A stretch of DNA of 64,000 nt from Ostreococcus lucimarinus (GCA_000092065.1 CP000598.1); one strand, 5' to 3'. Positions 1-64,000 are shown, numbered from the stretch's first letter. The notes: generated by a model not told the origin, from the sequence alone. Program-made: numbers and translations.

Positions 1-59
1 CCGAAGAGTCCATTGGTATTGAAGTCAAAATCAACAGGGACGTACTATATTCTGCTGCG

Positions 60-446
60 ATGCTTCTGAAAGATCACGAATCCCAGCTGAACCAAGAACT
101 GGCGAGGCGCGCGCGCGAATGGAAGCTTCTGTTTAAGAATTTTGGAAAAGTGAAATTCAACCAGACGCTTGAAGAAATGGTTCAGGTGGAGCTCACCTCG
201 CCTGAAGGCGCGGACGCTGATTTAACACGCCGTGCTAAAAAATTTGTGGATTGGTGCGTGGAATCTTCACAGCAGCTGAGCCGAGGGGAGTTTAACCAGC
301 GTCTTCCTGGGATTACGGAAACGGCATATATCAGCCTAAAATCCCTCGCACAGAAGTCTGCCAGTTCGCTCGTTAAGATCGCACAAAAAACAGCTGCATC
401 GAGGCGTAGCAAAACAAAGACGTCAATATTCGGGTTTGCGCGCTAA
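60..446 (+). CDS. hypothetical protein, 3' portion; the frame is open back to the window start
   Basis: 128-aa ORF with no in-frame stop upstream to position 3, so the gene probably starts outside the window. No recognisable motifs. Confidence 0.3.
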   Translation: MLLKDHESQLNQELARRAREWKLLFKNFGKVKFNQTLEEMVQVELTSPEGADADLTRRAKKFVDWCVESSQQLSRGEFNQRLPGITETAYISLKSLAQKSASSLVKIAQKTAASRRSKTKTSIFGFAR

Positions 447-775
447 ATCCGCCAACCGAACGCCAGAATTGTTATGTTACGCTCGATGATAACATGGTTG
501 GGTTGGGGCAAATGCCCACAAATCAGCGTCAGGCGAAGGAAGACAGGTGCGTCTGCAAATTCCAAATTCTCGGCAGAACAAGTTCGTCGACTGGAAGAGC
601 TCGGCCGGTTTGGAGACAAACCCGCCATATTGGAAGAGCACTTCGCTGCCTGAGGGTACAGAAGATGTAGCTAATCAGAAGCGTGCGACCGTTAAGACCT
701 TGGGGATTCGACTCGCTTAAGATTTCGGCACCCTCGCTTAAGATTTCTCCAGAACGAATCGTGTGAGTGAAGTGG

Positions 776-1273
776 TCAAGCCAAGCCACGCAACTCATCT
801 ACCGTAAATTGATACTTGTCGAGACTGCGCTTCGAAGGCAGCGTGCCGCGCGCTCGAGCATTCTTGAGGCACGTCTTACGCAGTATTCTTTTCGCTTGCT
901 GCTTGTAATAACTGAGTTGTCTGTAGTTACCATCGCCGCCGACCCGCTTCGGCGTATATTGAGCTCTGCTGTAGGCCGGACTCCCGTCCACGTTCTCGTG
1001 GCACGCGTGTTTCTGGCTGCGTCCAGCAACTCGGGAGTTGAATAAGCCGTCGCGCTTCTCTCTCATGTAGGCACTTTTACGTTGATGGAGCTCTCCAGCT
1101 GGAATGTCCTTTTCGAGAACTCTCACGTCCGCGTCGCCAAACTTGAAGATTGGATGTCGTGCGTATTTATGCGAGGCAAGGCGCGCTCTGAGCGAACCTG
1201 TCGTCGATCCGATGTACGTCTTGTTACATTTCGCATTATCGCTAAACATTTCGTACACGCATCCCGACGGCAT
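776..1273 (-). CDS. GIY-YIG nuclease-domain protein
   Basis: The N-terminus reads 'VYEMFSDNAKCNKTYIGSTTGSLRARLASHKY', matching the GIY-(10-11 aa)-YIG...R...H signature of GIY-YIG endonucleases. The C-terminus is basic. Confidence 0.5.
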   Translation of the reverse strand: MPSGCVYEMFSDNAKCNKTYIGSTTGSLRARLASHKYARHPIFKFGDADVRVLEKDIPAGELHQRKSAYMREKRDGLFNSRVAGRSQKHACHENVDGSPAYSRAQYTPKRVGGDGNYRQLSYYKQQAKRILRKTCLKNARARGTLPSKRSLDKYQFTVDELRGLA

Positions 1274-1453
1274 TTGTCCTGATTACCTATCCATCCCTAA
1301 GAAAATATTGTTGCCAAAAGTGCTCCTCCTGTGGTTTGCAGTCACATTCGAGAGACCATAGGTACTCGTGTCGCTGCGTGGGGTGCAAGGTCCGGGGTGT
1401 AGATATCGAACCGCCTGATTTCACACCTGGACGTTCGTGATCCGACGAGACCT

Positions 1454-1641
1454 GACGAAATGACGAACTTGTTTTGTCGTCCCCAAATTCGTCAGCCCGT
1501 CGTTCGGTCACACTTTGTGTGTACCAATGATGAAAATGACGAAATGTTAAAATATTTTAATGTTTATTTTTATTTTAGATCTATGACAAGCAACAGTGTA
1601 GACCTTTATGAAAACAGTTCGTCATTCGTCATTTCGTCAGG
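1454..1641. repeat. inverted repeat (cctgacgaaatgacgaa ... ttcgtcattcgtcatttcgtcagg) flanking an AT-rich core; a possible hairpin, terminator or MITE-like structure
   Basis: Reverse-complementary arms of about 20-25 nt at 1454-1471 and 1617-1641, with a third 'gacgaaatg' copy at about 1537. It lies between two minus-strand genes. Confidence 0.45.
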
Positions 1642-1706
1642 ATCCAAACCATGGTCTTTTCGGTGTCTTGTTGAGTCTTCATATTGCAAATGTACGAATC
1701 ACAAAA

Positions 1707-2282
1707 TTAGTATGAACACCAGACGACCGCCGGCGCGAGCTCCGTCTCCCCCGTGTACCCATTGTTCTTCAGCCACTCGAAGCACCCGTCGCGGTCAATT
1801 TCCCAATAGACGCCCTTCTCGTCCCTACCTTGCCTCAGGTGGTCCTCTTCCATTGGGATCCTGTGGCCCTTTTCCTTCTTGAAGAAGTCCTTGAGCTTAT
1901 TGCCGACCTTCGTCGCGCTATCTTGGCCACGCGCAGCCGCTGGCAACCACGCCTGGTATTCGATGAAGATGTCACTGTTGCGGATTTTATTTCCAACCCA
2001 CTTCTCAGGGAATTCAACAGTGACGCAATGCTCAAACCATCGAGTGAACTTGGGCATGCATCCACGCTTCATTTCCGAATACGCGTCGGTCGTAGGTCTC
2101 GTGCGCTCCACATGATAACCGGTACGGAGAAGTTTATATTTATTAATTAAAGACTCGCGCGTGTTGGCGCTAAATGATTTTATTGCTGCCGAGAGACTCA
2201 AGTTTGGCCGTCGTTTGAGTCGCATCGATGGGTCGCGCCCGCCGATATAACGCCGGCGTTTCGGACACGATCTTGAAAACAA
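1707..2282 (-). CDS. hypothetical protein
   Basis: 191-aa ORF with non-repetitive composition ('KGVYWEIDRDGCFEWLKNNGY'). No family recognised. Confidence 0.35.
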   Translation of the reverse strand: MFSRSCPKRRRYIGGRDPSMRLKRRPNLSLSAAIKSFSANTRESLINKYKLLRTGYHVERTRPTTDAYSEMKRGCMPKFTRWFEHCVTVEFPEKWVGNKIRNSDIFIEYQAWLPAAARGQDSATKVGNKLKDFFKKEKGHRIPMEEDHLRQGRDEKGVYWEIDRDGCFEWLKNNGYTGETELAPAVVWCSY

Positions 2283-2302
2283 GCACTGGTTGACTTGATT
2301 GA

Positions 2303-4834
2303 TTAGGAAACCTTATCCGTGCCTTTTACGCTGAGCCCGGTCATGGACGGCTTCGTCGGCATGGTGAACGCGGTGTAGTCCGCCGCCGTGGGCACCGTGA
2401 TGCTCGTGTCGTACGACATCCCGGAGCACGCCGACGCATCGGCGGGAGCAAGCATTTCGACACCACTTTCGAGTTTCAAGACGTACCGGTCGCCAGTCGA
2501 TGGTTGTTTGAACGTGGTGCCATCGGGGATCAGGACATCCGGACGGCGATGGTAACCATTGTTGTCGTCGCACTCCTCGTTGCCATACTGGTCGACCTCG
2601 GGCGCCGCGCGCGAACCAGTCATCGGATTGAAGCAAATGAACGGCGCGTCGCCCAACCAACCGCCTTCGTAACGCACGTTGAGATTCACCCCGGAGTAGT
2701 CGGTACCGGATGGAGAGCGCAGCAACACGGCGTCCGTGGGTATCTTGCCTTGAAGCTGGAGAGGCGCATCCATGAACTTCTTTGACGCGGAGTCCGAAGG
2801 ATCTTCGAGCCACGCCATGCCCTCCCAATTGCTTGAGCTCCACTCGTAGTGCACATCCAATTTGTTGGGTTCCTCGCAAACGTCGGTAGTGGCGGTGCAA
2901 CTCAAAGTGTCGAGGTTCGCAGGTGTAGCTTCGAAGAGAACCATATGAACTTCTCCCGAGTCAAAGAATGAGTTGGTTGGGTCCATTACGACTTCAGCGC
3001 CGAGGGTGCCGGAAACGTCTTCCTTCAACGAGCCGGTATCTTTGTCGAAGACGTACTTTTTATAAGTGCTTCGAGCGTCGTTGTATCCGTTCGGCGAGCC
3101 GTAGAACTGGCTGTCGTGACTGCTCGCACTCGATAGCTTCGTCTGGTCGATACACCGCTCGCCGCACGTGAGTGCGAGGTGGCTGCTGAGCGACCCAGGG
3201 GGGACGGTTTGCGCGTCAGACACTTTGAAGTGCGTCAGGTTAAGCAAACTCGCAGAGCCTCGGCCGAAGATGCTTCCCCAGCAGCGTATGATTTGGTTGT
3301 CAATGTCAGCCATCGTGAGCGCACGCGGAGTCGTGATTGAGTTCGTGTTCAGCGATCCACCGTTCCAAGTTCGCTTCGACGACAACACGAGTGCGTTCGC
3401 GTCGGAGTCATACCTGAACTTGACCTCAACTTCTGCAGCGTTAGTGTCATCCCAGAACCAGCCTGTGATCGTCGCCCCTTGGTAGTCGCTTGCGCTTCGC
3501 ACCGTCGCCGTGAACTTGTACAACACCCCGCGTGAGACTTTGAGCCTCTTGTTCACGTTCAGTATCGGATCATCCCAATCGACAATTTCCTCTACTACGT
3601 TCCCGTCGGTGAACGCGGTTTGAGCGATAGTCTTCTCGGCGGTACTGAGCGCGGTGTCGGAAATGTAGTCGTAATCGGAAATGTAGAGATTGCCCGGATA
3701 GTGCAGATCAGCATTATACGTCTTGCCGTCGCTGCCTGTAGCCTGAAGATGCACGTAGCTTTGAAGGTTCACCTTCGCCCCGTTGCTGTCGTACGCGCCG
3801 TAGCGCTCACCGAAGAACGATCTGTTCTCGAGTTCATCGCAGAATGACTGCCCGTACGCCTTCGTCTTGACGAGCGTAGCGGTAGTCACCAATTGACCCG
3901 CTTGTGTCGAACCATTATCAAAGTCGATGGTCTGGAAAGAGGCCTTCGTGATGTCGTTTTCTGCGCGCGATTTAGCACCCGCGGTGAATGAATTGCTGCC
4001 TCGTGTCACCTCTTCCCACCACGTGACCCCGGTCGCCGTGCAATCCGAATCCGCGTCGGTGGTTTCGCACTCGCGACGAACCACACCTTTGATGCGTTGG
4101 GACGCGGTCGAGCCAGTCGGCGATTGGTACGTAAAGGTAAAGTTTTTCACCAAGATTTTGTCAGACTTGATGGCGACGTCATCGCGCTTGACGATCATTT
4201 CCGTGTCGATGTTCGGCATTTCTGGGGTATCGCTGAGGGCTACCCAGACGTTCGTCTTGAAATCACGGGTATCGCTCGCGTCGTCGATGTCTGGGCCCGT
4301 GGCGTTGACGACCCAACGGTACGTAACCTTACCCTTGATTCGGTCGCCGTCGCTGTTGTCACAGTGGAAAGGATCGATCTCAGCGATGTATGGGCCAGTG
4401 TTCAGGTTCGCCGTCCAGTTCACCGAGGCGACGTAGCAAAGAACCATGTTTGGTATCTGGAAAATTTCGGTACTTACAGCGTCGACGAACGTCTCCGCCG
4501 GCGGCGCCGTGGCGTAGTCGGACGTCGAAGAGAACGAAGACACTTCGAGAGGCGTCACCTCGACGAGCGAACGACCATCGATTCGAGACGAACCAGAAGA
4601 CGTCGTCGAAACACCCTCTGACGGGATCATGGTGACTTTACGCGGCGTCAACGCCGCCTTGAGCGCGTTCGTCTTCGCCGCGCCCGACAGCCCGCTGACG
4701 GTGGTCGGGGTCGGGGCCGGGGCCGGGGCCGGGGTCGCGTCGTCATCCCTGAGCCCGATGCCGAGGCCGGTGCCAAGGGCGACCACCACGGCGGCGACAC
4801 CAACGATCGCGATCGCAACGCCACGTCTCACCAT
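2303..4834 (-). CDS. large secreted or membrane-anchored Ser/Thr-rich glycoprotein, function unknown
   Basis: 843-aa uninterrupted ORF. The hydrophobic N-terminus 'AIAIVGVAAVVVALGTGLGIGL' is followed by an (AP)n/PT linker. There are many N-x-S/T sequons and scattered Cys. The codon usage is coherent. Confidence 0.6.
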   Translation of the reverse strand: MVRRGVAIAIVGVAAVVVALGTGLGIGLRDDDATPAPAPAPTPTTVSGLSGAAKTNALKAALTPRKVTMIPSEGVSTTSSGSSRIDGRSLVEVTPLEVSSFSSTSDYATAPPAETFVDAVSTEIFQIPNMVLCYVASVNWTANLNTGPYIAEIDPFHCDNSDGDRIKGKVTYRWVVNATGPDIDDASDTRDFKTNVWVALSDTPEMPNIDTEMIVKRDDVAIKSDKILVKNFTFTYQSPTGSTASQRIKGVVRRECETTDADSDCTATGVTWWEEVTRGSNSFTAGAKSRAENDITKASFQTIDFDNGSTQAGQLVTTATLVKTKAYGQSFCDELENRSFFGERYGAYDSNGAKVNLQSYVHLQATGSDGKTYNADLHYPGNLYISDYDYISDTALSTAEKTIAQTAFTDGNVVEEIVDWDDPILNVNKRLKVSRGVLYKFTATVRSASDYQGATITGWFWDDTNAAEVEVKFRYDSDANALVLSSKRTWNGGSLNTNSITTPRALTMADIDNQIIRCWGSIFGRGSASLLNLTHFKVSDAQTVPPGSLSSHLALTCGERCIDQTKLSSASSHDSQFYGSPNGYNDARSTYKKYVFDKDTGSLKEDVSGTLGAEVVMDPTNSFFDSGEVHMVLFEATPANLDTLSCTATTDVCEEPNKLDVHYEWSSSNWEGMAWLEDPSDSASKKFMDAPLQLQGKIPTDAVLLRSPSGTDYSGVNLNVRYEGGWLGDAPFICFNPMTGSRAAPEVDQYGNEECDDNNGYHRRPDVLIPDGTTFKQPSTGDRYVLKLESGVEMLAPADASACSGMSYDTSITVPTAADYTAFTMPTKPSMTGLSVKGTDKVS

Positions 4835-5330
4835 CGTCGCGCGTTGAAATGCGGCGACGACAAGTGGCGACGGTGACGCGATCTGCCCGCACGCAATTCA
4901 ATTCCTTCGGGTCACCTTATCTTTTGGAGCCCCGGAGATGCGACTGTTTACCAATACGATGGTTCCCTTTTTTCGGTCGCGAAAGCGCGCGGTCGCCGGG
5001 TCAACCAACACCTTCATCTCCGGGGGGGATCGGAGATTGTTTTTTACGGTCGCGCGCGCGGTCGCCGCGGACGCCCCCGCCCTCGTCGACGCCGCGCTGA
5101 CTGTCGCGCGCTGACTGACACGCGCTGACCGACGCGCGCGCGATCGAACGCCGCGAGTGGGGAAAGGCGAACGCGCGACGTCGTCGCGCGCGCCCCCGCG
5201 CGTCCCGGACCGAACCGCGCGTCGTCGTCGTCGCCGTCGCCGTCGCGCGCGTACGCTTCGGACCGCGAAAATCGTTTTTCGTCGCGGGGGGACTGCGGTG
5301 CGGGTCGTCTCACACTTCGGGACGCCGACG

Positions 5331-5669
5331 ATGGTGTCGTCCGGCGACGCCGACGTCGACGACGCGGTCGAACGACGCCATCGGCGCGGTCGCGGTCGCG
5401 CCGTTCGCGATCTTCTGCCGTCGTCCTCGGCGGCGCGCGCGAACACCGTCCCGCCGTTTGAAGCAACCGGTCGAGGCGCGCTCCCGAGGTGGTTTTGCAA
5501 GAGCTGTCGGAAAGCGCTCGACGTGTTTCGTGATTTCGACGGGGAGCTGAAGACGTGTCGACTGTGTTTGCGCGCGCGCAAGAAAGACGCGAAACGCAAA
5601 CGCGCGCTACGGCGGGCGGACGCGAAAAGGTCGGGCGACGGCGACGGTAAAAAAGGCGCGGCTTCGTAG
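5331..5669 (+). CDS. small basic Cys4 zinc-ribbon-like protein (speculative)
   Basis: About 112 aa from the ATG at 5331, with 'WFCKSCRKALDVFRDFDGELKTCRLC' (CxxC-x17-CxxC) and a Lys/Arg tail. It lies in a very GC-rich block where long ORFs arise by chance. Confidence 0.2.
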   Translation: MVSSGDADVDDAVERRHRRGRGRAVRDLLPSSSAARANTVPPFEATGRGALPRWFCKSCRKALDVFRDFDGELKTCRLCLRARKKDAKRKRALRRADAKRSGDGDGKKGAAS

Positions 5670-5968
5670 AGAAGCCGAACGCAGGGAACGACGACGAGTC
5701 GCGGATGCGCGCGAAACGATCGATCTTTGATTCGACACGCCTTCGGTATAGTAGTGTGTTTTGCTCTGTAGCCTCGCGTGTTGTAACTACCGTTGTACAT
5801 TTACATCAATGCGTCGTCGCGTTCGCGGCGATTTTACGTCGTCGTTCGTTCGCGACGCTTCGTTGGACATGGCGCTTCGACACAGAAGAATCCGACGCGC
5901 GCACAGTCCGTGGTGTCGCGCGCACGTCATCGCACACGTCTCATTTCTTATTTCTCCGCTCCAACTCG

Positions 5969-6334
5969 CTATCCTTCTGTCATAAAGCACACCCGGTCCG
6001 CGTCCGGGACGACGTCCTTCTCGTACTCGACGTTCGCGCAGTACATGTGTATTCGAAACAGCGCGCACCCCGTGCCGCACATGCCCGCGTGCACGTGATC
6101 GCCTCGAAAAAATACGACGGCGCCGTTCGGCACGGGCACGAAGTCCGTTGCCTTGGTCGCGTTCATGGGTATCGGCTTCGACACGATCATCGAGATCTGC
6201 TTATGGTCGGAACACTTTCGACCGTCGAGATCCGTGTGCCAGTCTTGGCGCTTCGTCTTGCTCTCGCCCTTCGGGGAGTGGCAATAGATGACGCTCGCGC
6301 CGCGTCGGTCGCCGCTCTCCTTCAACCCGCTCAA
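5969..6334 (-). CDS. 2OG-Fe(II) oxygenase-like domain (prolyl-4-hydroxylase-like). The upstream part, about 6428..6650, is in another frame, so the gene is split or frameshifted
   Basis: 'WHTDLDG' is an HxD motif. 'PNGAVVFFRGDHVHAG...R' supplies the second His and a distal Arg in jelly-roll spacing. The upstream 'MFDPSKERYAVFERCLTDARMKTIRREIIDANP' is in a different frame. The two frames are separated by a roughly 60-nt zone that is closed in both, which suggests an intron or a frameshift. Confidence 0.35.
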   Translation of the reverse strand: MSGLKESGDRRGASVIYCHSPKGESKTKRQDWHTDLDGRKCSDHKQISMIVSKPIPMNATKATDFVPVPNGAVVFFRGDHVHAGMCGTGCALFRIHMYCANVEYEKDVVPDADRVCFMTEG

Positions 6335-7362
6335 GAGCCACCCCTTGCGCGACGCCCGCGCGCTTCAGCGCGGCGCCGCAGTACGGATGGAACCGACGCG
6401 AGGTCTCGGGCGCTTCCCCGCGCGCGTTCACGACGTGCGTCCAGCGACTCTTCGTCCACGCCCCGCCCTTCGCTTCGCGCGCGTCGGTCGAGGGTTGGCG
6501 TCGATGATTTCTCGACGGATCGTCTTCATCCGTGCGTCCGTGAGGCACCGCTCGAACACGGCGTAGCGCTCTTTGGACGGATCGAACATGGCCGCGCCGT
6601 GTGAGGTGCACTGTTTCCCCTTGATCTCCGCCGCGCTCGCTCCCGCCGCGCGCGCGTGTCCAGACCCACGGCGTACGCGAGACGGCGCGTCGTCGCCGCG
6701 CTCGTCGGCTTCCACGCGTTCGGGAACCTGACGTGTTTGGGTAACCCACGAACGGCGCGCGCGGCGAGCGCCTCCAGGCGCGCGCGCCGCGCGGGAACTC
6801 TTCACCGTGCGCGCGTTTCCACTCGGCGAACACGCCGAGGGCGAGCGCGACTACGCGTCGACGGTGCGTTCCGCGAGTTCGCACCCGCGCCGGCGACGCC
6901 TGATCGTCTCGGCGCGCGATCGTCGCGGCATGGGACGCGTTGGAGGGCGGGGGTCGGGACGCGTCGCGGTTTCCCGCGCCGCGCGTCGCGCGTCGTCGGG
7001 TGCTGCGGGGACCGACCCCGCGGTTTTGTGCGAAATGAAATCGTTCGTCTAACCGTACTGCTGCGAGTAGTCTCGGTCGTTCAAGTAAAGGTGGCGCGCC
7101 CAGTGCTGGTCGGCCGGAAACACCACGCGCGAGGGGAGGGGCGGCTGAAAATTCGGTTTCTGAGGTATTCTCGAGCGCGTGGTTGTCCCTCCCGAGCGCG
7201 CGTTTCGCCGTGGAATCGTCCTTCGTCGAGTGCTCGTCGAAGCGTGACTCACCGTCGTCCGCTGACGTGGCGTCACGAGTCGATACGCGATTTCGCGGGT
7301 CACTCTCCCCGATTCGTGAACCGCCAAACGTAAATTAATATCTTTGCGCGCGAAAAAAGATC

Positions 7363-7380
7363 TTTTGACAGCTGTCAAAA
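7363..7380. promoter_or_regulatory. perfect 18-bp palindrome TTTTGACAGCTGTCAAAA (contains an E-box-like CAGCTG core)
   Basis: Read directly from the sequence. It lies in an intergenic GC-poor pocket about 500 bp upstream of the BCCT transporter gene. Confidence 0.3.
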
Positions 7381-7502
7381 AGCCGTTCGAATGCGCGAAC
7401 GCTCGAATGGCGCCGCGCCAGCAGTTCGCCGCGCGCGCGACGAGGCGACGAGTCGATCGACCCGATTCATTGATTTCCAAACATCTTTGATTCGCGATAA
7501 AA

Positions 7503-7528
7503 CGCTCGCTCGCTCGCTCGCTCGCGCC
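7503..7528. repeat. (GCTC)n microsatellite
   Basis: 'cgctcgctcgctcgctcgctcgcg' read directly from the sequence. Confidence 0.8.
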
Positions 7529-7876
7529 ATGAGTGAACCTACGGAAACGAAAACGGCGGACCCGTTGAATTGGAAGAATGAGGAAAACGTCAAGCGCTTC
7601 GTTCGACCGAGTCGCTGGTTGTCTCTCGATATCGCGGGCTACCCGGTGCGTGACACATTTCTGTCGATCGAATTTCGCTCGCGCGTCCTGCGCGAAGCGC
7701 GCGCGTAGGACGCGTTTGGGTCGAATGCACCGCGGCCCGATTTTCGAAATTATTTCGCGCGCGATGACACCTTCGTCACGAGTATCGTCGCTTCTGGCGA
7801 CGTGCGCGCGCAAAGACAACGAACTGGCAAATACAAAATCCATCATCGACTGACTCGCGAATCCCGCGCGACGTAG

Positions 7877-10102
7877 ATGTTGCGCATCAACTGGGTCTCC
7901 GCCGCGCTCGCGTCCTCCCTGCTCTGGGGCTTCATCATCTGGGTGCTCGTCGACGAGACGGGATCGTCAAGCGAAGTGACGCGTTGGACGAAGTGGATCA
8001 CGAGTAACTTTACGTGGCTGTACGTCGTCACGCAGGATGTCTGGTTTATCTTCATCTTGTATCTTTTGGGTACAAAGTACAAAGACGTGAAACTCGGTCG
8101 CGACGACGAAGAACCCGCCTTTGACTATTACGAATGGTTTTCCATGATGTTTGCGTGCGGTATCGGCGTTGGTCTGTACACTTTCAGCGTCATGGAACCC
8201 ATCAGCTACTACCGCGGCGTCGTGTCAAAGCTTCCGATCGTCAACGACGATCAGCGCGCGCAGCAGGCGATCACGCTCACGCTCTTCCACTGGGGCCTTC
8301 ACGGTTGGATTCCGTACGTCCTCGTCGCGATGACTTTGGGCGTCGTGTGCTACCGTCACGGACGTCCGATGACTATCCGCTCCGCGTTTTATCCGCTCTT
8401 CGGCGAAAATATCAACGGTCTCTTCGGCGACGCGATCGACGCGTTGTCCATCGCGACGACGACGTTCGGCGTGTGCACGTCCCTCGGGCTCGGCGTCACG
8501 ACGATCGCGTCTACGATGAACCGCTTGAACAGCGATGTGGATCCAAACGATGACGCCACCAAGATCCTAATCATCTGGTTGATCACTGCCGTCGCATGTA
8601 CGTCGGTCATTTTGGGTTTGAAGAACGGCATCAGAAGGCTTTCCAAGATTACGTTCTCCATCGGTCTCATCTTGCTCTTTGGAATCATCGTCGCGGACAA
8701 CCCTTGGTTCTTACTCAACTCTTTCGTGCAATCGATGGGTCATTACGTGCAATGGGTCACGCAGCTCGGCTGGGACACGGACACGTGGCCCGCGTCCGAA
8801 GCCATCATGCGCGACACGGGCGCTTGGCACTACCTCGCTTGGGGCGCCAAGGGTGAGAGCGATGCGATCGCGCGGACGCTTTCGACGCGTGGCGCCACCG
8901 CCCTGACCGACACTGAGCTTAACACCATGTGGGGCGTGCGAACCGACGACGGTTTCATGAACACGTGGACCCTCTTCTATTGGGGGTGGTGGATTTCGTG
9001 GGCCCCGTTCGTCGGCATGTTCATCGCCAGGATCTCGCGTGGTAGAACCGTCGGTGAAGTCATCAAGGGTGCATTCATCGCGCCTATTTTGTTTGGTTTC
9101 TTTTACCTCACCGTTTTGGGCTCCCTCGGAATCAAAATGGAGCGCATCGCCGAGCTCGCGTTGACGACGGCGCCGGCGGACGTCGACTGGCGAAGCGGCG
9201 ACGTCAAGTGCACCACCCTCGGGTACGCCGCTGACGGGACGCCGACCACCGCCGGATCGATTCAGCTCGCGAAAGAGGGCTACTACGCTCTGTCGTGCCG
9301 TCCGACATCGTCGCACATCCTTGACATCGTTGAGCCTTACGGCAAATTATCGACGCTCTTTCAAGCGATGATTCTCATCGCCATCATCCTGTACTTTATC
9401 ACGTCGTCGGATTCTGGATCGTACGTCGACGACTTGATCTCCGCCATGGGCTACGAAAATCCGCCAGTGTTGCAAAAGGTTTACTGGGCGTGCACCGAAG
9501 GCGCGCTCGCGCAAGCTTTGGTGACTTCCGGCGGCTTGAAAGTGGTGCAAGGCGTCTCCATCGTCTGCGGTTTGCCGTTTACGTTTGCTCTCAACTTTAT
9601 GGTCGTCTCTCTCTGGCGCGCGCTGAAGGATGAATTCAACGACGAGGCGCAACAAAAAACTCGCAAGGGGTTCAATACGTGCATGCTGGACGTCCTCGAA
9701 GGGTACGAGCCGGAAACCGCAGGCGCGAACGCGCCGGATCGCAAAACGCGCGTCGTCGCCGCATTGAAAAATTTCATCTACCCGTTCGACGCGATTCGCA
9801 AGGCGAAGATCGCCGTGGGGACGGATGAAAAATTTGCCTCCATCAACGCCGCCGTGGTCACTGGCGTGCTGTGGACTGCGATCGGTCTCCTCGCGTCCAC
9901 GAAAGCCGGCGCGGGCGCGCACTCCGTGGCGTGGCTCTTCTACCTCATCTTGATTTTCTGCATCGCGAACATTCGCCGAGAAGTTCGCGCGTCCAGAAAC
10001 ATTCTCGGTAACATCATGGAGGATTACACCGCCGCTGCTTTGTATCCGCTCGCGCTCGCGCAGATGGAACACGAGGCTGAATCCGACCCGAAGCTGGCGT
10101 AG
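7877..10102 (+). CDS. BCCT-family (betaine/carnitine/choline) transporter
   Basis: 741 aa with multiple TM segments. The BCCT signature is 'WTLFYWGWWISWAPFVGMFIARISRGRTVGE', and 'MFACGIGVGLYTFSVMEP' is the glycine-rich TM motif. Confidence 0.85.
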   Translation: MLRINWVSAALASSLLWGFIIWVLVDETGSSSEVTRWTKWITSNFTWLYVVTQDVWFIFILYLLGTKYKDVKLGRDDEEPAFDYYEWFSMMFACGIGVGLYTFSVMEPISYYRGVVSKLPIVNDDQRAQQAITLTLFHWGLHGWIPYVLVAMTLGVVCYRHGRPMTIRSAFYPLFGENINGLFGDAIDALSIATTTFGVCTSLGLGVTTIASTMNRLNSDVDPNDDATKILIIWLITAVACTSVILGLKNGIRRLSKITFSIGLILLFGIIVADNPWFLLNSFVQSMGHYVQWVTQLGWDTDTWPASEAIMRDTGAWHYLAWGAKGESDAIARTLSTRGATALTDTELNTMWGVRTDDGFMNTWTLFYWGWWISWAPFVGMFIARISRGRTVGEVIKGAFIAPILFGFFYLTVLGSLGIKMERIAELALTTAPADVDWRSGDVKCTTLGYAADGTPTTAGSIQLAKEGYYALSCRPTSSHILDIVEPYGKLSTLFQAMILIAIILYFITSSDSGSYVDDLISAMGYENPPVLQKVYWACTEGALAQALVTSGGLKVVQGVSIVCGLPFTFALNFMVVSLWRALKDEFNDEAQQKTRKGFNTCMLDVLEGYEPETAGANAPDRKTRVVAALKNFIYPFDAIRKAKIAVGTDEKFASINAAVVTGVLWTAIGLLASTKAGAGAHSVAWLFYLILIFCIANIRREVRASRNILGNIMEDYTAAALYPLALAQMEHEAESDPKLA

Positions 10103-10458
10103 TAACGTCGACGCCGTCCAAGACTTCTTTTTTCCAAACCGTCCTTTTATTAATCGAGCTCGATGACGACGAGTCGCAGACTTTTCGTTCATCAAGAGCA
10201 ATCAAATCACGTTGGGTGAGCGATCACCGTTCACGGGCCCGCGAGGCCGGTGAGCTTTTACCATCGGTTGACCTGCGTCGTCGTCACCCGTACGCGTTGG
10301 AACAAATCATACGTGTTGTGCGTGTTGTCCACCGTCGCCGCTCGAACTGCATCCAGCGTCGACGGTGCTCGTTGTTGTGTTTGACTTTATTACATTTCTC
10401 TCATCGGTCCTACGTAATACTTTGGCTGACATGAATTAATTTAATAACCACAAGAAAT

Positions 10459-11085
10459 TTACTTTACGAAACCGTCGTCGTCCGCGCGCCGCGTCCGCGC
10501 GTTCGCGTCGTTCATCTTGAAAACACCCGCGAGATACCGATAGATGAATCCAGAGTACGGTACCACCGCTCGCCGGTCTCTCGCTCGCGACGCGTCGCCG
10601 ACGGCGGTGGACGTCGTGCGACGTTCTGCGTCGGGAACGCGCATGGCCTCCGACGCGCCCGGGACGTAGTTTTCGTCGCGCGTCGTCTTCGTGTCACCGC
10701 CACGTCCGACCGATTTCTTTGACGCCTTCACCGACTTGAGGAAATGCTTTTGCGCGTGCGATCTGATTTGCGCCGCCGTCCTCGTCCCGACGTGTGTTTC
10801 GATCCGTTTCCAGTCGCGATCGTACAACTCGAGCGCGCGTAAAAACTTGTCGTGTTCGATCCTCGTCCACGGCGCGCGCGTCTTCGTTCGCACGTACGGT
10901 TTTCGCGGTTTCTTTGAACGCATCAGCGGCGCGCGCGCCGTGGTGGCTCTCGCCCGCGCGGCTTCGTTCTCGCTCGCGATTTTTCGTACGGCGGCGTCGA
11001 CGAGCGCCCGCACCGAGAGCGACGACGACGACGACGGCGACGTCGTCGCGTGTTTTTCGCTGTTTGGGCGGTCGTCGTTCGTCAT
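10459..11085 (-). CDS. MYB-related (single Myb/SANT repeat, SHAQKYF class) DNA-binding protein
   Basis: '[48 protein letters not shown]' is the canonical SHAQK(Y/H)F Myb-like domain of the plant/algal RVE/CCA1-like family. It has a Ser-rich N-terminus. Confidence 0.8.
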
Positions 11086-11775
11086 CGGCGACGGCGCGTC
11101 GGCGTCTGCCGCGTGACGAACTACAAACGCCCGATGAGACTCCGAGAAGACGACGACGCGCGCGGACGCGCGTCCAATCTCCAGGGCGCGTCGTCATACA
11201 ACCACTTTATATAGAATAATTCGAATTATTATACTGCCTCAAAATCAATATAATGACGACACGCATACCAGTTTACCGTAGAAATGGTAATAGCCCTTTC
11301 GCCAATCGAAGCTCGCGGGTAAGGTCGGTCGATACACACACGTCACGTTTCCTCAGGCTGAGAGCGCCACGCCTTTTGACGCGAGCGATACTGCCTTGAG
11401 CCTTTCTTCACGAGTTTCACCGTAGCGCATCGCACAAGAAAACACAAAAACTCAGCCCTGCGTAGACAGACGAGGGTGGCGCCGGAGTATGACGGCGAAA
11501 CGCGCCGCACGAGTTCAACGGGTTTCTCTCCAGAGCACTGGAACGGCGCGTTTTTTGTCGCGAATCCACGCAGCCCTTCTCTACCGCCGTAAAAGGTAAG
11601 TGCTTGTTGAAAAGCCGTGATTGCTTGCTGCTGCGTTGTCGCGTCAGCCGCTTCGCGCACGTATAAGCCCGCCGCGAGCCGTGAAAGTAAACGGGTACTC
11701 CGTGATGAGCGCTGTTTTTGGAAATCGGGATCCTCGTGGCTCCCAACGTTGTTAGCGAAAGGATGGAACGTGCAT

Positions 11776-12108
11776 TCAGACCGTCGCCGTGTTCGGCTCC
11801 CGTATATTTGCCACGCACTCGTCGTGCGTATACTTCACCTTGTAGTAGGGGTCGTTTTGCTTGCGCTGGTTCGCAACGAAACCCCGGCCGCGACCACGTC
11901 GAGCACACGATCGTTGCCGTGATAACCTGCGATGGTTGCGCGTAAAATGCGAGCAGCGCACCGCAGCGAAGGCAGCACCGCTCAACGCGTACCGGAGAAA
12001 GGTATACGAAGCGATCGCCGCGGGCGTCGCGAGATACGTTTGGTATCCTAGTTTGAGCGGTCTATCGGCGTCGTAGAAAACTTCCGGGGCGGGGAGTATG
12101 GAGTTCAT
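11776..12108 (-). CDS. hypothetical small membrane protein (possibly an exon of a larger gene)
   Basis: 110-aa ORF with a hydrophobic segment and 'NQRKQNDPYYKVKYTHDECV'. The overlapping 163-aa ORF in another frame suggests an unresolved exon structure. Confidence 0.2.
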   Translation of the reverse strand: MNSILPAPEVFYDADRPLKLGYQTYLATPAAIASYTFLRYALSGAAFAAVRCSHFTRNHRRLSRQRSCARRGRGRGFVANQRKQNDPYYKVKYTHDECVANIREPNTATV

Positions 12109-12387
12109 TCAGCCAATGCTTACTCGCCGTAGTCGGTTCATCTGTCGACATGCGTGCTGTGACTCAGGATGCGCGGCAGTGGCGCGTATCGTTAGACTTG
12201 CGACGGTGTGTCTCGCCAGAAATCAAAAGCACACATTTATTGAGTCGGGATGGCGTGGTGTTGTAAGTATTTACGTGGATTTAGCTCATGGCTATTAAAT
12301 GCACGCCGAGGAAGTATGCCACACATACGACGCATCGTGAGTGCGACAAATCTAACATTGCTACCGCGAGAACGTTCGAGTGTGTCT

Positions 12388-13344
12388 TCAAATCAGCGCG
12401 ACGCCAGGAGACCACGGAAAGCGTCCCGCGAATCGTCGCCGAGGACACGCGTCTAAATACGTCCAAAACGATTTGAGTGATTTCACCGTTGAGCTATATG
12501 ACGCGCGTTCGTTGAACGGATCCAGTGCTTGCCCCGTCGACCCGACGTCGTTTCGACACCCGTACGGATCGCGCGCGAACGCATCGCACGCTTTCGCTTC
12601 GCGCGTCGCCAGTTCGTTTTCGTTCACCGCCGCGGTACCGATGTAGGTCATATTGCTCCAGGAATACCCCATCGCGTCGAGATGAAGCTTTTCGAACCGC
12701 GCGCGCTCGACGTGAAACCCGACGACGGTGATCTTTGAAGGAAACTTTCGAGCGAGTTGAAAGAACCGACACACGCTGAATAACGCGTGCTCGAACCCGT
12801 CGTTCGCGTGTTCTTCCGTGAACGTCCTAGACTCGACCTTCGCGTCGACGCCGAACCAATCGTTCGCCCTGGCGACTTGCCAATACGAGCTCGCCCGAGT
12901 CATCACCGCGCCGGCGTCGATTGATTTTCCTCCACTGAAAACGAGCACTGCGTGTGGGTTCCTCGCTGCCTCGCGAACACCGATCTCGATGTGTTCGACC
13001 AGCGACCGTACGTATCCTTCCGACGACGTTTGATCGCGCTCTAAAGCCCAGTCGCCCGGGTCTTCCGCGGCTTTCGCGAAATCGCTACCCAAGTAAACCG
13101 CGCGCGCGGGAACGACGACGAGCTCGTCCACGTCCGTCACCGCGGGCACTATCTTCTTCTCCTGTGCGCTCAGTCGCATCACCGTGTGCGTGATCGCTGC
13201 TCGCGGCGCATGATTCGTCCTCCTGAGCGCTTCTATCGTGACGCAACACACGCACAGAAGAAACCAGAGCGAACGTTCGAGGTTAAGAATCCTCGTCGCG
13301 CGCTTCGCCCACATCCGAGCGTATCGAGTGAACGCATACGTCAC
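12388..13344 (-). CDS. DUF218 (YdcF/ElyC/SanA-like) domain protein
   Basis: 'VVPARAVYLGSDF...HAVLVFSGGKS...' resembles the DUF218 core (a conserved ...SGG... after a beta-strand). The N-terminus is hydrophobic. Confidence 0.4.
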   Translation of the reverse strand: MTYAFTRYARMWAKRATRILNLERSLWFLLCVCCVTIEALRRTNHAPRAAITHTVMRLSAQEKKIVPAVTDVDELVVVPARAVYLGSDFAKAAEDPGDWALERDQTSSEGYVRSLVEHIEIGVREAARNPHAVLVFSGGKSIDAGAVMTRASSYWQVARANDWFGVDAKVESRTFTEEHANDGFEHALFSVCRFFQLARKFPSKITVVGFHVERARFEKLHLDAMGYSWSNMTYIGTAAVNENELATREAKACDAFARDPYGCRNDVGSTGQALDPFNERASYSSTVKSLKSFWTYLDACPRRRFAGRFPWSPGVALI

Positions 13345-13543
13345 GCGATCGCGGACTCGCGATGCGTACGTCGACGCGTTCGGCGCCGCGACGTCGTCGA
13401 CTCGTCGGCGGACGCGCGCGCGTGTCCTTCGTCGCGCGCTGTGCAGGGCCGGAGTTTTTCACGCCCTCGGCTGCGTCAAACAAAAACCCGTCCTCCGAAA
13501 CACACCGGCGTCCTCACACCGCCGCGCTCGCGGCGTCGCCTCG

Positions 13544-15880
13544 ATGCGTCTGCGCGTCGCGTCGCTCTTCTCCGGCATCGGCGGTCTCGATCTCGGGCTC
13601 GAGCGCGCCGGACACGACGTGGTGTTGCGCGTCGAGCGCGACGCGCACTGTCGCGAGTTGCTTCGACGGCAATACCCCGACGGCGCGCTCATGGACGACG
13701 TCGCCGCCGTCATGCCGCGCGATCTCGACGGCGTCGATCTGCTCGCCGCCGGGTTCCCGTGCAACGATTGCTCGTTCGAAAACGCGGCGCGACCGGGTTT
13801 GGAACACGGCCGCGACACGCGTCTCGTGCGACACGTCTTTCGCCTGCTTCGCGAGAGACGCGTGGAGTGGGTGCTCCTGGAGAACGTCGTCGGGCTTTTG
13901 CGTTGGCACAGGCGGCGTCGTCGGAACGAGCGCCAGGGAGAGAACACGTCGCGGTCGCGCGATGCGCGTGCGCGGCCGCCGGCGATCGATCACATCGTCA
14001 CCGAATTCGAAAAACTCGGCTACCGCTGGGCGTATCGCGTGGTCGATTTGCTCGCCTTTGGCGTGCCGCACAAGCGCCGACGCGTCTTCATCGTCGCGAG
14101 CGCGCACGGCGACCCGCGAGACGTGCTTCTGAGTCAAGACTCGCAGTGTCAAGGCCGGTGCGAGACTTTCGCGGCGCACGCGCGCGTCCACCGCCGTCGG
14201 TGTTACGACTGCTTCAACGCGCCGCCGCGCGACGCCGCGACGGTCGAAGCCGTGTCCATCGACGTCGGCGAGAACAGACGACCGCCTCTGCGCGACATTT
14301 GCCAGTGCTTGACGACGTCGAACGGGCGGCGGACGTGCGTGGTGACGCGCGCGGCGAACGACGCGCGCGAGACGTCGACGACGCGCGCGCTCGCCGTCGA
14401 GGACGCCGAACGCCTGATGGGATTCGAGCCGGGGTACACCGCGTCGTGCTACCCGATCGCCGACGCCAACGGGCGCGCGCCGATGAGTTTCAACGTCGAC
14501 GCGCAAACGCGCAAACGGTTCGCGTTGTTGGGGCTCGCGTGCGCGGTGCCTCAGAGTGCGTGGCTCGGCGAGCGCCTGCGAAACCCGTACGCCGTCAAGT
14601 TTCCGTACGCCGCGCTGTGCGCGCCGTTCCGCCGCGCGTGTCCGGGCGGGGACGACGACGACCAGGAAGGCGCGTGGCCGCTCGCAGCGTACAACGTATT
14701 CGAGCTCGACGACGCGGACGAGCCGAGATGGAAAAGCCGCCGACGCGCGCCGAAGACGCTCTCGGAATCCCCCGTCGTGCGCGCGTTCGTGCCGCTGGGT
14801 GAGTTTTTGAAGTTTCAACGTCGCGCGCGGGACGTCGATCCCGAAACTTTGCGCACGTACGCGCGGCGACTCCGCGCGAGCGGCCACGACGACGTCGACG
14901 AGCTCGTGCGTCTCGCGTTGCTCGGCGACGAGCGACGCGATGGCAAGCGTCGGCGGATCGCGGCGCCGCACGTCGGTACTACCGTTCGTCGCGCCGAATC
15001 CGTCTGGTCGTCGAGCGACGACGAACGCGATGATTCCCGAGACGACGATGCGATGCCGACGTTCGGCGCGCGCGCGTGGGTGCGGTGGCGAGGCAAACGC
15101 GGCGACGTGGCGACGCGTTGGCCGTGTCTCGTGCTCGACGCGGGCGAAGATGGGGTGCGAGGCGTGACGACGCATCGCCACGTGGTATTTTTCGACGCCG
15201 CGCGTTCGCACGCGCGCGTCAGATCGACGGATATCGTCGGCCGATTTGGTGGAGACGACGACGACGGCGACAATATATCAGAACGCGCGGACATCGTCGG
15301 CGCGATCGAGCGCGCGAGGGTGTGGAAACGCGACGATCGAAATCACGAGTACGACCCGATCGCGTGGTCGTTTCGCGAACCGACGGCGTGTCTCGAGTGC
15401 GCAACGTGTCGCGAAGACGCGCCGCCCGCGGTGTCGACGCCCGATCGCAGTCGCGGCGGCAACGACGGTGTGTTGTCGCGAAGTCTTCGATCGAGCTTTG
15501 CGTCGGATTCAAAAACATCATCATCATCGAAGTGTCCGCAAGCGACGGAAATAATTCCTCGCGCGCGCCTCGGGCACGTCGGCGCGACGCTCGCGTTGCG
15601 CCGCGGCGACGCCGTCGGACGAAGACTGCGCGTGTTTTGGCCCATCGAAAACGCGTTTTTCGCGGGCACGATCGCGGCGTTCGACAAACAAACGTACACG
15701 TTTCGCGTCGATTACGACGACGGCGACGTCGAGGTGGCGTTCAAGCCGTGGATGGAGTCGGTGTGGCCGCTGAGGGGTGAAGATGAGTTCGCGACGTGTG
15801 GGGTGAAAACCCCTCGTGCGATCACACCATTCAATCAAAACACGCCAGAAATCTGCGAAGCACCAAAGACTCACTTTTAA
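13544..15880 (+). CDS. DNA (cytosine-5)-methyltransferase with C-terminal PWWP/Tudor-like reader domains
   Basis: Motif I is 'LFSGIGGLDLG', motif IV is 'GFPCNDCS' (catalytic Cys), motif VI is 'ENVVGL', and the C-terminal part of the catalytic domain is 'LMGFEPGY...LLGLACAVPQSAW'. After the domain come 'AWVRWRGKRGDVATRWPCLVLD' (PWWP-like) and 'FWPIENAFFAGTIAAFDKQTYTFRVDYDDGDVEVAF' (Tudor/Agenet-like). The track ORF starts at 13238, but motif I lies immediately after the ATG at 13544. Confidence 0.8.
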   Translation: MRLRVASLFSGIGGLDLGLERAGHDVVLRVERDAHCRELLRRQYPDGALMDDVAAVMPRDLDGVDLLAAGFPCNDCSFENAARPGLEHGRDTRLVRHVFRLLRERRVEWVLLENVVGLLRWHRRRRRNERQGENTSRSRDARARPPAIDHIVTEFEKLGYRWAYRVVDLLAFGVPHKRRRVFIVASAHGDPRDVLLSQDSQCQGRCETFAAHARVHRRRCYDCFNAPPRDAATVEAVSIDVGENRRPPLRDICQCLTTSNGRRTCVVTRAANDARETSTTRALAVEDAERLMGFEPGYTASCYPIADANGRAPMSFNVDAQTRKRFALLGLACAVPQSAWLGERLRNPYAVKFPYAALCAPFRRACPGGDDDDQEGAWPLAAYNVFELDDADEPRWKSRRRAPKTLSESPVVRAFVPLGEFLKFQRRARDVDPETLRTYARRLRASGHDDVDELVRLALLGDERRDGKRRRIAAPHVGTTVRRAESVWSSSDDERDDSRDDDAMPTFGARAWVRWRGKRGDVATRWPCLVLDAGEDGVRGVTTHRHVVFFDAARSHARVRSTDIVGRFGGDDDDGDNISERADIVGAIERARVWKRDDRNHEYDPIAWSFREPTACLECATCREDAPPAVSTPDRSRGGNDGVLSRSLRSSFASDSKTSSSSKCPQATEIIPRARLGHVGATLALRRGDAVGRRLRVFWPIENAFFAGTIAAFDKQTYTFRVDYDDGDVEVAFKPWMESVWPLRGEDEFATCGVKTPRAITPFNQNTPEICEAPKTHF

Positions 15881-15996
15881 ACGCTTTGGTTGTGGCGTAT
15901 AACCAACGATGGAGGAAACTTCAACAACACGTCAACTCTGCTCGCGCGTTGTTTTCTCAAAGCGCTTTGACGAAGACTATCTCAATGCGAAACTTG

Positions 15997-16914
15997 TCAG
16001 CAGTTGACAAAAAATAGTTTACAAAGATTTCGCGCGCGCTCGATGACTTCCATTTCGTCGTGCGTAGCGGCGAACTCCAATTCAGGCCACGTCACTAGAG
16101 GCGCGCGCTTTCCCGCGTGCGCGTTATGATTCTTTCGTCGTTCGATGGCGCCTTTGAAATCCAAGTCTTCACACCCGATGAAATGAGAACGCGCGCATAA
16201 CATTTCGAACAGTTTTGAATCGTTCGCGTCCTCAATTTTGAACCAACATTCCGCCGCTTCGTATCCAAGATTTGTGTATGTCGTCCACCACTCTAAACAT
16301 TGCACGTCGTGTCGCAAAGAGTTGAAAACGCTTATGTTGACCTCAAAATCGCGACGAATGTCCTTACCAGCCATTTCAGAGTTGAAATTTGTATCAAATT
16401 GCCACTTCGTTCCTCTGCAGCTGCGTATCACTTGGAGCGGATGTCGAACGATGAGGAAAGTATTCGTGAATACTTCGATTGATCTAATGGGAAATTGTGG
16501 TGAACTCGCCAGCCAGTTTGAGCTTCCGTTCACTCCGAATGTCTCGTGACCTATGTCTACGCCAACATCGCGAAATACTTGAGATACAAAGCCGGTTCCT
16601 GAATAGCCGGCTCCGGTTATGAGAGCTGCGGACGCGATTGCGGATTTGTCGCCCACCCGTACCGGTTTTGAACGACGTCGGAACGACGTCTCGCTGAGAG
16701 CATCTTCTGAGAGACATTGGTCTAGGCATGCGGCACAAACCGTTTCTGATGCAGTAACAAAGAACGAATCGTTCAAATTAACGTACCCCGTTAGCAATAA
16801 GGCGAGAATAGTCGACAGAAATCCACCGACCCTGGTAAAGCGCTCTCTGACTTTGACGAGCGAATACTCGTCACGAGTGACTCGAACTTCACACGCCAGC
16901 GGCGATTCGATCAT
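15997..16914 (-). CDS. type II membrane sulfotransferase-like protein
   Basis: An N-terminal TM anchor is followed by 'AALITGAGYSGTGF', a 5'-PSB-like P-loop (cf. the PKSGTT of carbohydrate sulfotransferases). 'IVRHPLQVIRS' is a 3'-PB-like RDP..vvS motif. Confidence 0.4.
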   Translation of the reverse strand: MIESPLACEVRVTRDEYSLVKVRERFTRVGGFLSTILALLLTGYVNLNDSFFVTASETVCAACLDQCLSEDALSETSFRRRSKPVRVGDKSAIASAALITGAGYSGTGFVSQVFRDVGVDIGHETFGVNGSSNWLASSPQFPIRSIEVFTNTFLIVRHPLQVIRSCRGTKWQFDTNFNSEMAGKDIRRDFEVNISVFNSLRHDVQCLEWWTTYTNLGYEAAECWFKIEDANDSKLFEMLCARSHFIGCEDLDFKGAIERRKNHNAHAGKRAPLVTWPELEFAATHDEMEVIERARNLCKLFFVNC

Positions 16915-17432
16915 TTGAGATCACCACACATTGCCATAGCCATAAAATCGTCAGTGAATGACGCACACGAACGGTTCTGTGTGACTTGCACGGCTGCACG
17001 GCCCAACAGGGGCGACGGTTCGATTGTTTTTACAGCTTCATTTATTACATACGAAAAGAGGCAGCTTTGCGTTGAGGCGACTTGAACCTAAGCTTTTCAT
17101 CTCCACTAGGCCACACCAATGTTCGCGTCGCAGTAGACGTGCAGGACAGACATTCGAATCGGTGCAACGTCGCGCTGTGAGTGGAAAGAACGACGCGGAG
17201 TGGTACGCCTCGATGAATCGTCACACTCTGTCTTATGATGCGCGGATTCACGCGCTGTCGGCGTTCATCGCACGAGTTCTGCTCGCACGCAAATGCGAAG
17301 GCGTACCAAAAGCTATTTCGTGTAGCCCTTTGACAACGACTGGAGGATGGCTGTGCGACCGTTTGGCGCTCGACGCGATTTCCAATTCTGTGTCGATCAC
17401 CCTAAGTAAATCGTAATCTTCTTGTGGGAACG

Positions 17433-18542
17433 TCAGGAATACGTGCTGCACAATTCTGTGACTTGTGCTTTTGCAGACGCGTCGTGAAGTGGATTCACCT
17501 TTAACCAATGCTTGCAGCGAGTACAGTAAATGTCGGTTTGGTTGTCGGTTGTTTTGGCGTTCCAATCTCGTTCCAATCTCGCGCCGATGTCCAGTTCTTC
17601 TGTATCTGAAATCGATTCAACGAAATCTAAGAGTAAATAACATTTGTACCCTTGAAGTCGGATGATTTCCTCCATTAACTCAATCGCTCTGTGAAGACTA
17701 AAGCTCGTGCGCTCGCGATACCACACCGCGGTGTACTCAAAAAACACATTTTTCACCGTTTTCGTTCTGAAGATGCGCATGCCGGACGACAAGACGCTCA
17801 GTTCATTACCTTCCGTATCTATGGCCAATATTTCAACGTCGTCATCATTCAAAGGGATGTCATCGAGCGCGATTGACGACACGATTTTGTGTCCAGCGCC
17901 GACGCCTTCGGCGTGTGTGTGAAACGTGCCAGAGCAAGTGTTGATCGGGGTGTCGATCGCGATCGGCACATCGCTGACGTAGTTGTTATACAACGAAACC
18001 CGTCTGACGAACTGCCGTGGGTACAAGGAAAACGTTTCCTGAATGCCAGAAACACAGAGAGGCAGAGGTTCTACGGCGTACACTCGGTACCCGCTGAGCA
18101 TGAAAATCACGCAGAAAAAGCATTCATGCGCTCCGATGTTTATTGTTGCACCTCTACCACGGGACACACTAGAAATCGCATTAGATTTGTATTCGACTGG
18201 CGTCGAAGCCAATAGATTGCGCAGAATTTGTTGAATTTTCAATTCGCCTCCGTTCACTGGTAACCACTCAAACGTGTCTTCCCTCTTCAGCACGATAGGG
18301 AGATTTACGTAACCGTACACTTCAGTTTTTACGTCCGCCTTGTCTTTGACGAGGGTATGCGTGTCTTCGACGCCGTTTAAGGTGATTTCGCTGATGTTGG
18401 TGTGGCGAGGCGTGAAAACGACCTCTTGTTCGGGGCTCGCTGACACGCTGTAGTTGACACCACGTCGGAGCAGCGTAGGAATAATAAAGAGCGAAAGGAG
18501 AAGCGTATGTTTCGCACGCACTGAAACTTGCAGACTCTGCAT
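17433..18542 (-). CDS. FkbM-family methyltransferase, type II membrane topology
   Basis: N-terminal signal anchor. 'ATINIGAHECF...RVYAVEPLP' is the FkbM DxGAN...afEP motif, and 'ILAIDTEGNELSVLSSG' matches the LKIDvEGaEl.vL.G motif. Confidence 0.55.
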   Translation of the reverse strand: MQSLQVSVRAKHTLLLSLFIIPTLLRRGVNYSVSASPEQEVVFTPRHTNISEITLNGVEDTHTLVKDKADVKTEVYGYVNLPIVLKREDTFEWLPVNGGELKIQQILRNLLASTPVEYKSNAISSVSRGRGATINIGAHECFFCVIFMLSGYRVYAVEPLPLCVSGIQETFSLYPRQFVRRVSLYNNYVSDVPIAIDTPINTCSGTFHTHAEGVGAGHKIVSSIALDDIPLNDDDVEILAIDTEGNELSVLSSGMRIFRTKTVKNVFFEYTAVWYRERTSFSLHRAIELMEEIIRLQGYKCYLLLDFVESISDTEELDIGARLERDWNAKTTDNQTDIYCTRCKHWLKVNPLHDASAKAQVTELCSTYS

Positions 18543-18839
18543 GACCCAAGCGTCGTTCCGGTGAGTGACGTTCGCTGTATGTCGAGCTGTTCTATGTTAA
18601 GTCAAACTGATATGAAGCTCATCAGTTATCGCGTCCTTGAAGAAAAATCTAATAATACGTCGAATAAACCAGTCACGGCTCGTTGCGTATCGGTACTTGA
18701 AAGTGCGCGCATATACAAGTGTACTTTACACTTCAAAATGTTTTCAACGCCTGGAGTGATATTGCTACAAAATTCACCTACTAGATCAGCCACTCGCCTC
18801 GTTTGCGAAGCGAGAGCTTTCGCCGGTGTCTGCGAGCAT

Positions 18840-20162
18840 CTAACGCTCTCCTGGTAGTATCGTTGCGCGTTGATCTATCGCTTGCCCTGTTGGATCCCAG
18901 GAAGGGTATCTCGTCATATTCGATAAGCGCAACGCCAAGGGCGTGTAAAATTGCTCGGCGTTCTCACCGGCTTTGACGAGCTCGTCGACCCTTCTCATGC
19001 GCGCGCCATACGCGCGTACTGGATCGTTCAAACAAAACAATCGCAATTCTTGCATCGTTTGTTCACAAGTCTTATTTGTACCGCTCTTAATGTTTCCTAT
19101 GAAGTCATCGAATCCACCGTATTCCGTCGCCGTCATCATTTTTAGGATATACTGAGGCGGGAAACAATAATTCGTCGCGTGGAATCCTCGACCGAGAACG
19201 TGTTCCATGCGCCCTCGAGGAAGGAGCATTTGGTCGAGGCGATTCGCTACGGTCACACCGGGATCACCGAGCGTCCACGGCATGTTACGCGCCGGAAAGT
19301 CGGATCGAAATGCGAAATTTAGGTTTCCGTACGGAAACCAAATGCCGAAATTACCCGGCAACGCCGTTTCGCAGCGCGCTGCTTTCCAAACGTCTTCCCT
19401 CGCCGGTATCTCGTCCACGTGACCAAAAATAACGAGCGTTTTCTCGTCGTAGCGTTTGGCGAGTTCCCGCGCTATGGCGCTCTCTTTCTCTGCTTCGAAT
19501 TGGAAATTGACCCCGTTCGGCGCCGCGGCGCCGGCTTGCGCGTGTTTGAAAATTTCCACCTTGTCGCGAATCGATTCAAACCTCGCCGTCTGTAATAATG
19601 ATTCAAGCGCGTCAAAAGTGGCTTCGCCTTTGTGCGTGACGTTCGACGTCACGGCGATAAACTTATCGACGACAGGGTGTAATTCGTACAGACGAATCTC
19701 CAACGTATCGACTTCGCCGCCGCCGAAGAGGAAAACATCCACAATATTCCTAGGTTCGTCTAAAGTTTTGCCAGCGTCGCACTCGAATTGAACGCTTGAT
19801 GCGGGTTGTAATGCTATGGAGGAATCGTCATAATCTGTGGGACTCAGAGCCGACGGAAACTGCGCGCGCGTGAGCAGTTCGATCACCCGACGGTGATCGC
19901 TCGATATGCGAACCAACTCTTCACACAGATCACTCGATGGCGCTAACGGTTCATTGAACGCACGAGGCGTGTTCTCATCTGCCGTTTCGCTCACGCTCGC
20001 GTCGATCGATTCACTCTGGTCACCTACTGTGCCGTTCACCGTGACTCCTGTGATGCGAACCAACTCTCGTGGAAAGTCGAAATCGACGTAGAGGTGCACG
20101 TACGCGTAAGTCAGCGTGACGACGACGAAAGCGACGATCTGAAACGCGCGCAGCTGTCTCAT
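18840..20162 (-). CDS. glycosyltransferase family 17-like (GnT-III-like), type II membrane protein
   Basis: 'DVFLFGGGEVDTLEIRLYELHPVVDKFIAVTSNVTHKGE' matches the GT17 core (ELDLLEIRL.EL...VD.FVIVES..TFTG). It has an N-terminal TM. Confidence 0.55.
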   Translation of the reverse strand: MRQLRAFQIVAFVVVTLTYAYVHLYVDFDFPRELVRITGVTVNGTVGDQSESIDASVSETADENTPRAFNEPLAPSSDLCEELVRISSDHRRVIELLTRAQFPSALSPTDYDDSSIALQPASSVQFECDAGKTLDEPRNIVDVFLFGGGEVDTLEIRLYELHPVVDKFIAVTSNVTHKGEATFDALESLLQTARFESIRDKVEIFKHAQAGAAAPNGVNFQFEAEKESAIARELAKRYDEKTLVIFGHVDEIPAREDVWKAARCETALPGNFGIWFPYGNLNFAFRSDFPARNMPWTLGDPGVTVANRLDQMLLPRGRMEHVLGRGFHATNYCFPPQYILKMMTATEYGGFDDFIGNIKSGTNKTCEQTMQELRLFCLNDPVRAYGARMRRVDELVKAGENAEQFYTPLALRLSNMTRYPSWDPTGQAIDQRATILPGER

Positions 20163-20378
20163 GGTGCATGTATGTGACTTGAACCACTTAAATCGAGGAC
20201 GTTACCTTCGTCGACGGTGCGTCCTCGATCGAGCCCCCGAGTGCGGCAACGCGACCGCAGGTCCGCCACTTCGCGGCGTCAACTTGACGCGCGAGAGTCG
20301 AAGAATAAGCGCTTCACGCGTATCGATCGTTGTGTGAGGTAGTGGCTTAAACAGAAGACCAGGTGCGCTGGCAACTGA

Positions 20379-21401
20379 ATGGCTGAACTATCCACGGGGA
20401 AAGTCGAAACCGGCTTGGTGAGCCCAACGATGGGCGTTCGAACCGCCTCGCTGGCGTCGCGAAAGCATCAAGCGCTGGCGCTTTTCATCTTGACGATCCA
20501 AAACACCGCCTTGGTGCTCGTGACGAAGTTTTCGTATAGAAAATCTGCGACGCCTTACGTCGTGTCCACAGTCATCGCGAGCGCCGAGCTCGTCAAACTC
20601 GCTTTGAGCTATATTTTGTTGGTCGCGTCCGACGGACAAAGCGCCGCCCGGGACGCGCTCCGCGAGGTGCCGTCCAACGCGACGCGGCTCGCGGTCCCAT
20701 CCGTGCTGTACGTAATACAAAACAACCTCCTTTTCGAGGGCGTGCGGTTGCTGAGCCCGACCGCATACATGGTGTGTTCGCAGAGCAAAATTCTCACGAG
20801 CACGATTTGTAGCGTCTTGCTCCTAGGAACGCGAATCACGCGTAAACAATATGTAGCGTTGTTGGTCCTCGCGTGTGGGATGATCATGGTACAGAACGAA
20901 GAAGGACGTGGACGCGATTTGCCGTCGGATAGAGCGCAGGTGAGACAAACTGTGCGAGGTATGGTCGTCGTGCTCACCGCCGCGTTTACGTCTGGCTTCG
21001 CGGGGGCGTATTTAGAGAAAATGTACAAAGAAGTGGGCGCTCAAAAGCGATCGGTATGGTTCCGCAACGCACAACTGGCGTGCTTTTCACTTCCAGTGGC
21101 GTTGATCGGATCAGTGTGGCGCGATGGAGAGCGCTTGCGCGCGAACGAAAGCGTGTTTCAAGGATACGACGGCGTCGTGTTGCTCGTCATCGCGCTACAA
21201 GCCGCCGGTGGTTTAGTCGTCGCGGCGGTGTTGCGATACGCGGGAAACGTGCTCAAGTGCTTCGCCGTGTCTATTTCTATATGTAATTGCGCCCTCGCGA
21301 CGACGGTGTTTGCCAACGACGGACACAACCTGAGCGTTACGGCATCTCTCGGCATAGCGCTCGTCATCGGGTCGACGTTTCTTTATTCAAACGTAGTGTA
21401 G
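20379..21401 (+). CDS. Golgi nucleotide-sugar transporter (SLC35A / UDP-Gal/CMP-Sia transporter family)
   Basis: A 340-aa polytopic protein. 'SVLYVIQNNLLFEGVRLLSPTAYMVCSQSKILTSTICSVLLLG' matches the Nuc_sug_transp signature (P..LY.lQNNL.yvAl..L.aatyQV.yQlKIlTTA). Confidence 0.85.
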   Translation: MAELSTGKVETGLVSPTMGVRTASLASRKHQALALFILTIQNTALVLVTKFSYRKSATPYVVSTVIASAELVKLALSYILLVASDGQSAARDALREVPSNATRLAVPSVLYVIQNNLLFEGVRLLSPTAYMVCSQSKILTSTICSVLLLGTRITRKQYVALLVLACGMIMVQNEEGRGRDLPSDRAQVRQTVRGMVVVLTAAFTSGFAGAYLEKMYKEVGAQKRSVWFRNAQLACFSLPVALIGSVWRDGERLRANESVFQGYDGVVLLVIALQAAGGLVVAAVLRYAGNVLKCFAVSISICNCALATTVFANDGHNLSVTASLGIALVIGSTFLYSNVV

Positions 21402-21538
21402 TGATTATATCATTCTGTGCGTTTAAACAAGAAAGATCAGGTATTTTCAAACGAGTGTAGCGGCGCGTTTTTATGCCTTCTATCTTCAAACGCGGAGCTA
21501 GAAATACCAAATCTCATCGACGCTACTAGAGTTCCTCA

Positions 21539-22375
21539 TCAGACTGATCGATATTCATCCGTAAATTCGATTTGACTACCGACTAAACTCGATGCTAGAG
21601 ACCGCCGTGCTACATCGCACGGTTCCGTTTGGCAGTAATCGCGTCGAATTGACAAACACGCCGAGTCTTCACATCGAAATATGGTACCTCGATAAACTTC
21701 GCCCGCTGCAGTGCTCAGTTTACCGACTTGGTAACTCGCAGACGCCATCTGTATTCTACACTCCGACCACGACCAACGATCGCCGCATGTATTCTCGCTC
21801 GGTGGGTGGGTACTGATACAATTTTCGTATGCATTTGCCATCGTAGCGAAACTATCCAAGGCTTCTCTCGGTATGATGGTGAACGTGTCCGTCATAAAAG
21901 AAACTTCTCGACCTGATCCAACACTATTCCCGTCCACTTCGTCGCGATAGATCACCATTCCATTGAGAACAAGATTTCTTTTAAGCCCATACCACGTCTC
22001 TCCAGGCGGCAGTCTAGCGTAATATTCTATGTCTGTCCTCGTCAGGATGAAGTGATCGAACTCAACGTCACTTCGATTTCCGTACGCTTGTACGTCTCGC
22101 AAACACTCGCGCTGTCGATAAACTTGGGGATACCCTGCAGAAACGCACCCTACCTCGCCTACGCGCCCGTGTGGTTCCACGTCGTAGACGCGCAGAGATT
22201 CTAGCGAGAACCAAGAACGTAGCTCGGTTTCGACGTCGACGTTCACGCCCTTCTTATCAAGATGTAGAAATACGTGGACTTTTCCGCCGATCAAAAGTGG
22301 AGCAAGTACGGCGTCGTATATATGATCTTGGATATCCTTGCGCACGAGAGTGCGCACCTGACCAACGATGCACAC
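21539..22375 (-). CDS. hypothetical protein (possible glycosylation-related enzyme)
   Basis: A 278-aa ORF in the GC-poor block with coherent composition. No family recognised. Confidence 0.3.
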   Translation of the reverse strand: MCIVGQVRTLVRKDIQDHIYDAVLAPLLIGGKVHVFLHLDKKGVNVDVETELRSWFSLESLRVYDVEPHGRVGEVGCVSAGYPQVYRQRECLRDVQAYGNRSDVEFDHFILTRTDIEYYARLPPGETWYGLKRNLVLNGMVIYRDEVDGNSVGSGREVSFMTDTFTIIPREALDSFATMANAYENCISTHPPSENTCGDRWSWSECRIQMASASYQVGKLSTAAGEVYRGTIFRCEDSACLSIRRDYCQTEPCDVARRSLASSLVGSQIEFTDEYRSV

Positions 22376-22709
22376 CGCGAAAGTCGGCGCGTGTGCTTTC
22401 GGCGCGTCGTCTGCTGTTCGATCGCCCGGTTGGTCAACGCGCAGGTGTGAAGAACCGCGACGTCCATGGTTTTTTCACCCGAGCGGCGAGCGTTAACGCT
22501 CAGCTTCCGATCATGAGCATTAATCCGTCGTGCGCATGCGAATGCCGTCTCAAAGTGGAGGCGTGGTATCTACATTCCGACTGGTTAAACGTGCCGCCGA
22601 CTCGTAATTCGAGTCACGTATCATCGGCCTTTTTTTCTTCTCTCAGCAAGGGCGTGCAAGGCACGTCAGTCGACGACGATCGTTTTAAAAAACCGCACAC
22701 TGCGCACGC

Positions 22710-23795
22710 GTGCATGCCACTAAATCTCTATCTTCGAAGCCGCGCGCGCGCATGGGATCGCGTAAGCAACGCGTCGCCGTTGTCCTGGCGCTCGTTGCCC
22801 TCGTCGCTGGAGGTGGACTAGTGAAACAGCTGGACACGCGCGGGTGTTCGAAAGATACTTCAGCCGCGACGGTAAGTGGCGCTTCGTCATCAGCTCAACC
22901 ACGCTCGACGGGAGCTGAATCGCGAGACAATAAACGCGAGACGCCACCTATCGATGCTGTCTCCGCGACGAAGATTGATGATCGAGCTGAAAAGTACGCT
23001 ATAATCGTCCCTATGCACGCCGTCACGCAGCTCGAAGTCATGAAAACCACGTGGAAAATATTTCCACCTTGCGCTGCCGATGCGCGAGCCGCACAAATAA
23101 TTGATTTGATTTTCTTATCCGACGTAGACCTCTCGTCGCTCGACGTCACAGGGGGTCACTGCTTTCAGCGAGTGTATCGCCTGCGACCGTTCATCCCGAG
23201 CTGCTACAACGTATACGCACAAGCACCACCGTATTGCTTCTTCACGATGATACTTCATCTCGACTTAGACCGTACGTACGACGCCATACTTCAAGTAGAA
23301 GCTGATTCCGTGCCCGTGAAATCCAATTGGTTGGACGCCGCCGTGGAAAACATATTAAAGCCGACATCGGGCGAAGTGTGGATACACGCAGCGAAAAATG
23401 AACGCGGTGGAAACAATTTCAACGGTAATGGCGCGTACAACTTGCAAAATGACGAATTTCGTCAATTCATAATAGGTTACAGGGAATGGTTTTACACAAA
23501 GGCGGTCAACTCTGGCGACACGGCGTTCGATACAAACATGATTACGTTTGCAAAAGAAGTGGGGTCTTTCGGAAATTTCTCCAACACGCATCTGCGTGCG
23601 TCGAAAAGTCTTCGGAACTGCGATCTCATGTCCCTGACAGCGTGTCGGTCGGCGGTGGATGCGTCCACGTGGGGCGGCGCGACGCCTGAAGCTCTTTTCG
23701 TTCACAGTCACGATCTGAAAGATCCTTCGCGAGTGAGGAGTCAAATCTTGGTGGAAATGCTTGGTAGAGACGATGGTATACGGCAATTCAAATGA
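22710..23795 (+). CDS. hypothetical type II membrane protein
   Basis: 'RVAVVLALVALVAGGGLV' is a signal anchor, followed by a Ser-rich stem and a globular domain of unknown family. Confidence 0.35.
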   Translation: MHATKSLSSKPRARMGSRKQRVAVVLALVALVAGGGLVKQLDTRGCSKDTSAATVSGASSSAQPRSTGAESRDNKRETPPIDAVSATKIDDRAEKYAIIVPMHAVTQLEVMKTTWKIFPPCAADARAAQIIDLIFLSDVDLSSLDVTGGHCFQRVYRLRPFIPSCYNVYAQAPPYCFFTMILHLDLDRTYDAILQVEADSVPVKSNWLDAAVENILKPTSGEVWIHAAKNERGGNNFNGNGAYNLQNDEFRQFIIGYREWFYTKAVNSGDTAFDTNMITFAKEVGSFGNFSNTHLRASKSLRNCDLMSLTACRSAVDASTWGGATPEALFVHSHDLKDPSRVRSQILVEMLGRDDGIRQFK

Positions 23796-24307
23796 GTATG
23801 CTTGCGACTATTGAGTTTTCGACATGCTGATGATTTCTTCGTACAGGGCGTCCCACGCCGCCGGAAGCGCTCGCCCGCACTTATCGAGAAGAGTGTACGG
23901 ACAGCGGACACCCATGGCAACATTATTCACGCGTATCGGACGCAGATCTGCATCAAACAAATCTTTATTCAACGCATAACGATTTACTTGCCGCTGCTGC
24001 ATGGTCACTTCTAATTGACCGATGCGTAGGACCTCCTTGAAGTTTGGAGTCTCTGTATGCAAGAACATCGTGTCGCCGCAGTCGCCCAAAACGCCAACTT
24101 CCACATAACTCTGCGCTCTCAAAATCGAGCGGACGTCCTCCTTCGGTCGCGCGATGGTGAAAATGTGAACCTATAAAACCGCGCGTGTGCGTCGTACGAC
24201 GCCGAAGTGCTAGTAAATGTTGCCCACTCCGACTGCACCGGTCGTTCTCACGCGTCCATCGACGCCGATACGCGCCGCGTCGCGGTATGCGTTTATCGAA
24301 AAAGTCT

Positions 24308-24361
24308 GAATGACCCCCTGAAATTTCAGGGGGTCTATGAGTCACTAGACCCCCTGAAATG
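24308..24361. repeat. nested palindromes (CCCCCTGAAATTTCAGGGGG; the left arm of a roughly 62-bp palindrome disrupted by an LTR insertion)
   Basis: Read directly. The right arm 'tctgacatttccagggggtc' lies at 24571-24590. Confidence 0.6.
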
Positions 24362-24393
24362 TCAGATACTTTCTAGACCGTCTAGAAAGTGTC

Positions 24394-24567
24394 TGCGAGC
24401 TATACCTTATAAATTGTGATCAATCGGGCCTAGTGCGTCGATAAGTGATGATGATTACAAGGAGCTATCATTGATTAGTTCATTAATGAGTGTTAACTCG
24501 TCAATTAGTCATCCTAGGTTAACTAGGGGAAGCTATACTTCATATTTTACTCTTCAGATTTCTAACA
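24394..24567 (-). mobile_element. solo LTR of a copia-like retrotransposon (5'-TG...CA-3') flanked by a 5-bp target-site duplication GTGTC
   Basis: 174 bp, about 95% identical to the LTR at 55885..56059 (shared 'caatcgggcctagtgcgtcgataagtgatgatgattacaaggagctat...ttcagatttctaaca'). GTGTC is present at 24389-24393 and at 24568-24572. Confidence 0.6.
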
Positions 24568-24687
24568 GTGTCTGACATTTCCAGGGGGTCGAATCAGTAA
24601 GATCCGTGTTCATGCCTAGAGATTTGAGCGCTCGGTGACAGCGGCAGCTTCCTGAAACGCTCCTCCAGACCCGGACGAGAGCGAGCC

Positions 24688-25674
24688 GTGAAGCCGTGCG
24701 CAAAAGTTCGGCGGTCGTCGATAGGTCTGGCAACGTCGGTCATGCGTTGGTTGAGGGGACGTGGTGTCAAGGCGATAATGTGCGTCGCCCTTGTCGCAGG
24801 TTTCGCCAAGGTACCAGATCTGCACGTCAATAAGTATACTATGACACAGACACTGCAAGGCGACGGCTTTGGTTCACAGTTTCAAAATATCACATCTACC
24901 GCGGCTGCTCTGCACGTCAATAAGTGTACTATGACACAGACACTGCAAGGCGACGGCTTTGGTTCACAGTTTCAAAATATCATATCTACCGCGGTTTTCG
25001 CTCAAACCTTGAACAAACACTTTTGCGTGACCCCTATCGAAAGCATGGAGCACAACTACGACAATCGCTCAACGTTCCTTCGAGAAGTCAGCGAACTGAT
25101 TAATTTACCAGTACTTTCAAGTCAAGAGGACATGGACATTGAAAAGTGCGAGGTTAAAAAAGGCTGGCTGGATAGCTACATAGTTCAGGAAGCAAATCAG
25201 TTGGACGTTCGTACAAAATTGGGTAACATTCGAAAGCAGTTCTTGGGTAACAAGCGCTCGTTGTCGGAACTTCGTAAACACGCTGCCGTGCACATCAGGA
25301 GGCAGAATTCTTTTGATAATCGAAACACTGTTTCTCATGATGAAGTCGTGTGCTTTGTGATGAGGGAAATTCTCACTCAAAACAGCAATATTCAGTTTCA
25401 TGTATTTAGCCAGGGCGATATTTCGGAGTTTTGGCGCTACCAGAACGATTCAAGAATCGTCCTACGTCTCGACGAACCCATCAACGTGACGTTCACTGAA
25501 ATGGTTGTCGCCAAAATTTTGGTCACAGCCACGTCGTCATTTAGCTATGCAGCAGCACTTCTCTCAGAGGGTGAGATATGGGCCCCAAGACCGTTCTGGC
25601 ACAACTACCCTTCCTTCTGGAAGACATATCAGCTTTCTCGTACATTGTCTAACTTTGAGACATGCCTACCATGA
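24688..25674 (+). CDS. GT11-like alpha-1,2-fucosyltransferase-like glycosyltransferase carrying an internal in-frame tandem duplication
   Basis: 'LQGDGFGSQFQNIISTAVFAQ' matches GT11 motif I (GGLGNQMFQYAFA), and the C-terminal 'ATSSFSYAAALLS' matches the (S/T)TFS..A motif. There is an N-terminal TM. Confidence 0.5.
   Translation: MKPCAKVRRSSIGLATSVMRWLRGRGVKAIMCVALVAGFAKVPDLHVNKYTMTQTLQGDGFGSQFQNITSTAAALHVNKCTMTQTLQGDGFGSQFQNIISTAVFAQTLNKHFCVTPIESMEHNYDNRSTFLREVSELINLPVLSSQEDMDIEKCEVKKGWLDSYIVQEANQLDVRTKLGNIRKQFLGNKRSLSELRKHAAVHIRRQNSFDNRNTVSHDEVVCFVMREILTQNSNIQFHVFSQGDISEFWRYQNDSRIVLRLDEPINVTFTEMVVAKILVTATSSFSYAAALLSEGEIWAPRPFWHNYPSFWKTYQLSRTLSNFETCLP
24821..25000. repeat. 2 x 90-bp tandem duplication inside the GT11-like CDS (in frame, duplicating motif I)
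   Basis: 'tgcacgtcaataagt[a/g]tactatgacacagacactgcaaggcgacggctttggttcacagtttcaaaatatca[c/t]atctaccgcgg' occurs twice, at 24821 and 24911. Confidence 0.8.
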
Positions 25675-26986
25675 TACCAGTTTTAATTGTGGGGTGTTAA
25701 TGCTATCGTTTGTGAGACACACTCGAGCGCCCTGTAGACTACTCGACTCTATCGCAGTACAAGTTCAGACAACACCAGGCAGAGGGCGTAGGCTAAGCCC
25801 CTTTTGCCCGTTCCCTCTGCCGCACTCTAAGAGCCTACTGCTGTCACAATGGTGCACGCGCTAGTAAGTATATTTTTCCTTCGGGGGTAACCTAGGCGAG
25901 TTTTTCTTATTCTAAAGCTAGTTAGTCAGAGTACTTTTTTATTTTGTGATGGTGACCGAATACAGCGAACACGGTGAAGTCGTCACGTGTGCAAGTCAGT
26001 GGCAGTGGCGGGTTAATGACTTTTCTAGATGAATTCTTTAGTTTGTACAATTCATTGGACATCGATGACCATGTTGATTGGCAGATGTTTAGCACTGCAT
26101 TACACGAGTACGTGTTGCTGCTTTGAAAACAATCGGTGGTGACGATTTGTGAGACGAAACAAGGAGCGTATATCTGTGACGTCAGAATACGACGATGCAC
26201 GGCATAACATCTTGGAAATTGAGCGCACGTGAACTCTCTGACATAGCACTGCATCGCAAGAATCTCTTAGTCGTCGTTGAGCGTTGTAAAACACCACACG
26301 CGCGTCAGCGTACATTGTCTGTACAAACTGTCAAATTGTGATTGCGTGAGTACTTTGACGCTCAAGTGAAATCGAAGAAAAAATCCAGGTCCAACATGTT
26401 ATTCAAAACAACTTATTCATGCGTGTAAGTGCATGCAATGGCCGAAAGAGTCAGCGTTGCGGAATCCAGTCAAAGCAAGTTCAGGCTTCCTCAAAACGTT
26501 TAACATAATTTTTTGAATTCTATTCCCGGGTCCATTGGGCGTGAGGGTCGGCGCCACGTTTGCGAAACAGTCAAAATCACGCATGTCGACGAATCATGAC
26601 TCATCACGCAGTCCCTCCGCCCCAGCATGATGTTCTGAAATCTGTGACGATCTTTGACGACCGAGTGCGCCGTCGACACGTGCTGCACACCGCTGGAAAT
26701 CGGTGAACGATGTTAAAACGAGTGTTGAACGCGTGATCGTCGTTTCACAAGCGCGTGCACGGGTCGTGTGCGATCGCTCGCTCATCAGATGACGCATTTC
26801 TGAAAATGGGCGAAATAATGTGCGTGTATGTAACCAGTCACTAAAGTGCCTACCTAGGTTACGATTTTGTCAGTTTCGGATCAAAACCGATTGCTGATGG
26901 TGATCTTGATTATGAGCGCGCACAGAGCTGATTCTACCATCATAACGAATCATCCTGACACTTTCTTCACCACGAACTGTCTGTCT

Positions 26987-27958
26987 CTACAACCCCTGGC
27001 AGAGCACTTGAGCAACATGCCGCATGTGGCGAAATCGCATGTTCAAGAATAAATCGTCGGCGCAATCATGATTCAAACCTCTTGGGAGGTATTCAAAGCC
27101 CAACGAGGTGATAAAGTCGCGAAGTTCATGCTCGCCATGCTGATCAGCGTAGCCGGTAACCACTAGCTCCGGTTGAATCCAGACAACTCGTTTCGATAGC
27201 CAATGCCGAGCCCCTTTGATAATCTCTAAGTCATGGCCCTGTGCGTCAATCTTCAACATGTCGATATATTGGACGCGGCCACCTTGAACACCTAGAGACT
27301 CTGACTTTGGAACTGACACGGACCAAGGCAGAAGGGTAAAGAAATCATGAAGATTCCAAACAGGGACCTGAATTTCATTCTGCACGTCAAACTTGACCGG
27401 TTTGTGTAAGCTTGATGTCCCTGGATCACCAGCGGTCGCGTAAAATGTCTGCAAGTGTAGAGGAGAAGAGCCCATCGCCACACAAGATAAAAAGTAGCGT
27501 TTGCCAACTAAGTCCAACGGCACACAGAGGTCTCCTGTGGAGCAAGCACAACCCTTCAGTATGTTCTTGCAACTTGTCGGATTAGGCTCAAACGCAAAAA
27601 CTGTCAGCTGATCCGGATCGGAAGTGCTGCTGAACCATAAGGCGGAGTTTGGAGCGTTGTAAGACTCACCAATAGATATTTTCACACGCCGCGTATGCCT
27701 CGGCAGTGCAATTTTTCCACGCCGCAGGTGCACTGGAAGTAAGGCACGCGTGGCGTGACGAGTGCGCGAGATATCTTTGATACGTTCGGCCCCTACGAGT
27801 GGATCACTTTTTGGTTCTTCACAGCTACTCCCAAGTGAGTCGCTGTACGATTCAGTCACAGGAAGTCCGCGTGCTGACGCAAACGCAAGGAGTACGAGCG
27901 AACCCAGCGAACCGAGCAAACAGCCCGCAACCAACCTAAATTTCATACTGAATTTCAT
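26987..27958 (-). CDS. FkbM-family methyltransferase, type II membrane topology
   Basis: 'VFAFEPNP' and 'IDMLKIDAQGHDLEIIKGA' are FkbM motifs. The probable start is the Met at 27958 ('MKFSMKFRLVAGCLLGSLGSLVLLAFA', a signal anchor). The track ORF extends to 28195, but its first 79 aa look non-coding. Confidence 0.5.
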   Translation of the reverse strand: MKFSMKFRLVAGCLLGSLGSLVLLAFASARGLPVTESYSDSLGSSCEEPKSDPLVGAERIKDISRTRHATRALLPVHLRRGKIALPRHTRRVKISIGESYNAPNSALWFSSTSDPDQLTVFAFEPNPTSCKNILKGCACSTGDLCVPLDLVGKRYFLSCVAMGSSPLHLQTFYATAGDPGTSSLHKPVKFDVQNEIQVPVWNLHDFFTLLPWSVSVPKSESLGVQGGRVQYIDMLKIDAQGHDLEIIKGARHWLSKRVVWIQPELVVTGYADQHGEHELRDFITSLGFEYLPRGLNHDCADDLFLNMRFRHMRHVAQVLCQGL

Positions 27959-28694
27959 TCTGACAGGGACTCGCACGTTCTCGTGTCGCTTAAAGCCCGT
28001 ATTTTGCTCCATCTCTTCGCGGTCTAAATACTGTATAAAGTGGGTGTGTAGTACGCTCTTTTCCGTTCTTCGGCCTGGGTGTTCAGTATGCTGTTTCCGG
28101 TCTTCAGTTTCTTCATCTCGACGGCTTCGGGGCGACCACTTTGGCCGGCGACGAGTTTGCCCTGTACCATAGGACATCGTGGCCGCACACAGCATTTCGA
28201 GGCCTATATATTATAATATCTCTTGTTTTTGTCAGAGGCCTATTTCTCAGAAACATCGTGTCCTTATGCGAAAATGAGGTGGATTAAGAGATGCGAAATT
28301 CGAAAATAGAATCGGCGATTTATTCCGATAAGGGCCGTTTTTTCCCACATCGGAATGAATCGGGCCTTTGTATTCCGAAAAGATACTTGTCAAAATAGCG
28401 CGACTCGTCACGTGACGAGTTAATTTTAGGGGGTCCTATTCCGACAACGCTATTCCGGCTATCTCTTTTGAAAAACTAGCGACGCGAAATGAAGACGCGC
28501 AGTCGCCCCACTAGTGCGCGTCACTTGTTGAACTCGTTCTTCACCGAACGGGGTTTTAAAGACGTACATGTGTCCTCAGGGAACCGCATGCGGATTGTCG
28601 TCGATCTCCTTTGACCTCGGACGCTGAGGCCTCGGACCTTAAAGTCCCCGCTTCCGACGTAAAAAGTTCTGTCAGTGCGAGTTTTAGCCACGCT

Positions 28695-30980
28695 ATGAAC
28701 TGGAGACTGAGTATGTCGGAGTCGAAGTCGTTGTTGATTCTTCTCGTTGCATATGCATTTTGCAGCTCGACTCTCTTGATTCTCAATAAAGTTGCGTTGC
28801 AGACCATAAACTCGGGTACATTTTTGCTCCTACTACAGTGCGTGTTCACTTGTATGGCTCTTGGGACTCTCGACCATTTTGGATTTACTTCGGCTATTTC
28901 GCCTCTGGAGGCAGCCGAGCGCGAGCGATTTACTGTGGTGGTTGCCCTGTTCGTGACAACTCTATTTGCCAACATGAAATGTCTACAACTCGCAAACGTC
29001 GATACCGTTATCTGTATCCGCATGACGTGTCCTTTGTTAGTGAGTTTGCTCGATTATCTCTTTCTTGGAAGGGAGCTGCCCACTCGCACTTCAACCCTAG
29101 CATTGGTTGCAACTTGTGTGAGCTTTGCCTCATTTTTACTCGTTGAACAGAACTCTTCATGGATCACAATATTTTGGCTATCATTTTGGTACTGTGCTAT
29201 GGTATTTGAGACCGTATTCGTCAAGTTTGTTGTCAGTGACTCGTCGCTTTCAACAGCGGCACAGTCCTTCTATCAAAATTTACTTGCGATCCCGGTGTTG
29301 ACAGTGATATGGTTTTCCACAGAGATCCCAACTAGTGTTTTTGAACAAATTTCTTTGTCTACTTCGGAATTCTCCTTGGTTCTGTCCACTTGTATTCTCG
29401 GGTTAGGGATGAGCTACTTGTCGTTTGCTGTGCGTGAACGGGTATCGGCGACGAGCTTTTCAATGCTTGGTAATACGTGCAAGTTGATAACAATTCTAAC
29501 GAATTATTTACTATGGGAAAAACATGCTACAGGTGTTGGAACTTTTGCAGTCCTTTTCTGTCTTGCATCCAGTACCTTTTATCGCCAGGCGCCGTTGCGA
29601 CATCCTATTAATCATAAGGCGCAGTCATGGTTTCCCGCCCCTTGTACCATCAAGGCTACTGAAGAAGTCAATATGAGGATCATTGCAGCTGGGTTACTCG
29701 GTATCCTGGCGCTTGGCTTGCACTTTACTTCATATTTTCGTAGTTCTGTGAACTGGAACCTTGAAGAACAAACAGGTGTTTCTGGCGTTTCAGGAAAATT
29801 ATTTACTGGTGCACAAGTGCGGCAGTATTTTCCTTCGCATGACGATCGTCCTTCCAAGAAAAATCGTTCGACCTCTTCTCCCTTCTTTTCTGATCATATG
29901 TCTTGCGAAAATTGGGCCGTTTGTACCACCATCTTCGTCGAGTCAGACGCAGTGCGTGACGTTTGTAAAATACTACCGTCGTACTGCCTACTTGTCGTCG
30001 CAGATAAGAAAGGTCCACTAGAATACTTCATCGACGGGAACTGCACGTTCGCATACTTATCTGTAGAGCAACAAGAAGACATGTTAACAGACTCAGACTT
30101 CATCACAGAAACGCCGTGGAATCACTTTGGGCGGAAAAATCTAGGGTACTTGTTTGCAATAGCGAATGGTGCGAAGATGATATGGGATTTTGATGATGAC
30201 AATCAAATAATCAGTTCAAAATTTTTTCTCGATCAGGCAGGAGAGCACCAACTAGTTACAGTCGAACCAATTACTTCGATGCTGAATCCTTACCCCTTAC
30301 TTGGTGCCGAAAAGTTTTCCTGGCCTCGTGGTTTTCCACTCGACGGTATAAAAAACGAGGCATCACAACCAAGCGTTGACGATCTACGAGTTTCTGTCGT
30401 CGACTTCGAACGTGTCGGAGTACTGCAATCACTGGCGAATAATGATCCAGATGTTGATGCTATTTACAGGCTTCAGAGAGACCTGCCTTTCAGCTTCAAA
30501 GGCTGGTCGAGTCCTGCAAGTGTTTTCGTTTTGCCAGGCGCTTCTTTTGCTCCCTGGAATGCTCAAGCCACCCTTTTCAGGATGCGGGATGCACTCTGGG
30601 TTTCGTATTTACCTATCTCTATTCATGGTAGGGTATCTGATATATGGAGATCATACATAGCGCAGCGACTTTTGCGGAACGTGTGTATTCACATCGCCTT
30701 CGCTGTGGAGCCACTTGTTGTGCAACATCGAAATCAGCATTCCTACCTTGCCGATTTCGATGCGGAGCAAGATTTGTATTACAAATCAGGTAAACTGATC
30801 GAGCTTCTTGGAGAGTGGACCGCAAAATCTTCCTTTCCTCAAGAGCAGATTGTGGAGCTCTTCAGGATTCTGTATGAACATGATTATGTTGGAATCAAAG
30901 ATGTTCGAATGATCGAACTCTGGATTTCAGAGCTCAACCGAGCGGGATACATCTTTCCAAAGAGCTGCAGTGTCCGCTAG
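28695..30980 (+). CDS. fusion protein: an N-terminal TPT/NST-type nucleotide-sugar transporter domain joined to a C-terminal STELLO/DUF288-like glycosyltransferase domain
   Basis: The first roughly 330 aa contain about 10 TM helices (drug/metabolite-transporter-like). After an extra TM ('IIAAGLLGILALGL') comes 'NHFGRKNLGYLFAIANGAKMIWDFDDDNQI', which matches the STELLO-like (DUF288) W..KN.GYL.AI..GA..I.D.DDDN motif. The 2.3-kb ORF is uninterrupted within AT-rich sequence. Confidence 0.55.
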   Translation: MNWRLSMSESKSLLILLVAYAFCSSTLLILNKVALQTINSGTFLLLLQCVFTCMALGTLDHFGFTSAISPLEAAERERFTVVVALFVTTLFANMKCLQLANVDTVICIRMTCPLLVSLLDYLFLGRELPTRTSTLALVATCVSFASFLLVEQNSSWITIFWLSFWYCAMVFETVFVKFVVSDSSLSTAAQSFYQNLLAIPVLTVIWFSTEIPTSVFEQISLSTSEFSLVLSTCILGLGMSYLSFAVRERVSATSFSMLGNTCKLITILTNYLLWEKHATGVGTFAVLFCLASSTFYRQAPLRHPINHKAQSWFPAPCTIKATEEVNMRIIAAGLLGILALGLHFTSYFRSSVNWNLEEQTGVSGVSGKLFTGAQVRQYFPSHDDRPSKKNRSTSSPFFSDHMSCENWAVCTTIFVESDAVRDVCKILPSYCLLVVADKKGPLEYFIDGNCTFAYLSVEQQEDMLTDSDFITETPWNHFGRKNLGYLFAIANGAKMIWDFDDDNQIISSKFFLDQAGEHQLVTVEPITSMLNPYPLLGAEKFSWPRGFPLDGIKNEASQPSVDDLRVSVVDFERVGVLQSLANNDPDVDAIYRLQRDLPFSFKGWSSPASVFVLPGASFAPWNAQATLFRMRDALWVSYLPISIHGRVSDIWRSYIAQRLLRNVCIHIAFAVEPLVVQHRNQHSYLADFDAEQDLYYKSGKLIELLGEWTAKSSFPQEQIVELFRILYEHDYVGIKDVRMIELWISELNRAGYIFPKSCSVR

Positions 30981-31357
30981 CAAGGTTTAGGATCGGTAAA
31001 AATAAAATTACACGCGTGTCGGTATTCGTTTCGTCGCTTCCGTCGGTTGCGCGCCACCGCTGGGCATTTGAAGTTAGCACTTCTCGATCGCCACGCGCGC
31101 GTTGTGGCGTCGTCGCGACTTATTAGCACTTCCGACGGCGCGCACGTATTAGGGACGTGGAGTGGAATACATACGTAGTTTTCTAATAACGAAAGAAGGA
31201 ATTCGACTCACAAATAAAACAAGTCATGAACACAAACACTTGGACGCGATGCGATGAACCGCAACGACCGTGGACGCCGTGTGGCTCACGCGTCGTATAT
31301 AGCACTTCGCTTCTCTCAACGACGACAATGAGAACCGCGGGAGCATCTACTTGTTTT

Positions 31358-32602
31358 TCACTCTGGAAACAAGGTACGCGTTTTTCTTCTCCAGTGCTTC
31401 AAGATATCGGCAATTGTGTTTGTGATGTTTGGGTCAGGAATCCACCCCGTCAGCTCTCGTATTTTCCTATTATCTGACAAAAGTATCTTCTCATCGTAAA
31501 GCCGCTCACGTGCACCATCAAACAGCGTCGTGATGTCTGGTCTTGTTGACAGTGAAATCGCTGTGTCTAGGATGTCCTTCATTGAAAGTGCGATGCCACT
31601 ACCGATGTTGTACGACTCTCCAGGCTCTCCAAGGTCTACAAGTTTCGTTACCACTCGTGCAGAATCGCGGAGGTCAGTTATGTCCCTTTTTGTGGTAATG
31701 CGCCCATGTCTCACCACTGGGCTTTGCAATCCGAGCTCGATCATTGCTATCTGCCGACAAAACTCTTGAGGTGCGAGACTCTCAGTCCCACCCGCTGAAA
31801 CTTGGATAAAAAATCGAGCGGTGACGACGTGCATGCCGTGGCTGTGCACATATTGCTGAGCAAGTAGGTCTGCTGCAACCTTGCTTACTCCATAAGGAGA
31901 CACGGGCGCCAATGGTGCTTCTTCAGGTATGGCCCCTTCCCACGTATCAGCAGTTTTTCCATATTCTGTGCTTGAACCAGCCAGCAGAAAGCGCGTTTTG
32001 TTGGAGAGTCCTGCAAATCGCACTGCTTCTAGCATGTTGAAGGTGCCTTTGATGTTGGTATCTAAAGTCAGCTCAGCGGAGTCATATGAAACCCCGTTGA
32101 TTGCTTGTGCAGCAAAATGGAAAATAACTGTTGGGCAGATTTCTGCGACCACCTGTTTGACACGAGTTCCGTCCAGAATGTCTCCACGAACGAGCTGTAT
32201 GTTGTTCAATTCGCCTGCCAAATTTGACAGGTCAGATCGGTATCGCACAAGACCGTGAACCTCATACTTTCCTTCCTGTATCAACTGTTTCACAACGTAG
32301 CTGCCTATCATTCCAGACACACCTGTCACGAGAGCTCTTGGTCTTGCAGATAGAGCACTCAAGCAAGGCGTGTAATCTTTACTCTTTGCATTAAGATTTG
32401 TAGCAAAAGAGGATTCCTCACGGTACATATGAGTTTTTGAAGGTTGAACATTGTATCGTGAAGTAACCGGGCTTGAAAGTCCTGATTTGAATTGCACAGC
32501 CTGATATGACGGATGTAACACAACAGCTGCTAAAACAAACGATGAAACAGCCAATATTCGTGCAGTCTTTCCCAGCGTGTGCTTGAAGCGACTGTCGCGC
32601 AT
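31358..32602 (-). CDS. NAD(P)-dependent nucleotide-sugar dehydratase/reductase of the extended SDR family (GDP-mannose 4,6-dehydratase/RMD-like), with an N-terminal membrane anchor
   Basis: 'LVTGVSGMIGSYVV' is a Rossmann GxxGxxG. 'YEVHGLVRYRS' resembles the GMD motif 'YEVHGIVRRSS'. 'GSSTEYG' and the 'YGVSK' YxxxK catalytic pair are present. Confidence 0.65.
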   Translation of the reverse strand: MRDSRFKHTLGKTARILAVSSFVLAAVVLHPSYQAVQFKSGLSSPVTSRYNVQPSKTHMYREESSFATNLNAKSKDYTPCLSALSARPRALVTGVSGMIGSYVVKQLIQEGKYEVHGLVRYRSDLSNLAGELNNIQLVRGDILDGTRVKQVVAEICPTVIFHFAAQAINGVSYDSAELTLDTNIKGTFNMLEAVRFAGLSNKTRFLLAGSSTEYGKTADTWEGAIPEEAPLAPVSPYGVSKVAADLLAQQYVHSHGMHVVTARFFIQVSAGGTESLAPQEFCRQIAMIELGLQSPVVRHGRITTKRDITDLRDSARVVTKLVDLGEPGESYNIGSGIALSMKDILDTAISLSTRPDITTLFDGARERLYDEKILLSDNRKIRELTGWIPDPNITNTIADILKHWRRKTRTLFPE

Positions 32603-33083
32603 AGATAGCTGTCCTTAGCAAGTGATGACTATGTTATACTTCGAAGGTGTGCGGGACAAAATTCGCGACTGCCCTTGAGCGGCACGGAATGAGTTCAACA
32701 AGTGAGGCGCGCTGGCAGGGCGACGGCGCGCGTATACGTGTCGCGTCTCTTCATTTGCCATCATTTTTTATGTACAGTACAAGGGGGCTAGTAGTACTTT
32801 AGTAAAGTAATTGTACTAATTGTAGTCATGATTGGTCGTTGTGCAGCATTGAGTCATGATTCGTCGTTTTACCCCTCCCAAACGTTGGCGGTATTTAGCC
32901 AGATCCGAATGTACACAGTCAGACGGTCGCTCTTGGGTCATGACTTGTCAAATGGGCTCAAAAACTCGCCCCGGCCGTGATCACCACAATGCCCTGACGC
33001 TCACTTTTTCGCTCAAAACGCTATCCTATGCCAAACGATGCCCGCACAACGGAGGACGCAGTCAAACGACTACAAACACTAGC

Positions 33084-34277
33084 ATGGCGTCCGTAGCGTC
33101 CGTTATCGCCGCCAAGCGCGCTGGCTTCATCGGTATGGGTCGTCTGGGATTGTGTACCGCCCTCAAGTTTGAGCAAGCGGGTTGGGATGTCTGTGGGTCT
33201 GACGTCTTTCCGTCGTACGTTGAAAGTATCAACGACAAGAGTCTTCGAAGCAAAGAGCCCGGAGTCGAAGAGGCTTTGCGAAAGAGCACGCGTTTGCGAG
33301 CGACTCTGAATCTCCTTGATGTCCTAGAGCATGCCGATATCGTTTTCATTCTCGTCGCGACTCCAACCAGCGCGGGCGAAGAGGCCTACGACACGACAAC
33401 TCTGAGCAGGGTCTTGAGTGATATCGCTAAATTAAGGCCGACAAACAAACACATCGTGATTTGCTGCACAGTGTTGCCTGGTTACATCTCGAACATCGGT
33501 AGTTACCTTATCGAAAGTTGCACTGGATGTAGTTTGAGTTACAATCCAGAGTTCATCGCCCAGGGTGAGATCATGAAGGGCCTCAGTGAACCCGACGTGG
33601 TGCTCATAGGGGAAGGAAGCGAAGAAGCCGGTGATATTCTACAGTTTTTATACGAGACCGCGACGTCCAATGAGCCTCGGATCTGTCGCATGTCTCCGCA
33701 AAGCGCTGAGATAATGAAACTAAGCGTAAACTGCTTTGTTACCACGAAGATCAGCTTCGCCAATATGATTGGTGACATTGCTGACGCGACGCCTGGTGCA
33801 GACAAATTCGACATCCTTAGAGCCGTTGGTCAGGATACACGTGTCGGCCACCGGTGCATCCTTCCAGGTTACGGCTTCGGAGGTCCTTGCTTTCCACGTG
33901 ATAATAGAGCACTCGGAATGTACGCACGCAAGGTTGGAATCACTCCTTCAATTTGCGACGCGACGGATGAATACAACCGACTTCACGCGGACGCCATGGT
34001 AAAGGCTCTTTTGGAACAAAAACTAGAGCATTATACCATCAGTGATGTTGCTTACAAGCCACAGTGTCCGGTGGATATTATTGAAGAGTCGCAACCACTC
34101 GAAGTGGCCAAGAGACTTGTTCAAGCAGGCAAGCGAGTCGTTATACGCGATCGACCCGCCATCATCGAGCTCGTACGCCGCGCTTACGGGCGTATGTTTA
34201 CCTACGGAGCATACAAAGTACCTAACGAAGAACCAAATACTTCTGCTGGCAACCCGTTATCAAGCTACGCGAGGTAA
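33084..34277 (+). CDS. UDP-glucose 6-dehydrogenase-family nucleotide-sugar dehydrogenase
   Basis: 'GFIGMGRLGL' is the NAD-binding GxGxxG. 'GYGFGGPCFPRDNRALG' is the catalytic Cys motif (canonical GFGGSCFPKD). The three-domain layout matches the UDPG_MGDP_dh family. The track ORF starts at 32856, but the first in-frame Met before the Rossmann fold is at 33084. Confidence 0.8.
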   Translation: MASVASVIAAKRAGFIGMGRLGLCTALKFEQAGWDVCGSDVFPSYVESINDKSLRSKEPGVEEALRKSTRLRATLNLLDVLEHADIVFILVATPTSAGEEAYDTTTLSRVLSDIAKLRPTNKHIVICCTVLPGYISNIGSYLIESCTGCSLSYNPEFIAQGEIMKGLSEPDVVLIGEGSEEAGDILQFLYETATSNEPRICRMSPQSAEIMKLSVNCFVTTKISFANMIGDIADATPGADKFDILRAVGQDTRVGHRCILPGYGFGGPCFPRDNRALGMYARKVGITPSICDATDEYNRLHADAMVKALLEQKLEHYTISDVAYKPQCPVDIIEESQPLEVAKRLVQAGKRVVIRDRPAIIELVRRAYGRMFTYGAYKVPNEEPNTSAGNPLSSYAR

Positions 34278-34446
34278 GCTCAACCATGTTCACGTTTCAA
34301 CGCTGTCACCAACTCACCGCGTGTCTGATGCGCTGGTGGCCAGATCTTTTGATTTAATATCTATCCATGATATAATCACAGATCTTTCACATCTTAGCCA
34401 CCGTGCTCGTCGTTTCCTCGGATCTCGCACGAAGTTGAGATAAATT

Positions 34447-34686
34447 TCATGTATAAATTACTCACCCTAATATCATACTGCATACACTTTAAGTGCGTCG
34501 ATAAAGAGCTTTGAGGTCGTGACAACGGCTGGAATCTACGAACCTGTTTCACGCATCAAAGTCCACCATGCTTTGAACCCTGCGGTTTGTGGCGCGTGAT
34601 GAGCAAGTAGCAAGTGCCACCCAAACCTGCGTTCTATGGTGCGCACGAGAGCATCCGGCATAGCCGCGAACCACGGCTCTTTTTTG
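34447..34686. repeat. dispersed repeat family B, copy 1 (a longer copy lies at 39543..40078)
   Basis: 'catgtataaattactcaccc...ctgcatacactttaagtgcgtcgataaagagctttga...gaaccacggctc' has high identity to 39590-39620 plus 39860-40078. The start motif 'ccttcgggggtaacctaggcgag' is also found at 25876. Confidence 0.6.
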
Positions 34687-34976
34687 TATGTGTACGATGT
34701 ATATGATTTGTATGTGTATGATTTGTTCGGGCGTTTTTTCCTTCGACTAATTTTGTCATCATCATCGAAACGGAACGTTTAATTCGAGCTCTCCACATTT
34801 TAGGGCTAATTTTGGGAAAAGTGTGACTGTCCATGTATAGACACAACACCAAACTCGATTAAAAAGCTCCTCAAAAAATGTGCGGGAATTGTCTCGAGTG
34901 TGTGGCGCTTGCGATTGTGGCACGCGTTGAAGCGACTCGCGGTACGGCACGTACGTAGTCTTGAACACGAATATAT

Positions 34977-36575
34977 GTGAATACGATTCACGTTCGAACG
35001 CTCTTGGAGTTGCGCTTCGACATGCTACTGAAAGTAGCTTGCGATTCCGGTACTATGGCTCGCCGAACGGTCATTCTGTTTGCGGTTGTGGCCGTGTTGC
35101 TTTGGAGACTGTTCTTGTTCGATATTGGTGACAGCAGATTTAAAAGTATCACACCACATCCATCACCGGAGCAAAGACGACAACAAAATCACCGAGCAAG
35201 ATTTTTAGAGCTCACACATAACGAAACCTACAAAACCGCAAATGTCGAAGAGAGGAACGATGAACATTTCAAGATGGAACGATATGAAGAATCACCTGCA
35301 AGATTACAAGCGTCAGCTAATTTGGATACACAGAGCACCCGCGTCTTGGTTTTAAGTTGGCATGGTGGTACCGCGAAAGACACAGCGATGCAACTTCATA
35401 ACGCTGGAGTTCGTCGCGAAAATATCGTGTGTGGAGGCATTATTTGGTACGAGAAAGTCCTCGATTCTGCTCCTTGCGTAAGAGATCATGCATTATCTGA
35501 GGCTTTGAATCGATTGACACAGCGTGTAAGAGGTTTTCCCATGGCTATCGATCCAGCAGACGAGAAATGGTTGGATGATTTCGCAGCTGAGGCTAGCGAG
35601 ATGCTATCTACGTTCCATGTGCTCTGGGCGGACTTTCCTACCGCCCTTTGTCTTCTATTAAACAAGATTGCCCCACATAAATTGATAGTACGCACAACGC
35701 ATCGTTTTGATCACCAGGTGGCTCATTCGAAGATAAATCACACGTCATTTGTACGTAAAAGCCTCATGCGCGTTCTACGCGAGGCGCCAATACTTCTTGC
35801 TGGGAGCGAGTACGATCGGGCATACATGAAGTTCTACACATGTCGTGAACCTGAACGTCTATTCATAACATGGCCAACACAGTATTTGGAGAGTTTGGGC
35901 GCATCGCGTACACTTACGAACGAGTCATGCTTCATCTTGTGGGGGGGGTCGAACAACGAAGGTAGTTCAAGCATATCGATTACATTTGATAGAATACGAG
36001 TCCTCGGGCGCACTATGGAGTCACAAGTTCCCATGAAAAGTCGCCCAACGAGTTTTGCTCACGCTTCGGAATTTGCAACAGAGCAAGCCGTAGTATATTT
36101 CCCATACAGTATGCCGAGTTCCGCATTTCATGAACTTTACGCGAGTGGTGTCCCCCTTTTCGTGCCATCGTTGACTTTCATGCTCGATGAGTTTTCAAAA
36201 AACCGTGGCTATCCTCACAAAGTAGCTGGTAATGTCCCTTGTGCTTCACCATCTTTTTACGAAAACGCTGAGGCAGTGGAGTTCTGCTGTCTTGACGATA
36301 CTGGGGTATGTCATGATCCAAATTCATGCGATCCTGAAGCGCTGAAACAATGGGTATCATTAGGTGACCTTTACACCACCCCGCATGTGACGTATTTCGA
36401 CAGTGCCGAGCATGCTGTGGAACTCATGAGCAACTGGATGAAGCATCCAGACCAACGGGATCGAACGATCGAGGACATGGAGTCACACAACGTTGCTAAC
36501 CTTCGATGGAATGCTCGTGTCGTTCAAGCCGCAATTCGTCATGTCAAACAAAGCAGCGCGCTTGAACTGGATTGA
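34977..36575 (+). CDS. putative type II membrane glycosyltransferase (GT-B-like C-terminus)
   Basis: 'RRTVILFAVVAVLLWRLFLF' is a signal anchor. The C-terminal 'VVYFPYSMPSSAFHELYASGVPLFVPS' resembles the GT1/GT4 donor-binding E...G.P motif. The last roughly 47 codons are duplicated at 40078..40213. Confidence 0.4.
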   Translation: MNTIHVRTLLELRFDMLLKVACDSGTMARRTVILFAVVAVLLWRLFLFDIGDSRFKSITPHPSPEQRRQQNHRARFLELTHNETYKTANVEERNDEHFKMERYEESPARLQASANLDTQSTRVLVLSWHGGTAKDTAMQLHNAGVRRENIVCGGIIWYEKVLDSAPCVRDHALSEALNRLTQRVRGFPMAIDPADEKWLDDFAAEASEMLSTFHVLWADFPTALCLLLNKIAPHKLIVRTTHRFDHQVAHSKINHTSFVRKSLMRVLREAPILLAGSEYDRAYMKFYTCREPERLFITWPTQYLESLGASRTLTNESCFILWGGSNNEGSSSISITFDRIRVLGRTMESQVPMKSRPTSFAHASEFATEQAVVYFPYSMPSSAFHELYASGVPLFVPSLTFMLDEFSKNRGYPHKVAGNVPCASPSFYENAEAVEFCCLDDTGVCHDPNSCDPEALKQWVSLGDLYTTPHVTYFDSAEHAVELMSNWMKHPDQRDRTIEDMESHNVANLRWNARVVQAAIRHVKQSSALELD

Positions 36576-36800
36576 AAATGCTGGTCGATACAAAGAAGCT
36601 GTGGGGGCGATACTTTGGACATCGTATTCAATATCTTACTTGGCGTACCTCGCCATGTAGAGTCTCACGCCTAGCGTATGTACGCGAAGTGAAAATAGAT
36701 TTGAGTTTTCATTTAGTGTAACTCGATAGCGGGTTTTCCATGGTGGTGTTCGGGATGGGCGCTACTCCCCCTGCCGTAGTATCGCATATTTCGTAATCGA
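36436..36800. repeat. segmental duplication unit (second copy at 40078..40440)
   Basis: A roughly 365-bp near-identical copy covering the 3' end of the 34977..36575 CDS and its downstream sequence. Confidence 0.85.
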
Positions 36801-37431
36801 ACAACTGCCCGTACGTTCCTCGCACTAAGTGAACAATCGCCACCCGGTCGAAAACTGTCACTTTCTTCCCCCGTCGCACGAGTCGTTTCGCGATTTCGAG
36901 CAGCTGGGACTCTTCGATGATATCCACAGGACAATTCGATTCATATGCGACGTAGGATACCTTACACCTATCGAGATCTAGCCAGGTAACACCGTGCCTC
37001 AAATCATCAAGTGTTTGTTCTCGGGGTTCAAGTCGCTAATATCACTCAAAAAACCGACTGAGCGCGCTTGTGTCGTACGCTTGATCTCCAGAGTCAGTGG
37101 GCGTGGCGACGAGGATGAAGACCATATCGACGCGATCGATCACTTCACGCAGCTTTAAAGTTGCGCGCAGATGTTTGCTCGATCGAAGCGCTTCCTCGAC
37201 TCTTGGCTCAGTCAAACGAAGCGTGATTTCGTTGATGCTGTCCACGTGCGCCGGAAAGACATCCGAACCAACGATATCCCAATCAGCTTGTTCACACTTG
37301 AGAGCCGTACATAGTCCGAGTCGGCCCAGACCGACGAATCTGGCGCGCGTTGTTTGCAAGATCGATCGAGTGGTAGCCATCTTCGCTCTGCGACGTTGCA
37401 ACGTCAGAGACGGCGACTGGCCCAAGATCAC
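36709..37431 (-). pseudogene. UDP-glucose 6-dehydrogenase paralog, internally deleted (N- and C-terminal fragments only)
   Basis: The 129-aa ORF 'ARFVGLGRLGLCTALKCEQADWDIVGSDVFPAHVDSINEITLRL...FILVATPTDSGDQAYDTSALSRFF' aligns to the N-terminus of the 33084 gene. The 97-aa ORF '...CPVDIIEESQLLEIAKRLVRRGKKVTVFDRVAIVHLVRGTYGQLFDYE...NPLSSYTK' aligns to its C-terminus. The central catalytic domain is missing. Confidence 0.7.
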
Positions 37432-37652
37432 TCCACTCTCTTAAAGCATGTCTCTTTCTGGACTTTATTATCCCTGGTACTTTGTTAGGTATATGTCGTA
37501 GGAACGCAACCGCGGACCACAGCCTCGGTGTTGACTCACCACTGCTTTCCTCTGCGTCGAAACTACCGCAACAACGCTCTTGACACGCGCACTAACATTA
37601 AGTACACCGGTCGTGAGCGACGCCATGCGCGAGTCGAATGAGTTCGTGAAAA

Positions 37653-38298
37653 CGTTTTACGATGATCGCCCTTGTAACATTCGGCTCGAAGGAATACTTT
37701 GAAGAAGTGACGCGGCGTAAATATTTCGTCGAGAACCACACTTTGGCATTCGCAAGTCTCGACGCGTACGAAAACAATCTGTTCTCGAGGTTGGTTGCGG
37801 TATAGGGACCGCGACACAAAGTTTTACTGAAGCTGGCGCGGTTTACACAGGCATCGACGTTTCCTTGCGAAGTGTAGAACTCGCTGAGAAGCGACTCAAA
37901 CTGTTCAAACTCAATGGTGAGGTGCGCGTTGCAGATATACAGACCGATGAATTCATGCACGACCATTTTGATCCTCTTTTTAGTTTCGGAGTTCTGCATC
38001 ACATCGCCGATGTACAACCCGCCGTGAAGGATATTTCATGACTCTCAAACCGGGAGGCGAGTGCAAGCTGATGATGTACGCAAATAATTCTTGGAAAAAA
38101 ACTTGGAAAAAGACTTTCGTCGACTCGGGATTGGACCAATTTGAACCACAATCTGGAGTTCCAATCACTCACACTTACAAAGCCAGTGTCGTGCAATCAT
38201 CAAGCTCGTTTGTGAAATCAAACTCGAGCGATCGTCGTCGACCGTCCGCGCTCGCCGAAGGGTGCGGGCGCAACGCAGGTGAGAATTCGCCCCAGTAG
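37653..38298 (+). pseudogene. class I SAM-dependent methyltransferase with at least two frameshifts
   Basis: Frame 1 reads 'MIALVTFGSKEYFEEVTRRKYFVENHTLAFASLDAYENNLFSRLVAV*'. Frame 3 reads 'VLEVGCGIGTATQSFTEAGAVYTGIDVS...DPLFSFGVLHHIADVQPAVKDIS*' (motifs I, post-I and II). A third frame gives 'LKPGGECKLMMYAN' (motif III). The frame changes are near 37790 and near 38037. Confidence 0.55.
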
Positions 38299-39364
38299 GC
38301 GCTCAAGTCGTTATTCGAGTACCAACGCACGGTTTCCGCGAGACCGACGTCCCAGGACTTTTCTTGTCGCCATCCGAGCGCTAAAAGCTTTGAGCAATCG
38401 ATGAAATATCTTCGGTCGTTGAAGGCTCGATCGCTCACGTGCTCGATGGTCGTTTCCGGGTCGCGATCGAGGAGCTTACAGACATCCCGAGCGACGGACA
38501 AGATCGTCCGCTCTTCGCGCGAGCCGATGTTATAAATCTGCGCCGTCGTCCCGCGGTGGAGAATGACATCGAACGCCGAAGACGCATCGTCAACGTGCAT
38601 GTACGAACGCGTCGCGTCGCCGTCGCCGTGTATCGAAATCTTTTCCCCGCGTTTCGCGAGGATTGAAAACTTTGGAATCGCCTTCTCTGGATACTGATTC
38701 GGCCCATACACGTTGTTTCCGCGAGTGATGATGTACGGTAGTCCGTACGAGCGTCCATACGCCATGACGAGCATCTCCGCGCCCGCCTTGGTCGCGGCGT
38801 ACGGGTTGGTGGGCGTCAGGAGCGACGCGTGCTCGGTGTTTGAATCCATGAGATTTTCCCCGTATACCTCATCCGTGGACACGTGCAGGAATCGTCGAAT
38901 TTCGGTCTTCTGCGCTCGCACGCACGCCTCGAGTAACGCGTGCGTGCCCTCGATGTTATTCTTCGTGAACTCGTACGAGTTCCCGAAAGAGTTGTCCACG
39001 TGACTCTGCGCGGCGAAGTGCATGACGGTGTCGATGCGCTCGCTTTGCAAGACGTAACTCAATAAATCGAACGAACGCACATCGCCCTTGACGAACCGCA
39101 CGTTCGCGCATTCTTTCGCGCGCTCGAGATTTTTCAAGCTCGAGCAATAGTCGAGCTTGTCCAGGATGACAATCTGTCGAGCGCGACGAGTCGTTCGCGG
39201 TCAGTCGTTCGCGCGAGAGATGGGTGCAAAGTCCGTGCGTTGTTCGACGCACGCGCACGGGGTCGAAATCGTGCGCGCACCGTGTACTCGGGATGCCTCG
39301 ACGCGAGGCGCTCGGCGACGTGCGAGCCGATGAAGCCGGCGCCACCGGTGAGAAGGATGCGCAT
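38175..39364 (-). CDS. UDP-/dTDP-glucose 4,6-dehydratase (RmlB/RHM-type), two exons: 39281..39364 and 38175..39173
   Basis: Exon 1 is 'MRILLTGGAGFIGSHVAERLASRHPEYT' (GxxGxxG). Exon 2 is 'IVILDKLDYCSSLKNL...HFAAQSHVDNSF...YAATKAGAEMLVMAY...NVYGPNQYPEKAIPKF', the hallmark of 4,6-dehydratases. Splicing restores the conserved '(Y/H)PEY-x-IVxLDKLDY' junction. Confidence 0.8.
39174..39280 (-). other. spliceosomal intron (phase 0, GT..AG, 107 nt) of the 4,6-dehydratase gene
   Basis: On the minus strand the intron begins GTGCGCGCAC and ends ...CTCGACAG. Removing it joins 'HPEYT' in frame to 'IVILDKLDYCSS'. Confidence 0.7.
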
Positions 39365-39542
39365 GCGGGCGGACGGGCGTCTCGGTCGAGCGCGTCTAGA
39401 TTTTCGCAGATTATCTCGACGACATGCTCGCGAATACCGCGCGCGCCTCGAGGGCGTTCGCGAGTGCTGCGCGCGATGTCCACGCGACGCCGCGCCTTTT
39501 GACGCCACTCGCACCGGCGCGCAGAAAACGAACGGCGGTTCG

Positions 39543-40078
39543 GCGGGGCGCGAAAGTGATTACTCCTTCGGGGGTAACCTAGGCGAGCTTCCCGTATTCA
39601 TGTACAAATTACTCACCCATATATCATACCTGGTATTGATCCGACACGCGTCAGAGATAACGGGGAGAATAAAACCACAGAAATTCATGTACACGCGGCA
39701 CTTCGACAAAGTCTTTCGATCGTTAAAGCACTGGTGACCCCTCTACCCTCCACGTTCTGTCAGAGGCTAGTTCTGTGAGTCTCTCAGTCTGTATTCTTTT
39801 ACACCGAAGGTCGCTCCGAGGACGAAACTATCTTGTGTTTATTTTTGGATCTGGTCTACTGCATACACTTTAAGTGCGCCGATAAAGAGCTTTGACTTCG
39901 TGACAACGGCTGTCATCTACGAACCTGTTTCACGCATCAAAGTCCACCATGCTTTGAATCCTGTGGCTTGTGGCACGTGATGAGCAAGTGCCACCCGAAC
40001 CTGCGTTCTATGGTGCGCACGAGAGCGTCCGCACGAGAGCATCCGGCATGGCCGCGAACCACGGCTCTTTTCTGGATG
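39543..40078. repeat. dispersed repeat family B, copy 2 (longer)
   Basis: It starts 'ccttcgggggtaacctaggcgag', as at 25876, and contains 'catgtacaaattactcaccc' and 'ctgcatacactttaagtgcgccgataaagagctttga...gaaccacggctc', matching 34447..34686. Confidence 0.6.
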
Positions 40079-40213
40079 AAGCATCCAGACCAACGGGATC
40101 GAACGATCGAGGACATGGAGTCACACAACGTCGCTAACCTTCGATGGAATGTTCGTGTCGTTCAAGCCGCAATTCGTCACGTCAAACAAAGCAGCGCGCT
40201 TGAACTGGATTGA
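39968..40213 (+). pseudogene. duplicated 3' gene fragment (C-terminal 47 codons of the 34977..36575 glycosyltransferase)
   Basis: The 81-aa ORF ends 'WMKHPDQRDRTIEDMESHNVANLRWNVRVVQAAIRHVKQSSALELD', which differs by 1 aa from the C-terminus of the 532-aa protein. The sequence upstream of it is repeat B. Confidence 0.7.
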
Positions 40214-40440
40214 AAATGCTGGTCGATACAAAGAAGCTGTGGGGACGATACTTTGGACATCGTATTCAATATCTTACTTAGCGTACCTCGCCGTGTAGAG
40301 TCTCACGCCTAGCGTACGTACGCGAAGTGAAAATAGATTTGAGTTTTCATTTAGTGTAACTCGATAGCGGGTTTCCCATGGTGGTGTTCGGGATGGGCGC
40401 TACTCCCCCTGCCGTAGCATCGCATATTTCGTAATCGAAA
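40078..40440. repeat. segmental duplication unit (copy of 36436..36800)
   Basis: Near-identical over about 363 bp. Identity stops at 'cgtaatcgaa' in both copies. Confidence 0.85.
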
Positions 40441-40450
40441 AGTTAACGTG

Positions 40451-40533
40451 CCCATCGAGTACTAATCAATGATAGCTACTTGTAATCATCATCACTTATT
40501 GACGCAGGCCCGATTGATCGCATAGTATTAGGT
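40451..40533 (+). mobile_element. truncated, degenerate LTR fragment of the copia-like family
   Basis: 'actaatcaatgatagctacttgtaatcatcatcacttattgacgcaggcccgattgatcgcatagtattaggtatagctcgca' matches the 3' half of the LTR at 55885..56059 in reverse orientation. Confidence 0.45.
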
Positions 40534-41006
40534 ATAGCTCGCATTTCGAAAATAATGTATGAGGGTAAAATAATGAATTTAATTAACGTCGACGTTTGTC
40601 GCGCCGTCGCGCGCCACTTCGCGCCGCGCGCGCGTCCGGGCGGCGCGGAGTCAACCGATGTTTCCGCGTATCGTGATATCCGACCGTTTAAGTTTGAATT
40701 CTGTGCGTGGGTGTTGACGGAACACGACCGTTGGAGCTCGATGGGCACGTTAACTTTTGGGCCAGATTCTGTCGCGTATGACGCACCCTCGCGCGCGCCG
40801 AAGCGCGTCTCCGACCGTGTCGACGGCACGGAAAGGTTGTAAGAAGGCTTCTCAGCGATCTTCAGCCTCGCTGGGAGGAGCAGAGGCAACGACGGCTCCC
40901 GCTTGCGACGACGAAGACTGGCGCGCTCAAGTGGCCAAAGATGCTCGTGAGGTTGCCGTTTCTTTGCTCGCGAACAAACGTCGCCGGGAGGTTTCTGTTT
41001 CTGATA

Positions 41007-41210
41007 CTATACTATACTTAGGGCTAGCTCATTCAGGCGATGTGAAACGTCCGTGACGACGCGCTCATACGTAAATTCTTGCATGAATGCGCGAGCATTT
41101 GCTGTGATTTCACGCAACCTCGTTAGCGATTCGCCATCGGTGTTCGCCACAATCTTCGTTTTCTCAGCCAAATCGTGCAAATCTTCGGATATTCCGATGA
41201 AGTGTATCAC
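41007..41210 (-). pseudogene. C-terminal fragment of a GT90 (CAP10/POGLUT-like) glycosyltransferase paralog
   Basis: 'HFIGISEDLHDLAEKTKIVANTDGESLTRLREITANARAFMQEFTYERVVTDVSHRLNELALSIV' is about 90% identical to the C-terminus of the 48623..49828 protein. No upstream catalytic region is present. Confidence 0.7.
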
Positions 41211-41423
41211 ATCTACTAGCTTGTCGCTGTAAGTGATCGATTTCTAAAAAAGTTGCACGAGGTAAAAACACCCCGGCGGAGTCCTCACCCTTTACCCATA
41301 CTCTTGAGTCATGAACGGCCAAAACCGAGCTAAATTTAGCGAAGCCCGGGCGAACCACGATTCATTCCTCCGTGAAGGACGTCCGCGTGCCCGAAGATTC
41401 CGACGCCAGCATACATCGCGGAG

Positions 41424-43796
41424 TTGATGGGACGGTTAAAAAGTATCCTCGTCCTCGATCGCCGAAGAGCGAGAACTCTGATCTCGTTAGTCTCGTTAGT
41501 CTCGCTAGTCTCGTTGTGTTTCGCCGCCCTGCTATCGGTGAACAAACATGCCGGTTGGCCGCGAAAAGGCGATCCTCCCACGCCCTCGTTGGACTCGATG
41601 AAAGATATCGAGTCAGAACGTTTCGACAGAACGGCCTATTCTGCTGAAATCAAAATCGCGATTGTCTTCGGTACGCGACCAGAGGCTGTGAAAATGGCTC
41701 CGGTGATTCAAGCGGTGGCCAGATCGTCGACTCTGAGTGCGATACTGATCTCCACGGGTCAACACAAACAGATGCTTGAGCAAGTTCTGCGCCAGTTCAG
41801 CTTGCAAGATAAAATTCAACACGAGCTAGCGCTGATGAAGCCAAATCAACAGCTCGCAGAGCTCACATCGAGCGCGGTGCGCGCGGTAGACGGCGTGCTA
41901 CGTTCGTCAAAACCAGACGCGGTGCTCGTGCAGGGCGATACAACGACAGCGTTTATCACGTCTTTGGCGGCGTTTTACTTGAAAATACCAGTTGGACACA
42001 TCGAAGCGGGTCTTCGTACGCGTGATATCTACTCACCCTTTCCCGAAGAAGTCAATAGACAGTGTATCTCAGTTATGGCGACGTATCACTTCGCACCCAC
42101 CGAACACGCGGCAAAAAATCTGTACGACGAGGGTAGACGCACGAATGTGTTTACAACCGGTAACACTGTTGTCGATGCCCTATATGCAATTTTAAAGACT
42201 GAACCGAGTGATCGAGTGATTGAGCTATCCAAAGTCGTGAAGACTGTATCCACTCTGCGCGACGTGAGGCTGTTACTTCTCACCGCTCATCGACGTGAAA
42301 ACCTTGGCGAACCCATACTCAACATCTTCACAAGCATAGAGAAGCTTCTGCAAGAATACCCTGACGTCGTCGTGATTTATCCCATTCACTTGAACCCTAT
42401 GGTGAAGCACTTAGCAGAACAGCACTTCGGCGTTGATACATTCCACAGCCTTGTACAGTCGGACCACGCGCCGCCAACGACTACGCACTTACGGCGATTG
42501 CTGATAGTACCACCTCTAGACCATGCAGATTTATTATTCATGATGAAAGAGAGTTTTTTCGTCATGACAGATTCGGGAGGTATCCAAGAGGAAGCGGTCA
42601 CTCTAGGAAAACCGGTGTTAGTGCTCAGAGACACAACAGAGAGACCAGAAGGAGTGCTCGCGGGCGCCGCAAAACTAGTTGGTCACGGTGCAGAAAGTAT
42701 ATACACCGAAGCGGCGTCTTTGCTGAAAGATCCCGATTCTTATAGATCCATGTCAGGCTCGAAGAAAACTTATGGCGATGGGAATGCTGCTGGAAACATC
42801 GTGCGCATCCTCGAGACAATGTTGAGAACGCCGCCGCCAAAGACACTTCCAGTATCGTCTTCGTTTCATAATGAACACTCCACTGCGCCGTACGAGAATG
42901 TGGTCGTCGTGACGGTTTGGAAACGTAAAACAATCACACAAGTGATGAAAATGATAAGCAAACAGACGACGCTGATGACGAAAAGAACTGCCATCGTTGT
43001 CGTTCAAAACGGGGAGCACGTGGATATTAGCGACGCGCTTCATCGATGGAATAGCTCAGAGGCTTGGTCGGGTGTTCCACCACACGTATATCACGTGCAT
43101 TCTAAAGTTGAAACGGGTTATTACGGTCGCTTTCTCGCGCCGATGTTCGTACAAACGACTCCACACGCAACGTTTATTGTTTTGGATGATGACGTTATGT
43201 TCGGATCGAGGTACTTTGAGAACATGCTGCGTGTCGTCGATGAAGGCTTTTTGGCGACGAGAAATGGTAGATTTTTGAACGAAAAGTTTTTAGAATTCGA
43301 TTGGCGAGGTCACTGGAAAGAAGGTCCGGTTGATACGTTTGACGAAGATGATGAATACGATTTTGGAGGTCATTTGTGGGCTGGGAGGATGGTCTGGTTA
43401 CAGGCCGCGTTTCGCGCGCCCCCTCCTTTACTTTACAATGCGGAAGACTTTTGGATAAGTGCTGTATTGCAAACAACCTTGGGCATCGGTACAAAGCGCG
43501 CGAGATGCCCTCGACCGGAAAATGGAGGCGATCTAGAACTTTGTGCTTGCAGCATGAAACAAGCCGGAAAGCACGAAGCCCCAAATCTTGGAAGTGACAA
43601 AATCAACGAGAGAAGATCAAAACGTCACGATGCGATGAAAACTATCGCCAAGCACTACGACTACGTGACGTTGTCTTCCAGGCGACGGTCGGCGGTTGAA
43701 GATGTTAAAAATCGCCACGAAGAAATACGTATGGAACGTTTTCACGCCGACGAGGAAACGTTGGAAATGTTTCAGCAGTGTCTTTACTGGTATTAG
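41424..43796 (+). CDS. bifunctional protein: a non-hydrolysing UDP-N-acetylglucosamine 2-epimerase (WecB-type) fused to a C-terminal GT-A-like glycosyltransferase domain (GT64-like, DxD)
   Basis: The N-terminal TM anchor is followed by 'KIAIVFGTRPEAVKMAPV', 'GHIEAGLRT', 'TDSGGIQEEAVTLGKPVLVLRDTTERPE', the canonical Epimerase_2 motifs. The extra roughly 330 aa carry 'NGYYGRFLAPMF...ATFIVLDDDVMF' (a DxD motif) and 'GGHLWAGRMVWLQAAF'. Confidence 0.75.
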   Translation: MMGRLKSILVLDRRRARTLISLVSLVSLVSLCFAALLSVNKHAGWPRKGDPPTPSLDSMKDIESERFDRTAYSAEIKIAIVFGTRPEAVKMAPVIQAVARSSTLSAILISTGQHKQMLEQVLRQFSLQDKIQHELALMKPNQQLAELTSSAVRAVDGVLRSSKPDAVLVQGDTTTAFITSLAAFYLKIPVGHIEAGLRTRDIYSPFPEEVNRQCISVMATYHFAPTEHAAKNLYDEGRRTNVFTTGNTVVDALYAILKTEPSDRVIELSKVVKTVSTLRDVRLLLLTAHRRENLGEPILNIFTSIEKLLQEYPDVVVIYPIHLNPMVKHLAEQHFGVDTFHSLVQSDHAPPTTTHLRRLLIVPPLDHADLLFMMKESFFVMTDSGGIQEEAVTLGKPVLVLRDTTERPEGVLAGAAKLVGHGAESIYTEAASLLKDPDSYRSMSGSKKTYGDGNAAGNIVRILETMLRTPPPKTLPVSSSFHNEHSTAPYENVVVVTVWKRKTITQVMKMISKQTTLMTKRTAIVVVQNGEHVDISDALHRWNSSEAWSGVPPHVYHVHSKVETGYYGRFLAPMFVQTTPHATFIVLDDDVMFGSRYFENMLRVVDEGFLATRNGRFLNEKFLEFDWRGHWKEGPVDTFDEDDEYDFGGHLWAGRMVWLQAAFRAPPPLLYNAEDFWISAVLQTTLGIGTKRARCPRPENGGDLELCACSMKQAGKHEAPNLGSDKINERRSKRHDAMKTIAKHYDYVTLSSRRRSAVEDVKNRHEEIRMERFHADEETLEMFQQCLYWY
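41483..41518. repeat. 9-bp tandem repeat (ctcgttagt)x4 inside the N-terminal anchor coding region
   Basis: It encodes (SLV)n, 'ISLVSLVSLVSLC'. Read directly from the sequence. Confidence 0.7.
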
Positions 43797-44069
43797 TAGT
43801 GACATCCTCTTCTTGGTAGCGCTCTTGCGCGCGGCAATCTCGCGACATATTCAAGAGATGTTTAGCCTTAGTAATCTAGTACGTAGTGAATAAATACTAT
43901 CAGTTTTAGAGCGAACGCTATAAGTTTTCACGGCGATGTCGTTCAAGGGTGAGTACGAGGTCACTCCGGCTTCATACACGGTCGCTATCGATTCAAAGCT
44001 CACACGACGCATACGATCGCCATTTCCCATCCCCGGTGCGCATTACCGCGAACGCATCGCGCACAAATA

Positions 44070-45116
44070 GTGGTGAGTATGGCGAAACCGAACCCCGGGC
44101 GGTTGAAAAGTTCGTTCCCGGCTGTTGCGTCACTTGTTAAGAGGAGTACTTTGGTGACTGTTTGCGCCTTCTGCGCCGCCTGTATCGCGTGCTGGTACAT
44201 TCGTACAGCTTTGAGTGAATCTCCTGTACGTGACAATAACGCAGCTCGTTCCAGCAGATTTAACTGCGGCGTCCGGCAGGCTCAGCTTCTATCGGTCGAT
44301 GGAAATCCGTGGCTTTTTCATTCGGGCGATGCGATCACTTCTACTGTTAAGGCGAAGGGCACTTTCGAGCCAGCGATAAGCAATTTGATTCGGCGTCAAC
44401 TCAGTATTGCAGATGGAATGATGGTCGATATAGGTGCAAATGTCGGTGTTATGACGAGTGTTGCGCTTTCTCTGGGCCGCGAAGTGGTCGCCGTGGAGGC
44501 ACTCCCGGATAACGCGAATCTGTTACGCTGTAGCGCAGATCACAACGGCTGGACCACGCTGTTGAAACTACATAATACGCCACTTGCTGATCCTGCGTCA
44601 AAATCCGAACGGTTTTGTGTGTGCCGGCCTATTGGAAACCCGAGCGACGGTATTCTAGTACCGTTTACTCAGTTTGCAGATCATCCTTTCTGTGGAGGTG
44701 GCCAAAGAAAAACAAAAGGAGCGACGGGGCACTGTGCCGAAGAAATGAAGTCCATAACCCTTGATGAAATACTAGGCAGTGGTTCGAATCCTATCGCCTT
44801 CATGAAAATGGATATTGAAGGAAATGAGTGTCGCGTCTTGAAAGGCGCGGCGGCGACCTTACATGGTGGCAACCCATGTACAATTTTAACTGAGTATAAT
44901 CCTGGTCTTCAGCAATATACCAATTGTACACTCATCGACATGATCGATCACATGAAGCTATTAGGTTACTTACCGCACACTTTTCAGCGACAAGGATGCT
45001 CTTTGAAGGAGCTTACATCCGTTCAGGCAGGAAAAATGAGCGCGCCAGGATCGGTGCATAATATTTGCTGGAAACCTCTTTTAGTTCCCAAACATTGCGT
45101 GAAAAAAGCGAGCTGA
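44070..45116 (+). CDS. FkbM-family methyltransferase, type II membrane topology
   Basis: 'MMVDIGANVGVMT' is the DxGAN.G motif, with 'VVAVEALP' and 'FMKMDIEGNECRVLKGA'. The signal anchor is 'LVTVCAFCAACIACWYI'. Confidence 0.7.
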   Translation: MVSMAKPNPGRLKSSFPAVASLVKRSTLVTVCAFCAACIACWYIRTALSESPVRDNNAARSSRFNCGVRQAQLLSVDGNPWLFHSGDAITSTVKAKGTFEPAISNLIRRQLSIADGMMVDIGANVGVMTSVALSLGREVVAVEALPDNANLLRCSADHNGWTTLLKLHNTPLADPASKSERFCVCRPIGNPSDGILVPFTQFADHPFCGGGQRKTKGATGHCAEEMKSITLDEILGSGSNPIAFMKMDIEGNECRVLKGAAATLHGGNPCTILTEYNPGLQQYTNCTLIDMIDHMKLLGYLPHTFQRQGCSLKELTSVQAGKMSAPGSVHNICWKPLLVPKHCVKKAS

Positions 45117-45718
45117 AACATCGTTCCAACGCATAGAATAAGTACGCTCTAAGGTGATATTCGTAAATCTGTTGCGCTCCAGGTATGACCACAGATCAAG
45201 CCCTAAAACATGGCAAGCGCGTAGGAAGTTTGCGAGGTCCCTCATACCCCACCCCGTTCATAGATACATAGCTTTCGCGGCCATAGTAGAGATAGAGCGT
45301 GGAAGGGCGAGGACTATCGCGCGTGTACGTGGCGCTAAAGGCGCGTGCACTCCTTCTGTAAAGTTTGTAAAGTAGTGTCCTAGAGTGTCGTAGACTTATT
45401 ATTTAGGTCGACCGCGCTCCTGGCGTTGCCGTGTCGTCAGTGCCGTGCGCCTGGCGAGAGTTAACTACGATTTGTACTCATTCATGGGGTTGCAAACGTG
45501 AGCACTGGTTGTCGAAAGTTCGCACCGCACCACACGAACCACCTGACTCAGTAAACCCGGTCCAAACACCGAACGGGTCGCCAGTCGTCCGCCCCTGTAC
45601 AGTAGCAGGGCGCACGACTAATACTCGTTTCGACGCTTCAGAGAAGAACCTACGATCGGCATTTAGCTTGGAAAGAAGGCTTCATGATCAATATCTAGGC
45701 GTCGAGTAGACGGAAGGC

Positions 45719-47044
45719 ATGAAGAAGACGTCTTCGAAGCGTCTCACAAAGTTTTCAGTCTGTCCCGTGGGACTCATCTTAACTTATGGTGTGCTGAAAC
45801 TAACGGGTCAAAGTTTCGAAGGCGATCTGCACGTCAATAGATTCAACGGTTCCGTTAGCGCCTTGTACACTGACCGTCGGGAATCTTGCTGGTTTCAGCG
45901 TTACGCTGATTTCCACGCGAACGCTGTGCGACGATCGCAGGAGGGTCAGTGCGTACCGTCCTTGATATACGTCTGCGACAAGCTCTGTGGGGGTGTAGGT
46001 GACCGAATGAGTGGTATCATGAGTGCGTTTTATCTCGCCGTCGTATTGGATAGGGCATTTTTCATTGAGTACAAGTCTCCTTTCCCGCTAACGCACACTT
46101 TGGTTCCGAAGACAGTTCGATGGGACCATAAACATAAAAGCAAGCGCGTATGCGCTTCGACGGGGTTCAAAGAGACCGAAATTTTCATGGTGGATTCCAA
46201 AGTCCCCTCAAAGGACCTCGAAAGGATCGAAGCGTTGCAAAGAGCTGGAACACCCACAATTAGACTTCACATCAACCGGTACTATGTCGGAATTTTTTTG
46301 TGGTCAGATCCTCATCAGTCTACACGAACACGATCTGATGGCGTGGCCGAATATTTTAAGGGCAAAATGACGCAATACCGTAGTTCACAGTGTGGAAGCA
46401 CGCTTGCACATGATTCGAGTGCTGCTCATACTTTTAGTTTTGCGTTTACTAACCTGTTTCACTTTGCGCCCAACGTCAAACGTCGAGCCTTAGAAATGCT
46501 TCAAGAGCTTCGTCTTCAAGACAATTCACCTTTCATCGCCGTCCACGCACGGATCGGTGGAAAGATGAAACGTTCAAATCGAGTCGTTGGTTGGATTGAC
46601 CCGAAGCGCCACGATATTGAGGATGTGACAAAGTTTTTTGACTGTGCAGAAATGAAGCGACAGCTGCTCGTGGAACACACACGCGATAACGCAAAGGATT
46701 CGTTGACCACTCATGTCGCTCCAATAGTTTTATTTTCTGATAGTGACGAACTAAAAAGTTCAGCTTTGGTGTCGGCTCGAGGCGTGCGCACTGTGCACAG
46801 TACCAATGTTTTTCACATCGACAGAAGTTGGAGCGTCTTCAAGCGGAGTATGCGAAAAGGGAATATGGATACTTTTGCTGAGCTTTATGTTCTATCTCAA
46901 GCATCGTGTATTGTTGGATCGAATAGTACTTACAGCGGCTTAGCTTCCTCGATCACGTTTCCTCCTCACCCGTGCTTCTCGTACTTTGATGATTGCACGA
47001 ACGCGCGTTGGGACTTTTGGACCGCCACTGAACGTCGTGTCTAA
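45719..47044 (+). CDS. putative fucosyltransferase-superfamily glycosyltransferase (GT11/GT23/GT65/GT68-like GT-B)
   Basis: 'CGGVGDRMSGIMSAFYLAVVLDRAFFI' resembles the GG(L/F)GN(R/Q) motif I. The C-terminal 'IVGSNSTYSGLAS' resembles the STFS motif. There is an N-terminal TM. Confidence 0.4.
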   Translation: MKKTSSKRLTKFSVCPVGLILTYGVLKLTGQSFEGDLHVNRFNGSVSALYTDRRESCWFQRYADFHANAVRRSQEGQCVPSLIYVCDKLCGGVGDRMSGIMSAFYLAVVLDRAFFIEYKSPFPLTHTLVPKTVRWDHKHKSKRVCASTGFKETEIFMVDSKVPSKDLERIEALQRAGTPTIRLHINRYYVGIFLWSDPHQSTRTRSDGVAEYFKGKMTQYRSSQCGSTLAHDSSAAHTFSFAFTNLFHFAPNVKRRALEMLQELRLQDNSPFIAVHARIGGKMKRSNRVVGWIDPKRHDIEDVTKFFDCAEMKRQLLVEHTRDNAKDSLTTHVAPIVLFSDSDELKSSALVSARGVRTVHSTNVFHIDRSWSVFKRSMRKGNMDTFAELYVLSQASCIVGSNSTYSGLASSITFPPHPCFSYFDDCTNARWDFWTATERRV

Positions 47045-47071
47045 TGCCGCAACTCGAAGCGGATCAATCTA

Positions 47072-48313
47072 CTAGACTGCGTTGGCGACTCCAAGGAGAC
47101 TGAGCGCGTGATCGAGAGAAGTACGAAAACGTTCAGGCGGTATCATAAAGTCGCGTTTCAGTTCGGTCAGACAGGCACTTTCAAAGCACTCCGCAATGGT
47201 CTTCGTAACGGCGTGCGTTTGATCGCCGAGAGCGTACGTGTGGAACAATCCGGCGTTCCGTGCGATTTTTGCGTAGAGCTCATAGTACCAAACCGTCGAA
47301 GGAAAGAGCTCAATGACTGCGCTTTCTCGTTGCATGAATATAACGTTCGTAAGATCGGCGCCATGCGATGAAATGAGCAAGTCTGTTTCTGACATGAGGG
47401 ACACTTGCTCCTTGAAAGAAAGCGTATCGAGCCGAACAGTTTTGTACCAAAGTCGACGCTCATCCAATATTTCTTGTAATTCGCCTACGTTAGTGACACG
47501 TCTCTTCTTTCTATCAATCAGTGTCACTCGCAAATCCGCTCTGTTTATTCGTTTCGGGTTGATTTTGAGATTGCCATACACTCGGTCTCGAAATAATTGA
47601 GCGTCATATGGGCCTTGAAGTAAACCTATCATAGTTCCAGCGACGACAACTCTTCTGGCACAAATAGGCGATGTCAACTCGTCACCATAAACGACCCTGA
47701 CGTCGCCAAAGATCTGCTGAGTCAAACTATCAATCCAACTTTGAGCGGGCGGCCGCTGTCTAAAAATTATCACGACAGAAGAGCTATCCGAATTCTCTAG
47801 CGTCCTGAGAGCGCTGTGAAAAAAGAACATGGCAGATTGCGCGAAATGAAAGGGATTTGCGCCGCGTTTGTCGTCTGGAGCGATCACGAACAGATTCGAC
47901 GTGTGGTTCTTATTGAGAGCGTGCGTGAAAATCACCGGGTCGACTTTTACGTCCACGTACGCCCTCAGTGGTAGCTGGTGAAACTTTGACATATCCACCG
48001 TGGGTAAGTTGGAAAGTCTACTGATTTCATGCCCGTCCGATTTGAGCGTCGTAAGCGCTGTCGAGACCAAAAGTCCACCACGTGTGACGCATACATCTTC
48101 TAACACGCAATACTCGTCGTAGTCGGGCGTCGTGAAGCAACTCGAATTAGTTCTCTGTGACGTCACGTACCTTTGAGATCTGAGCTGAGTAGACCCGTAG
48201 AAGAGCGCTGATGAGAGGAAAAACGCACGCATCATTCGTGTTCGCTCACGGCGTTTCACCGGCATCGCACTGTCCTTGACGTCGATATCTCGCTCTAGGG
48301 TGTGGAATCTCAC
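47072..48313 (-). CDS. glycosyltransferase family 61 (DUF563)-like
   Basis: 'SFKEQVSLMSETDLLISSHGADLTNVIFMQRESAVIELFP' matches the GT61/DUF563 signature (sF.EQv.l...tdvliGvHGAGLTn.lF..p...viEl.P). The N-terminus is hydrophobic. Confidence 0.7.
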   Translation of the reverse strand: MRFHTLERDIDVKDSAMPVKRRERTRMMRAFFLSSALFYGSTQLRSQRYVTSQRTNSSCFTTPDYDEYCVLEDVCVTRGGLLVSTALTTLKSDGHEISRLSNLPTVDMSKFHQLPLRAYVDVKVDPVIFTHALNKNHTSNLFVIAPDDKRGANPFHFAQSAMFFFHSALRTLENSDSSSVVIIFRQRPPAQSWIDSLTQQIFGDVRVVYGDELTSPICARRVVVAGTMIGLLQGPYDAQLFRDRVYGNLKINPKRINRADLRVTLIDRKKRRVTNVGELQEILDERRLWYKTVRLDTLSFKEQVSLMSETDLLISSHGADLTNVIFMQRESAVIELFPSTVWYYELYAKIARNAGLFHTYALGDQTHAVTKTIAECFESACLTELKRDFMIPPERFRTSLDHALSLLGVANAV

Positions 48314-48622
48314 GTATACCGAAGTGCTATCAACGCCCGTTCCGTTGTTTCACGCGACGCCATATCCGCGCAGCAGCTTTAATGCGCATCCAAAGTTAAA
48401 GTTTCATAGTAGAGCGCATCGAGTTATCGTGAGCACCACTCGTCTTAGAGTACACCACGTGTCAACAAGTGCGGCGTGCCTCTCGATTTTGAAATTTCTG
48501 CGCAAACGAGGGCGCCTTTCGCTCGTTCGCATACTCGTTCCACTCCGCGACGCGTTCGATTTACAACGGCACGCTCATACACATAGACTCGGGTAAATCG
48601 CAGTGATTATGAGCTTTTCGAC

Positions 48623-49828
48623 ATGTCCACCGCAGCCATGAAAACCTCCGCACGTCGGCTCGGTTTGCGCGTGCTGTTGGCTTTTTGGTTGTTGAAGTTT
48701 GTATTGTCTTTGCAGTTCATAACACGCGGATGCGAGCGCTCGGTGAAGTATTTGAGCGAGATGTGGATGCGAGAAGATGCTTGGACGCACTGTCGGAACT
48801 GCTGCGGCGACGTGAGGGAACGAATGCTGAAGTTCAGTTCATTTGGCTTGGGTAAAGACGTCGCGTGTTTCACCATTCATCCGGAGGCGACTTCGCCGTC
48901 GTCGTACACCTTCGTCGCACGCAGGCGTGAACCGCTGAATCGTAGCTACTTTAAAAGTGCCCTGCGGTTTCTCCGAGACGTCGCTGTGGAACGGCGACAG
49001 AACCAAGGAGAACGAAGCGACGTGGCTCTACGACTCCTTTGGGTGATTGACGACGATGCCTCTATGCCGAGGGAGCTGAAACGGGAATTGAAATCCTTGA
49101 ACACTTTCATTCTGGCGCATTCTATCAATGTGGATTGTTTCACCGACGAATCAGTCGTGCTCGCGCCAAACTTCCACTTCATCAAGCGCGACGGGTTCAA
49201 ACCGTTGCTTCGGAATCTGCGTGAACGTGAGATTCCGTTTGATGAACGCAAATCCGACGTATTCTGGAGAGGCTCGACGTCTGGTATGTCAACAAAATGC
49301 GAAATAGAAGAACCCGCTCGCGTCGACGTGAACGAAAGGGTTACCGCGTGCGTTGAACTTCCGCGCGTGCGAGCGGTGCAATCATCCATAAATGTTCCTT
49401 GGCTCGACGTCGAGATCACGCGAAGGGTACAATCGTGTAAAGGACAAACAAATGTACGCATTAGCCCGCACGTATCGGAACAGCATTGGATCACGCACAA
49501 AGGTATCCTCGAAATCGATGGAAACGTCGACGCGTGGGGAAACCGTTGGCGCATGGAAAGCGGGAGCGTCCTGTTCCTCGTCAAGTCAAATTTCAAGCAC
49601 TATTACAGCGACAAGCTGGTAGATGGAGTACACTACATCGGAATATCTGGAGATTTGCACGATTTAGTGGAAAAAACGAAGATTGTGGCGAACACCGATG
49701 GCGAATCGCTAACGAAGTTGCGTGATATCACAGCAAATGCTCGCGCGTTGATGCAAGAATTTACGTACGAGCGCGTCGTCAAGGGCGTTTCCCATCGTCT
49801 GAATGAGCTAGCCTTAGGTATGGTATAG
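48623..49828 (+). CDS. glycosyltransferase family 90 (CAP10/POGLUT/KDELC-like)
   Basis: 'DVFWRGSTSG', 'KGILEIDGNVDAWGNRWRMESGSVLFLVKS', 'VHYIGISGDLHDLVEKTKIVANTDGESL' match the Glyco_transf_90 core (ffWRG......yKY..diDG...s.r......sgSvvlk......hY.P...d.sdL.ek). Confidence 0.75.
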   Translation: MSTAAMKTSARRLGLRVLLAFWLLKFVLSLQFITRGCERSVKYLSEMWMREDAWTHCRNCCGDVRERMLKFSSFGLGKDVACFTIHPEATSPSSYTFVARRREPLNRSYFKSALRFLRDVAVERRQNQGERSDVALRLLWVIDDDASMPRELKRELKSLNTFILAHSINVDCFTDESVVLAPNFHFIKRDGFKPLLRNLREREIPFDERKSDVFWRGSTSGMSTKCEIEEPARVDVNERVTACVELPRVRAVQSSINVPWLDVEITRRVQSCKGQTNVRISPHVSEQHWITHKGILEIDGNVDAWGNRWRMESGSVLFLVKSNFKHYYSDKLVDGVHYIGISGDLHDLVEKTKIVANTDGESLTKLRDITANARALMQEFTYERVVKGVSHRLNELALGMV

Positions 49829-49854
49829 TATTAAATATTACGATCTAGCGACAA

Positions 49855-50056
49855 CTACTGCCGAATTCTTTCAGAGCGGCGAGTAAAACCATCGCGCGAA
49901 CCAAGCGCGAACATCTTGATCGTCAGCGCTATCGACAGAAATTTCCATATTAGTCGACGTTGGGTGCTCAAAGTTTGAACACGTGAAACCAAAATTGAGG
50001 TCCGGTAGAAAGTTGTGAAGCAAAGCGTTCTCGGCAAGTACACCATTTTCGAGCAT
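49855..50056 (-). pseudogene. gene fragment paralogous to the middle of the 51001..53277 glycosyltransferase
   Basis: 'LLHNFLPDLNFGFTCSNFEHPTSTNMEISVDSADDQDV..RAWFARWFYSPL' aligns to 'LLHKLLSSHNFGFFCSNFMHPTVENLELSIDEEGNLVC...RRWLRDWFYGPI'. Confidence 0.5.
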
Positions 50057-51000
50057 CAGACTGAAATACGCCTGGAGATCGTACTCTGGCGGCGTTCTTC
50101 ATAGACACCTCGAGGTGCGTCAATGCGTCAGAGCTTCCCAGGCCGACGCTGAGTAGAACGTTTGTTGCACATCTCTCACCGCACGGACGTCCAAGCGCGA
50201 GATGTCCCGGTAGAACATGGAATGCGCGTTCTTCACCGCGCCAACGTTGCAGTTCCTGATATCTCCGTTCAAGGTACTCTTGTACTGAAACAAATCGCGC
50301 GTGTCATCCACCGCGCTCACGTCCCAGTTCGCGATCGGCACGCTCGACGACGCGCTCCCGCCGACGTCGCCCCCGTGGCGTCGCCGCCGAGACAGTTAGC
50401 GTCGGCGATCGCGAATATCAGCGACCAATACGTCATGAACGGCGACACGTACCTGCTCGCCGAGCTCCACGCCGTGCGTGCCCCTTCCGCGCGCGTCGTC
50501 CCGACGACGCCCGCGCCCGTGGGCACCGTCCGCATCCTCGTCCGCGAGAATCGCCGCCATTCGCGTTTCGACGCGTTCTCCTTCTTCGCGCGTCGCGCTC
50601 GCGCACCCGCGTCGTCGGCGTCGTAATCCCTCGTCGCACAGCGCGCGACGATCGGTGCCGCGCTCGGCGCGCGAACGACGCTCGCGCGCGCGCGGTTCTG
50701 GGGCTAAAGTTTCCACGTCGGTTTGGACGTTAGGCTCTCCCTCGAAGGTGCCATGGGTGTGTAGAGGGCGTTTGGGGCGCCGAAGGGGGATAACCGCCGT
50801 CACAAGGCGTGGGGACGTTCTCCGCGTCCGCTACGCACGACGCGCGCGAGATCATCTTCACCGCGCACCCGGATCGACGCACCGAGCGAGACGCGCGCCT
50901 CGCCGACACCCTCCTCTAAAACGGACCGCGACGGCTCTGTTTCGCGTGACGCTCCGCATTACGAGCGACCGCGTCCGCGGGGACGCGGCGCGCACGTCGC

Positions 51001-53277
51001 GTGATGTTCGCGTGCGATGCGCGGGCGACTCTGCCCGCGCATCGAACGCAGCGGCGCGCGCGACGACGAGCGCTTCCGATAGTACTCGTCGCGCTGTGCG
51101 CGTGCTGGCTGTGCAGAGAGCGCACGCGCGAGCGCGCCCGAGAAAGCGATGATGTTGCACTCCAACGTAAAAAGTCGCGAGTGGTCGTCGAACCGTGCAT
51201 CGGAGGTCGGCTTGAAGCGTCGATAGCCGACGAACCGGAATCGATTCGCTTCGCTACGTTTGCCTTTGCGCGGAACGCTGGCAAAAGATGGAGCGTGGAA
51301 AGCACGAAGATAGCTTTGCGGCTCATGTACTCGTCGTTGGCGAGATCGCAAGCAAGGAAACCGCCGTGTTTACACGTGTACACGGACACGCCGGGCGTGA
51401 TTCCGCTCAAGACCACGTTTGGCACAGAGGTTGACGTAATCACGCACGCGTGCGACTCGCAGTCTTTTCCGCCAAACGCTTACACGAACGTCGGGCCGTG
51501 GGCGGCGCTTTCACGAGCGAAACTTGATGCTGTAGAACATTTAATGACGGTGTTCGGTGCGAGGGTGATATGGATCGATCTCGACACTCTCGTCTTCGTA
51601 GACTTGGGACAGACGTTCAGGCAAAGCTCGTCGTGGGTCGTGGGTTACCAAAGAGGCGCGCACTGCGAGGGAATAAGAGCATGTTTTCATTCCGCGCACT
51701 CTTCGGTTCGACCGGAATTCGACGCACTCGGAGATCTCTGGTCGCTCGATCGCGAAACAATAGCAAAGGTCAGAGACTTTGAACGGAGGAGGATTACGTC
51801 CAGCGCGAGGACGCCACCGAAATACGATTTACAAACGTATTACGGACAGATGCTCGAGGAAGAAATGTTATCGAGCGATGTGTTGCTGCACAAACTTTTG
51901 TCGAGTCATAACTTTGGTTTCTTTTGTTCCAACTTCATGCATCCGACGGTTGAAAACTTGGAACTTTCAATTGACGAGGAGGGGAATCTCGTCTGTCCTC
52001 GACGGCCGGATGTCAAAATGGGCGAACGCGTGGGCGCGATTTCGTTCACAGCCAAGACGTTTCAAAGTATGTTTTCCGCAGACGGCGATGTATTCGAAAA
52101 CATAGCGCATCCCGGAGCGCGACGATGGCTGCGCGACTGGTTTTATGGTCCTATCGCTAGAGGGAGCAACGGCTCGGCGCGCCCCGGCGTCGACAAAAAC
52201 GTCGATTCAAAGCCGAAGACTGATCACGAGCGAATGGTTTTCACGCCAATGAAGCCATCGAGCGATAGGTACGACGACACAGATATCGTTTCAGTTAAGC
52301 GATGGTACGGTCGGCTCGGCAATAGGGTACGGATATTTGCGATGATGCTCGAGGACGCGCTGGTCCGCGGTTGTCACGTGCGCATACTCGACGACATACT
52401 ACCGGGATGGAGATCAGAAAATACGTTTTTCGCAAACAAACAGATCGATGGTGTGCGGAATAAGCGTGCTGCGAAGAAGTGTCAGAAACTGAGCGGGCGT
52501 CGCTGGTACGATACGTACCTCAAATCGAAAGATGCGCTTCGTCAACAGAACGGTTTTGCAGACGACCGAATGTCTATACCAGACGGGTCTGTCGTAACCA
52601 ATGCTATCTCGCGTTACTTTGAAACGAACGTGACGCACGCGTTTGGTCGTGCCTGCGAGAGTGTCGGCGATGATGTGCTCGCGGTGCACGTGCGCGCGGG
52701 AGACATCGTCAGCGGCTCCTACAGTCGTTGGACGGGTCATTTCGTTGCGAAAGAGCCGTCAAAGCACACGACGTACGGACCTTTTCCGACGTCGTACTAC
52801 GCGAGCGTGCAGAGTTACGCTTCGGAATCGGCATTACAAGTGCGAGTTTTCTGCGAAGACTTGAACAATCCAACGTGTATGTTTTTTCAACAGCTCGCCG
52901 CGGTACTTCCAAACGTCACCATGAGACTTGGACGGGACTTGATTTCTGACTTGGTGGAGTTTAACTGCGCCGCTCGCGTAGCGTTTTCGTACGGCTCGTT
53001 TCGAGATGCGCTAGTTCTAAGAAATCGTCCTTTACGAACGCACGACTTTTTCTTTGACAGAAATGAAGCCGAGACTACGTGCTCGCGCGCGTCGCGTGGA
53101 TCGAGCGCGCGACACCGCCGGTATTTCTTCGCGTTGAAAAGCGACGAAATAGAGTATCAAAAATGGATTCGCCGGAATAACTGGCGCAACACGGCGAGGC
53201 AGCGCCACTTGGTTGACAAACACTATCAAATTGGTTTCGTTGAATGCGAGAACCGTGGAAAGGATTTCTTCGGGTAG
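51001..53277 (+). CDS. two-domain glycosyltransferase: an N-terminal GT-A-like nucleotide-diphospho-sugar transferase domain and a C-terminal O-fucosyltransferase/GT23-like GT-B domain
   Basis: The TM anchor is 'LPIVLVALCACWL'. 'ARVIWIDLDTLVFVDL' is a DxD-type motif. The C-terminal half has 'WYGRLGNRV' (GG.GN(Q/R) motif I) and 'LAVHVRAGD' (the HxR.GD motif of POFUT/FUT8-type enzymes). The start is uncertain in the GC-rich 5' part. Confidence 0.45.
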   Translation: MMFACDARATLPAHRTQRRARRRALPIVLVALCACWLCRERTRERARESDDVALQRKKSRVVVEPCIGGRLEASIADEPESIRFATFAFARNAGKRWSVESTKIALRLMYSSLARSQARKPPCLHVYTDTPGVIPLKTTFGTEVDVITHACDSQSFPPNAYTNVGPWAALSRAKLDAVEHLMTVFGARVIWIDLDTLVFVDLGQTFRQSSSWVVGYQRGAHCEGIRACFHSAHSSVRPEFDALGDLWSLDRETIAKVRDFERRRITSSARTPPKYDLQTYYGQMLEEEMLSSDVLLHKLLSSHNFGFFCSNFMHPTVENLELSIDEEGNLVCPRRPDVKMGERVGAISFTAKTFQSMFSADGDVFENIAHPGARRWLRDWFYGPIARGSNGSARPGVDKNVDSKPKTDHERMVFTPMKPSSDRYDDTDIVSVKRWYGRLGNRVRIFAMMLEDALVRGCHVRILDDILPGWRSENTFFANKQIDGVRNKRAAKKCQKLSGRRWYDTYLKSKDALRQQNGFADDRMSIPDGSVVTNAISRYFETNVTHAFGRACESVGDDVLAVHVRAGDIVSGSYSRWTGHFVAKEPSKHTTYGPFPTSYYASVQSYASESALQVRVFCEDLNNPTCMFFQQLAAVLPNVTMRLGRDLISDLVEFNCAARVAFSYGSFRDALVLRNRPLRTHDFFFDRNEAETTCSRASRGSSARHRRYFFALKSDEIEYQKWIRRNNWRNTARQRHLVDKHYQIGFVECENRGKDFFG

Positions 53278-53705
53278 GCTGAGAGCGGTTGCATCGGCTC
53301 AAAGTGGCATAGTGCTTGAAACTAATTAAGCGTCTTGTGTCTGTCAGTCATAACCACCTTTGCGAGAGGCGATTGTCCGTCATGGTCGTCGGTTCAGCCG
53401 TGCATAGGAATCATTTTAGCGATAGCAAAGGGAGCGAATGGTACACGATCAAGGTGGTCGAGCTTCTCACGCGACGCGGCCACGACATCGTGCAGCGGCT
53501 GAGCGCGCTCCCGGATGACGATTTCGTCTATCTGGCGAACGCGCGGTACTTTTTTCCCACTGGCGGCGGGTACGGAGGACAGGCGAGCATTTGCGTCGAA
53601 AGACTCGGTGGAACGTCGAGCTGGTGGCGCTGGTTTCGTCATCGAAAAGTTGAGCGCTGACTCGAAAGGACGTGCCCAGTGATTTACAAGAGTGTCTATC
53701 ACTTA

Positions 53706-54743
53706 CTACGAGTTTAGGGAATTTTCCACGCCCTCAATACCACCATCGAAGCGAATGAATGCGAATTCGACGCACATTTTGTGCAATAGTGAATACTTGA
53801 TATTCGGCTCTTTGTGGAAAATGTAAAAGTTTTCGTCGTGAAGGCGTCGGAAGAAACGTTTCGCCACCGGCTCGCGCAAAGGGTCGAGCGCGCCGCGGCC
53901 GAAAAGTTGATCGCCGACGATCAGAGAGAGCCACGATTGATGTACTTCTTTCAAGTTCGAGTCAATCGTGCCCGCGTGTATTTCCACGAGCATTTCATCG
54001 ACGCGCACGTCGGCGTCGATCCAGCTGCCGTAAGTGCTCCATTCGCAGCCTTCGCAGTCAATTTTTAATACGTCTATCGTCCTTCCTTTGTGACCGAGCG
54101 CGACGACGACGTCGGCTAAACTTTTCAAATCGCTCCCATCGGGTTCGCGCGCGCCTCCTAATCCCCATGGTTGAAAGTGGACACCGCACGGTTTGTTTCG
54201 CGGGTTCGACACCGTGTGATCGAACACGTGTATTTCGCACGCGCTCGACACGTCCCGCATGATCGCTTCTTCGAAACTAAAGTCATCGAAACTTCCGACG
54301 CTATATATCAAACCGTCCGCCCCCCGCGCGCGCAGACGGTTCGGGTCGCACAAACACTTCCCACCCTCGCCAGCTGGACCGACGCGCTCTTCGCGCGCGC
54401 ACGTCACGGCGGGCTCCACGTTGTCTTGGTACCAACCGTCGGCTCTCTGCGTACCTCCGCGCGAGACGGTGTCGAAGAGCGCGTAGCGCTTGAGCTTATC
54501 GGCGTTGATCGCGTTGATCGCGCGATCGAAGGCGGCGTCGACGTCTTTTGCGATCGGCGCCGTCGAACGCGTCGGCTTCGGTTGTGCGCACGAGTGCTGT
54601 TCTTCGACCCGAGCACGCACGGGTTTGGCGAGGTGATACCGTGTGAACAGGGTGAAACACGCCGCGAAAAGCAGCAACGCGCTGATTTCTCGCGCGCGCT
54701 TCGATCGTGCGAGGACGGAGCCGTTCGAAGCGAGACGAATCAT
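53706..54743 (-). CDS. FkbM-like methyltransferase, type II membrane topology
   Basis: The anchor is 'ALLLFAACFTLF'. 'LIYSVGSFDDFSFEEAI' and 'IDVLKIDCEGCEWSTY' match the FkbM LKIDvEG motif. Confidence 0.45.
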   Translation of the reverse strand: MIRLASNGSVLARSKRAREISALLLFAACFTLFTRYHLAKPVRARVEEQHSCAQPKPTRSTAPIAKDVDAAFDRAINAINADKLKRYALFDTVSRGGTQRADGWYQDNVEPAVTCAREERVGPAGEGGKCLCDPNRLRARGADGLIYSVGSFDDFSFEEAIMRDVSSACEIHVFDHTVSNPRNKPCGVHFQPWGLGGAREPDGSDLKSLADVVVALGHKGRTIDVLKIDCEGCEWSTYGSWIDADVRVDEMLVEIHAGTIDSNLKEVHQSWLSLIVGDQLFGRGALDPLREPVAKRFFRRLHDENFYIFHKEPNIKYSLLHKMCVEFAFIRFDGGIEGVENSLNS

Positions 54744-54900
54744 GAAACGAACGACGAATACTGCGGGAAGAGAAGTGAGGTGAGTGATTACGCACGTGAC
54801 GAGAATGATACACTATGATGCGATTTCGAGACTACATCACTACACGTTGAGCTAGAATCTACGTACGATCGATCGCGCCAAATGGTTTCCACCGACTTCT

Positions 54901-55779
54901 TCACGACGCATAAATGTCCCCTCCCCGCGACATTTCGCTGTAGTGCTTCGTCGCTCGAGGCAGCTTAAAGTGCAACAACACCTCCTCGTCTGTGCGCACG
55001 TCCGCGACGCGTCGACTCGCCGCGCTCAACGCGTCTCTATGTTGCACGCGCCAACGGAACTCGATCGAATCTCCATCCGCGATGCTTTCGTAGAGCAACG
55101 CGGGCCCGGTGTAGTACAACGAATGATAAAAGTGTTGTCGGTCGGCGACGTTCGCGGCGATTTTGTCCATCGCGCGCGCGAAAACATCCAACCCGGGGAC
55201 CGCCACCATGAACGCGTTCCACACTTGTTTCGGCCCGCCCGCGAGTTTGTACACGCGTCTGTCGTACACGAACAACGCGTCGTGGCGCATATCGTGGGTC
55301 AATTCGTCGAGAGACTTCACCAGTAAAATGTCATCGTCCATCCAAGCGCCGCCTTCGGTGTACAGAATGCAGTACCGCAACAAATCAGCCTTGAACGCGA
55401 GTGGTTTTAGTGCTCTGTACGCGCGTAAATATTTTTTGCAGTTCGTTTCTATATACTCGGCTCCGCCGTACACGTCGTACGTCTTCAACGTCCACGTCGG
55501 GTTGAGTCGCGTGGTGATTTTTAACGGGAACGACGAATCGTTCGGTAACGTCAGGGTGTGCAACTTGCGAGGTAAAGGCTTTGTGTCAGTCGTCGTTGTC
55601 CATAACACCGGTACTGGTACGTCGTTCCAATGACTTTGTAAACCTCGCCAAAATGCTTGAAGCAAAAGTATACTTGCTATGGTGACGAATAGTACGAACG
55701 CGAACGTTCGTGTAGTCTTGCGACGAATATAGCGTGAGACGATGGTAAACGACTCGTTCCAAATGCCTTCGCCTTTCAT
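54901..55779 (-). CDS. glycosyltransferase family 32 (Och1/alpha-1,6-mannosyltransferase-like, DxD)
   Basis: 'KADLLRYCILYTEGGAWMDDDILL' is the GT32 signature (kaDllRy.iLy.yGGiYlDtD). The anchor is 'FAFVLFVTIASILLL'. Confidence 0.75.
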   Translation of the reverse strand: MKGEGIWNESFTIVSRYIRRKTTRTFAFVLFVTIASILLLQAFWRGLQSHWNDVPVPVLWTTTTDTKPLPRKLHTLTLPNDSSFPLKITTRLNPTWTLKTYDVYGGAEYIETNCKKYLRAYRALKPLAFKADLLRYCILYTEGGAWMDDDILLVKSLDELTHDMRHDALFVYDRRVYKLAGGPKQVWNAFMVAVPGLDVFARAMDKIAANVADRQHFYHSLYYTGPALLYESIADGDSIEFRWRVQHRDALSAASRRVADVRTDEEVLLHFKLPRATKHYSEMSRGGDIYAS

Positions 55780-55884
55780 ATCTCGCGAGGAGAAATTTGT
55801 GACGAAGAAGCCCTCGTTCGCGCGAAACGTTTCGTTCAGAGTGTTGCGGAATCCGCCGGCTTGCCTTATTAAAGGCTCGTTACA

Positions 55885-58563
55885 TGCGAGCTATACCTTA
55901 TATGATTGTGAGCAATCGGGCCTAGTGCGTCGATAAGTGATGATGATTACAAGGAGCTATGATTGATTAGTTCATTAATGAGTGTTAACTCGTCAATTAG
56001 TCATCCTAGGTTAACTAGGGGAAGCTATACTTCATACTTTACTCTTCAGATTTCTAACACACCTCCTTAGCTTTCTCTAGTCTGAGGGCTTATCAATCAA
56101 TACCTTTGAAAGGTTGGATTTCCTCACTTTCGACCTTCTCGAGATATTCTTGAAATGTGTGCAGAGCGTCACTCTTCACCATACCTTCACTCAACCTCTG
56201 GTTGATGAAGTCTCGTATGTCCTTTGAAGATATATGACTTAACATTACGTTGAAGTGATTAGAACACTCGTGAACGTCTGTTGTACCTGAAAAGTTCTTC
56301 TTGTTCGGCAATATCTTTGTCAACATATCGGCTAGATTGTATGACGATCCGATGTTGAATGGCTGTATAATCCCTTCTCTGTGAGCATAATGTTGGAGCC
56401 AAGCGTATCTTATTTCCATATGCTTGTTTGACTTTGACGACATCGTCTCCATCGCTTGTCGAATGGCTGTCGTGTTGTCACAAAACAATGGTACCCTGGA
56501 AAGTTTGAACCCAAGTTCTCTAAGTAACAAGATTTGAAAGAATAAATCTTTCGCGGCTTCATACATTGCCATAAACTCTGCTTGCGCTGAACTCGTGGCT
56601 GGTATTCCTTGCAGTTTGCTCTTCCAATTGGTAGGGCCGCATGAAAAAGATATATACCCCGATGTGGATTTTCTTCCGCATCTATCTTTCGAATTTAAGG
56701 ATAACTTTTGGCCTGCCCAATCCGAGTCTGTAAATCCTGCAAGTCTCACTATACCATTGCATTCAGCACCGTTGTAGGTTAATGGAATATTGGGGTTCCT
56801 CTTGAGATATCCAACTGCTCTGCATAGAGCGCTAAATTGTTTATGCGTTGGGTTACTTGCTACTCTTCCAGCTAGGCTGCATACCACAGCAAGATCCGGG
56901 CGAGTAGCTGTATTGAACCAATTCAGACTTCCCAACACTTGTTGATATGTTGTCCGTTTCATCCTGTCTACTGCATCTGTGTCATCCTCCTTGGCGAGAA
57001 CAAACATATCTGATGGTAGTAACGGTGAATCGCGAGCATTGATGTCTTGCACTGGGCATTTTGCTAGGAATTGCGCAATCGAATATTCTTGGCTCAGTGT
57101 GTAGCAGTGCTTCTCTAATCTGTGCATATTAATGCCGTTATACACTTTGCACTGTTCAAATTGCGATACTTTGTAGGTGTCTGAAAACTCGGTGTGGAAA
57201 CGTTCAACTTTTTCATTGTCCTGAGCCAATATTAGGAGATCATCCACCAAGACTGAAATGATCAGAAATGGTTTACCATGATTCATCTTAACAAATAAGC
57301 AGCTATCTTTGGCTAGTTGGGTTAAACCAATAGACCTTAGTGTCTTGGTTACATGAAGATACCAACATCTTCCAGCTTGCTTTGTTCCATATAGAGGTCT
57401 CTTTAATTTGTAGACTACTCCTTTCGGAAGCGGATGAGATCGTGGTGCTTTGATGAATATATCATCTAAAAGCTCTCCTTGAGTATAAGCTTGGGATACA
57501 TCTATCGTAAAGATGTCCCATCCTAAGATTGCCGCAATATTGATGAGTATCCTAAACGTGGTCATGGAAGCAACAGCACTAAATGTGTCGTGGTAGTCCT
57601 TCAACCAAACTTGGGTGAATCCTTGCACTACCAATCTAGACTTAAGGGAACCATCTGGTTTTACCTTATCTACCCATTTGGATCCACAAATATTTGCATC
57701 TCCGGCTTCATCAATACTGACCTCCATTAATGTGGTTTCGAGCAATCCATTGAGCTCTTTTGCTCTGCTCTCTGAGAAATCCACACTTGACTCATCAATA
57801 ATTTTACCGTATTCTTCGCCTTTTGCGACGGCTGTGGCTAGCACACTGTGTGCTGCCCTATTTGTCGAATCAGCGTTATTTAGCGCAGGATTCAATTTTA
57901 CCGTTTTATCGCCATAACTCCCGCCCTGAAGCTGGATATGCGAATACTTAGAGAACTTGGGTTCAAACTTTCCAGGGTACCATTGTTTTGTGACAACACG
58001 ACAGCCATTCGACAAGCGATGGAGACGATGTCGTCAAAGTCAAACAAGCATATGGAAATAAGATACGCTTGGCTCCAACATTATGCTCACAGAGAAGGGA
58101 TTATACAGCCATTCAACATCGGATCGTCATACAATCTAGCCGATATGTTGACAAAGATATTGCCGAACAAGAAGAACTTTTCAGGTACAACAGACGTTCA
58201 CGAGTGTTCTAATCACTTCAACGTAATGTTAAGTCATATATCTTCAAAGGACATACGAGACTTCATCAACCAGAGGTTGAGTGAAGGTATGGTGAAGAGT
58301 GACGCTCTGCACACATTTCAAGAATATCTCGAGAAGGTCGAAAGTGAGGAAATCCAACCTTTCAAAGGTATTGATTGATAAGCCCTCAGACTAGAGAAAG
58401 CTAAGGAGGTGTGTTAGAAATCTGAAGAGTAAAGTATGAAGTATAGCTTCCCCTAGTTAACCTAGGATGACTAATTGACGAGTTAACACTCATTAATGAA
58501 CTAATCAATCATAGCTCCTTGTAATCATCATCACTTATCGACGCACTAGGCCCGATTGCTCAC
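55885..58563. mobile_element. truncated Ty1/copia retrotransposon rearranged into a palindrome: the RT core is flanked by roughly 640-bp inverted copies of its own 3' end (RNase H C-terminus + PPT + LTR)
   Basis: Arm A, 55885..56526, is the reverse complement of arm B, 57948..58563. The arm B ORF 57938..58378 encodes the same 146 aa as the C-terminus of the minus-strand pol ORF. The LTR TGTTAG...GCTCGCA sits at 55885..56059, with the PPT-like 'gctaaggaggtg' next to it. Confidence 0.8.
56093..58015 (-). CDS. copia-type pol fragment (reverse transcriptase + RNase H). gag, PR and IN are absent
   Basis: 'YVDDLLILAQDNEKVE' is RT motif C (the YVDD box). 'ATSSAQAEFMAMYEAAKDLFFQILLLRELG...CDNTTAIRQA' is the copia RNase H. 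The first roughly 25 codons of the ORF are the antisense of arm B and are not genuine. Confidence 0.8.
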   Translation of the reverse strand: MSNGCRVVTKQWYPGKFEPKFSKYSHIQLQGGSYGDKTVKLNPALNNADSTNRAAHSVLATAVAKGEEYGKIIDESSVDFSESRAKELNGLLETTLMEVSIDEAGDANICGSKWVDKVKPDGSLKSRLVVQGFTQVWLKDYHDTFSAVASMTTFRILINIAAILGWDIFTIDVSQAYTQGELLDDIFIKAPRSHPLPKGVVYKLKRPLYGTKQAGRCWYLHVTKTLRSIGLTQLAKDSCLFVKMNHGKPFLIISVLVDDLLILAQDNEKVERFHTEFSDTYKVSQFEQCKVYNGINMHRLEKHCYTLSQEYSIAQFLAKCPVQDINARDSPLLPSDMFVLAKEDDTDAVDRMKRTTYQQVLGSLNWFNTATRPDLAVVCSLAGRVASNPTHKQFSALCRAVGYLKRNPNIPLTYNGAECNGIVRLAGFTDSDWAGQKLSLNSKDRCGRKSTSGYISFSCGPTNWKSKLQGIPATSSAQAEFMAMYEAAKDLFFQILLLRELGFKLSRVPLFCDNTTAIRQAMETMSSKSNKHMEIRYAWLQHYAHREGIIQPFNIGSSYNLADMLTKILPNKKNFSGTTDVHECSNHFNVMLSHISSKDIRDFINQRLSEGMVKSDALHTFQEYLEKVESEEIQPFKGID

Positions 58564-58798
58564 CTTAGTCGGCTTAAGTATTATTCATATTTTCGGCTAT
58601 CTCTTCGTCGGCCTAACAGCGAAATTTCCCTCTTTTGCACGTCCGGTTCGCCCAGCTCAGCCGCTTAACGAGTTCATTTCAACTTGAAATTTTCAAGGTA
58701 AAAAAGGCAACCTAAACGCTGTACTCAAGGTCCAACCTTAGTGTGCACCTAGACGTGTACCCACCGGTTCTCCTCCCTTCATCTCTTCCTCGCCGTTT

Positions 58799-60196
58799 TT
58801 GAAGTGTCACGCGCCGTCACTTAAGACGGCGATGCCCCGCCAGTTCCGTCTTCCGCCTCGCTCTGAAAGTTTGCTATTTAGTAGTGACTGTGCAAGAGGG
58901 GCACATGCCACAAGCCACGGTGGTAGACGAGGGGTGGGCCGACATAGACAAAATCACTGCGTAGTCCTCGCGTGGCGTCTTCTAACTCTCACTTGCGCGA
59001 TTTCCGTGTGTGCTTTGTTGGTCGCTCGCGGCCTGGAAAACATTCGTTTGTACCGTGCTGGGAACTTTGTTAGCTCTTTGGCACACGTATTGGACAGGGC
59101 AGTCGGTGTGGAGAAACTCGAGGAACTTCAGAAAGTGTGCACGCGGAGTACGGCGATAGAGGAGACATACCTGGTGACTGGCGCAGCTGGTTTTATCGGA
59201 AGTTACGTCGCACGAGCGCTCAACGAGCGTCGTGTACGAGTCGTTGGTTTAGATAACATCAACGGCTACTACCCGAGGGCTTTGAAGAGAAATCGGATTT
59301 CAAAGCTCGCAGAGGTTGGCGTGCACGTGGTGGAGGCGGACCTCAATGACTCTTTGACACTCAGGGGGATTTTAGATACGTGTAGAGTGACGACAATCGT
59401 ACACTTGGCAGCACAAGCGGGCGTGAGATATGCAGTGAAAAATCCAGGGTCGTATGTTCACTCAAATGTCGCAGGTTTTGTTTCACTGCTCGAAGAAGTA
59501 GTGAAGACAAGTCCTATACCAAGAGTGATCTTTGCCTCGTCGTCGAGTGTATATGGGTTGAACACAAAGCTTCCGTTTAGCGAATCGGATGTAACTGATT
59601 CGCCAGCGTCACTATACGCCGCAACCAAAAAAGCGAATGAACTCTTGGCGCGCACATACAATCATATTCATGGTGTTGCATTGACGGCGCTGCGCTTTTT
59701 CACAGTCTATGGGCCGCACGGTAGACCTGATATGGCGTACTACTCGTTCGCGAATAATATCAGGGCAGGGCAACTTGTGAATATATTTAGAAGTGCCGAT
59801 GGCAGTGAACTTGCACGTGACTTTACATACATAGATGATATTGTTCGTGGTATCATTGCAGCATGCGATACAAGCGAGGCTAGTGGGAAGAAAGCAGATG
59901 GTTCGAACCCACCTTTTAGGGTATATAATCTTGGCAACACGCATCCGGTGACGGTGAGCGACTTCGTCTCGAAACTTGAACACGCCCTTGGCATGGTGGC
60001 CAAGCGCAACTACTTGCCCATGCCCAAGACTGGGGATGTCCCTTACACACATGCCAACATCAGTGCTGCTGAACGTGACTTGTCGTACAAACCCAGAGTT
60101 GATCTTGATACTGGTCTTCAATATTTCGCGGAATGGTACTTAGGTTACTATGATAGTGGCGCGAACAGTGAGGACTTCAAGTACATACCACTGTGA
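58799..60196 (+). CDS. UDP-glucuronate 4-epimerase (GAE-type, membrane-anchored)
   Basis: 'YLVTGAAGFIGSYVA' is the GxxGxxG. 'YAATKKANE' is the YxxxK pair. 'FFTVYGPHGRPDMAYYSFANNI' matches the GAE signature FFTVYGPWGRPDMAYFFFT. The N-terminal TM is 'VVLAWRLLTLTCAISVCALLV'. Confidence 0.8.
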   Translation: MKCHAPSLKTAMPRQFRLPPRSESLLFSSDCARGAHATSHGGRRGVGRHRQNHCVVLAWRLLTLTCAISVCALLVARGLENIRLYRAGNFVSSLAHVLDRAVGVEKLEELQKVCTRSTAIEETYLVTGAAGFIGSYVARALNERRVRVVGLDNINGYYPRALKRNRISKLAEVGVHVVEADLNDSLTLRGILDTCRVTTIVHLAAQAGVRYAVKNPGSYVHSNVAGFVSLLEEVVKTSPIPRVIFASSSSVYGLNTKLPFSESDVTDSPASLYAATKKANELLARTYNHIHGVALTALRFFTVYGPHGRPDMAYYSFANNIRAGQLVNIFRSADGSELARDFTYIDDIVRGIIAACDTSEASGKKADGSNPPFRVYNLGNTHPVTVSDFVSKLEHALGMVAKRNYLPMPKTGDVPYTHANISAAERDLSYKPRVDLDTGLQYFAEWYLGYYDSGANSEDFKYIPL

Positions 60197-60259
60197 TGCA
60201 TCTGATCTGAAGAACCGACCACGAGATTTGGAGATGAACGCTTTAGCTTCCAATAAAAT

Positions 60260-61267
60260 CTAAAAGCATGACATGTCTCGCTGCCCAGATACATCGCACT
60301 CCTGTTGAAAGTATTTCTCCCAAAGCTCTTTGTGAGGTGTGTATCGACACCAAGGTTTCGACTGACCTGACCAATGGAGAACTCTCGCTTCATTCAGTAC
60401 CGACGCTCTAAGCCCTTTTTTGTAGCCGACTCCATCAACATTCCAATGCGATGGAATTGACTCGAAGGAATCGCCAAACACTAGCAACAAGGGAGGCTGA
60501 CTTCCATGGCTATATAATTTCGACACTGAGTTCATCTTCAACCAAGTCTCTACAGTTGAAGTAATTCTCTTACGCCGCCAGCTTTCAAGGTCGATTAGGA
60601 GTACCCCGGCATTGAAAGAATGCATTTTTTCACGAAGACCTGACGATTTTACCGCCGCATTTGAGAAATTGAGCAGACTACCGAGGGGGACACTTCGCTT
60701 CACAGCAGCAATGACAGATGTTGAAGACGAACGTAAATTTGCGTCATGTAACCTGCATATGTCACCTTTGACAATAATGTCAGTATCCAGATAGACTACT
60801 TTCTGGACGTCTGATAATATTTCTGCAAAGTAGAAGCGGGCATAGTTGAAAGCGTTTTGCAGCCTCCACTCTTTTCTGCTGTGTACAGTTATATTAGCTC
60901 GAATCATATCTTTGGAAAATTCGTGTAGTTCCCAGATGAAGGGTATTGCTCGGCTGTAGCAATTCAATTGCACACTAGCATCAGTGAGAGCATCGCGTGC
61001 AGTGAAGATGTGAAACCGTATCCGATGAGGTGACGCGGTGGCCGAAAGCACTGAACTGATCACAGGCCCTAACGTAAATAACTGAGTAGGATCGCAGGCA
61101 AATGCTATGTGAACCAGGGACTGAGCGTTCGGTATCTTTCTCCGAGGAAACACACGTATTAGAACGAACACGAAAAGCAAAATTCGACATATCGTGATGC
61201 TCGTGCGTGCGACTCTCACCGTATTGTTGAACCTAATAGAGGGGCGCAACATGTATGACAGTTTCAC
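60260..61267 (-). CDS. glycosyltransferase family 8, GATL/GAUT-like (putative galacturonosyltransferase)
   Basis: 'NYARFYFAEILSDVQKVVYLDTDIIVKGDI' is the DxD motif. 'FNAGVLLIDLESWRR' and 'ARVLHWSGQSKPW' match the plant GATL/GAUT GT8 core. The anchor is 'ICRILLFVFVLI'. Confidence 0.8.
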   Translation of the reverse strand: MKLSYMLRPSIRFNNTVRVARTSITICRILLFVFVLIRVFPRRKIPNAQSLVHIAFACDPTQLFTLGPVISSVLSATASPHRIRFHIFTARDALTDASVQLNCYSRAIPFIWELHEFSKDMIRANITVHSRKEWRLQNAFNYARFYFAEILSDVQKVVYLDTDIIVKGDICRLHDANLRSSSTSVIAAVKRSVPLGSLLNFSNAAVKSSGLREKMHSFNAGVLLIDLESWRRKRITSTVETWLKMNSVSKLYSHGSQPPLLLVFGDSFESIPSHWNVDGVGYKKGLRASVLNEARVLHWSGQSKPWCRYTPHKELWEKYFQQECDVSGQRDMSCF

Positions 61268-62204
61268 GTCAGGTTTGACGTTTCAAGTCGTCCACTGCTG
61301 TAGCCGAACCATGCTGAGCTCAAGTCCACGAGCGTGGCCGAATCTCGCCTGAACGTAGTTTCGCTTTAGATGTCTTTCCAAACACTGCTTTACTAGAAGC
61401 CTTCGACACCGTCAGATTCTGCGGTCGATGTAGTAGAAGATCGGAGCGAACAAATAGAAAAGAAAGGGCAATATAAGAGGGTGCGCAACATTCAGTTCAT
61501 TGAATTCATTCAATTGAACCAATCAATTGACCTTTCAACGTTTTGTCTCTCACCTCGGATCCACCTGGATCTGACGTCGTGAACAGATCGTTCGGATTCT
61601 CGTGGGTGTCGGCTTCGAAGGGCATGAACCCTATCGATAGTGCGCCACCCCGAGCTGTGTTGTACCTCATGTATGTTAGATTTCTCAGTTTACGCTCGGC
61701 GGCATAGCGTCATACCGTTCTTTATAGAGCCACTTGTAGATTTAATGTTGTCTGTCCCTTACAATGATGTACACCCTGAGCATGTTGAATGTGCCAGATA
61801 GGGTCAATCACATCGCTCAAGAAGCTAGTACAGAACGTTGATCATGATGAGCCGGAAGTATATTTTTCTGGTGAAGTGATATCACTGGGCAGTATCACTG
61901 GCGGCAAGCACAGTGCTGAATGGTCAGTACCCTTCGGAGAAACTCTAGATATATATTTTAATTCGCGATTCTAACGTTGCCGTGGGAAGTCTTGAATTTT
62001 CAGTCTCTATACCGCTCGCATCGATCCAGGAGCGTTTATGGCGGTTGTAAATGTGCCACTTTCTGGTGGTCTTGTCAACAAGGATCCATGTTTGGCTGCA
62101 AAACCCAAGCACAGTCACTGTCCGATCACCGTCCGATATCCCATCTAGCGTCTGGTATCCTCCTTTGACAAGCGCAGAAACGTTTCTCGTAGACCGTTGT
62201 CTAT

Positions 62205-62621
62205 TTATGAAGCCATTTCCATGGCGACTGACAGCATGACAAATCTGGAGTACTGGCTTTTAAGTCCATTCATGGGCATAAACACCAACAGCTCGCCGAG
62301 TGGAATTTTATAAGGCACGGTCATCCAAAACGGTTTATCTTCAGCCTGCATGTATCTCAAGCCCACACGTATACCATCAGAGTTTGCTTTCGGACCGACG
62401 TCGCGCAGCAGCTCTCTCGCCCACGTTGACAGATCGAAGCGTCTACTATCCGTGACTTGGTTTGTGAACGTTTGAGAGTCGACTCGAACCCGTCGATCGC
62501 TTTGAGCAGCTCGTGCGTACTCTCGCACCACCAGCAACGCGCTCACGACGGTGAAAATCTTAGCAGCGGCAATATATTTTCGAGTTGCGCACATTTTCTG
62601 GGCTGCTGTGACGAGTGACAT
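62205..62621 (-). CDS. hypothetical secreted or membrane protein (possibly the first exon of a longer gene)
   Basis: A 138-aa ORF with the signal-anchor-like 'IAAAKIFTVVSALLVV'. No family recognised. Confidence 0.25.
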   Translation of the reverse strand: MSLVTAAQKMCATRKYIAAAKIFTVVSALLVVREYARAAQSDRRVRVDSQTFTNQVTDSRRFDLSTWARELLRDVGPKANSDGIRVGLRYMQAEDKPFWMTVPYKIPLGELLVFMPMNGLKSQYSRFVMLSVAMEMAS

Positions 62622-62640
62622 CAGAATCTACAGGCGAAGC

Positions 62641-62700
62641 TCGCACCGTCTAAGTGCGTCGATAAGTGATGTCGATTACGAGTATGAGGGATAATGACTC
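62641..62700 (-). mobile_element. diverged LTR-related fragment
   Basis: 'ctaagtgcgtcgataagtgatgtcgattacgag' is similar to the 'ctagtgcgtcgataagtgatgatgattacaagg' of the copia-family LTR. Confidence 0.3.
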
Positions 62701-63177
62701 ATGAGATGAACCCAATCCCGCATTACACTGGTGCTAATGTTAGATAATCTATGAGAAACCTTGGGTTTATGAGTCGCGATGGTTGCCGCGCGAGCTTGTC
62801 CGATGCTGACTCATACACGCTAAGTCTATATGTAGGTCTAGGTCGTGTAGTATAGACATAGGCGTTAGAACCACTATAATACGGGATTGGCTTCATTCAT
62901 GTGCTTATCTCTCATCACATGCCATGGGATTTTGACTCGTTCAGAGCAACATCAGTAGGGTTTCAGTGACCGTTCATGACTCAATAAATCGTTGACCAGT
63001 CATAACTCGCCAACAGGGACTGTGCCGAGACGCCGAGCTCCCTGCGTCGCCATCGCGGCAGACGTCGCCTCCCCGCGCGACGACGGCGGGGGGGGGACGG
63101 CGCCAACGCGGCGCGGGACGCCGTCGCTGCGACGTGAGAGTCGCGACGACTCGTCAAACCCGGCCGCGACGTGATAT

Positions 63178-63837
63178 ATGCAGCCGGAAGATGCCGGGGA
63201 AGGGGTGACGGTGCCCTCCCAGGTTGGCGATGACGCGCTCGGAATCGTCCCCGTCGACGAGTACGAGACGGTGTTTTCGTTTCCAACCGTCGGAAAGGAC
63301 TCTGAGCTGTGTGTTACGCGATGTCACGGGTTCTGGCTGACATTTTACGTGGACGATACTCGCTCTGTCAGTGGCCAAGGCCCGCGAGCGAACAAAACCA
63401 AGTACGCCAGGAGCATGCGAGCTTTCAAGGTGCGAGCTTCCAAGCGCGATCCGCCGAAGTTTTTCGTATCGACACCGCCTGCGGGATTGTTCTCACATCG
63501 AGATATCGTTTGGCAATGTGATGTTCAGTGGCCTTACGAGAAAAGCGCGAGTAATTGGCTGCACGCCGTGATCCCGGCGGAGAGGTTGCTAGATTTCCGA
63601 CGCGGCGTGCAGTGCGACGCCGCCACAGAGTTCCGCGTTTATTCTAGATACAAGAAAGGGAGGGGAACAAACAGCGTGGGGTCATTATACACGAATATAA
63701 CCATCTGGCATTGCTTTTGTGGTCCTGAAGACCATTCGGTTGATGCCAAGGAAAAGTTTGCCAAGCTCTGCAGCGGGAAGGCGAAGCGCATCTCGAGAAA
63801 GGTGGGCTGTCAATGTCGTTTAGGGTTTAGGGTTTAG
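63178..63837 (+). CDS. hypothetical protein, 3'-truncated by the telomere (the in-frame stop is supplied by the telomeric repeats)
   Basis: A 219-aa ORF of unknown family. The frame reads into (TTTAGGG)n as ...LGFRV* with no native stop codon or 3' UTR. Confidence 0.35.
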   Translation: MQPEDAGEGVTVPSQVGDDALGIVPVDEYETVFSFPTVGKDSELCVTRCHGFWLTFYVDDTRSVSGQGPRANKTKYARSMRAFKVRASKRDPPKFFVSTPPAGLFSHRDIVWQCDVQWPYEKSASNWLHAVIPAERLLDFRRGVQCDAATEFRVYSRYKKGRGTNSVGSLYTNITIWHCFCGPEDHSVDAKEKFAKLCSGKAKRISRKVGCQCRLGFRV

Positions 63838-64000
63838 GGTTTAGGGTTTAGGGTTTAGGGTTTAGGGTTTAGGGTTTAGGGTTTAGGGTTTAGGGTTTAG
63901 GGTTTAGGGTTTAGGGTTTAGGGTTTAGGGTTTAGGGTTTAGGGTTTAGGGTTTAGGGTTTAGGGTTTAGGGTTTAGGGTTTAGGGTTTAGGGTTTAGGG
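63819..64000 (+). repeat. telomere: about 26 x TTTAGGG (plant/green-algal type), G-rich strand running 5'->3' to the window end
   Basis: Perfect tandem heptamers from 63819 to the end of the window. Confidence 0.95.

Follow-up and report, generated by a model that had tools for sequence, protein, structure and literature searches.

A transposon fragment joined directly to telomere repeats at the right end of the Ostreococcus lucimarinus small outlier chromosome, and its probable duplication at the opposite end

How does an open reading frame (ORF) come to run into a telomere? The question is raised by the last gene in a stretch of 64,000 nucleotides of Ostreococcus lucimarinus CCE9901 DNA, hereafter the window, which covers chromosome 18, the small outlier chromosome (SOC), up to its right end. 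In the Mamiellales the SOC is hypervariable and rich in glycosyltransferases, and changes size as cells gain resistance to prasinoviruses. Chromosome 18 is a 149-kb SOC of 53% GC with many sugar-metabolism and methylation genes (PMC3491373). The exact 219-aa product of the ORF is the hypothetical protein OSTLU_28418, found on the 149,386-bp chromosome 18 record. A first-pass annotation of the window had proposed that a broken chromosome end was healed here by telomerase, next to a glycosylation island. The island itself is readily recognised from its GT8, NAD-dependent epimerase and GT32-type genes. The coordinates of these and of the other features discussed below are collected in Table 1.

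Table 1. Features of the right end of chromosome 18, in window coordinates
Feature	Position	Strand	Basis or remark
Telomere array, (TTTAGGG)x26	63819..64000	+	repeat scan, TRF
Transposon-telomere junction	63818..63819	+	alignment with intact copies L004, L007, L010, L016, L018-L021, L024, L026
219-aa ORF, OSTLU_28418, ABP00629.1	63178..63837	+	residues 1-214 are a transposase N-terminus; accession order checked
5' 892 bp of a MULE of an Ulp1-protease-carrying family	62927..63818	+	TIRs and domains of complete copies
Left TIR of the element	about 62927-62984	+	TIRs of complete copies
9-bp TSD, proximal copy	62918..62926	+	CATGCCATG; other strand CATGGCATG
Segment S, terminal 1.52-kb block	62299..63818		inferred at both chromosome 18 ends with the telomere junction
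Internal breakpoint, probable repair junction of the right end	62298..62299		similarity to the intact methyltransferase-transposon arrangement stops
Truncated methyltransferase, ABP00674.1, 138 aa	62205..62621	-	first 108 codons (62621 down to 62299) equal to those of ABP00596.1; accession order checked
Unique proximal context (epimerase and GT8), joined non-homologously to segment S	58535..62298		L028, gene annotation
GT8 glycosyltransferase	60260-61267	-	
NAD-dependent epimerase	58799-60196	+	
Copia-type reverse transcriptase	56093-58015	-	RVT_2, 149.9 bits
GT32-type transferase (ABP00670)	54901-55779	-	accession order checked
Methyltransf_22 (ABP00669)	53706-54743	-	accession order checked
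GT90 (ABP00625)	48623-49828	+	accession order checked
GT61	47072-48313	-	

The repeats at the end of the window have the properties of a chromosome terminus. All 26 head-to-tail copies of TTTAGGG are perfect (100% matches in TRF) and they continue up to the last base of the window. A 14-mer telomere scan of the 64 kb returned 25 overlapping matches, all of them within the terminal array, with 0 expected from 100 shuffles; no second telomere-like array occurs anywhere in the 64-kb window. Read 5' to 3', the G-rich strand points out of the window, as in a true right-hand telomere, and the POT1 protein of O. lucimarinus binds TTTAGGG-type DNA, GGGTTTAGGGT (PMC2794166). The array directly abuts ...GGCTGTCAATGTCG, whose last base is 63818 (the sequence before the junction is also given as ...CAATGTCG), and from 55 kb onward TRF detected neither a satellite nor a degenerate repeat ahead of the telomere. 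The description of the repeats as lying directly on the ORF with no intervening satellite was thus correct. A telomere-like heptamer, AGGGTTT, is also present at 62956-62962, within the terminal inverted repeat of the element described below, probably by chance.

The base at which the two sequences meet can be located precisely. G63818 is the last base common to the window and to intact copies of the same element; after it the intact copies continue with ATTCCAGTCC and the window with TTTAGGG. Only G63818 fits the repeat register, so that the overlap at the junction is 0-1 nt. In a Logan short-read assembly (SRR1179203), contig L006 is 100% identical to positions 62299-63846, junction included. 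By sequence, the form of the junction (direct, with at most 1 nt of overlap and with longer colinear alleles) is as expected for de novo telomere addition, and it suggests an involvement of telomerase. Searching JGI metagenome contigs for the exact junction sequence returned 0 matches, which is uninformative, as short-read assemblies rarely retain telomere junctions; the junction may be private to the strain or may have arisen in culture. The portions of the literature on the Ostreococcus SOC and telomeres and on de novo telomeres that were available to us contain no published account of this transposon-telomere junction.

The ORF has no stop codon of its own. Across the junction it reads CGT TTA GGG TTT AGG GTT TAG (R L G F R V and stop): the junction falls within codon 214 (CGT), and residues 215-219 together with the stop, the last six codons, are encoded by telomere repeats, in agreement with the earlier observation that the frame closes only inside the repeats. 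A search with the 214 non-telomeric residues recovered 20 relatives of 54-100% identity, and the longer of these run on past the junction (...RKVGCQCR|FQSCGFSEKFTFMPYEGG...VWHAKHEVVPSWPASSETKR...). A profile search of 1.84 billion representatives recovered two proteins of 1,420 aa with N-termini matching the ORF. Full-length relatives measure 1,410-1,420 aa, and the window ORF retains 214 of about 1,420 codons. The first-pass annotation had noted that the ORF lacks a stop codon and 3' UTR of its own and had suggested a comparison with intact homologues; none of these ends at the last residue of the ORF and all relatives extend beyond ...RKVGCQCR, as truncation requires.

The identity of the truncated protein emerged from its longer relatives. 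The two 1,420-aa proteins, a 1,349-aa ORF in contig L014 and a 1,410-aa ORF in contig L021 each contain a Peptidase_C48 and a MULE domain, both above threshold. The Peptidase_C48 (Ulp1) domain scores 73-77 bits in the long relatives (73.3 in L021), and the MULE transposase domain (PF10551) scores 33-37 bits in the long relatives and 35.7-37.5 bits in P0060, L014, L021 and P0067 (35.7 in L021), the Pfam gathering score for this domain being 27.6. Both domains are lost at the cut, as is a conserved segment, VRIRWPL...VWHAKHE, that follows a CxC...CxC motif. The 214-aa stump in the window has no Pfam match, and several partial copies have none or only sub-threshold ones; classification of the family worked only once longer copies had been found. 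The AlphaFold model of the N-terminal region, built from an 11-sequence alignment, is poor (mean pLDDT 46.6), and Foldseek recovered nothing at E <= 0.001 when this model was searched against the PDB. A match of the N-terminal region to a NAC domain (prob 0.41) was too weak and was dismissed as evidence. The usual N-terminus of MULE transposases is a WRKY-GCM1/FAR1-type zinc finger (PMC1702500), and the motifs WHCFCGP...KVGCQCRF...VWHAKHE suggest, as a motif-level guess, a WRKY/FAR1-type finger in the N-terminal region here. Judged by its sequence, the 219-aa "protein" is the annotation of a dead transposase fragment and not a functional gene. The earlier treatment of the ORF as a host gene is therefore not upheld: what reaches the telomere is a MULE/Ulp1 DNA transposon, of which the 5' 892 bp remain.

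The ends and the distribution of the element lead to the same classification. Complete copies are bounded by terminal inverted repeats (TIRs) of 59-68 nt, GGATTTTGACTCG...CGAGTCAAAATCC (59 nt at 98% in L011, 68 nt at 94% in L001). The window has the left TIR only: element nt 1-892 are kept and everything 3' of them is missing. For a MULE, a target site duplication (TSD) of 9 bp (8-11) is the criterion. The 9 bp CATGGCATG flank both ends of the element in L018, L019 and L020, and the L001 copy has a 9-bp TSD of its own, ACAAGTTGC; none is evident around the L011 copy. Copies occur in different flanks in L001, L009, L011, L012 and L017, and the family includes several internal deletions. From the TIRs, the 9-bp TSD, the MULE and C48 domains and the multiple copies together, the family is assigned by sequence to the Mutator-like (MULE) DNA transposons with an Ulp1 domain. 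Mutator-like elements carrying an Ulp1 (C48) protease domain are known in plants as the KI-MULE/CUMULE type. The element resembles these known Ulp1-bearing MULEs in its combination of MULE and C48 domains, its long TIRs, its 9-bp TSD, its multicopy state and its internal-deletion derivatives. It differs in its Cys/His-rich N-terminal region without a Pfam match, and that stump is all that the window retains. MULEs on Mamiellales outlier chromosomes have already been reported (bioRxiv 10.1101/2025.04.21.649811).

A deleted copy of the same MULE family was also found in a further SOC-like setting. In L001, a hoskyn contig of 118,892 bp that comes from a Great Barrier Reef sample, positions 1-20492 form a gene island resembling the SOC, and the deleted copy sits in the middle of it. 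The island has GT10, GT11, GT2/GT7, sulfotransferase and LicD genes, as well as PEP mutase and phosphonopyruvate-decarboxylase-like genes (phosphonate synthesis).

Environmental sequences preserve the allele from which the window copy was cut. At least 10 environmental contigs (L004, L007, L010, L016, L018-L021, L024 and L026) have the element at the same insertion site. They have in common the TSD and the unique flank proximal to the element, and are 99.5-99.7% identical to positions 62299-63818 (2-5 differences). All of them read through the breakpoint, ...CAATGTCG|ATTCCAGTCCTGTGG... (...GTCG|ATTCCAG...). In L021 the element at this insertion site is full-length and contains the 1,410-aa ORF. 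In L018 a 2.7-kb deletion derivative is followed by 7 kb of distal sequence, and the contig runs 8.4 kb farther (at least 15 kb). The sequence that follows the breakpoint in the intact alleles is absent from the window, and no intact element copy sharing the junction 30-mer was found in the SRR1179203 read set. A fragment with a single TIR cannot be produced by transposition, and the window copy must thus have been cut after insertion. Insertion of the element into a telomere was also considered and rejected, since no repeats lie on the proximal side of the element, which is moreover cut internally. Relative to the L018 haplotype, sequence comparison indicates that at least 15 kb is lost or moved. 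In the uncut arrangement about 0.56 kb separates the MULE from a methyltransferase gene downstream of it, and an intact methyltransferase is found next to the element in all environmental contigs.

In the window this methyltransferase is itself cut. Its intact form, ABP00596.1, is a 375-aa Methyltransf_21/FkbM protein; ABP00674 is identical to it over the first 108 residues and then turns into unrelated read-through, the remainder of the gene being absent from the window. Contig L007 encodes an intact protein identical to ABP00596.1; the latter is on the 149,386-bp chromosome 18 record but outside the window. The similarity between the window and all environmental contigs ends exactly at 62298/62299, inside the methyltransferase gene, and provides a discrete boundary where similarity to a putative donor stops. 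The boundary is covered in independent reads by contig L028, which is 100% identical to positions 58535-62328; since L028 spans 62298/62299, the junction at the right end is real and not a mis-join. The stretch common to L028 and L006 (62299-63846) measures exactly 30 nt, which equals k-1 in a de Bruijn graph with k=31 and marks a branch of the graph at 62299. From 62299 into the telomere the unitig path is unbranched, including at 63818. The structure of the graph indicates that the block 62299-63818 has two left contexts and continues unbranched into a telomere in both, with the reservation that bubble popping in the Logan assembly could mask small differences between the two copies of the block.

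Where is the second copy? The 219-aa protein has two identical entries in GenBank, ABP00629.1 and ABP00630.1, each ending in the telomere-coded residues, and the window contains one copy only. The accession numbers follow strand and position, as checked on five genes of the window (Table 1): plus-strand genes are numbered by position (ABP00596 to ABP00629), followed by the minus-strand genes (ABP00630 to ABP00674). With this strand-ordered numbering, ABP00630 is the first minus-strand gene of the chromosome and ABP00596, the intact methyltransferase, is the first plus-strand gene. Being first on their strands, the two would lie at the far left end, divergently oriented as in the environmental contigs. 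The most likely order at the left end, working inward, is telomere, transposase stump and intact methyltransferase, a layout based on accession order, the identical proteins and unitig boundaries. Two identical proteins, an intact methyltransferase on the same chromosome and a branch at 62299 lead us to a terminal duplication: the last 1.52 kb (62299-63818) and the telomere junction are probably present at the other end of chromosome 18 as well. The intact methyltransferase gene at the other copy suggests that copying went from left to right.

Other gene pairs would link the two ends. The GT90/CAP10 protein ABP00625 matches ABP00632 over 396 aa with 100% identity; the latter is the third minus-strand gene and is placed at the left end by accession order. 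The Methyltransf_22 protein ABP00669 has 91% identity to ABP00598, which comes third on the plus strand. Taken with the 1.52-kb block, these pairs suggest that the SOC ends have in common an inverted duplication, mosaic in make-up and about 15 kb long. The locus also suggests that the two ends of chromosome 18 exchange sequence. A bolder reading, to which we give little credence, is that the SOC is bounded by this 15-kb or so mosaic duplication, with the outer 1.5 kb and its transposon-telomere junction kept identical by end-to-end copying, and with an original truncation triggered by DSB or gap-repair activity of the MULE. If it were true, MULE-induced breaks, telomerase healing and end copying would constitute an engine of the rapid SOC size changes that accompany virus resistance.

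We consider it probable that the left end of chromosome 18 was healed and was later copied to a right end that had broken at 62298. The ancestral arrangement, common in the sea, has the MULE about 0.56 kb upstream of the methyltransferase and at least 15 kb of chromosome beyond. In the CCE9901 lineage the chromosome would have broken or eroded inside the MULE, at element nt 892, and telomerase would have added TTTAGGG onto ...GTCG-3' with an overlap of at most one G, leaving a 214-codon stump that reads into the telomere. According to the annotation order and the structure of the assembly graph, this healed end, beside the intact methyltransferase, would be the left end of chromosome 18. The right arm would later have broken at the present 62298 and gained a copy of the last 1.52 kb of the left end with its telomere, by break-induced replication or telomere capture, or by some other non-homologous joining of the duplicated end. 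The copying would have cut the new methyltransferase copy at codon 108. Two independent telomere additions at one and the same nucleotide are very unlikely, and with the terminal block and the telomere probably on both ends, the telomere of the right end was most likely acquired by copying. The healed, truncated end proposed in the first-pass annotation survives in part: the truncation and the form of the junction stand, but the repair site at this end is probably 62298/62299 and not 63818.

The preferred reading has to be weighed against healing in place, in which the right end broke inside the ORF at 63818 and was capped there by telomerase. The form of the junction fits such a de novo addition, and the layout of the left end is a deduction from accession order, identical proteins and unitig boundaries. 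In-place healing would make the second protein record a redundant gene model, or the left end a copy of the right. A redundant model clashes with the strictly strand-ordered numbering. The methyltransferase, truncated here, is intact elsewhere on chromosome 18 and, next to the element, in every environmental contig, which makes the right end the derived, shorter copy. Nor does the junction appear to be unique in the genome, as the 219-aa product is annotated twice and the branch at 62299 provides two contexts for one terminal block. We therefore regard healing in place as unlikely. That the MULE itself caused the break, with excision or abortive gap repair leaving a free 3' end which telomerase extended, appears decidedly doubtful. 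The idea draws on the presence, at one insertion site, of a full-length copy (L021) and at least three internal-deletion derivatives (of the L018, L007 and L004 types) from different samples, the deletions running from about element nt 1024, 1036 and 1303 to about nt 3122, 3169 and 3334. Internal-deletion derivatives are a classic product of interrupted gap repair in cut-and-paste elements. The junction, at nt 892, is near the left breakpoints of these deletions (about nt 1024-1303), but the probes required element nt 250-900 or thereabouts, so that the clustering of breakpoints is biased by ascertainment; it was dropped as evidence. Moreover, a multicopy element can give rise to chimeras in metagenome assembly, no intact copy sharing the junction 30-mer occurs in the CCE9901-like read set, and an active element in CCE9901 is a supposition.

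Two further explanations concern the nature of the array and of the ORF. An interstitial telomere-like tract or an assembly artefact, with the chromosome continuing beyond, would be compatible with the fact that the window and the unitig both end inside the array. The array is nevertheless perfect, correctly oriented and the sole one in 64 kb, independent unitigs reproduce the 63818 and 62298/62299 junctions exactly, and the post-breakpoint sequence of the intact alleles is missing from the window, which makes a continuing chromosome very improbable. Alternatively, the 219-aa ORF might be complete and functional, the gene simply finishing where the telomere starts. In favour of this are its annotation as a protein (OSTLU_28418) and the presence of family relatives in transcript collections. 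Against this, the conserved segment and the C48 and MULE domains are cut off and telomere repeats encode the final 5-6 residues; every relative is longer than residue 214, and their continuation past this point rules a complete gene out for practical purposes.

The terminal block can be compared with two well-known outcomes of chromosome breakage. Chromosome healing by de novo telomere addition is known from terminal deletions in human, yeast, Plasmodium and plants. The present end is similar in having canonical repeats directly on non-telomeric sequence, with 0-1 nt of overlap and no subtelomeric repeat, and in the colinearity of the proximal sequence with longer alleles that run past the break. 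It differs in that the capped sequence is a transposon fragment and that the junction seems to occur twice per chromosome, and was probably copied to the right end and not made there. Telomere capture or break-induced replication and subtelomeric end duplication are familiar from yeast, human and Plasmodium subtelomeres, and reportedly from those of Chlamydomonas. As in telomere capture, a terminal block with its telomere would be common to two ends, and its boundary, 62298/62299, cuts a gene. Unlike in telomere capture, both ends would belong to one 149-kb chromosome, in inverted orientation, and no homology is visible on the proximal side.

Size variation by loss of ends has been described for the SOC in related species. 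Chromosome 19 of O. tauri ranges from 261 to 414 kb (PMC5498103), and the SOC of O. mediterraneus displays terminal deletions of 145-470 kb, with several telomere-to-telomere assemblies (PMC13390643). These chromosomes are likewise rich in glycosyltransferases, methyltransferases and transposons and change size by end loss. The suggestion that the locus bears on chromosome size variability is consistent with the plasticity documented for this class of chromosome (PMC5498103, PMC13390643). The parts available to us treat events on the kilobase scale and contain no telomere junction at the level of single nucleotides; the present locus adds a junction at nucleotide level, with the cut sequence and the ancestral allele, in a third species. 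It offers a base-pair view of a cut MULE, a methyltransferase cut 1.5 kb inward, an uncut natural allele and a re-capping of the chromosome. Three gene models are corrected: OSTLU_28418, in both of its records, and ABP00674 are artefacts of truncated sequence. The processes involved (healing, end duplication, SOC plasticity and MULEs on outlier chromosomes) are all known, and the locus is a new instance of them and no new kind of biology.

Proximal to the terminal block, the window includes an unusual repeat arrangement. Two inverted arms of 619 bp, 55908-56526 and 57945-58563, are 100% identical and overlap both ends of the copia-type ORF, a palindromic layout that is odd for a retroelement fragment. 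Related pieces of 150-175 bp are found at 24394-24567 and 40461-40544. Contig L028 breaks at the arm boundary, 58535, which indicates that the 619-bp repeat is real.

The methyltransferase locus is highly polymorphic in natural populations. Five environmental haplotypes (L007, L016, L019, L024 and L026) are colinear with the window over the GT32 gene, pieces of spacer, the methyltransferase and the MULE, and proximal to 62299 (positions 54115-57702) they are just 88-93% identical to it. The epimerase and GT8 segment (4.6 kb, 57703-62298) is missing from all five, and this cassette was seen only in the CCE9901-like read set. Three other contigs, L022, L025 and L027, represent alleles of the methyltransferase locus without the MULE: their similarity to the window stops at about 62675, and their upstream neighbour is a second Methyltransf_21 paralogue instead of the transposon.
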